A DNA stretch of 33,134 nt from a virus (taxonomy: Duplodnaviria; Caudoviricetes). Made by a program: the position numbers and the translations under genes. Where the stretch lies: positions 1-33,134 of the IMG/VR virus record IMGVR_UViG_3300017913_000956. One strand, written 5' to 3'. This document shows, one piece after another, positions 1-33,134 of this stretch. The notes under the pieces are model-generated. The model did no database searches and was not told where the DNA came from. It saw nothing but the letters and a program-made list of their open reading frames with translations. Every line of letters begins with the position of its first letter. Position 1 is the stretch's first letter.

Positions 1-2
1 CA

Positions 3-206
3 ATCTTTGGTGGTTTGATTGCTGAAGAGGTACATGCTGCCGGACTTACAGAGTTCGTAGAATACAGTCAGGACGATAACGGTGATGACCAGCCAGAGTC
101 AATTTATTACGCTCATATGGTTTCACTTTGCATCAAATCCATACAGGAACTAAAGGCAAAACTTGATGCAGCAGAAGCCAGACTTACAGCACTGGAGAAC
201 GCATAA
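3..206 (+). CDS. C-terminal fragment of a tail fibre/spike with an intramolecular chaperone (peptidase S74-like) domain; truncated by window start
   Basis: Frame open from the window edge; GLIAEEV...Y...LCIKSIQELKAKLDAAEARLTALE is the typical S74 chaperone end followed by a coiled coil. Confidence 0.75.
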   Translation: MFGGLIAEEVHAAGLTEFVEYSQDDNGDDQPESIYYAHMVSLCIKSIQELKAKLDAAEARLTALENA

Positions 207-1219
207 TGACTAGGGCAAGAGACTTAGCAGACTTAGCTGGTGCGGCAGATGCTGGTACTGTGACAGGGGCTAACCTGATAATCAACGGTGATATGGCTGT
301 CTGGCAGAGGGCAACTGCGGCAACGACAGCAAGCAGTAGTGGTCTTTATGATACAGTTGACCGCATTAAGATATGGGATGAAACAGATGGTGCTTTTACT
401 AGCGAACGGTCAACAACAGTGCCTAGCGGTGAAGGTTTTGGTTATTCACTAAAATTAGCTGTAACAACCGCAGACACAAGCATAGCTGCAACGCAGTACG
501 CTGTGTTTGCACAAATTATAGAGGCGCAAAATTTACAGCATTTAAGTTATGGCACATCAGGTGCAAAAGCCTTAACACTTTCATTTTGGGTTCGTTCAAG
601 CAAAACTGGAACATATACTATTACCTTAGAAAAAAACGACAGCACACGTTATCGTTACATTAAAGAGTATAGCATAAGCACTTCTGACACTTGGGAAAAG
701 AAAACAATAACAATACAGCCAGACAGTCAAATTAAAGCATCTGGAGGGGCTATTGCCAACGATAATGGGCAAGGTTTCCGTTTGCTTTTTAACTTAGCTT
801 GGGGTTCTACCTATAGCGGTGCTACTGACGGTGTTTGGTCTAGCGGTTCAAATGATTATTCAACATCTAATCAAGTAAACTGGATGGACAGCGATAGCAA
901 TGATTTCTACATCACAGGCGTGAAGCTAGAGGTAGGCGACTCAGCTACGCCATTCCAGCACGAAAGCTATGCTGAAAATCTAGCTAAGTGCCAGAGGTAT
1001 TTTCAAACTTCAGTAGCAAACTCACATGCTGGTCTTTATACAGGCAGTACATATGTAGGTGACGTATTTTTTAAAGGCACTATGCGTGATGTTCCTACCC
1101 TGTCAAATTTAACTGGGAACTACGGTAATACTAGTGACATAAGGGCAGACAAATTCCATTTTGCTAGAAATAGTGCTGCTACATATTTAGACACATGGTC
1201 AGCGGATGCGGAGTTATAA
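206..1219 (+). CDS. Virion structural / tail-associated carbohydrate-binding-like protein
   Basis: MTRARDLA start, NLIINGDMxVWQR, TLSFWVRS, ITGVKLEVGxxATPF and LAKCQRYF motifs typical of marine phage tail proteins; TAATG overlap with upstream gene. Confidence 0.75.
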   Translation: MTRARDLADLAGAADAGTVTGANLIINGDMAVWQRATAATTASSSGLYDTVDRIKIWDETDGAFTSERSTTVPSGEGFGYSLKLAVTTADTSIAATQYAVFAQIIEAQNLQHLSYGTSGAKALTLSFWVRSSKTGTYTITLEKNDSTRYRYIKEYSISTSDTWEKKTITIQPDSQIKASGGAIANDNGQGFRLLFNLAWGSTYSGATDGVWSSGSNDYSTSNQVNWMDSDSNDFYITGVKLEVGDSATPFQHESYAENLAKCQRYFQTSVANSHAGLYTGSTYVGDVFFKGTMRDVPTLSNLTGNYGNTSDIRADKFHFARNSAATYLDTWSADAEL

Positions 1220-1221
1220 TC

Positions 1222-1398
1222 ATGGTAGTAACATCAGCACAATACGTTGTAAGTATTTTTGATAGCGCAGTTAATGACCACATAGAAGCTGTTATTGACG
1301 GTGAAACCTTGCAAGTACCAATCAACCCTAACAACCGCCACTATCAGGCCATTCTGGATTGGGTAGCTGACGGTAACACAATACAGGATGCAGACTGA
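1222..1398 (+). CDS. Small tail-fibre-associated protein (assembly chaperone-like)
   Basis: ATG 1222 after GGAG; VPxxPxNRHYQAILDWVADGNTI motif commonly found after tail fibre genes. Confidence 0.65.
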   Translation: MVVTSAQYVVSIFDSAVNDHIEAVIDGETLQVPINPNNRHYQAILDWVADGNTIQDAD

Positions 1399-1619
1399 TG
1401 GAAATGACAAACCTCATAGACATCCTGTTAGGGTTAGTGCTTGTCGGTGGCGGCTGGTGGGCTAAAGAGTGCCACGGTGAGATGAAGCGCATCCAGATAC
1501 TGCTAAACAAAACCAGAGAAGATTATGCTACGAAAATGGAACTGCGGGACGACATGAACCGCATGATGGAAGTAATCCGCAGAATTGAGGATAAGCTGGA
1601 CAGGCTTATTACAAAATAA
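1398..1619 (+). CDS. Small protein with N-terminal TM helix and coiled coil (holin/haemolysin-like)
   Basis: LIDILLGLVLVGGGWW TM segment, then RIEDKLDRL coiled coil; TGATG overlap. Confidence 0.6.
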   Translation: MEMTNLIDILLGLVLVGGGWWAKECHGEMKRIQILLNKTREDYATKMELRDDMNRMMEVIRRIEDKLDRLITK

Positions 1620-2059
1620 TGGAAGTCACCACATTATTGCTGACAGCCTCTGCCGCATTTCAGGCGGTAAAGAAGGGGATGGCGTATGCAAAGGATGTGG
1701 AAAGCATGGCTGGCGATATTGGCAGGTGGATGGATGCTGTAAACAATCTGGAAGATGAAGCCAAGAAGGAACGCAAGAAATACGGTTCGGTTGAGGCTGA
1801 AAGCTTAGAAGTCTGGGCGGCTATGAAGAAAGCCAAGGCGCAAGAAGAAGAACTGCGGCTGTATATCATAGCACATCACGGCATGGACGCATGGCAACAA
1901 ATCATTAGGTTGCAGGGCAAAATACGAAAACAAAGACAGCTAGAAGCTGAAAGAAAGCGCAAACAGCGTGAAGATATTATGCTGTGGGGCGCAGTCGTAA
2001 CCATTGTAATTGCTGTGTTTTTCTTCTTAGTAGCGTTACTTTCCAGAATATTCCCATAA
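1619..2059 (+). CDS. Conserved phage membrane protein (coiled coil plus C-terminal TM)
   Basis: 146 aa, TAATG coupling, hydrophobic C-terminus after a basic stretch. Confidence 0.65.
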   Translation: MEVTTLLLTASAAFQAVKKGMAYAKDVESMAGDIGRWMDAVNNLEDEAKKERKKYGSVEAESLEVWAAMKKAKAQEEELRLYIIAHHGMDAWQQIIRLQGKIRKQRQLEAERKRKQREDIMLWGAVVTIVIAVFFFLVALLSRIFP

Positions 2060-2074
2060 AAAAGTTAATTATTT

Positions 2075-2149
2075 GCTAAATAATACTTTACCCTTAGTAT
2101 AACTATGTGCTAACTTAGGGTGTAAGCTATTAACAAGGGAGATTTTATA
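2075..2149 (+). promoter_or_regulatory. Sigma70-like promoter and strong RBS for the methyltransferase cassette
   Basis: AT-rich gap; TTTACC (2087-2092), 18 nt, TGcTAACTT extended -10 (-10 at 2111-2116); leader ATTAACAAGGGAGATT. Confidence 0.5.
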
Positions 2150-2422
2150 ATGGCTAAATTTACTGAGGAAAACATGACTGTAATCGAAGAATTTAAAGAG
2201 GCGCTTCAGCACCCACGCTTCAGCTACACTCGTGCAAGAAACCCCTCTCACCCAAGCGGTGCGTGGCGAACTACAGATGATTTGTATGTTTATGTCTACG
2301 GCTTCGGAGATGACAGCTATAACCACGCCACTGCGTCATTGCCTTTTAAAGAGGCTTTGCCCATCCTAGAAGAACTTGGTATGCCTTTTCCGCTTTCACC
2401 AACAGAAGGGATATTAATATGA
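2150..2422 (+). CDS. Hypothetical protein, first gene of the MTase cassette
   Basis: 90 aa, AAGGGAG RBS, ATGA overlap with the MTase. Confidence 0.7.
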   Translation: MAKFTEENMTVIEEFKEALQHPRFSYTRARNPSHPSGAWRTTDDLYVYVYGFGDDSYNHATASLPFKEALPILEELGMPFPLSPTEGILI

Positions 2423-3303
2423 AACCTATAAACGTATTATCATTGTTTGACGGAATGTCTTGTGGGCGTATTGCGCTAGATAGGTGCGGCATACCAATCA
2501 AGAATTATTTCGCTTCAGAGATAAAAAAGTCAGCGATAACTGTGTCACAAAAAAATTGGACGGACATTACGCACATAGGTGATGTTAAGGATGTCATGTG
2601 GCCTGAAACTTTCGAGGGTGAAAAGATAGACTTGCTTATGGGCGGTTCGCCTTGCCAAGATTTCTCAATAGCAAGCACCTTTACTAATGATAGAAGCGGC
2701 CTTGAGGGTAATAAATCAAAGTTGTTTTATGAGTTCTTGAGGTTACTAAAAGAGTCGAATCCAAAGTATTTTTTGCTTGAAAACGTAAAAATGAACAAGG
2801 AGTCGAAAAGGCAACTTGATGAATATCTAGGTGTTGAGGGCATTCTCATAAATTCATCTCTTGTATCTTTTCAAAAACGTGCAAGATATTATTGGACTAA
2901 CATTCCTAACTTATCTTTGCCCGCAGATAGAGGTATTTTGTTTCACCAACACAGAAGCAGAGACAAGGATTACGAGAGAAAGTTTAAGGTCAACAGGACA
3001 AAATCTAGGGAAAAGATGTGGAACAACGGACAAGGCAGAAATAACATGGGTTCTTGTGCAAATGTTTCAGATGCAGATAAAGTGCATTGTTTGACGAGAA
3101 AGCAAGATAGATGCCCTAACTCTGGACTTGTTGAATTGGATGATTTCTGTAGGTATTTGACCAGAGAAGAACTTGAGATGGCGCAGACAGTACCTGTCGG
3201 GTATACAGATTGTTTGAGTTACAATCAAGCGCAAGATGTATTGGGTGATGGGTGGACTGTAGATGTTATTGCCCATATTTTGAACGGCATGAAAGGAGAT
3301 TAA
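2419..3303 (+). CDS. C5-cytosine DNA methyltransferase
   Basis: Motif I VLSLFDGMSCG, catalytic GGSPCQDFS, FLLENV, QxRxRYYW, C-terminal LGDGWTVDVI. Confidence 0.95.
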   Translation: MKPINVLSLFDGMSCGRIALDRCGIPIKNYFASEIKKSAITVSQKNWTDITHIGDVKDVMWPETFEGEKIDLLMGGSPCQDFSIASTFTNDRSGLEGNKSKLFYEFLRLLKESNPKYFLLENVKMNKESKRQLDEYLGVEGILINSSLVSFQKRARYYWTNIPNLSLPADRGILFHQHRSRDKDYERKFKVNRTKSREKMWNNGQGRNNMGSCANVSDADKVHCLTRKQDRCPNSGLVELDDFCRYLTREELEMAQTVPVGYTDCLSYNQAQDVLGDGWTVDVIAHILNGMKGD

Positions 3304-3304
3304 T

Positions 3305-3646
3305 ATGCCTAAGTGTCGCCTCAGATATGATGTGCGTTTTAGCAGGGGTGAGATTACATCCCTGCTAGAACAGCTAGCGGAACAGTTCCAGTACGATGAT
3401 TCGGCTGGGGTTGCGCCAGACAGGGTTCTCATGAGATGCTATGAGAAGATGCAGTATAGGCTACAACAGAATCAGGAGAGGGATTATGTGGTTCGTCAGT
3501 TACAAGCACAAAATAAAGCAACGCCCGAAAAAGAAGGATTGGGTGGTTCAAGTCTTGAAAGAACAGCGCATAATACAGGTATTGCAATTCGACACTTGCA
3601 ACAGCGCACTAAGTTGGGTAGAAAGAAGAGAGGCTTTTATGCGTAA
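3305..3646 (+). CDS. Hypothetical protein
   Basis: 113 aa with AAGGAG RBS directly after the MTase stop. Confidence 0.65.
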   Translation: MPKCRLRYDVRFSRGEITSLLEQLAEQFQYDDSAGVAPDRVLMRCYEKMQYRLQQNQERDYVVRQLQAQNKATPEKEGLGGSSLERTAHNTGIAIRHLQQRTKLGRKKRGFYA

Positions 3647-3653
3647 CGTGTAA
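3486..3653 (+). CDS. Possible overlapping small basic protein (MWFVSYKHK..., 55 aa)
   Basis: ATG 3486 preceded by AGGAGAGGG; different frame inside 3305-3646. Confidence 0.3.
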   Translation: MWFVSYKHKIKQRPKKKDWVVQVLKEQRIIQVLQFDTCNSALSWVERREAFMRNV

Positions 3654-3671
3654 GTTTCTAGTTTCCTCCCT

Positions 3672-3713
3672 GCCCCTGTCAGCATCCTCCCTTTGGCTGG
3701 CGGGGGCTTTTTT
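3672..3713 (+). terminator. Intrinsic terminator between the convergent MTase cassette and the lysis genes
   Basis: Stem GCCCCTGTCAGC / GCTGGCGGGGGC (G-U pairs on the + transcript) followed by TTTTTT. Confidence 0.8.
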
Positions 3714-4089
3714 ATTTGCGTAGCTTACTTAACCCTCTAAGGCCGAATGAAGCCGCTATAGAGGCATACATAGCCCATTGAAACCAATCAGGCGTTCTGG
3801 CCAATGCATCGAACCCACGTTCAACATACGGCTGTAGAGGGGGTATAAAGCACATAGCGATTATGGCTATGAACAGAATAGTCCATGCCTCGTCTTTCCA
3901 ACTGTCCTTGCTAGCCTCTGCCATAACCTTTTCCCAGCCAGCTTCATGGGTGGCGGCAACCTTCATTACCTCTGCCTCTGCTTCAGCCTTGGCAACAGCA
4001 ACCTTGTTTTTAGCAACTTGCTTTTCGGTTTTGCCCTTCAGCCAGCTACTAGCTAACTCACCCACAATCGGTATTAGTGCCTGTATCAT
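3712..4089 (-). CDS. Holin (3TM, GTA-holin-like)
   Basis: SWKDEAWT motif, hydrophobic helices, SFGLRG end; start MIQALIP at an ATGA overlap; downstream of lysozyme. Confidence 0.75.
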   Translation of the reverse strand: MIQALIPIVGELASSWLKGKTEKQVAKNKVAVAKAEAEAEVMKVAATHEAGWEKVMAEASKDSWKDEAWTILFIAIIAMCFIPPLQPYVERGFDALARTPDWFQWAMYASIAASFGLRGLSKLRK

Positions 4090-4277
4090 TTTTCTTTCCC
4101 TAACCATAAACCAAATGAACCTGTCAGTGCGCCCACAACAACCGACACAAAGCCTGACTGTTCTATGCTAGGGTCAGGCAGTGCCATGTACCACTCGACC
4201 ACCCTGAAGGCCATTACAATCATTGCTAAAAAAGCAAGGCGGGGAAGCACCCGCCAATCGTCTAAGACTGTTGCCAT
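4086..4277 (-). CDS. Small two-TM membrane protein of the lysis cassette
   Basis: LDDWRVLPR followed by two hydrophobic helices; lies between lysozyme and holin. Confidence 0.7.
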   Translation of the reverse strand: MATVLDDWRVLPRLAFLAMIVMAFRVVEWYMALPDPSIEQSGFVSVVVGALTGSFGLWLGKEK

Positions 4278-4687
4278 TTACCTGTCTCCATCTGCTTTGA
4301 TAATTCAGTAGCCCTACCCTTTACCTGTTTAGCCCAACGGCTATCTAGCATCTCACGGCTAGCGGTGAGGTAGTCGCCTTCTTCTAGTGCCTGTTTCATC
4401 TTCAAGAAGTTGTTGAACCTGGTCAGTCCAAGATTAAATAGCATGTTCACGATAACGGCCTTGCGAGGTTCGTTTAGTCCAGCAAACCAATCAAAGCCAC
4501 TTGCTTCCTTGGTGAAGCGGGATACATCGTTCATCAGCAGATACTGCGCTTCAGATTCGGTGATACCGCCCATACCCTTTTCTATAAGTCTACCGAACCC
4601 GATAGTGCTATAGCCGAGGTGGTCTTTGTACTCATGCGGTATGAACCCCTCGTGGCGCTTTAGTTGCTGAATAAATTTATCGTCCAT
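4262..4687 (-). CDS. Endolysin, GH24 (T4-type) lysozyme
   Basis: LKRHEG...YKDHLGYSTIGFG (E-x8-D-x5-T triad), NMLFNLG, EMLDSRWAKQVKGRA. Confidence 0.92.
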   Translation of the reverse strand: MDDKFIQQLKRHEGFIPHEYKDHLGYSTIGFGRLIEKGMGGITESEAQYLLMNDVSRFTKEASGFDWFAGLNEPRKAVIVNMLFNLGLTRFNNFLKMKQALEEGDYLTASREMLDSRWAKQVKGRATELSKQMETGKWQQS

Positions 4688-5132
4688 TATTTTTACTCAC
4701 AATCTCAACAGCCCTAGCCCAGCTATCGGCTTCTAAGTCTGGCGTTTCAAAAAATGTTACAGGCTTGTTTATTTTTTTAACCTTAATGTCATTGACAGGC
4801 AGGTAATAAACCGTGCGCTGTTCTGAACTTACCAAGGCCAGTATATCAAAATCTAATTTCGATGGTAATCGTTTAGTGCCGCCAATACCGATGTTAAAGC
4901 TTACACGGTTTCGCTTATCTTGCTGACGACTAGCTTGGCAAGCCTTCACTTGAACTCTGAGGCTTTGTCCTGTGTCTGGATGCCAGCAGATAATATCAAC
5001 TGCATCCTGTGCAGCTAGCGCCACTCTCCAACCTCTAGCGATAATCGAGGCGGCTGTAATATATTCACCAGCCAAACCCGATGAGGTCTGGCTGATGACG
5101 GTGTCTGCTATGAATTTAAGTTGCCTTGCCAC
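4677..5132 (-). CDS. PD-(D/E)XK family nuclease
   Basis: GLAGEY...VDII...RVQVK motif spacing; GTG start with GGGGAG RBS. Confidence 0.7.
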   Translation of the reverse strand: MARQLKFIADTVISQTSSGLAGEYITAASIIARGWRVALAAQDAVDIICWHPDTGQSLRVQVKACQASRQQDKRNRVSFNIGIGGTKRLPSKLDFDILALVSSEQRTVYYLPVNDIKVKKINKPVTFFETPDLEADSWARAVEIVSKNNGR

Positions 5133-5385
5133 TTATCTCCCCCGAACATGCCATGTAGCCAGCCCCATCAATATAGTTGTCCATGTGTTTTGGATTAGAC
5201 CTTATTCTAGCACATTTCAAGAGGTTCATCATCACACCTACATCTATGGCAGAAATATCTGCACCAATGTAGGCTGACCACAAGGCGGCAATGGTATGGA
5301 AGTTATCTTCCATCTCACCGTGGTCTGCCGCCCTATCCTTAGTTACATATTCACTAGCCGTAGCCAGTATCTCAGCACGTTTCAT
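5116..5385 (-). CDS. DUF6378-like protein
   Basis: DRxxDHG...NFxxIAxLWSAY...MxLLKxAR...DNYIDGAGY. Confidence 0.85.
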   Translation of the reverse strand: MKRAEILATASEYVTKDRAADHGEMEDNFHTIAALWSAYIGADISAIDVGVMMNLLKCARIRSNPKHMDNYIDGAGYMACSGEISGKAT

Positions 5386-5669
5386 CAGGCTACCAACCGC
5401 ATAACTTTATTAAGAGATACGTTGACTCTTGAACGGCCACGGCTTCTCTTTTTGATTTTGTTGTGGGCGTAATAGACAGTGGAGTGGTCACACTGAAATG
5501 CCCCGCCAACATGACTGAGTGACAGACCCAGCACCTCGACACAGACGTACATTGCGATGTGTCGTTCAGTTGCAAATCGTCTGCGTTTACTTTGGATTTC
5601 ACTGATTGATGCCCCTGTAGCTAATGCTGTAGCCTTAATCACCTCATCAATGCGCTTGTCATAGTGCAT
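5385..5669 (-). CDS. DnaA C-terminal (domain IV) HTH-like DNA-binding protein; alternative start at 5759
   Basis: EIQSKRR...RHIAMY...LSLSHVGGAFQCDHSTVYYAHNKI matches the DnaA domain IV signature. Confidence 0.8.
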   Translation of the reverse strand: MHYDKRIDEVIKATALATGASISEIQSKRRRFATERHIAMYVCVEVLGLSLSHVGGAFQCDHSTVYYAHNKIKKRSRGRSRVNVSLNKVMRLVA

Positions 5670-5874
5670 CGAATGGAAGGTTCTCACCTTCCTCTGGCTT
5701 AACCTTTTCGTAATAGCTTCTAAGGCAGTACGAATTACAGAAGTTTTCTCCGTTGCCATTGCATGTTCCCTCGAATTTCCAGTTGAAGTTTCTGCCGCAG
5801 TCAAAGCAAGTGTCAAACCTGTTTGGCGTGAAAGCCTTCGACTGCGACTTCTTTTTGCGGTTATACCACGCCAT
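5659..5874 (-). CDS. Small Zn-finger-like protein
   Basis: CFDC...FCNSYC; coupled to the SSB stop. Confidence 0.6.
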   Translation of the reverse strand: MAWYNRKKKSQSKAFTPNRFDTCFDCGRNFNWKFEGTCNGNGENFCNSYCLRSYYEKVKPEEGENLPFDAL

Positions 5875-6128
5875 TAGAACGGTATCTCATCATCCATGCT
5901 AGCTGGTTGTGCGGGTGCGCTAGACCCTTGCGGCTTCTCCACAAAGTCTGACAGCTTCAGGCTGATATACTTATTGCCTGATGATTGGGCTACGCTATCC
6001 CATGCAGAGATGCTGTATTTCTTGCCGTCAATCGTGACAGTGCCACGCATGTCTGGACGCTTTTCATTGTCACCCTTGTCGTTGGGAAACAAGCTACCAG
6101 TCATATCTTTTTGAACATACTCAGCCAT
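5874..6128 (-). CDS. ssb: Short single-stranded DNA-binding protein
   Basis: GSLFPN...RPDMRG...ISAW...YISLKL with acidic DDEIPF tail; follows the annealase. Confidence 0.8.
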   Translation of the reverse strand: MAEYVQKDMTGSLFPNDKGDNEKRPDMRGTVTIDGKKYSISAWDSVAQSSGNKYISLKLSDFVEKPQGSSAPAQPASMDDEIPF

Positions 6129-6813
6129 TTATTAACTCCTGTTTTCTAGCTGTGAATAATGCAACCTGTTGTTCTGTCAGATTGCCCTTTGACCTGTTGT
6201 AAAGCGACTTCAGTGCATCCAAGTCTGGACACATGGAAATCTCTTGTTCTAACGTGAGGCCGACTTTCTTAAACTCAGAGGGTTGTGAGGTAGACAACGC
6301 ACCTTGGACGGTTGTTTCAGATTTTATAGCAATTACCTCGCCATCTACCTCGCCTCTTTCTGCCTTGCTTCTGGAGTTGTCCAGTCCAGCAGAAACTGGT
6401 AAATCCTCACCGTGCCATAACTGCAAGCCAAGGCCACAAAACATTGCAACACACTTGGTCATGCAACGCTGTAGCGCATTGTCTACATCTTTGCTGGTGG
6501 GATTTTTAATTGGTTGATTTCTGAAATCAGTTATGGGGAATATCTCAGAAGTCTCGAAGCCTTCCCAGATGATTGAACACTGCACCCACGCATGACCCTG
6601 TGGGTCTTTCATATATGGTGCAATGGTTTCGTTTGATGTATCACACCTGTATGTGTGCTTGATAATCTTGCAAGTCGGGAATACCGTCTTAGCATAGTGA
6701 TAGGCTATTGACCACGGTAGGTAGTCAAAACCGTTCTTTTTCTGCACAAATTTTTCGATGGGCGCAGATTGCACAAAGTTATGCATCATTTTGTAAGGAC
6801 TTAAATTTTCCAT
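6121..6813 (-). CDS. Sak/Rad52-like ssDNA annealing protein (DUF1071-type)
   Basis: KKNGFDYLPWSxA, PITDFRN, ALQRCMTKCVAMFCGLGLQLWHGEDLP. Confidence 0.85.
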   Translation of the reverse strand: MENLSPYKMMHNFVQSAPIEKFVQKKNGFDYLPWSIAYHYAKTVFPTCKIIKHTYRCDTSNETIAPYMKDPQGHAWVQCSIIWEGFETSEIFPITDFRNQPIKNPTSKDVDNALQRCMTKCVAMFCGLGLQLWHGEDLPVSAGLDNSRSKAERGEVDGEVIAIKSETTVQGALSTSQPSEFKKVGLTLEQEISMCPDLDALKSLYNRSKGNLTEQQVALFTARKQELING

Positions 6814-7616
6814 AGATTTTTGGCCTCTTCTAGCGTTTCTTCATCCCAGTAAAAGCTAGTAAAGTCTGGTTCTACAAATCCCACTAGCACTGCTGGGTCA
6901 GTTGATATTTTCAATAGGTTCTGCCAACGCAATGCTTTCTGCCTTACCTCTTCAAGGTAGTAGGCTATCACATGCGGCTGTAATTCTTCGCAATTATCAG
7001 GCGTGAAGAGGACGGCATCATGGTCAGCTATGTAGGCAACCGTAGGAACTAAACCAGTCGCCTTATGATAAATAGCTATCTGACACATATGATTGTATTC
7101 TGGTTGGGCGGGAATGGAAGCCCTAGAATACCCTCTGCTACCGTCCTTCTTCACAGCCCCTCTGCGAATCGCTTTTGTTTTTATTTCGCAGAACGAACTA
7201 GAAGAACAGAGGTCTATGTACCCTATAATCGGTACATCAATACCATCAAGCAATACCTCGACCCTCTGTTCATCCTTACTTCCCCCGAATGCTTCGCCTA
7301 GTAGGTTTAGGCCATTCGTAATCATATCTGGAAGTATCTCTTTATACTTATCACGCTTATCTTCTGGTTCTGAAGGCGGTGCAGTATGAAAATCTAAGTC
7401 AGCAACAGCCTTAACAATAGCTGTGTCTACATCTTCACCCAAGCACAACACAGATTGGATTGCGTTATGACAAGCAGTGCCGACTGCTGCATTAAACCCA
7501 ACCTTGGTGTCTTTTCTGCGTTCTTTAAGATACAAATAGCTGAAAACCCGATTTGCTGTGGGCTGGTTCAACTGGCTTGCACTGAAGTGCGGCACTTGTT
7601 CTGAATAGTGTTGCAT
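6801..7616 (-). CDS. PD-(D/E)XK exonuclease (RecB/Cas4-like superfamily)
   Basis: HFSASQLN, GTACHNAIQ, IGYIDL...EIKT, QIAIY; paired with the annealase. Confidence 0.85.
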   Translation of the reverse strand: MQHYSEQVPHFSASQLNQPTANRVFSYLYLKERRKDTKVGFNAAVGTACHNAIQSVLCLGEDVDTAIVKAVADLDFHTAPPSEPEDKRDKYKEILPDMITNGLNLLGEAFGGSKDEQRVEVLLDGIDVPIIGYIDLCSSSSFCEIKTKAIRRGAVKKDGSRGYSRASIPAQPEYNHMCQIAIYHKATGLVPTVAYIADHDAVLFTPDNCEELQPHVIAYYLEEVRQKALRWQNLLKISTDPAVLVGFVEPDFTSFYWDEETLEEAKNLWKI

Positions 7617-7624
7617 AATTTTAC

Positions 7625-7699
7625 GCTAAATAAATACTTGATTGTTTCCTCGTATAATATTACTAATGGCTATAAGTGTATTAGTCAAACAAAAAAATG
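7625..7699. promoter_or_regulatory. Divergent, overlapping sigma70-like promoters at the main strand switch
   Basis: Plus: TTGATT (7638-43), 17 nt, TACTAA (7661-66). Minus: TTGACT (7688-83), 17 nt, TAGTAA (7665-60). AT-rich gap between divergent operons. Confidence 0.6.
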
Positions 7700-7708
7700 G
7701 AGAAAATT

Positions 7709-7909
7709 GTGAAGCTAGCAGAATACATGGTCAGCAAGGGTTTGCGACAATCGGACTTAGCTAGAGAATTAAAGGTGTCTCAGGTTACGGTTCATAATTG
7801 GGTAAATGGCAAGCGGCCACCAAGCGGTCAGCACATGATGGATATTTATGTGATGAGTAAGGGCAGAGTTAATCTAAAAGATTGGGCAGAGTTATTCGAT
7901 GTACAGTAA
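7709..7909 (+). CDS. Cro-like XRE helix-turn-helix regulator (alternative start 7697)
   Basis: LRQSDLARELKVSQVTVHNWVNGKRPP; GTG after GGAG; first rightward gene. Confidence 0.88.
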   Translation: MKLAEYMVSKGLRQSDLARELKVSQVTVHNWVNGKRPPSGQHMMDIYVMSKGRVNLKDWAELFDVQ

Positions 7910-8087
7910 ATTTTATGAACAGCAGAACGAACGCTATCGCAAAGAACAGGCGAAGAAGAATGCTGAAAAGTGGGCTGAGATGCTGGACGATAATGCGTTT
8001 GGCGATGAGGTTGTGGACGAACCCACATATGCTAGGGTTGATAGACGGCCAAGCATTGAGGCGGTGAAGGGAAGTAGCATTGACTAA
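7899..8087 (+). CDS. Hypothetical protein
   Basis: 62 aa ORF overlapping both neighbours in operon fashion. Confidence 0.6.
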   Translation: MYSKFYEQQNERYRKEQAKKNAEKWAEMLDDNAFGDEVVDEPTYARVDRRPSIEAVKGSSID

Positions 8088-8466
8088 CGGACGTGTAAAA
8101 GGCGCAAATTTTGAAAGAGAAATCGCCAAAATGGTCATGAATGGGCTTGGTATTGACGATGTCAAAAGAGATATCGAACAATACAGGGCTGGCCTTCATG
8201 GGGATTTAATCGGGATTGACGGCTGGACTGTCGAACTGAAACGCTATAAGTCAGGCGTTACTTATCGTGCCGACTGGTGGGAACAATGCCTTTTAGCGGC
8301 TGAATATCAGGGAAACCATGCGGCACTTATTTGGAAGTACGACCGACAGCCGATTAATGTGCTTGTCAAGATGAGTAGTATCTCTGCTGATTATGCGGGT
8401 ATGGATTATGTCGCACAGGTGGATTTCAATACTTGGCTGATGCTTGTAAGGGAAAGCTGGGCATGA
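8080..8466 (+). CDS. Holliday junction resolvase (Hjc-like PD-(D/E)XK)
   Basis: KGANFERE...GDL...VELKR...WWEQ. Confidence 0.8.
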   Translation: MTNGRVKGANFEREIAKMVMNGLGIDDVKRDIEQYRAGLHGDLIGIDGWTVELKRYKSGVTYRADWWEQCLLAAEYQGNHAALIWKYDRQPINVLVKMSSISADYAGMDYVAQVDFNTWLMLVRESWA

Positions 8467-8816
8467 AGTTCAACAACACCTTTGCTTATGACTTAGCAAT
8501 AGGGCAGGCTGAAGAGATTTGGCTGAGTGAGGTGTTGGCTGGTTCTACGATGGAGATAAAGCGTGACTTTGTTGCCTGTCGGACTGGTAAGCTGTATGTT
8601 GAGTATTTCTGTTGGGGTAAGCCTTCTGGCATAGCGATAACTAGGGCTGATTTTTGGGCGTTTATTCTGGATGGCAAGCGTGTGATTATCGTGCCGACAG
8701 AACACTTGAAGGAAGTGTGCCGCAAAGCGTACCGCAATGGTGATGGAAACATAAAGGGCGGGGAAAGCATGGCTAGCCTCGGTGTATTAATAAAATTGGG
8801 AGATTTAATCAGATGA
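8463..8816 (+). CDS. PD-(D/E)XK-like nuclease-fold protein
   Basis: DLxxGxxxE...EIKRD...TGxxYVEY...PSGIxxTxADFW; ATGA overlaps at both ends. Confidence 0.7.
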   Translation: MKFNNTFAYDLAIGQAEEIWLSEVLAGSTMEIKRDFVACRTGKLYVEYFCWGKPSGIAITRADFWAFILDGKRVIIVPTEHLKEVCRKAYRNGDGNIKGGESMASLGVLIKLGDLIR

Positions 8817-9409
8817 GTATAAAAGCATTATCTTGGGCGTGGGATTATACCACTAAAGACCCATTAGAGAAGCTTGTGTTGCTATGTGTAGCTGACCATG
8901 TGAATGATAGCATGGGGCAAGCATGGCCGTCAGTGGAACGCATATGCGGAATGTGTGGGTGTTCACGCAGTACGGCTTTGAGAAAGCTGAAGCAGTTAGA
9001 AGATAAGGGTGTAATCATCAGGCAAAAACGGTTTAATAAGACCGATATTGTGGTGTTCACTTATCCAGAAAAAAGTGCTGATAAGGGTGGGTGTCAGACT
9101 GAGACGTGTCACACAGACACCCCAAATGGGCAGTTTGAGGTGTCACACAGACACACTAACCCTTATAATACTTTAACCCTTACTACTAGTAGTGAAAAAC
9201 GCTTTAAGAAGAATTATGCTAAGAAGAAGGAACTGTCTGATAAGCAGAAGCAGTTTGCTAGGACACTTGCTGACAGGCTATGGCAGAAGCACAAGCATGA
9301 GGGCTATCCGTTTCAGGTAATCTTAGATGATGTGGAAGTGTTCTTGCTTACTGACCAATCTGATGACAGTTGGATGAAGCTTGGTAATGGTTTGCCATCA
9401 CCTTTGTAG
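8813..9409 (+). CDS. Replication initiator (lambda O-like, N-terminal winged helix)
   Basis: MSIKALSWAW...KLVLLCVAD...AWPSVERI...SRSTALRKLKQLEDKG; repeats inside the linker. Confidence 0.85.
   Translation: MSIKALSWAWDYTTKDPLEKLVLLCVADHVNDSMGQAWPSVERICGMCGCSRSTALRKLKQLEDKGVIIRQKRFNKTDIVVFTYPEKSADKGGCQTETCHTDTPNGQFEVSHRHTNPYNTLTLTTSSEKRFKKNYAKKKELSDKQKQFARTLADRLWQKHKHEGYPFQVILDDVEVFLLTDQSDDSWMKLGNGLPSPL
9091..9193. repeat. Putative replication origin: iterons inside the initiator gene
   Basis: GTGTCAGACTGAGAC (9091), GTGTCACACAGACAC (9106 and 9140), then TAACCCTTA twice (9157, 9174) and palindrome ACTACTAGTAGT (9182-9193). Confidence 0.75.
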
Positions 9410-9420
9410 CCTACCGCAGA

Positions 9421-9465
9421 TGGGACAGACAGGGACACCCCCCTACAGGGGTGTCCTATGTCCCA
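9421..9465. repeat. GC-rich nested inverted repeat between convergent genes
   Basis: Outer arms TGGGACA/TGTCCCA, inner arms GGACACCCC/GGGGTGTCC; no U-tract. Confidence 0.7.
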
Positions 9466-9481
9466 GTTAGGTGGCTATGGG

Positions 9482-9688
9482 TTAGTCAGTTATGAAGCCT
9501 CGCCATTCTTGGCGTGTATTTATGTTATTCATTTTATACGCTTCTTGAACGGTATCACCATCACTACATATAATTTCCAGTCCAGCCGAACCTTCCGACA
9601 GAACCCATTTGAATAGATTTGCTTGTCCTCTTGGAACATAGACCGTTAGTGAACCATCAGCATTATGTTTCAGTCTTGTCTGCTTCAT
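9482..9688 (-). CDS. Hypothetical protein (antisense moron)
   Basis: 68 aa with AGGAGA RBS. Confidence 0.7.
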   Translation of the reverse strand: MKQTRLKHNADGSLTVYVPRGQANLFKWVLSEGSAGLEIICSDGDTVQEAYKMNNINTRQEWRGFITD

Positions 9689-9697
9689 AGCTTTCTC

Positions 9698-9910
9698 CTA
9701 ATCGCAATGGTGTGAACGTGTTACTTCGATGCGCCAGAGTTGGCATGTATCGTTCCACACAGGGCTGGAAGCTGATGTGCTATAGCCAATGGTGGGATAC
9801 TGCATTAGCAGATTATCCTTGGACTGCTTAACCATGTCCAAGTCATTGCCTTCGATGTAGTAGCGCTTTGTGTAGCGTGTGTTCATTGTTGTGATAGATA
9901 CTTTGTTCAT
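9698..9910 (-). CDS. Hypothetical protein (antisense moron, MNKVSITT...)
   Basis: GGAGGAAACAATG start context at 9910; 70 aa. Confidence 0.7.
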   Translation of the reverse strand: MNKVSITTMNTRYTKRYYIEGNDLDMVKQSKDNLLMQYPTIGYSTSASSPVWNDTCQLWRIEVTRSHHCD

Positions 9911-9944
9911 TGTTTCCTCCGATGAACGGTTGTTGATGTTATAA

Positions 9945-10012
9945 GTATTAGTTAAGTAATACACATATGTCAAACATTTTTGTTGAACTGCTTAACTTGT
10001 AGGTGGTACAAG
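9945..10012. promoter_or_regulatory. Back-to-back promoters for the moron (minus) and terS (plus)
   Basis: Minus: TTGACA (9973-68), 17 nt, TAATAC (9950-45). Plus, weaker: TTGAAC (9983-88), 18 nt, TACAAG (10007-12). Confidence 0.55.
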
Positions 10013-10017
10013 GGATT

Positions 10018-10500
10018 ATGGTTAGAAAAGGTAATTACAAGCGTAAGTGGACACCTGAACTGGTGGATGAGTATCTGAGGCGCATTTCTATTGAGGGAAT
10101 GAGTGCCAGACAGGTAGGCAAGATGCCTGACATGCCGTCTTACGAAAGCTTCCATGTGCTGAAGAGTAGAGACGCAGAGGTAAACAGGCGTTATTTGGAA
10201 GCGATGGAATCAAGGGCTACTGCCATTGATGACGAGATAGATGACGTTATCAAGGCCGTGGCTTCAGGTGAGATGGATTACAACGCAGGGCGGTTAGCTG
10301 TGGACACGATGAAGTGGCGCATGACGAAGCTGTATCCAAGGTTTTATGGGGATAATCAGCGTGTGGAAGTAGAACACAAGACTAGCTTTGTGGATGAGTT
10401 GAAGCGAGTTGCTGATAAGGTGCAGCAGCAGAAGATGATTGAAGCACAGGTTATAGAGGGTGAGGTGGTAGATGGGGGAGATGGTGAGAAAACTTCATAA
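10018..10500 (+). CDS. terS: Terminase small subunit (Sf6/P22-like)
   Basis: KWTPELVDEYLRRIS.GMSARQV...MPS...YxxA...RLxVDTxKWxxxKLxPxxYGD. Confidence 0.85.
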   Translation: MVRKGNYKRKWTPELVDEYLRRISIEGMSARQVGKMPDMPSYESFHVLKSRDAEVNRRYLEAMESRATAIDDEIDDVIKAVASGEMDYNAGRLAVDTMKWRMTKLYPRFYGDNQRVEVEHKTSFVDELKRVADKVQQQKMIEAQVIEGEVVDGGDGEKTS

Positions 10501-10602
10501 CCGCCACACGCACACGCACGAGGCTGTCAAATTCTTGACGATTGGTGCATGACGATGAGGATATACAACTGATGGTACACACAACTATTGCGTTCTCAAT
10601 AA

Positions 10603-10615
10603 TATCAATGACTTA
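10603..10615 (+). promoter_or_regulatory. IHF-binding site
   Basis: TATCAATGACTTA is an exact match to the IHF consensus WATCAANNNNTTR, in non-coding DNA. Confidence 0.6.
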
Positions 10616-10637
10616 CGCTGTTGATGCTTCCAATAAT

Positions 10638-10665
10638 CCCTTCCATAATATACATTATGCGACAA
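10638..10665 (-). other. dif: dif-like XerC/XerD recombination site
   Basis: Minus strand TTGTCGCATAA-TGTATA-TTATGGAAGGG; 18 contiguous nt (CGCATAATGTATATTATG) identical to E. coli dif; 11-6-11 layout; intergenic. Confidence 0.8.
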
Positions 10666-10787
10666 ATGCTTACCATTGGTAGGTATTTTTGCCGTCAAAC
10701 CTCTGACAGCCCCCCTTCAGATATGCGAGGGGGCGACAAGAAAAAAAACATACCCCTTCTAACCCCTTACCCCCCCATGAGGAAACA

Positions 10788-10949
10788 ATGAACCCTATTA
10801 CCCTACCCCCCGAAAAATTTGCTGAGTTCCTTAAAAAGCGCAGGGAAGCCCTTTGGAAGCTTGAACCTGAAGTTAGGGGCAAGAACAACCGCAGTTATTT
10901 GTCTAGCAGTTCTGTGAAGCGCAATATGCAGAGAAGGCGTACTCCATGA
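10788..10949 (+). CDS. Small basic protein, 53 aa (not in the ORF track)
   Basis: GAGGAAACAATG; MNPITLPPEKFAEFLKKRREALWKLEPEVRGKNNRSYLSSSSVKRNMQRRRTP; ATGA overlap with the next gene. Confidence 0.65.
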   Translation: MNPITLPPEKFAEFLKKRREALWKLEPEVRGKNNRSYLSSSSVKRNMQRRRTP

Positions 10950-12259
10950 CCCCTGAACAGCAGTTTGACGAAGCCAAGCGTTTATTTGACGCTGAGGAGT
11001 GGCAACAGGCCGCTATATTGTGTAATCGTGTTCTAGAGGTTGCAGAACATCCGTTGGTGATTAATCTGCTTGGCATGTGTTTACTGAAGATGGACAAGCG
11101 TGAGTTTGCTGAGAGGGTATTATATGAGGGGTTATCTCTGAAACCTGATTGTGTGCCTATTATGGCTAATCTGGGCAACATGATGCGTGAGGATTTACGG
11201 ATAAAACAGGCTAGGGATTTCCTAGAGGCGGCTATTCGTATTCAGCCAGATAACTATCAGGTGAACCATAATATGTCTGTGCTGTGTTTAGAGACAGGCC
11301 GTTTTGAGGACGGTTTACGGTACTCTAAGAGGGCAAGGGAGTTAGCCCCCGACAATCAGGCTATCAGGCATACTTACTCGCTAGCGTGTTTGCAGAACGG
11401 TGATTATGTTGGTGGTTGTCAGCATTATGAGGCGAGGAAGGGTGTGTTTCTGCGTGAGGCTGTTGAGTTGCCCAAGTATGAGGGTGGTAGTGGCAAGGTC
11501 ATTATTAGGCAGGAACAGGGCTTCGGTGACACGCTGATGGTTAGCCGTTGGTTGCCGAAGTTGCGTGAAATGGGTGCTGAACCTACTTTGGTAGCCCCCA
11601 ATGCGTTGTATGGGTTGATGGAAGAATCTGGGCTGTGTAGCGTTATGCGGGACGGTGACAGTGTGGATGATTTTACACATCATTTGTGGACAATGGATTT
11701 GATGTGCATGTTCGGCACTGACTGGTCTGCTGTTGATGGGAGTGCCTATTTTAAGGCTAATCCTGTGCTAGTTGATAAATGGGACAAGATGCTGGGTGAA
11801 CGTAAGAAGCCCAGAATAGGGTTCTGTTATAGTGGTAAAAGCAGAATTGAAAACTTCCATGCGTTCATTATTGATAAGCGCAGAAGCCTTACCATATCTG
11901 AGGCTCATAGTTTGATGAATGGCATAGATGCACAGTGGGTGAATTTGACCCGCGAGACAGGATTGCCAGATAGCACAGACTTTTCTGCACAGGTTGCAGA
12001 TTTTTCTGACATGGCTGGTTTATTGCGGAACTTAGACTTGGTGGTTACGGTGGATACTGCGCTGTGTCACTTGGCGGGTGGTTTGGGTGTGCCGACAATG
12101 GTATTGCACAGGCATGATACTTGCTGGCGATGGTGGCCTTACACTGATGAGACACCGCTTTATCAGAACATGAGACATTTTTATCAGCCTGAACCCTTTA
12201 ATTGGGTAGATGTAATTGAGGAAGTGCGGAATGCCATCCAATCAAAATTTGACGACTGA
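10946..12259 (+). CDS. TPR-repeat GT-B glycosyltransferase (FlmG/FlbA-like architecture)
   Basis: N-terminal TPRs (NLLG, ANLG, A..I.PD); EQGFGD motif; GT9-like end DLVVTVDTALCHLAGGLGVPT and WRW...LY. Confidence 0.85.
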   Translation: MTPEQQFDEAKRLFDAEEWQQAAILCNRVLEVAEHPLVINLLGMCLLKMDKREFAERVLYEGLSLKPDCVPIMANLGNMMREDLRIKQARDFLEAAIRIQPDNYQVNHNMSVLCLETGRFEDGLRYSKRARELAPDNQAIRHTYSLACLQNGDYVGGCQHYEARKGVFLREAVELPKYEGGSGKVIIRQEQGFGDTLMVSRWLPKLREMGAEPTLVAPNALYGLMEESGLCSVMRDGDSVDDFTHHLWTMDLMCMFGTDWSAVDGSAYFKANPVLVDKWDKMLGERKKPRIGFCYSGKSRIENFHAFIIDKRRSLTISEAHSLMNGIDAQWVNLTRETGLPDSTDFSAQVADFSDMAGLLRNLDLVVTVDTALCHLAGGLGVPTMVLHRHDTCWRWWPYTDETPLYQNMRHFYQPEPFNWVDVIEEVRNAIQSKFDD

Positions 12260-13634
12260 CCTGCTTTTGCAGATACATAATGACCCTGTTTTCTTTGTGG
12301 AACAGATTATCGGGGCTAAACCGCAGAAGTGGCAAGCTGATGCACTGAGGGCTATTGCGGCTAATGACAGGGTGAGTATTAAGTCTGGCCACGGTGTAGG
12401 CAAGACAGCTTTTGAGAGTTGGGTTGTGCTGTGGTGGCTGCTTAGTCATTATCCGTGCAAGGTAGCTGTAACGGCTAACACGGCACATCAGTTATCAGAT
12501 ATTTTGTGGACGGAAATAGATAAGTGGGCGAGGGGCTTGCCAGAGGGGTTTAAGAACCTGTTGGAGTTCAAGAACGATAAGATTAGCCTGAAGGGTGCTA
12601 GTGATAGCTATGCTGTTGCGAGAACCAGCCGCAGGGAGAACCCAGAAGCATTGCAGGGGTTTCACTCTGAGAACATGCTGTTTATCTGTGAGGAAGCATC
12701 AGGCATTCCAGATGTCGTGTTTCAGGTGGCAGAGGGTGCGTTATCGACTGAGGGTGCTAAGGTCGTCATGTGCGGAAACCCTACACGTTCTGATGGTTTC
12801 TTTTATGAGAGTTTTCACAGTATGCGGCATATGTGGCATAATATCACGGTAAGCTGTCATGAGGGTGAATATGTATCGCAGGACTTTCTGGACAACATGG
12901 CTGAGAAGTATGGTGAGGAAAGCAATGTTTACCGTGTGCGTGTTCTTGGCGAGTTTCCAACGCAGTCTGATGATGTCCTAGTGCCGCTTTACATTGTGGA
13001 AGAGGCCACGAAGAGGGATGTAGAACCGTCACCGACTACGCCTGTGGTTTGGGGATTGGACGTTGCTAGATTCGGTGGTGACAGGTCAGCGTTGGCTAAG
13101 AGGCACGGTCAGGTGCTTACAGAACCTATTAAGACTTGGCAGAACAAAGACCTGATGGAACTAGCGGGTATTGTGCTGACGGAATATGAGGCTTGCAACT
13201 ATCAGAGTAGGCCACAGGCGATTTATATTGACGCTATTGGGCTTGGTGCTGGACTAGCGGATAGACTGCGAGAGTTGGATTTACCAGCCGTTGCGGTGAG
13301 TGTGTCGGAGACTGCTAGCCTGAAGGAAAAGTTTGGCAGATTGCGTGATGAGTTATATTGGAACGCTAGAGAGTGGTTTGAGAACCGTGATGTGCATATA
13401 CCTGAAGATGACACGCTGATACAGGAGATTACAGGCATCAGGTATAAATATCTCAGCAATGGTAAGCTGAAGGTGGAATCAAAGGATGAGATGAAGCGTA
13501 GGGGGCAGAGAAGCCCTGACGTAGCGGATGCTTTTGTGCTGACATTTGCGGAACAAGGCGCTAGCGCTATGGGCTACACAAAAAGATGGGGCGGGAGTTC
13601 TAGCCCCCGCCCTAAGACAAATTGGATTGTATAG
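12231..13634 (+). CDS. terL: Terminase large subunit
   Basis: Walker A SGHGVGKT, Walker B FICEEASG, GNPTR, nuclease GLDVARFGGD and SPDVADA. Confidence 0.95.
   Translation: MPSNQNLTTDLLLQIHNDPVFFVEQIIGAKPQKWQADALRAIAANDRVSIKSGHGVGKTAFESWVVLWWLLSHYPCKVAVTANTAHQLSDILWTEIDKWARGLPEGFKNLLEFKNDKISLKGASDSYAVARTSRRENPEALQGFHSENMLFICEEASGIPDVVFQVAEGALSTEGAKVVMCGNPTRSDGFFYESFHSMRHMWHNITVSCHEGEYVSQDFLDNMAEKYGEESNVYRVRVLGEFPTQSDDVLVPLYIVEEATKRDVEPSPTTPVVWGLDVARFGGDRSALAKRHGQVLTEPIKTWQNKDLMELAGIVLTEYEACNYQSRPQAIYIDAIGLGAGLADRLRELDLPAVAVSVSETASLKEKFGRLRDELYWNAREWFENRDVHIPEDDTLIQEITGIRYKYLSNGKLKVESKDEMKRRGQRSPDVADAFVLTFAEQGASAMGYTKRWGGSSSPRPKTNWIV
13580..13612 (-). terminator. Minus-strand terminator embedded in the 3' end of terL
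   Basis: GGGCGGG/CCCGCCC stem followed on the minus strand by CATCTTTTT; just downstream of gene 13659-13979. Confidence 0.55.
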
Positions 13635-13658
13635 GGGTTTAATTATTTAGTTTTACCC

Positions 13659-13979
13659 CTATGCCGCCTTCCTATCTTCAATAAGACTATCTAGAACCTG
13701 AACTAAGTCCTCGAAGTATACATCCTTAACCTCATCCTTAATTTTGGTCAGAGTGCGGTTAAATGTGCGAACACGGTATGTATCGTTAAACATCAGCGCA
13801 ATTTCTACCGTACCCTTGTGGCGAAAACCGTTTACTTTGAATGACAGGCCACCTGAATACTGGTGTGTCTCATTCAAGATAACCAGATTTTTTGCGCCAT
13901 ATGCCATCATTGCGAATGGGTCAAATGCTTTAATCTGCGCCAAAATTGTTTCTGCGATATATCTCTGCTTTTCCATCAT
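13659..13979 (-). CDS. Phage protein of unknown function (antisense moron)
   Basis: 106 aa, AAGGGAG RBS, own promoter and terminator; ILxQ...GLxFKV...DTY...DVYxxxL pattern. Confidence 0.8.
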   Translation of the reverse strand: MMEKQRYIAETILAQIKAFDPFAMMAYGAKNLVILNETHQYSGGLSFKVNGFRHKGTVEIALMFNDTYRVRTFNRTLTKIKDEVKDVYFEDLVQVLDSLIEDRKAA

Positions 13980-14008
13980 AATCTCCCTTTGTTAATGGAT
14001 ATAATATA

Positions 14009-14084
14009 ACTATAAGCTAAGAATAAAGATAGTGTCAAACAAAAAAATGCAGTAATTGCGAATTTTTTTTCGGTTTGTTATAGT
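14009..14084. promoter_or_regulatory. Back-to-back sigma70-like promoters
   Basis: Minus: TTGACA (14038-33), 18 nt, TATAGT. Plus: TTGCGA (14056-61), 17 nt, TGtTATAGT (-10 at 14079-84). Confidence 0.7.
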
Positions 14085-14089
14085 GAGGC

Positions 14090-14380
14090 ATGACCAATGT
14101 AATCAAATTTCCAAGCAAAGACACAAAAGTCGTCTACACTCCAGAAGATGAGGTGGACGATTATACTAACGCAGAGGAGAGGGTTACTTCTCTTGCAGAT
14201 ATATTAGACCTGAATATTCAGGGCATGTATCACACTATTGATGTTGAGGCCGAGGAAGTGATGATGGCCTTGCTAGAGTTATCGGCTATATGGTCTGTGA
14301 GGGCTGATATTGCCCCAGAAGATTTTATGACGCTGTGCCAAGGAATACGTTTAGAGGTGACAAATGCCGAAGAAACCTGA
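14090..14380 (+). CDS. Acidic hypothetical protein
   Basis: 96 aa with NVIKFP N-terminal motif common in phage proteins. Confidence 0.7.
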   Translation: MTNVIKFPSKDTKVVYTPEDEVDDYTNAEERVTSLADILDLNIQGMYHTIDVEAEEVMMALLELSAIWSVRADIAPEDFMTLCQGIRLEVTNAEET

Positions 14381-14651
14381 TTCCAGATTAGAACGTGCTG
14401 GCGTTAGTGGCTACAACAAGCCAAAGCGCACACCTAACCACCCCACAAAAAGCCATGTGGTTGTGGCCAAATGCGATGACGGTTCTATTAAGACAATCCG
14501 CTTTGGTCAGCAGGGTGTATCAGGTGCAGGTAAAAATCCGAAAACAGCATCTGAAAAAGCTAGACGTAAATCATTCAAAGCTAGACATGCAAAGAACATT
14601 GCTAAAGGAAAGTGTTCTGCGGCATATTGGGCTAATAAGGTGAAGTGGTGA
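14364..14651 (+). CDS. Small basic protein (DUF5754/DUF6321-like)
   Basis: IRFGQQG...RRKSFKARH...SAAYWANKVKW; GAGGTG RBS. Confidence 0.7.
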   Translation: MPKKPDSRLERAGVSGYNKPKRTPNHPTKSHVVVAKCDDGSIKTIRFGQQGVSGAGKNPKTASEKARRKSFKARHAKNIAKGKCSAAYWANKVKW

Positions 14652-15448
14652 TGCGCCCACAGGCCAACATAGTTGTGAACACAGCGCACGGCATGATGAT
14701 AGTTAATCGTAATGACTATCGCATGATTGATGAAACGCATGGATACGGTGTCGGGTTTCAGTTACTGAACACTGGCGAGTACGACATGCAGGAAATAAAC
14801 TTTGCTAAGTTCTGCCTGAACCAGAGGCTGAACGATTATGGCAAGGGCGTTGTGGCGATAGACTGCGGTGCGAACATTGGGGTGCATACGATTGAGTGGG
14901 CTAAGACCCTGCACAATGTTGGTTCTGTCGTGTCTTTTGAGGCGCAGGACATGGTGTACTACCAGTTGTGCGGCAATATAGCCATAAACAACTGCTTCAA
15001 CGTGACGGCCTATAACAGCGCTGTCGGTGATAAAAACTGCATTATTGATATCCCGAAGCCCAACTATTTTCAGCCATCCACATTTGGTTCTATGGAAATA
15101 AAGCAGAAAGAGGGCAGTGAGAATATTGGTCAGACACTGGGCAGCACGACCAAAGTTGAACAGATTGCGCTGGACGATTTGCCTCTTTCAAGACTGGACT
15201 TTATTAAGATTGATGTTGAGGGCATGGAGTTCGATGTGCTGGCTGGCGCACAGAACCTGATAGAAAAACACAAGCCACAGATGCTGATTGAGGTTATCAA
15301 GATTGACCAGGATAAAATGCGTAGCTGGCTAGAGGATTGGGGGTATGATATATATACCTTCGGTGGGAACTTTTTTGCCGTGCATAAATCTGATACAATG
15401 GCAAGTAAGTGTTCCACAGATGAAAACGGCAACATAAGGATAGGATAA
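14645..15448 (+). CDS. FkbM-family SAM-dependent methyltransferase
   Basis: IDCGANIGVHT, SFEAQ, LDFIKIDVEGMEFDVLAGA, PQMLIE. Confidence 0.92.
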   Translation: MVMRPQANIVVNTAHGMMIVNRNDYRMIDETHGYGVGFQLLNTGEYDMQEINFAKFCLNQRLNDYGKGVVAIDCGANIGVHTIEWAKTLHNVGSVVSFEAQDMVYYQLCGNIAINNCFNVTAYNSAVGDKNCIIDIPKPNYFQPSTFGSMEIKQKEGSENIGQTLGSTTKVEQIALDDLPLSRLDFIKIDVEGMEFDVLAGAQNLIEKHKPQMLIEVIKIDQDKMRSWLEDWGYDIYTFGGNFFAVHKSDTMASKCSTDENGNIRIG

Positions 15449-15507
15449 TGGCAAAAGGTAAGAAAAAAGGAATAAACACCAAAACAGGTAAATACTGTGG
15501 CGGCTAG
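15448..15507 (+). CDS. Possible 19-aa basic micropeptide MAKGKKKGINTKTGKYCGG
   Basis: TAATG coupling to FkbM with AAGGATAGGA upstream; fills the gap to the next gene. Confidence 0.4.
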   Translation: MAKGKKKGINTKTGKYCGG

Positions 15508-15667
15508 TAAACCAAAAGACCCAGCTTTGTGGTCAAGGGCAAAGGCGGCGGCTAAGAAGAAGTACAAGGTGTACCCTTCAGCCTATGCCAATGCCTATGC
15601 CGCAAAGTGGTATAAGGACAAGGGCGGCAAGTGGGGCGGTTCTGACAATCGTGTGAGGAAAACATAA
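15497..15667 (+). CDS. Small basic protein, DUF5872 N-terminal-half-like (56 aa, not in the ORF track)
   Basis: GTG start; PKDPALWSRAKAAAKKKYKVYPSAYANAYAAKWYKDKGGKW; TAATG coupling to the next ORF. Confidence 0.7.
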   Translation: MAASKPKDPALWSRAKAAAKKKYKVYPSAYANAYAAKWYKDKGGKWGGSDNRVRKT

Positions 15668-15891
15668 TGCCAGCACAGGCAGGACTTGGTAAATGGTTTG
15701 GCGAGAAGTGGGTTGACGTAAAGACTGGTGAACCCTGTGGCCGCAAGAAGGGCGAGAAGCGGGGATACCCAGCCTGTCGCCCTAAAGCTGTTGCTAGCAA
15801 GATTAGTAAGCAGGAAGCCAAGAAGAAAACTGGGAGAAAGCGTGTGAACTGGTCAACAACTGCTAGCGGCAAGAAGAGAAAGAAAGCGTGA
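15667..15891 (+). CDS. Small basic protein, DUF5872 C-terminal-half-like
   Basis: GLGKWFGEKWVDVKTGEPCGR...YPACRP. Confidence 0.7.
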   Translation: MPAQAGLGKWFGEKWVDVKTGEPCGRKKGEKRGYPACRPKAVASKISKQEAKKKTGRKRVNWSTTASGKKRKKA

Positions 15892-17489
15892 TGGCACAGA
15901 TTCCTCAAATGAGGTCTATAGGATTGCTGGACGATTTATCGCCAGAACAGCAAGCGCAGAGACAGCAAGATGTCTATATGGGATTGCTTCAAGCCCCCGC
16001 TTATGGCGCAATGATGATGCCGCTATCAGGCATTTATGAAACGACAGGGCAAATGCCAGACCCTGCCAATCCTTCCCAAAAATTACCATCCACTGCAGAA
16101 CTTATTCGCAGAGGAGACATAGAAGGGCTAGGCTATCAGGGTCTTGGTGTTCTCGGTGATGTTATGTATGCGGCTAGCCCAGTTGCACCGTTTTTAGCGC
16201 CTATGGCGGCAGGGCTGAAGGGGACTGCGGCAACATCCAGAGGGATTAGGGCGTATCATGGTTCGCCACACCATTTTGATAAATTCAAGTCATCTGCTAT
16301 AGGAACTGGCGAGGGGGCGCAGGCTTATGGTCATGGTTTGTACTTTAGTGACTCTGAAGGAATAGCAAAAAATTATAGGGATAATTTGGCGCAAAATACA
16401 TACACTCTTCCTAGTGGGCAGAAGCAACCTAATATGACTGTCGGTGATGGAGAAGTTCTACACAACTATTTTGATGATGAGTTAAATCATGCGATGTTCA
16501 CTAGGCCAGACAGAGGAAATGTAGATTTAACCAATAGGTATGCGGCAAAAAAATTAGGTTCAAATGATGGCGCTGGCATTAAATACAACCAGCAGTCTGA
16601 TGACACAAGAAGGAAAATAAGAGACAGTTTTTCAAGCGATATTTCTGCTGACATCGTGATAGCGTTGGATGAAGCTGGCGACCCTAAAGACGCTGTGGAA
16701 TTTTTACGTTCAGAGGCTGAAAGAATTTCAAACAACTATCCAGCTATTGGATATAATTCATTTGAAACCAATTTGGCTAGAGATATGAAATTGGAAGCGG
16801 CCAAGCAGTTGGAAAACTATGTCGAGTCTGGCCTTAAACGAGAAAAAGGCGCAATGTATGAGGTGAATATTGATGCCTCGCTTGATGAGCTTATAGATTA
16901 TGACAAGACATTAGGACAGCAATCTCCTGAAGTAAAAAAGTTTTTTGAAGATGCGGCTGATGAACTTAACGTAGATGATGCTATAAATCTGGGGTTTGAC
17001 CCTTTTGAGATGAAGGACGGTGACATTGAGAAGAAGGCTATAGAGCTAGCGAAAAAAAGGTTACTTGACCCAGATGGTTCTGTCGGCACTTTCTTAGGCA
17101 CTATGGCTTCACTTAGGGGAAGCGCTGATGCTGGGGAATCATTGTTGATGTCAAAAGGCGCAAAAGGAATTAAGTACGCTACAAATGACACGAGGGATAA
17201 GCAGTTTGAGATTCTTCTTGATGTGAGGGGTAAGCCTTATGGCACAGAACCAATTTTTGCCAGAGACATTAACCATGCAAAACAGATAGAAGAGGAATAC
17301 AAGGGGAAGGGTTTTGGCGTTGAGATTAAAGATGCACGGAAAAAAAATTACGTTGTTTTTGACGAGAACCTAATTGACATTATGCGGAAATACGGACTTC
17401 TAGCGCCTATGGTTGGTGGCGCAGGGGCTTATGGTTTGATGCAAGAGCCTGAACAGAGTAAGTCAGGGTTATTAGAACTAGAAGGATAG
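15888..17489 (+). CDS. Protein with an ART-PolyVal-like ADP-ribosyltransferase domain
   Basis: AYHGSPHHFDKF...IGTGEGAQAYGHGLYFS, GAMYEVNI, KGIKY and NYVVFD core motifs separated by long insertions. Confidence 0.75.
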   Translation: MMAQIPQMRSIGLLDDLSPEQQAQRQQDVYMGLLQAPAYGAMMMPLSGIYETTGQMPDPANPSQKLPSTAELIRRGDIEGLGYQGLGVLGDVMYAASPVAPFLAPMAAGLKGTAATSRGIRAYHGSPHHFDKFKSSAIGTGEGAQAYGHGLYFSDSEGIAKNYRDNLAQNTYTLPSGQKQPNMTVGDGEVLHNYFDDELNHAMFTRPDRGNVDLTNRYAAKKLGSNDGAGIKYNQQSDDTRRKIRDSFSSDISADIVIALDEAGDPKDAVEFLRSEAERISNNYPAIGYNSFETNLARDMKLEAAKQLENYVESGLKREKGAMYEVNIDASLDELIDYDKTLGQQSPEVKKFFEDAADELNVDDAINLGFDPFEMKDGDIEKKAIELAKKRLLDPDGSVGTFLGTMASLRGSADAGESLLMSKGAKGIKYATNDTRDKQFEILLDVRGKPYGTEPIFARDINHAKQIEEEYKGKGFGVEIKDARKKNYVVFDENLIDIMRKYGLLAPMVGGAGAYGLMQEPEQSKSGLLELEG

Positions 17490-17492
17490 AAC

Positions 17493-17681
17493 ATGCAAAC
17501 TTGTGAACATTGCCCATACCCCGCACGTTGTGAAATGCAACAGCGCTGTATTCGTAGCAAAATAAATGCTACACCTGTGGTATTACCAGAACCAATGCCT
17601 GTACCTGTCAAGACAAGTAACGGTATTGGCATGACAGGAAAGATTAAAGTCGGAAAGAAGGAAAAGAAAAATGCCAAATAA
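17493..17681 (+). CDS. Small Cys-rich protein (CxxC-x5-C-x5-C)
   Basis: CEHCPYPARCEMQQRC; AAGGA RBS. Confidence 0.6.
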   Translation: MQTCEHCPYPARCEMQQRCIRSKINATPVVLPEPMPVPVKTSNGIGMTGKIKVGKKEKKNAK

Positions 17682-17862
17682 ATATAAAGGCGGTATGCCA
17701 AAGCCTCGCCCTAATTACGGTGCAATGAAGCGTTCTGATGTGACCCCTGCTGATGTCAGCCGTGAGATGTCATCTGGTCAGGTAGCCCGAAAAACCCCAG
17801 CAACACCTCGCCCTCGTCCAGCTTACAGAGGCGTAACAGGGAACTTTGCGTCAGACAAATGA
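17671..17862 (+). CDS. Small basic Pro/Arg-rich protein
   Basis: 63 aa, PKPRP and PRPRP repeats; overlaps neighbours in operon fashion. Confidence 0.6.
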   Translation: MPNKYKGGMPKPRPNYGAMKRSDVTPADVSREMSSGQVARKTPATPRPRPAYRGVTGNFASDK

Positions 17863-18047
17863 ACGTAACTAGGGTAATGATGCGGCCTCGTCCTAAGAGG
17901 CGTAAGGTTGAGGAAGTAGCCGAAGATTTCAAGCGGTGCAGCGGTTGCGTTACCCGCAAGATGTGTGACCAAAAGCAGAAGTGTCTGCATGGCGCAAAGG
18001 CAAAGCCAAAAGGAAAGAAAAATGGCACAAATAGAAGAAATGGATGA
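17859..18047 (+). CDS. Small Cys-rich basic protein (CxxC-x5-C-x5-C)
   Basis: CSGCVTRKMCDQKQKC; ATGA overlap. Confidence 0.6.
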   Translation: MNVTRVMMRPRPKRRKVEEVAEDFKRCSGCVTRKMCDQKQKCLHGAKAKPKGKKNGTNRRNG

Positions 18048-20037
18048 GTATCAGCTAAACAGCATACTCACCTCTGAGATACGAGATAGCCTGAACCACT
18101 TTGATAGTGAGTACAGTCAGGAACGTATCCGTGCTATGGATTTCTACCTTGGCGAACCAATGGGCAATGAAGTCGAAGGACGTTCACAGGTAATCAGCAC
18201 AGAGGTGTCTGATACCATTGAGGCTATCATGCCCAACCTCATGCGTGTGTTTACCGCCAATGACCAGTATGTACGTTTTAACGCACGGACTGGTGAGGAT
18301 GTAGAACGTGCAGAACAGATTAGCGATTATGTGAACTATGTTATCAATCACGATAACGAAGGCTATAAGCTACTGTACAACTGGTTTAAAGATGCGCTTC
18401 TATTTAGACTAGGGGTTGTAAAGTATTATTACGATGAACAGGAATCAGTCACAGAGGAAGAATACGAAAACCTTAACGAGACTGAACTAGCCGCATTAAT
18501 GGCCAACCCTGATATGGAAATTATCGGGGTTGAAGAAGAAACTAGCGATGCATATGTAGCTGATGAAGAGACAGGCGAGATGATGCCAATCTCTAGTAGC
18601 TTCAACATCAAGGTTAAGGTTACAGAAAAGACTGGCAAGATACGCATTGAGAATGTACCGCCTGAAGAGTTCTTGGTAAACCGCAGGGCTACTTCATTAG
18701 AAGATGCACACTTTGTAGCGCACCGCACTGTGATGACAGTATCCGACTTGGTAGCTATGGGCTATGACAAGGATGTTGTCGAGAAGTATGCTGGTGCTAC
18801 TAGCCTAGACGTAGATGAAGAACGCACAAATCGTTTCCAAGACTTAGAGGCGAACACAGGCACTGATGCGGCAGACCCCGCATTGGCAGAGGTTGTGTAT
18901 TATGAATGCGTGATGAAGGTTGACTATGATGGTGACGGTATCGCTGAGATGAGGCGTATCTGTGCTATCGGTGAGGGCGGTGAAGAGGTGCTTCACAACG
19001 AACCTTACGACCACATACCATTCGCAGTTGTCAGCCCTATCCTAATGCCGCACCGTCTTATCGGACGTTCTATCTATGACATGACAGAGGACTTGCAGGT
19101 AATCAAGTCTACATTGTTGCGTCAATATCTTGACAGCGTATATACAAGCACACTGCCTCGCATGGGTGTTGTCGAGGGTATGGTCAATATTGATGATGTT
19201 CTGGACGGTACTGCTGGCGGTATTATTCGTATGCGTCAGGCTGGCATGATACAGCCGATTACTGGCACACCAGTTGGCGGTGAAGTGCGTCCATTGATGG
19301 ATTACATCGACCAGTTAAAAGAACAGCGCACAGGCATGTCTAAAGCCTCACAGGGGCTAGATGCTAATGCATTGCAGTCCACTACCGCATCAGCCATCAG
19401 CGCTACTGTACGAGGCGCACAGGTCAAGCTAGAGAGTTACGCAAGAACTATGGCAGAGACAGGTGTTAAGGCGCTGTTTAAGGGCATCTTGCATTTGGTT
19501 ACTAAGTATGACCAGAAGCCACGCATTGTAAGATTGCGTAATAACTTTGTGCCTATTGACCCTAGAGAGTGGCACAGCGAGTTTGATGTAGTTGTTCAAG
19601 TAGGATTAGGTACTGCTGACGATGAACAGAAGATTGCCTTCCTAACCCAGATTGCACAGAAACAGGAACAAATCCTGATGCAGTTAGGTGCGGGCAATCC
19701 TGTTGTTAGCATGTCGCAGTATGTGAATACACTGCGTAGTATTGCCGAGATTGGTGGGTTCAAGGATGCCGACCAGTTCTTTAACAGCCCACAGCAGATA
19801 CAGATGATGGAACAGCAACAGGCGCAACAGCCACAGCAGCAAGACCAAGCGGCTATGGCTGAGATGCAAGCTGAGATGGCCTTGAAGCGTGAACGCATGA
19901 TGCTAGAAATCGAACTAGAACGTGAGAAGATGCAAGCTGAACTAGAACTGCGTAGACAAGAACTAGCGGCAGAAGCAGAACTAAGAACAATCAAAGCCGT
20001 CACTGACGCTGAGATTTCAACTAACTTACCGAGGTAG
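18022..20037 (+). CDS. Portal protein (P22-like)
   Basis: EGRSQV, DALL..LGVVK, ENVPPEEF, G.SI.D...DLQ...S.L.RQ.LD, Q-rich coiled-coil end; located between terL and scaffold. Confidence 0.92.
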   Translation: MAQIEEMDEYQLNSILTSEIRDSLNHFDSEYSQERIRAMDFYLGEPMGNEVEGRSQVISTEVSDTIEAIMPNLMRVFTANDQYVRFNARTGEDVERAEQISDYVNYVINHDNEGYKLLYNWFKDALLFRLGVVKYYYDEQESVTEEEYENLNETELAALMANPDMEIIGVEEETSDAYVADEETGEMMPISSSFNIKVKVTEKTGKIRIENVPPEEFLVNRRATSLEDAHFVAHRTVMTVSDLVAMGYDKDVVEKYAGATSLDVDEERTNRFQDLEANTGTDAADPALAEVVYYECVMKVDYDGDGIAEMRRICAIGEGGEEVLHNEPYDHIPFAVVSPILMPHRLIGRSIYDMTEDLQVIKSTLLRQYLDSVYTSTLPRMGVVEGMVNIDDVLDGTAGGIIRMRQAGMIQPITGTPVGGEVRPLMDYIDQLKEQRTGMSKASQGLDANALQSTTASAISATVRGAQVKLESYARTMAETGVKALFKGILHLVTKYDQKPRIVRLRNNFVPIDPREWHSEFDVVVQVGLGTADDEQKIAFLTQIAQKQEQILMQLGAGNPVVSMSQYVNTLRSIAEIGGFKDADQFFNSPQQIQMMEQQQAQQPQQQDQAAMAEMQAEMALKRERMMLEIELEREKMQAELELRRQELAAEAELRTIKAVTDAEISTNLPR

Positions 20038-20039
20038 GA

Positions 20040-20327
20040 ATGAACGAGGGTAAAGCAAGGGAGAACATAGAGAGGGGCGAGAAGGCCGCATCTCTATTAA
20101 GAAACGAAATTCTGACTGAGGCGTTTGAAACACTTGAGGCAGATTTTATACAGGCATGGAAACACAGTCCTGTGAACGATACACAGAACCGTGAACGCTT
20201 GTATATGTTGTGTCAGAACTTATCAGCAGTACAAGCTTACATCGAGAAGGTTGTCACTGACGGTAAGCTGGCTAAGTCGCAACTAGAAGAGTTGCAAAAC
20301 CGTCAAAAATTTGAGAAAAGGATATAA
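20040..20327 (+). CDS. Conserved small head-module protein
   Basis: 95 aa between portal and scaffold; W...RERLY pattern. Confidence 0.75.
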   Translation: MNEGKARENIERGEKAASLLRNEILTEAFETLEADFIQAWKHSPVNDTQNRERLYMLCQNLSAVQAYIEKVVTDGKLAKSQLEELQNRQKFEKRI

Positions 20328-20330
20328 GTA

Positions 20331-21338
20331 ATGGCCAATAACTCACCTGAGACTGGCATTTCAATAAACCAAGCTATTGATAGCCTGTTAGCAACACCAC
20401 CCGAAATGGACACGGAAAGCGAAGGGCGGCAGGAGGCAGAAGCCACAGAGATTGTGGAAGAAGCCCCAACACTCGAAGCAGAGGCCGATACACAGGAAGC
20501 CGAAGAGGTTGAATATGTAGAGGATGATGAAGAGGGTGAGTATGAAGCGGAAGCTGAGTACGAAGAGGAATTTGAACAGCAACCTGAATACTACACTGTC
20601 AAGGTAGATGGTGAAGAGTTACAGGTCACGCAAGACGAACTCCTTAACGGGTATCAGCGTCAGCAAGCATACACTAAGCGTAGTCAAGAACTCGCTGAAC
20701 AACGTAAGGCGTTTGAACAGGAATCAGCGCAAGTTAGTCAGATGAGGGATGCTTACGCACAGCAACTTGAACAGTTGTCTCAACAGCTACAACAGGTCAA
20801 CTCACAAGCAGAACCTGATTGGGCTGAACTAGCAAAGCAACATTCTGCTGAAGAACTGATTGTTTATAAGGCGCAACTTGACCAACAAAAAGAATACGCA
20901 CGGCAAGTTGAAGCTGAGAAGCAAAAGGTTCAGCAAGAACAGGCGCAAGAACAGCAAAAGCTAATGCAACAGCATTTAGCACAGCAACGTGAGGAAATGC
21001 TAAATCGCATTCCTACATGGCAAGATGAGGATACTCGCAACCGTGAACGTCTTGAGGTAATCAAGTACGCACAGCGCAGAGGGTACTCAGAAGAAGAGTT
21101 AGCAAATGCGTCAGACGCAAGGGCTATCGAAATCTTGCACAAGGCTTGGCAGTGGGACAATCTTCAGCAGAAGAAACCCGATGCAAAAAAGAAAGTCAGA
21201 AAAGCGCCAAAGATGGCTAGGGCTGGTCAACCAAAGACAAAGAAGCAAGTTGCAAGTCGTCAACGACAGCAAGCAATGGGCAGACTGAACAAGGAACGGA
21301 CTGTTGATGCGGCTGTTGATTTCTTAATGGGTAGATAA
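20331..21338 (+). CDS. Capsid scaffolding protein
   Basis: Acidic N-terminus, YTVKVDGEE..VT..EL..GYQRQ..YTKRSQELAEQRK, basic C-terminus; precedes the capsid gene. Confidence 0.88.
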   Translation: MANNSPETGISINQAIDSLLATPPEMDTESEGRQEAEATEIVEEAPTLEAEADTQEAEEVEYVEDDEEGEYEAEAEYEEEFEQQPEYYTVKVDGEELQVTQDELLNGYQRQQAYTKRSQELAEQRKAFEQESAQVSQMRDAYAQQLEQLSQQLQQVNSQAEPDWAELAKQHSAEELIVYKAQLDQQKEYARQVEAEKQKVQQEQAQEQQKLMQQHLAQQREEMLNRIPTWQDEDTRNRERLEVIKYAQRRGYSEEELANASDARAIEILHKAWQWDNLQQKKPDAKKKVRKAPKMARAGQPKTKKQVASRQRQQAMGRLNKERTVDAAVDFLMGR

Positions 21339-21354
21339 TTAACAGGAGAACCTT

Positions 21355-22302
21355 ATGTCTACATTCACCACACAAACAGCTGTCGGAGAACGCGAACAGC
21401 TAGCAGATGTGATTTATCGCATCGACCCAGACGAAACACCAATCTTCTCTGCACTGAAGAAAGAAACCTCAAACGGTATCTTCACTGAGTGGCAGGTTCA
21501 GGAATTGGCAAGTGCGTCAAATTCAAACTTTGCAACAGAAGGTGCAGATGCCTCGATTGTAGCGCCTACGAGTACGGTTCGTCTTGGGAACTACCATCAG
21601 ATTTCAGTGAAAGCTGTGGCAGTGTCAAAGACACTTGATTCAGTTGACAAAGCTGGCCGTGACCGTGAGACACAGTACCAGAAGGTATTGAAATCATTGG
21701 AACTTCGCAGGGACATTGAAAAGTCAATCGGTGACACAGACCAAGCACAATCTGGTTCTGACCCTCGTAAGTCAGCATCACTAACCACTTGGATTACAAA
21801 TGGTTCACTTGGTGGTGGCGGTACTTTCTCAGCAGGTACTGGTACTGGTGTTGTTGGTGCAGGTACAGACCGTGCATTGACACTGGCACTGATTGAGGAC
21901 GGCATGCAGGATGCATGGACAGACGGTGGTAATCCACGCCTTATGATTGCATCAGCTACAAACCGTGCAAACTTCTCAGACCTGTCAGCTTCTGGCAATC
22001 TGGTGTCGAATGATGTGAACATGACTGCGGCTAAAGAAGTGGCATATGTCGGCTCAACCTCAGTATTTCTCACGGATTTCGGAACTTTGGATGTCGCGCC
22101 CTCAAGATTCCTTGGTAATGACCGCATCTTCTTGATTGACCCAGACTTTGCTTCACTGTGTACACTTAACGGTAGAAATTTCTCAGAAAACGAAATTGCA
22201 CCAACAGGTGACGCAGAGAAGTTCCAACTGGTGACTGAATGGAGTTTAAAGGTTTTAGCCCCGAAAGCGCATTCAATGATTCTTGATTTGGATGGTTCTT
22301 AA
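21355..22302 (+). CDS. Major capsid protein (SU10/DUF5309-like)
   Basis: REQLADVIYRIDPDETP, EWQ, EGADA, GNYHQI, ELRRDIE, TDFG; AGGAG RBS. Confidence 0.92.
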   Translation: MSTFTTQTAVGEREQLADVIYRIDPDETPIFSALKKETSNGIFTEWQVQELASASNSNFATEGADASIVAPTSTVRLGNYHQISVKAVAVSKTLDSVDKAGRDRETQYQKVLKSLELRRDIEKSIGDTDQAQSGSDPRKSASLTTWITNGSLGGGGTFSAGTGTGVVGAGTDRALTLALIEDGMQDAWTDGGNPRLMIASATNRANFSDLSASGNLVSNDVNMTAAKEVAYVGSTSVFLTDFGTLDVAPSRFLGNDRIFLIDPDFASLCTLNGRNFSENEIAPTGDAEKFQLVTEWSLKVLAPKAHSMILDLDGS

Positions 22303-22314
22303 TCAGAATAACAT

Positions 22315-22340
22315 TGAGGGGGCGGGAAACCGCCCCTTCA
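22315..22340 (+). terminator. GC-rich hairpin after the capsid gene (attenuator or mRNA stabiliser)
   Basis: TGAGGGGGCGG-GAAA-CCGCCCCTTCA; GNRA loop, no U-tract. Confidence 0.7.
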
Positions 22341-22356
22341 CCTATCGGAGTGAAAC

Positions 22357-22677
22357 ATGAAGAGATTACTGAAGGTAGACCCGAGAACTGGTGAAGAGAT
22401 GTATATGCACCAGAACCAAGACGGTACTACCAGCATTGAGAAGAAGCAGAACTTTGCAGGTCTGATGGAACTCAATAAGCAGATGAACAATGACTGGCAG
22501 TATGGCAATATGCGAGGCACACAGCGTCACATGGCGCATGTAGCGGAAATTCCAAATACAGTGTATAATGAACTTGTTGCAAAGTTTGGCAAGCCAGCAG
22601 ACAACCCTACTGCTTGGAAGAAGTGGCTGAATGATGGCGAGAATAGGGCATTTAGAACTGGTGGCGGTTATCTATGA
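22357..22677 (+). CDS. Conserved virion-module protein
   Basis: HVAEIP...KKWLND.ENRAFRT..G; follows the capsid gene. Confidence 0.8.
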   Translation: MKRLLKVDPRTGEEMYMHQNQDGTTSIEKKQNFAGLMELNKQMNNDWQYGNMRGTQRHMAHVAEIPNTVYNELVAKFGKPADNPTAWKKWLNDGENRAFRTGGGYL

Positions 22678-23315
22678 GTATCGGAAGCTATAACGACCTA
22701 AAGACATCAATCGCCAACTTCTTGGCACGAGATGACCTGACAAATCAGATACCTGATTTCATCACGCTTGCTGAAGCGAGGATGTCGAGAGAACTTGAAA
22801 CACGAGAACAAGAAAAGAGGGCTACGGCTACTCTAACAGCAGGCGATGAGTATATTGCGCTGCCTACTGATTTGCGTGAAGTCAGGGAAGTTAAGCTGAA
22901 CACTAGCCCAACTAAGGTACTTAGTTATTTCAGCCCCACAGGGCTTGATACGCAATATTCTAGTAATGGACAGGGTAAGCCTGAAGGTTACAGCGTAGTG
23001 GGCTTAGAAATGAAACTACGCCCTATTCCAGATAGCGCATACACTGCTGAGATTGTGTATATTGGTTCACTGCCATCACTTAGCACCTCAAGCACAACTA
23101 CACTGTTCTTGAGAAGCCCTGACCTGTATTTATACGGTAGCTTGGCAGAGGCTTACAGCTACTTATTAGATGAGGCTAGGGCTAATCAATATGATGCTAA
23201 GTTTACACGCATATTAGAGGAAATAAAGGTGGATGAACAGAGAAGCCATTACGGTACAGGTTCTCTGCAAATCAAATCAGCTTACTCACGACAAAATTCA
23301 ATAGCGGAGACTTAA
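22674..23315 (+). CDS. Head-tail adaptor protein
   Basis: Y.DLK..IA.FL.RDDLT.QIPDFI.LAE...PDLYLYGSL; gene position. Confidence 0.8.
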   Translation: MSIGSYNDLKTSIANFLARDDLTNQIPDFITLAEARMSRELETREQEKRATATLTAGDEYIALPTDLREVREVKLNTSPTKVLSYFSPTGLDTQYSSNGQGKPEGYSVVGLEMKLRPIPDSAYTAEIVYIGSLPSLSTSSTTTLFLRSPDLYLYGSLAEAYSYLLDEARANQYDAKFTRILEEIKVDEQRSHYGTGSLQIKSAYSRQNSIAET

Positions 23316-23316
23316 T

Positions 23317-23703
23317 ATGTCAGCAATGAGTGATTACCTTGAGAACAAGGTACTAGACCACATCTTAGGTACAACAGCCTACACAATGCCAACAACAGTT
23401 TATGTGGGCTTGTCCACAGCTTCATTTGCTGATGACAATAGCGGCACAGAACTTACAGGCAATGGTTATGCCAGAGTGAGTGCAACATTTAGTGCGGCAT
23501 CTGGTGGTACTACATCAAACAGCGCTGGCATTGAGTTTTCTGCCGCTACTGGTTCATGGGGTAGCGTGTCGCATTTCGGTGTGTTCGATGCTTCATCAGG
23601 TGGCAACTTACTTATTCACGGTGCATTTACAACCGCTAAGACAGTGGCATCAGGTGACATTCTGAAGATAGCAACAGGTGACTTAGACGTTACTGCCGCA
23701 TAG
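23317..23703 (+). CDS. Virion structural (tail-associated) protein
   Basis: MSDYLEN..LDH, GYAR, WG.VSHFG.FDA..GGNLL. Confidence 0.75.
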   Translation: MSAMSDYLENKVLDHILGTTAYTMPTTVYVGLSTASFADDNSGTELTGNGYARVSATFSAASGGTTSNSAGIEFSAATGSWGSVSHFGVFDASSGGNLLIHGAFTTAKTVASGDILKIATGDLDVTAA

Positions 23704-23710
23704 GTGATAA

Positions 23711-24274
23711 ATGGCTACCCTTAAAGAACTAGATAATTGGGGGGTGATGGACGCACTGGACACCTATGGGGTGTTAGACCAGTTAGACAACCTCACCCTT
23801 CACACTGCTAGTTCATCTGTAAACTTAGCTGTAACAACCCTCACAGAATTGCAGAGGGTTTTGCACTTTGCGGGTTCTATAACAGGCGCTGGTAGTGTAA
23901 CGGCTGTTATAACCAACATCAGACAAGTTGGTAGTTCTGTTAATCTGGCTGTGACTGTTACAAGTGATGGTACACTTGTCAGGCAAGTTAGTGCGGCTGT
24001 CAATACTAGCGTAAGCGCTACAGCCATTGCTAACTTTGTGTTGGCGGCAGAGGCTTCCGCAGATATTGAGATTACTGCATCATCTGATAATGGTGTGACG
24101 TTTGTTGTTTCTAGTGTTGCGGATATAGAAATGACAACGGATGTGATTGCCAAGATACTTGGTGAGGATTGGACTGACCAAGTTACTGGCACAGAGACAT
24201 GGACAAATCAGGCCGTAGGTTCTGAGATATGGACAATACAACCATCAGACAATGAAGGGTGGCTAGTACAGTGA
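23711..24274 (+). CDS. Ala/Ser/Thr/Val-rich structural protein
   Basis: Repeated SSVNLAVT; C-terminal WTxQ repeats. Confidence 0.7.
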   Translation: MATLKELDNWGVMDALDTYGVLDQLDNLTLHTASSSVNLAVTTLTELQRVLHFAGSITGAGSVTAVITNIRQVGSSVNLAVTVTSDGTLVRQVSAAVNTSVSATAIANFVLAAEASADIEITASSDNGVTFVVSSVADIEMTTDVIAKILGEDWTDQVTGTETWTNQAVGSEIWTIQPSDNEGWLVQ

Positions 24275-25728
24275 TTACTTTGGGCGAATGGCTACCAGAC
24301 CAGCCAGACACAAATAACACCGTTGTGACCGCTGAGAACTGCATACCAGCAGCACAGGGCTATCGTTCTATGAACAGCTTTGAGGCTTACTCAGAAGAAG
24401 CTGACAGTAAGATATTGGGCATCTTTGCGGCAAAGGATGCGGCAGATAATACCAAACTGTTTGCGGGTGATGCGGGTAAACTGTACTTGCACAACACATC
24501 TACAAACGCACTGGATGATGTGAGTAAGTCTGGCACACCAGCATATGATTTGACAGACGATGAACGGTGGCGTTTTGTTCAGTTTGGTGACACTGTTATT
24601 GTAGCTGGTGGCACTGGTGAGGAACTGCAAAAGTTTCAGGTTGGTACTGATAGCGCATTTAGCAATTTAGCTGGTTCACCCCCGAAGGCAGAACACATTG
24701 CAGTGGTGCGTGATTTCGTATGGGTGGGCAACATTGATGAGGGTTCAGGCCGTGTGCCGTTCCGTGTGCGTTGGTCAGCCTTTAACGACATTGATAGTTG
24801 GACATCTGGCACAGACCAATCAGACTTTCAGGACATCCCAGATAGTGGCAAGGTTCAAGGATTAGTTGGTGGTGAATACTGTACTATTCTGATGGAACGT
24901 GCGATTTACAGGGCAACATATACTGGCCTGCCGTTAGTGTTTCAGTTCGACAAGGTTGAATCTGAAAGAGGTTGTGCGTTTTCAGGTTCTATATGCAACA
25001 TTGGTTCATTGGTGTTTTACTGTTCTGATGATGGGTTTTATGCGTTTGATGGCACACGTTCTACGCCTATCGGTTCTGAAAAGGTGAACGACTTTTTCTT
25101 GGCTGACTTTGATAGTAACTACGCTGGCCGCATGACATCATCTGTTGACCCGCTAAGAGAAGTAGCAATGTGGTCATACACATCTGTGAACAGTCCATCT
25201 GGTCAGCCTGATAAGATACTCATCTATAACTATGTGCTGAACCGTTGGTCTATTGCCAATGTAGAGGCAGACTTGTTAGCGCCATTCTTTAGTGCTGGTT
25301 ACAACGTGGATGGACTTACAAGCATCCAGACATTAGTGGATAATCTTCCGCAGACTGTTGATAGTCGTTTTTTCAAGGGTGGTCAGTATTTCTTTGGCGG
25401 TGCGCTAGACGATAAAATTTACGCATTTAATGGCGACCCTATGGATGCAACTATTGTGACAGGTGAGTTGCCTATATCCAAGGGCAAGCACAGTATTGTT
25501 ACTAGGGTGTATCCGTATTATGAGGGTGGCAGTGTAACGGTACAGGTTGGCACTAGGAACACCACAAACACGGCTGTTAGCTTTAGTGCGGCATCATCTG
25601 AGAATGTAGATGGGTTCTGCCCTGTGAGGGCGCAAGGGCGTTACCACAGGGTACAATTAAACCTGACAAACAGGTGGAGTACAGCGCAGGGTATTGACTT
25701 TGACGGTAGAGAGATAGGGCGTAGATAA
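24259..25728 (+). CDS. Tail nozzle / DNA stabilisation protein (P22 gp10-like)
   Basis: GEWLPDQP start, RVRWS, RGC, beta-rich 489 aa; position after the adaptor. Confidence 0.8.
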   Translation: MASTVITLGEWLPDQPDTNNTVVTAENCIPAAQGYRSMNSFEAYSEEADSKILGIFAAKDAADNTKLFAGDAGKLYLHNTSTNALDDVSKSGTPAYDLTDDERWRFVQFGDTVIVAGGTGEELQKFQVGTDSAFSNLAGSPPKAEHIAVVRDFVWVGNIDEGSGRVPFRVRWSAFNDIDSWTSGTDQSDFQDIPDSGKVQGLVGGEYCTILMERAIYRATYTGLPLVFQFDKVESERGCAFSGSICNIGSLVFYCSDDGFYAFDGTRSTPIGSEKVNDFFLADFDSNYAGRMTSSVDPLREVAMWSYTSVNSPSGQPDKILIYNYVLNRWSIANVEADLLAPFFSAGYNVDGLTSIQTLVDNLPQTVDSRFFKGGQYFFGGALDDKIYAFNGDPMDATIVTGELPISKGKHSIVTRVYPYYEGGSVTVQVGTRNTTNTAVSFSAASSENVDGFCPVRAQGRYHRVQLNLTNRWSTAQGIDFDGREIGRR

Positions 25729-26039
25729 TGGGGCTAAACACTAACTTCAGAATACTAAACCCTATTCTAGCAACCACAAGAGAGATTGCAGAGGTTCTTA
25801 ACCTGACTGTTGGTGGTAAGCTGAACTGTGTCGGCACAGTTACGTTGGTATCTGGTGGCACTGATGTAACGGTAACAGACCACAGGGCGAGTAAGGATAG
25901 CGTGATACTGCTTGAGCCTCACAGCACAAACTATTATGACCATGAACCTTACATCAAGACAAAGAACAACGGTTCATTTGTTATAGGCCAGAAGAACAAC
26001 GGTCACAGCACGGATATTGGCTATGTCATCATTGGATGA
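25728..26039 (+). CDS. Small tail protein
   Basis: REIAEVLN...GKLN..GTVTL; TAATG coupling. Confidence 0.7.
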   Translation: MGLNTNFRILNPILATTREIAEVLNLTVGGKLNCVGTVTLVSGGTDVTVTDHRASKDSVILLEPHSTNYYDHEPYIKTKNNGSFVIGQKNNGHSTDIGYVIIG

Positions 26040-26382
26040 GTGGGATAGGTGCAAGGGTTACATTGAGGACGCATTAGAGTACGCAGACCACAGCCACACG
26101 ATAGATGATGTGAGGCAAGCAATAGAAGATAAATATGCAGTATTTTTTCCGTTGGAGAAATCTGCTATAGTGGTGGAGATAGTCAAGTACCCTAGAAGAA
26201 AAAGTTGCCGTATTTGGTTAGCTGGTGGAGATTTAGAAGAACTGATGGTTGCCGAGAAGGTGGTAGCTAATTGGGCAAAGAAGCAGGGCTGTGATGGCAT
26301 GGAAATAATTGGCAGACACGGTTGGAAAAAGAAACTGGTTGATTACAGAAGTGTGGCAACAGTATTAGCGAAGGATATATAA
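26023..26382 (+). CDS. Conserved protein before the ejection genes (possible GNAT-like fold)
   Basis: IWLAGGDLEEL...WAK..GC....GR.GW. Confidence 0.7.
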   Translation: MSSLDEWDRCKGYIEDALEYADHSHTIDDVRQAIEDKYAVFFPLEKSAIVVEIVKYPRRKSCRIWLAGGDLEELMVAEKVVANWAKKQGCDGMEIIGRHGWKKKLVDYRSVATVLAKDI

Positions 26383-26383
26383 G

Positions 26384-27139
26384 ATGGGTAAAGGTGGCGG
26401 TTCAAAACAGCAAGTCACTACAACGCAGAGTGACATTTCAAAAGAGTTAAGGCCATACAGAGAAGAGATACTTGGTGCGGCACAGGACTTGTTCAGAGGT
26501 GGTTACACGCCATATCAGTCTACCTATGTAGCCCCTACACAGGAAACTCTTGGTGCGCTTAGTGGTATGCAACAGCAAGCGGGGTTATCTGCCCCGATGT
26601 TCCAGACGCAACGTGACGTTCTGATGCAAAACCTGACTGGCACTAACCCGCTTTTTCAGCAAGCGTTAAAACCGACTATTGAAGCGGCTATGCAACCAGC
26701 CATGTCTACTGGAAGATATGGTTCTGGATATGCACAAAGGGGCGTAGCAGAGGCGGTAGCGCCTCTTATTTATAGCGCACAGCAAGAGGCTATGGGGCAA
26801 GTTCCTAGCGTGTATCAGTCTGGCATGTCACCGTTTCTGACAATGGCGCAAGTGGGTGCAGCTAGGGAACAGATTGAACAGGAACGCCTAGCAGAAGAGG
26901 CTATGGAAGCGCAGTATCCTTACTTAGCACAGCGTGGTCTGCTGTCAGATTATGCTAGCTTATTTGGCGCTGTTCCTATGGGGCAAACTGGTCAGAACAT
27001 TACACCTATCAGCAAGCCTAGCCCACTTGGTCAGATTGCGGGTATTGGTTTGCAAGGTTTAGGCATGGTTGCTGGTGCGCCAACAGGGGGAATAATGGAA
27101 CAAATTATTGCAAAACAATTACCATTTCTTTTAAAATAG
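26384..27139 (+). CDS. Internal virion / DNA ejection protein 1
   Basis: MGKGGGS start, Q/A/G-rich, GRYGSG, Gly-rich hydrophobic C-terminus. Confidence 0.7.
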   Translation: MGKGGGSKQQVTTTQSDISKELRPYREEILGAAQDLFRGGYTPYQSTYVAPTQETLGALSGMQQQAGLSAPMFQTQRDVLMQNLTGTNPLFQQALKPTIEAAMQPAMSTGRYGSGYAQRGVAEAVAPLIYSAQQEAMGQVPSVYQSGMSPFLTMAQVGAAREQIEQERLAEEAMEAQYPYLAQRGLLSDYASLFGAVPMGQTGQNITPISKPSPLGQIAGIGLQGLGMVAGAPTGGIMEQIIAKQLPFLLK

Positions 27140-27152
27140 TGGGGAGGCTAGC

Positions 27153-28391
27153 ATGTCACAAATAGGTATCTTACCATTTCTAAACATTGACCCCATTGCG
27201 GCTTTTCAAAGGGCTGACCGTCCAGTTCAGGCTGGGTTGCCAGCAAAATCGTATGTGACCACACCTTCTGGCGCAAGGGGTACGCCACCTATGGCTATTA
27301 AACCGCCAGCACCTATAAGCCGTTTAGATTACGGTTTAGGCAAGGCGGCTATGATGACACCCCCTACTGGTGGATTAGTCCCGCTTCCATCAACAGCAAA
27401 AGACCCATCAATGCTTCAGAGGCTACAGGCTGATAAGCCATTTGCGGTTGGGCTAACTGCGGCAGGTCAAGCTTTATCAGAGGCATCTGGGTACACAGCA
27501 CAACCTAAAGATACCCTCAGCATGATTAATCAAGCTATGGCGGCTTTTAATCAAGCACAGCAAAAACGTGCTATGTTTGAGGCACAGCAAGCCATGAAGG
27601 AAAAGGAAAGGCAACAAAATTTGGCTTTGGAGTATGCAAAGTTAGGTAAGCCTTCCGATTTCATGCAGAGAGTAAGGGCGGCTGGGTATGACCCTGAGAC
27701 TCCCGAAGGGCAACAATTTATCAGAGAGGTGCTAACTAAGTCTGATACTGTTTTTATGGGTGGTGATAAGCAAAAAGAAGAGGCTTATAAAGCGGCTTTA
27801 GCGACCAGAAAAACCATGCAACAACAAGTGGATAAGGATAGGGAGTTAGGTGTAAGGCTAGAGACTGCCATAGACCTTCTTAAAGGTGGTGCGGAGACTG
27901 GCAGAGTTAGTGCCGCTATGCTTCCTCTTAAACAGTTAGCCGCAGAAGCTGGCCTGTTGGGTGATGAAGAGTTACAAAATTTGACCAATCAAGAGATAAT
28001 AGACAGCGTTGCTTCTTTCTTAGTGCCTAGAATGAGGGTTGTAGGTTCTGGTTCATCTTCTGATAGAGATATGGATTTCTTCTCTAAGTCTACGATTAGA
28101 ATGGCTAACACACCAGAAGCTAACCTTTTGATTGCCTCAATGCAAAAGCAAGTAATGGATTACAACAAAAAGAGACTTAGCTTGTTTGAAAACTATGTAA
28201 AAAAACAAGGTGATGACTTTGGGTTTGCTGACTTTGCAGACGAAAAAATGGGCAGATTATATCAAAAACCTGCAACAGATAAAGAATTTACAAAACTTGT
28301 AGATGACGGAAAAATCAAAGAAGGCGATGTGTTCTTTAACGCAGACCCAGAAGTCATGGAATTTGATATACTTACAAGGGAAATGATGTAA
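27153..28391 (+). CDS. Internal virion / DNA ejection protein 2
   Basis: 412 aa, helical, GSGSSSDRD motif; gene position. Confidence 0.65.
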   Translation: MSQIGILPFLNIDPIAAFQRADRPVQAGLPAKSYVTTPSGARGTPPMAIKPPAPISRLDYGLGKAAMMTPPTGGLVPLPSTAKDPSMLQRLQADKPFAVGLTAAGQALSEASGYTAQPKDTLSMINQAMAAFNQAQQKRAMFEAQQAMKEKERQQNLALEYAKLGKPSDFMQRVRAAGYDPETPEGQQFIREVLTKSDTVFMGGDKQKEEAYKAALATRKTMQQQVDKDRELGVRLETAIDLLKGGAETGRVSAAMLPLKQLAAEAGLLGDEELQNLTNQEIIDSVASFLVPRMRVVGSGSSSDRDMDFFSKSTIRMANTPEANLLIASMQKQVMDYNKKRLSLFENYVKKQGDDFGFADFADEKMGRLYQKPATDKEFTKLVDDGKIKEGDVFFNADPEVMEFDILTREMM

Positions 28392-29947
28392 TGGCGACCT
28401 TACCAAAGACAAAGAAATATACGCCAAAAGTTGAAAGAACTCAGCTAGACATTTTCACAGATATTGGCAGGGCTGCTGCACAAGGTCTGACCTTGGGTTT
28501 TAGCGATGAAATTGAGGCTGGTCTAAGGGCGGCTTATGGTGACAGACCTTATTCTGAAATAGTGAAAGAAATCAGAAAAGACATAGAAAGCTTTAGAGAA
28601 ACAGCACCGTTAGCGGCATATGGCGCTGAGATAGCAGCTTCCATGATTACTGGCGGGGTTGGCGCAAGTAGGGCTATTGGTACTGCTGTTGGCAAAGAAG
28701 CTATAAAACGTGCGGCTGGTGCTGGGGCTGTAGAAGGTGGTCTTTATGGTATAGGAACAGGTGAAACTACTGCTGGGCGAATAGGTGGTGGCACTGTTGG
28801 CGTTGTTGGTGGCGGCTTAACGGCTGGTCTAGGGCAGAGATACATGCCTACATTGCAAAAAGGCGCTGAATCCATGTTGGGTAGAGGCTACCCACTTACA
28901 GCAGGTCAGGCATATGGCGGCAAGATAGGTTCTATAGAACAGAAAATATCAACGCCTTTCTTGCAAGAAAGCATACAAGAAGCCAGACGCAGACCCCAGC
29001 AGATGTTTGTGCGTGAAACTATTGACGAAGCAATGAAGCCTCTGGGCATCAAAGTTCCAGAAGGTTTCACAGGCGAGACTGCTGTTGATTTTGCTGAAGA
29101 TGCTATCGGAGAGGCTTATGACGCTGTAGTGCCAAAAGCTAAATTTAACGCAATTAAGCCTAATGCAAAGATTGAAGAAATACTCAATAAGGCAGTTTCC
29201 GACAAAGTTTTTGACGCAACTGACTTAAAGGCTTTCCGCAAAAAACTTAACGAAAGTTACTTCAGGTTTATGAGAAACCCTGATGCAGGGGGCGAAGCCT
29301 TTAAAACCGCAGAGAGTAAATTGTCTGGGCAGATAAAATCTTCCATCATAAAGGGAGATGAAACAGAATTGCGAGTATTTCGAGAGATACAGGAAGCAAT
29401 AAGGGATGAGTTTGCCAAACAAAACCCTGATTTACCAGACTTACAAGCCGCTAACAAGGCGTACAGAAACATGCGACCTATTGTTAAGTTGTCGGACGCA
29501 AGAGTTTCTTCTGGCGGTGAGTTTACACCTGCGGCACTTGTTAGGGCTGAAACGAGGGGCAGACCGAGAACTTCACCAGAGGTTATCAGGGCAAGAGAAG
29601 CAAGAGATATTTTAGGCCAAACAGTCCCAGATAGCGGCACTGCTGGAAGGATTGCGCTAGGAGAAATGAGTCCATTTACTGCATATACACCAAAAAGGTT
29701 AATGGGTTTGGCGGGAACTTTGGCTGGTTCTGCTTTATACGAGTTCCCAAAGCTAGGCAGAGGTGCGGCAAAGCTACCTGCTTATGCAGGTATAACACTA
29801 GCCCCTACAGTCGGTGCTAGCACCTCATCAGCCATAGGAACAGCAGGTGGGTTGTTGATACCTGAATTACAGGCCGAAGAAATACCTTACATCGGAATGG
29901 GCGGTGAACAGCGTATGGTTCAAAACCCTTCCCTACTAGGAGAATAA
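28391..29947 (+). CDS. Internal virion / DNA ejection protein 3
   Basis: QGLTLGFSDEI, Gly/Ala-rich membrane-like segment, LTAGQ, PDSGTAGR. Confidence 0.75.
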   Translation: MATLPKTKKYTPKVERTQLDIFTDIGRAAAQGLTLGFSDEIEAGLRAAYGDRPYSEIVKEIRKDIESFRETAPLAAYGAEIAASMITGGVGASRAIGTAVGKEAIKRAAGAGAVEGGLYGIGTGETTAGRIGGGTVGVVGGGLTAGLGQRYMPTLQKGAESMLGRGYPLTAGQAYGGKIGSIEQKISTPFLQESIQEARRRPQQMFVRETIDEAMKPLGIKVPEGFTGETAVDFAEDAIGEAYDAVVPKAKFNAIKPNAKIEEILNKAVSDKVFDATDLKAFRKKLNESYFRFMRNPDAGGEAFKTAESKLSGQIKSSIIKGDETELRVFREIQEAIRDEFAKQNPDLPDLQAANKAYRNMRPIVKLSDARVSSGGEFTPAALVRAETRGRPRTSPEVIRAREARDILGQTVPDSGTAGRIALGEMSPFTAYTPKRLMGLAGTLAGSALYEFPKLGRGAAKLPAYAGITLAPTVGASTSSAIGTAGGLLIPELQAEEIPYIGMGGEQRMVQNPSLLGE

Positions 29948-29948
29948 C

Positions 29949-30761
29949 ATGCCATTAGATAAGCTAAATCAATACTCGAAAACTGCGGCCTCAAACACGG
30001 ATGTGGGTGGGGTTGACTTGGGTGAAGGCACAATGGCGGTTAGCGACATTAACGATGCCATGAGAGAACTACTTTCACATTTGGCTGAGTTTCAGGACGG
30101 AACTGCTGGCATTGATGTATTAGCGTTGACAGACGACACAGACACAAACCAGATTAAGCTACAAGCACCGACATCTGTGACAGCTACCACCACATTCACG
30201 CTACCTGATGGCGATGGTTCTAACGGTAACGTATTGCAGACAGATGGTTCTGGCACACTAAGCTGGGGTGACGGTACACCATCTGGTGTTGTTTCTGCCT
30301 ATGCTGGTTCATCAGCGCCTAGCGGTTGGTTGCTGTGTTACGGTCAGGCGATTAGCCGTACAACCTACGCTGACTTGTTCACGGCTATTGGCACTACATA
30401 CGGTTCTGGTGACGGTTCTACCACCTTCAACCTACCAGACCTGAGAGGCCGTGTAGTAGCTGGTCAGGACGACATGGGCGGGTCATCAGCTAACAGGCTT
30501 ACAAATCAGTCTGGCGGTTTGAACGGTGATACGCTGGGTGCTACAGGCGGTTCTGAGACACACACGCTTACAACTGCACAGATACCTGCACATACTCACT
30601 ATAATGATTTTAGTGGTGGCTTTAATGGTATTACTGGTTCAGGTGGTAGCCCTGGATATATTTCTTCTACTCAAGGCAGACAGTCTGGTTCAACAGGTGG
30701 CGGTCAGGCACACAACAACATACAGCCTACCATCATCCTGAACTACATCATTAAGGAGTAG
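29949..30761 (+). CDS. Tail fibre protein with tail collar domain
   Basis: PSGWLLCYGQAISRTTYADLFTAIGTTYGSGDGSTTFNLPDLRGR; GGSETHTLT..QIPAHTH; HNNIQP...LNYIIK. Confidence 0.9.
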   Translation: MPLDKLNQYSKTAASNTDVGGVDLGEGTMAVSDINDAMRELLSHLAEFQDGTAGIDVLALTDDTDTNQIKLQAPTSVTATTTFTLPDGDGSNGNVLQTDGSGTLSWGDGTPSGVVSAYAGSSAPSGWLLCYGQAISRTTYADLFTAIGTTYGSGDGSTTFNLPDLRGRVVAGQDDMGGSSANRLTNQSGGLNGDTLGATGGSETHTLTTAQIPAHTHYNDFSGGFNGITGSGGSPGYISSTQGRQSGSTGGGQAHNNIQPTIILNYIIKE

Positions 30762-30763
30762 TT

Positions 30764-31045
30764 ATGGCTACCAAAATATCACAGTACGATGCTAACCCAG
30801 CCAATAACACAGACCTTGATGGCATCGACTTGTCAGAAAATGTTATGGTTCCTTCAGATGTAAATGATGCATTGCGTATGCTGATGGCGCATTTAAAGGA
30901 CATGGATGCTGGCACTGAGGCGCTGACAGCACTGCAAGTAACTGGTACAGTAACGGCAAACGCATTTAGTGGTGATGGTGCTAACCTGACAAACGTGCCA
31001 GACACAGGTGATGGCGGCATAGCAATGGCAATAGCGTTAGGATAA
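30764..31045 (+). CDS. Short tail-fibre anchor/adaptor protein
   Basis: N-terminus paralogous to 29949; FSGDGANLT; IAMAIALG end. Confidence 0.75.
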   Translation: MATKISQYDANPANNTDLDGIDLSENVMVPSDVNDALRMLMAHLKDMDAGTEALTALQVTGTVTANAFSGDGANLTNVPDTGDGGIAMAIALG

Positions 31046-31049
31046 AGAC

Positions 31050-31388
31050 ATGGCAAACGCATTTAAGACGAAAACATTTGATGGGAGTAGCACTGCGGCT
31101 AGCACTGCCATGACTATCTACACTTGTCCAGCAAGCACTGAGACTACCATTATTGGCATGACCATCTCGAACATCACGACAAGTCAGATACTGGTGGACA
31201 TTACCTTCGAGAACAGTGACGGTGACAACGTGTACATCCTGAAGGAAACGCCAATCCCTGTGGGCGGTGGTCTTGTTCCTATCGGTGGCGACCAGAAAAT
31301 TGTTATGGAAGCCAGTGACGTTATTAAGGTAACTAGCGACACAGCCAATAGTGCTGATACGGTATTGAGTATTCTGGAGATAACCTGA
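31050..31388 (+). CDS. Tail-fibre module protein
   Basis: MANAFK...IYTCP...KIVMEASD...LSILEIT. Confidence 0.75.
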   Translation: MANAFKTKTFDGSSTAASTAMTIYTCPASTETTIIGMTISNITTSQILVDITFENSDGDNVYILKETPIPVGGGLVPIGGDQKIVMEASDVIKVTSDTANSADTVLSILEIT

Positions 31389-31615
31389 TGGGGTACATAG
31401 GCATTCAACCAGCAGGGATTACATCTGCGGCTAATGTGGAAAGCACTGGCACTGTAGAGATTACAGGCAATGTGCCTATCTATGAAAACACGCAGACTGT
31501 GAACGAAGATTATACAATCACAAATAGCCGTAACGCTATGTCGGCAGGGGCAATCACCATAGCAAGTGGTGTGACTGTTACTGTTGGCACTGGCGAGACT
31601 TGGACGATAGTGTAA
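31388..31615 (+). CDS. Tail-fibre module protein
   Basis: MGYIG.QP...NAMSAG.ITI.SGVTVTV..G.TWTIV. Confidence 0.75.
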   Translation: MGYIGIQPAGITSAANVESTGTVEITGNVPIYENTQTVNEDYTITNSRNAMSAGAITIASGVTVTVGTGETWTIV

Positions 31616-31980
31616 TGAGTACGTTAAAAGCAGATACACTGGTAGCGGCAGATGGCACTAGCCCTGTCACGCTGACTAAGCAGAGTGCGGCAAAGGCATG
31701 GTGTGATTTAATTTTTAGTCACGATAGTTATAATGACAGTTTTGGATTTTCAAGTTTAACTGACAATGGAACTGGTGACGGAACAGGGGCATTTACTTCA
31801 GCATTTGCAAACAATGATTATGCCCCTGCTTGTTCTATGAAAAGTGGGGGTGCAACAAATCGTAATGCTATTGTTAATGTTGTCACAACGACAACAATAC
31901 AAATGATAACAGGGCTTACAGCCTCAAACAGCAAGCAAGATTACAATTCTGCTTACATACTTTGCGGGGACTTAGCATGA
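31615..31980 (+). CDS. Tail-fibre tip paralog 1 (KAW...GDLA family)
   Basis: AKAW, SSLTDNGTG, ends GDLA. Confidence 0.75.
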   Translation: MSTLKADTLVAADGTSPVTLTKQSAAKAWCDLIFSHDSYNDSFGFSSLTDNGTGDGTGAFTSAFANNDYAPACSMKSGGATNRNAIVNVVTTTTIQMITGLTASNSKQDYNSAYILCGDLA

Positions 31981-32357
31981 GTGAGATTATCACAGACAAA
32001 CTCACTGGTCGTGCTACTGCTGGCGATGTGACGATTACCTCTGAGGGCGGTTCTGTTACGATGCAACTGCAACAGGGGTTGTCTAAGGCTTGGAACACCA
32101 CAAGTTCTGATGGCACAACCATATATGACAGTTTAAATATAAGTTCACTTAGTGATGTTGATACTGGACGGCAAGACCATAATGTAAGTAATAATTTTGT
32201 TTCTTCCAATATCGTCCCTACATTCAGTATTTCGGATAATTACAACCAGCAGTGGACATCAGGTTTGGCAACAAGTATGTGGAGAACAAATAATTTCAGT
32301 GGTTCTGTTTATCAAGATACCCAAATTAGAACCGTGTGTTTAGGAGACTTAGCATAA
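31977..32357 (+). CDS. Tail-fibre tip paralog 2
   Basis: SKAW, SLNISSLSD..TG, ends GDLA. Confidence 0.75.
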   Translation: MSEIITDKLTGRATAGDVTITSEGGSVTMQLQQGLSKAWNTTSSDGTTIYDSLNISSLSDVDTGRQDHNVSNNFVSSNIVPTFSISDNYNQQWTSGLATSMWRTNNFSGSVYQDTQIRTVCLGDLA

Positions 32358-32746
32358 TGGCTGGCAAGATTATAGCAGATACGCTGGAACACAGCACCGC
32401 AGGGTCACTGACTACGGACTATGTTGTTAATGGTAGTGCGAAGGCGTGGGTTAATTTTAATGGTACTGGAACTATTGCAACTCGTGATTCGCTGAACGTG
32501 AGTGGGTTGGTAGACAATGGGACAGGTGATTATTCTCAGTCTATGACAAGTGGAATGAACACGGATGTATACACGCTTGGATTAGGGGGAGGTAATGGGC
32601 GAACTTCTGGAGTTGGTGTTTTGTTTGGTGGTTTTGCGGCTACCCCACAAACTTCAACTACGTTTAGGTTTCTAACTTTTCAACAAAGCCCAATAGCACA
32701 CGACCCAGTAGACGTAACAACGGTTATTCACGGAGACTTAGCATAA
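32357..32746 (+). CDS. Tail-fibre tip paralog 3
   Basis: AKAWVNFNG, SLNVSGLVDNGTGDY, ends GDLA. Confidence 0.75.
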   Translation: MAGKIIADTLEHSTAGSLTTDYVVNGSAKAWVNFNGTGTIATRDSLNVSGLVDNGTGDYSQSMTSGMNTDVYTLGLGGGNGRTSGVGVLFGGFAATPQTSTTFRFLTFQQSPIAHDPVDVTTVIHGDLA

Positions 32747-33134
32747 TGAACACACCTGATTTCAAAGGCACACATCTCTGGGACAGGCTATGCTGGGCAA
32801 AGGAAAACCTTGAACCGTACCAGTCTGACTACCGTGTAGTCTATGAGGACAGCATTGATGAGTGTTGCAAAATCCTCGTTCCAGACCCGAACTTTATGGC
32901 GGCTTGCATGAATGGCGGTATCATTCCAAAAATAGAAAACTATTGGGCATTAGCAGAAGATGAAGCAAAGCCTGATTTCAAGAAACACACTAGAGGTTAC
33001 TTGCTACATGAAACAGAACCTATGGGCAGTATGACCGAAGAAGAATGTATAGAATTTCTAATTTTGAAAGACATACCTAAAAGCGTCTGGATGAACTGGG
33101 ATAGCGGCAATAAGCCGAAGATGGTAATATGTCG
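32746..33134 (+). CDS. Phage protein truncated by the window end (MNTPDFKGTHLWDRLCWAKE...)
   Basis: TAATG coupling, GGAG RBS, frame open to the edge; absent from the ORF track because it has no stop. Confidence 0.75.
   Translation, partial: MNTPDFKGTHLWDRLCWAKENLEPYQSDYRVVYEDSIDECCKILVPDPNFMAACMNGGIIPKIENYWALAEDEAKPDFKKHTRGYLLHETEPMGSMTEEECIEFLILKDIPKSVWMNWDSGNKPKMVIC

Follow-up and report, generated by a model that had tools for sequence, protein, structure and literature searches.

We found a dif-like, Xer-type site beside the terminase genes of a marine tailed phage in which searches matched neither a tyrosine nor a serine recombinase, and the same site recurs in every close relative that could be scored. 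Our preferred reading, to which we give slightly less than even odds (about 0.45), is that this conserved site lies in a predicted terminal repeat and that the host proteins XerC and XerD recombine its two end copies, circularising the injected linear genome.

Gene content of the phage

The window, by which we mean the whole stretch of DNA analysed, is a 33,134-bp virus record that is 96% complete by CheckV. We scanned its 62 ORFs against PHROGs and Pfam. The matches describe a podophage with an SU10-type portal, capsid and adaptor, small and large terminase subunits (terS and terL), and a lambdoid replication arm comprising an O-like initiator, Sak, SSB, a RusA-like enzyme and a Cro-like HTH protein. 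The features used below are:

6121 to 7616, minus strand: Sak annealing protein and exonuclease-like gene (SSAP_Sak, E 1e-21; phrog_1706, weak)
8080 to 8466, plus strand: RusA-like resolvase (phrog_244, E 4e-13)
8813 to 9409, plus strand: lambda O-like replication initiator (phrog_1032, phrog_391)
10003 to 10500, plus strand: terS (phrog_1482, E 7e-26; Pfam Sf6_terminase, E 2e-19)
10501 to 10523, plus strand: left boundary motif, an alternating C/purine run with invariant columns C8, C10, C12 and C14 (alignment A1)
10603 to 10615, plus strand: IHF-like motif TATCAATGACTTA, 22 bp from the XerD arm
10638 to 10648, minus strand: XerD arm; inner TTATG kept, outer bases drifting in relatives
10649 to 10654, minus strand: 6-bp spacer TGTATA; host-type in the window, with seven other spacers among relatives
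10655 to 10665, minus strand: XerC arm TTGTCGCATAA; positions 2–11 invariant in 16/16 distinct phage sites; dif in the SAR116 order has an identical arm
10664 to 10688, strand not applicable: imperfect inverted repeat, lineage-restricted and outside the core
10710 to 10734, plus strand: C-run/G-run motif, conserved in relatives
10946 to 12259, plus strand: TPR/glycosyltransferase gene (Pfam TPR, Glyco_transf_9), inserted between the module described below and terL
12216 to 13634, plus strand: terL, 89% identical to that of Phage C72C1 and 47% to that of phiM5

As the preliminary description had reported, there is no integrase and no CI among the 62 ORFs in either database; the only regulator of the CI/Cro kind is a 70-aa Cro-like HTH protein (7697–7909). 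Tyrosine recombinases (PF00589) were found in 0/6 records (the window, C72C1 and four relatives from IMG/VR, of which two are 100% complete), and the same set yielded no phage-encoded recombinase of the Cre type. Serine recombinases (PF00239), DUF3653, which we take to be the domain of the Xer activation factor XafT, and the FtsK-gamma domain were each found in 0/5 records. Phage C72C1, a complete circular record of 34,944 bp that is syntenic with the window and carries the Xer site, has no integrase among its 61 CDS. The idea that an integrase hides in the missing part of the genome fails because complete relatives have no tyrosine or serine recombinase.

Several genes outside this argument deserve mention. 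Most relatives have no TPR/glycosyltransferase gene between the module and terL; together with an FkbM methyltransferase (14645–15448) it possibly modifies surface or virion glycans. A small protein of the early region (5385–5816) contains a DnaA C-terminal helix-turn-helix domain (PF08299, E 5e-15) and is a possible DnaA-box binder. Upstream of the portal, a 533-aa protein (15888–17489) has a weak, below-cut-off match to ART-PolyVal. The major capsid gene of C72C1 (L328:8530-9731) is annotated as two pieces with an insertion between them.

A Xer-type site in the gap after terS

Read on the minus strand, positions 10665 to 10638 are TTGTCGCATAA-TGTATA-TTATGGAAGGG, in the gap that follows terS. 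This dif-like 28-mer is present exactly as described earlier, including the 18 contiguous nucleotides that it has in common with dif of E. coli K12; with dif of Magnetospirillum AMB-1, as given in Table 1 of PMC2731167, it has 23 in common. The layout is that of a dif-type site, with two 11-bp arms and an inner palindrome around a 6-bp spacer, in non-coding DNA.

Within the window alone, a loose dif pattern that allows one mismatch gives a marginal result (4 matches against 1.2 expected), and the IHF-like motif, scored against what we take to be the IHF consensus, is not beyond chance (5 matches against 2.2 expected, with 11/100 shuffles reaching 5). Both are raised above chance level because they are conserved in relatives. 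A second dif-like match (17363–17390) is weak, has a poor XerD arm and lies within a coding region, and we regard it as a chance match.

The IHF-like motif lies where the preliminary description placed it. With at most one mismatch, it occurs in 34/41 distinct XerD-side flanks (background, 35/552 windows), and only at an offset of 14 in forward orientation or of 34–35 in reverse. Variation falls on the four free positions in the middle, and the TTA end is constant. As the two placements are 20–21 bp apart, about two helix turns, a bend at either would keep its phase. At the chromosomal dif loci of hosts, an exact IHF consensus lies within 45 bp of the XerD arm in 4/117 cases (L237, L273, L300 and L303; background, 4/9118 windows); a role for IHF at some of the chromosomal sites is therefore also possible.

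The hairpin proposed on the other side of the site fared less well: the inverted repeat exists (10/12 Watson-Crick pairs, 1-nt loop), but its region folds no better than shuffled sequences (z −1.6, 14/200), and it is missing in several lineages that keep the Xer site. A scan with what we take to be the E. coli-type KOPS motif gave a single match, 143 bp from the site on the XerC side and conserved in 3/37 relatives; the converging KOPS of chromosomal dif were not seen. On these grounds we rejected both the hairpin and the KOPS readings of the region. The 28-mer itself is, by its sequence, a real and conserved Xer-type site, putative as to binding and cleavage by XerC and XerD.

Conservation among relatives and other phages

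An exact 21-mer from the site had 0 matches in IMG/VR; because the spacer varies in this way, we used degenerate and protein-led searches. Relatives were chosen by protein rather than DNA, from 13 terS loci and 80 terL loci (87 distinct). With the window and C72C1 these make 89 loci, of which 61 were scorable, that is, anchored on the C-run/G-run motif with enough flank. We defined a close group by terL identity of at least 81% or by selection through terS; it includes the window, C72C1 and one contig counted twice.

The site is present in 39/39 scorable close relatives, and six more carry it but missed the anchor expression. Among distant loci (terL 75–80%), 11/22 scorable ones carry the site as an inverted tandem whose XerD arm is poor and 11/22 are without a site; of the distant unanchored loci, two more carry the site and about four seem to be without it. 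The tandem form, found at L171:1804-1840 and in ten relatives, has tandem XerC arms 23 bp apart, inverted with respect to the C-run, with a degenerate XerD arm and with the module upstream of terS. At this distance the Xer site is dispensable.

Sixteen distinct 28-mers were recovered from the family. XerC positions 2–11 and the inner XerD arm are invariant, apart from the innermost XerD base, which is changed in 2/16; there are eight different spacers, and the outer XerD bases drift. Fixed arms with a free spacer are, as far as sequence can tell, what would be expected of a recombination site that is bound by protein and recombines with another copy of itself.

Outside the family, blastn of three site regions against GenBank phages returned only microviruses, inoviruses and chance matches. 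A pattern scan of 24 GenBank phage records gave five matches (C72C1, MJing1, HMO-2011, Hodr and DB virus 2), convincing only in C72C1 and MJing1; phiM5, ICBM1, HTVC010P, phiGT1 and 15 others had no site. We rejected the match in HMO-2011, which falls inside the lysozyme gene. MJing1 (OQ540923; L380:1211-1238) is labelled a Microcystis phage, yet its Xer site, some 90 bp downstream of terS, is of the alphaproteobacterial type; its host label may be wrong.

The degenerate-pattern scan of IMG/VR gave at least 120 matches, with 80 loci having full flanks and 30 fitting a stricter dif-like form. A terminase gene lies within about 1.2 kb in 11/30 of the strict loci; four of these belong to the present phage family, two are near-duplicates, and six distinct loci lie outside the family. 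In a control of loose matches (44 of 50 scanned), 1/44 was by a terminase gene (Fisher p 1e-4; 0.006 without the family). Another 4/30 strict loci (L004, L041, L068 and L069) adjoin a plasmid-type replication gene (phrog_22671) and are probably xrs of alphaproteobacterial plasmids or phage-plasmids. By these pattern counts, a Xer site next to the terminase is widespread but patchy.

A packaging module and a predicted genome end

The Xer site lies inside a non-coding module of about 250 bp between two conserved motifs, both of which the preliminary description had missed and which point to a genome end. The left motif directly follows the terS stop codon in the window, lies 150–260 bp before the C-run in relatives and is a candidate terminase signal. 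Both motifs persist in lineages without the Xer site. In some lineages the module is upstream of terS, and there the site moves with the C-run/G-run motif and not with terS. One contig (L134:1-500) has a terL 100% identical to that of the window together with another type of terS (50%), and the two genes have no module between them. We did not count it as a counter-example, although no site is in view: its terS type differs, and its module would lie upstream, beyond the contig. The terS gene and the module thus behave as an exchangeable packaging cassette.

The position of the genome end was predicted by analogy with Sinorhizobium phage phiM5 (MF074189). Its terL is related (47%), and a like C-run/G-run motif lies between terL and a terS-like ORF that has no significant likeness to terS of the window. 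Over this motif a 357-bp direct terminal repeat is annotated, in one GenBank entry, starting 314 bp before the C-run and ending 12 bp after the G-run. Unlike the present phage, phiM5 replicates with its own DNA polymerase. By this analogy, the right genome end of the window would lie near 10746, about 12 bp beyond the C-run/G-run motif, and a terminal repeat from about 10400–10500 to 10746 would include both the IHF and the Xer sites. Since the phiM5 repeat ends 12 bp after the like motif, the Xer site is likely to be in a terminal repeat. The annotated terminal repeats of phiM5 and ICBM1 that we checked contain no Xer site.

Assembly data gave no independent sign of the repeat. In X2, X4 and X8, but not in X11, the unitig over the module has about 1.7–2 times the depth of its near-identical neighbours; sharing between strains explains this depth equally well, and we did not count it in favour of a terminal repeat. 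Contig ends near the module scatter: two lie 0 and 16 bp past the G-run and the others at 56–444 bp.

Across lineages the Xer site is 10–44 bp from the C-run motif. The distance from the XerC arm to the end of the C-run clusters at 17, 26–29, 32–42 and 48–50 bp, with steps of about 9–10 or 18 bp between lineages; the clusters are broad and the lineages not independent (phase concentration 0.4–0.5), making the steps a weak sign of phasing. Arrays that resemble what we take to be the Fur box were seen beside the C-run in L180:8008-8086, L183, L184, L187, L199, L201 and L151, either replacing the Xer site or beside it. Judging from these arrangements, this slot beside the C-run seems to be a pad on which sites for different DNA-binding proteins of the host can be exchanged. 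Of the coupling to packaging suggested earlier, the tie to the packaging region, through the terminase locus and the C-run motif, is borne out; the coupling itself is a proposal.

Host assignment

We searched GTDB with the 20-nt core of the site and obtained at least 120 contigs, nearly all from Alphaproteobacteria among the 80 matches listed. The arm pattern was single-copy in 5/5 genomes tested. In the order of the SAR116 genome behind locus L217, 142/192 genomes match TGTCGCATAA-N6-WTATG, 140 of them once, against 0 in the control. The full XerC arm equals that of the phage in 17/22 SAR116-order loci read. The arms are thus of the alphaproteobacterial dif type, as had been suggested, and fit the SAR116 order best. 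From this arm sequence SAR116 bacteria are the likely host; we do not call them certain because the same arm occurs in 11/119 other host sites.

Five of five SAR116-order genomes carry two Xer-like recombinase genes and an IhfA-like gene, with matches mostly below or near family cut-offs. Pelagibacter (SAR11) is described in PMC2731167 as lacking Xer. Compared with chromosomal dif of Alphaproteobacteria (the SAR116 order, and Magnetospirillum in PMC2731167), the phage site has in common the 11-6-11 layout, the XerC arm, the inner XerD arm, the non-coding location and the single copy; it differs in lying on a tailed phage, in its drifting spacer and degenerate outer XerD arm, in its fixed IHF-like partner and in having no conserved KOPS. 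Host spacers are mostly TATATA or TGTATA, and 7/8 phage spacers are absent from the 144 SAR116-order matches, only the TGTATA of the window being present. The outer GGG of the XerD arm is in none of the commonest host arm ends listed.

Two SAR116-order genomes have a second match, one of them assembly G149. There the match is on a 4.9-kb contig (L427; G149:C100:1-4949) with a terS of the same PHROG family, a Xer site and an IHF motif on the XerC side, and its genes are 60–80% like those of C72C1 and L147. The spacer of this contig (GATCCA) differs from that of the other site in G149 (TCTATA) at 4/6 positions. The contig is a phage fragment, because no portal gene was found in G149; it may be mis-binned, and it is a possible host link to the SAR116 order.

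Proposed function and alternatives

We propose the following sequence of events. By analogy with phiM5, the terminase would cut just beyond the C-run/G-run motif and package the genome plus a repeat of 250–350 bp, so that both ends would carry the IHF and Xer sites. After injection, XerC and XerD already present in the host would bind both copies, and IHF, judging from its motif, would bend the flank. XerC would then exchange the first strand pair, and the crossover might be completed by XerD, host RuvC, the RusA-like enzyme of the phage, which is a candidate finisher of the XerC-made Holliday junction, or replication. The resulting circle would be the template for the O-like initiator; an initiator of the lambda O kind implies a circular template. 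Because both recombining sites would be the phage's own copies, nothing would hold the spacer constant, and its divergence from that of the host would block insertion at dif. We prefer circularisation because it explains the position of the site, its free spacer, its perfect XerC arm, the lack of a recombinase and the need of the O-like initiator for a circle.

Phage P1 cyclises its terminally redundant DNA through Cre at loxP. The present site is like loxP in being a tyrosine-recombinase site near the packaging start and, by prediction, at both ends; it is unlike it in that the phage has no recombinase of its own, so that host XerC and XerD would serve, in the short repeat and in the IHF-like accessory site.

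Several points stand against circularisation. The genome end of the family is a prediction by analogy with phiM5, which depends on one annotation, a low-complexity motif and a terL of 47% identity. PhiM5 itself has no Xer site, and the site is missing in 11/22 distant relatives. Sak and the exonuclease-like gene, a candidate for the phage's own homology-based route to a circle, could circularise the repeat without Xer. The weak point is activation. Xer sites of 28 bp, with a 6-bp spacer, are described as needing FtsK or accessory proteins on the XerC side (10.1101/2024.04.05.588136); here the IHF motif is on the XerD side, KOPS is conserved in 3/37 relatives, and neither XafT nor an FtsK-gamma domain was found in the records searched. 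The spacing steps of about 9–10 bp suit a protein scaffold as well as recombination.

Such a scaffold, formed by binding without crossover, is possible, though we rate it well below circularisation. XerC, XerD and IHF would build a bent structure by the terminase cut site and aid recognition, cutting, motor stop, repeat duplication or end protection; IHF is known to act at lambda cos. The XerC arms cluster about a helix turn apart relative to the C-run, and the phase of the IHF motif is fixed. In sister lineages this slot is taken by tandem XerC arms or by Fur-box-like arrays, the module and the terS type were swapped together before an identical terL (L134), and 2/16 sites have a changed innermost XerD base, all of which suits a binding pad. 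Yet the spacing clusters are broad and come from non-independent lineages, and all close relatives keep the exact 11-6-11 geometry and both inner arms, which is beyond simple binding of one protein.

The preliminary description had also offered resolution of circular multimers. In this alternative, host XerC and XerD resolve dimers or multimers of a replicating circle, or of a plasmid-like carrier state, as at plasmid xrs; among crossover-based uses we rank it second to end-to-end circularisation and think it unlikely. A free spacer and a degenerate outer XerD arm are described as typical of plasmid xrs (10.1101/2024.04.05.588136), and four of the 30 strict IMG/VR sites adjoin a plasmid-type replication gene. 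The O-like initiator, Sak and RusA imply recombining circles. Like cer, psi and the FtsK-dependent xrs of large replicons, the phage site would recombine with itself, has an unconserved spacer and has an accessory DNA-bending element nearby. At cer and psi, however, the accessory proteins are ArgR, ArcA and PepA on the XerC side, whereas the phage has an IHF-like motif, mostly on the XerD side, and is tied to the terminase locus. Multimer resolution also gives no account of that linkage or of the short distance to the C-run motif, no partition or repressor gene was recognised among the 62 ORFs, many of which are unannotated, and phages with a lytic cycle depend on concatemers.

The other use put forward earlier, insertion into chromosomal dif by a phage that has no integrase of its own, is not supported by our results, and we consider it improbable. 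The phage resembles integrative elements that exploit Xer (IMEX, such as CTX, VGJ, TLC, GGI, gokushoviruses and inoviruses) in carrying a host Xer site without an integrase. The window site, with its canonical XerC arm, host-type TGTATA and divergent outer XerD arm, has the pattern described for the attP of TLC and GGI, leaving a slight chance of rare insertion. In known IMEX, one side of the spacer or both are described as staying identical to dif (PMC5357621). In the present family only the window site has a host-compatible spacer; in 15/16 distinct sites the spacer is not of the host type, with variation on the XerC side as well as the XerD side. Among 32 metagenome contigs with the phage XerC-side flank, from samples that are mostly viromes, 31 continue in phage-type DNA (0/31 with a host junction), one ends in the site, and none joins host DNA. 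Within 3 kb of 80 host sites we saw one weak TPR match and none of the family's genes for terminase, portal, capsid or replication. A search of 192 SAR116-order genomes, many of them incomplete and with no positive control, detected neither terL nor capsid. Prophage junctions at host dif were thus not found in any of these sets. Unlike the IMEX named above, the phage is a tailed dsDNA virus. No CI or XafT was found.

That the site is out of use for recombination, as a promoter, the start of a small ORF or a relic of captured host DNA, is the least probable reading: two sigma70-like matches overlap it (10608–10637 and 10621–10649) and an ATG lies within the XerC arm, but the −35 hexamer varies (23 different hexamers in 41 flanks), ORF length ranges from 4 to 200 codons across relatives, and a relic would not keep both arms as spacer and flanks change.

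Relation to known uses of Xer and implications

The mostly open-access literature that we surveyed treats Xer recombination in IMEX, plasmids and chromosomes; we found no Xer site at a tailed-phage terminase locus in it. The portions of PMC8477408 and PMC10386132 covered make no mention of such a site, and "xer" occurs 0 times in that of PMC8477408. From the comparisons made here, what seems to be new is the SAR116 link, the two-offset rule for IHF, the bracketing motifs and the phiM5-based mapping of the genome end. The site appears to be a real and conserved variant of Xer hijacking, for which we propose a function.

So far, Xer hijacking has meant integration, by filamentous phages, microviruses, other non-tailed phages and islands, and the resolution of plasmid dimers. 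Tentatively, we picture widespread tailed phages of abundant marine alphaproteobacteria whose genome ends are built around a docking pad for XerC, XerD and IHF, phased with the terminase cut. The host resolvase would circularise the genome at entry, perhaps triggered by the packaging or ejection motor in place of FtsK; the private spacer would act as a self-only key, and sister phages would swap the pad for sites of other host proteins. If true, this would be a third use of Xer, by which lytic-looking tailed phages have their incoming genome closed ahead of all phage gene expression. It would account for circularisation in phages whose terminal repeats are short and would add IHF to the accessory factors of Xer. 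It would also provide a cheap predictor of hosts for uncultured phages, pointing here to SAR116 rather than SAR11.
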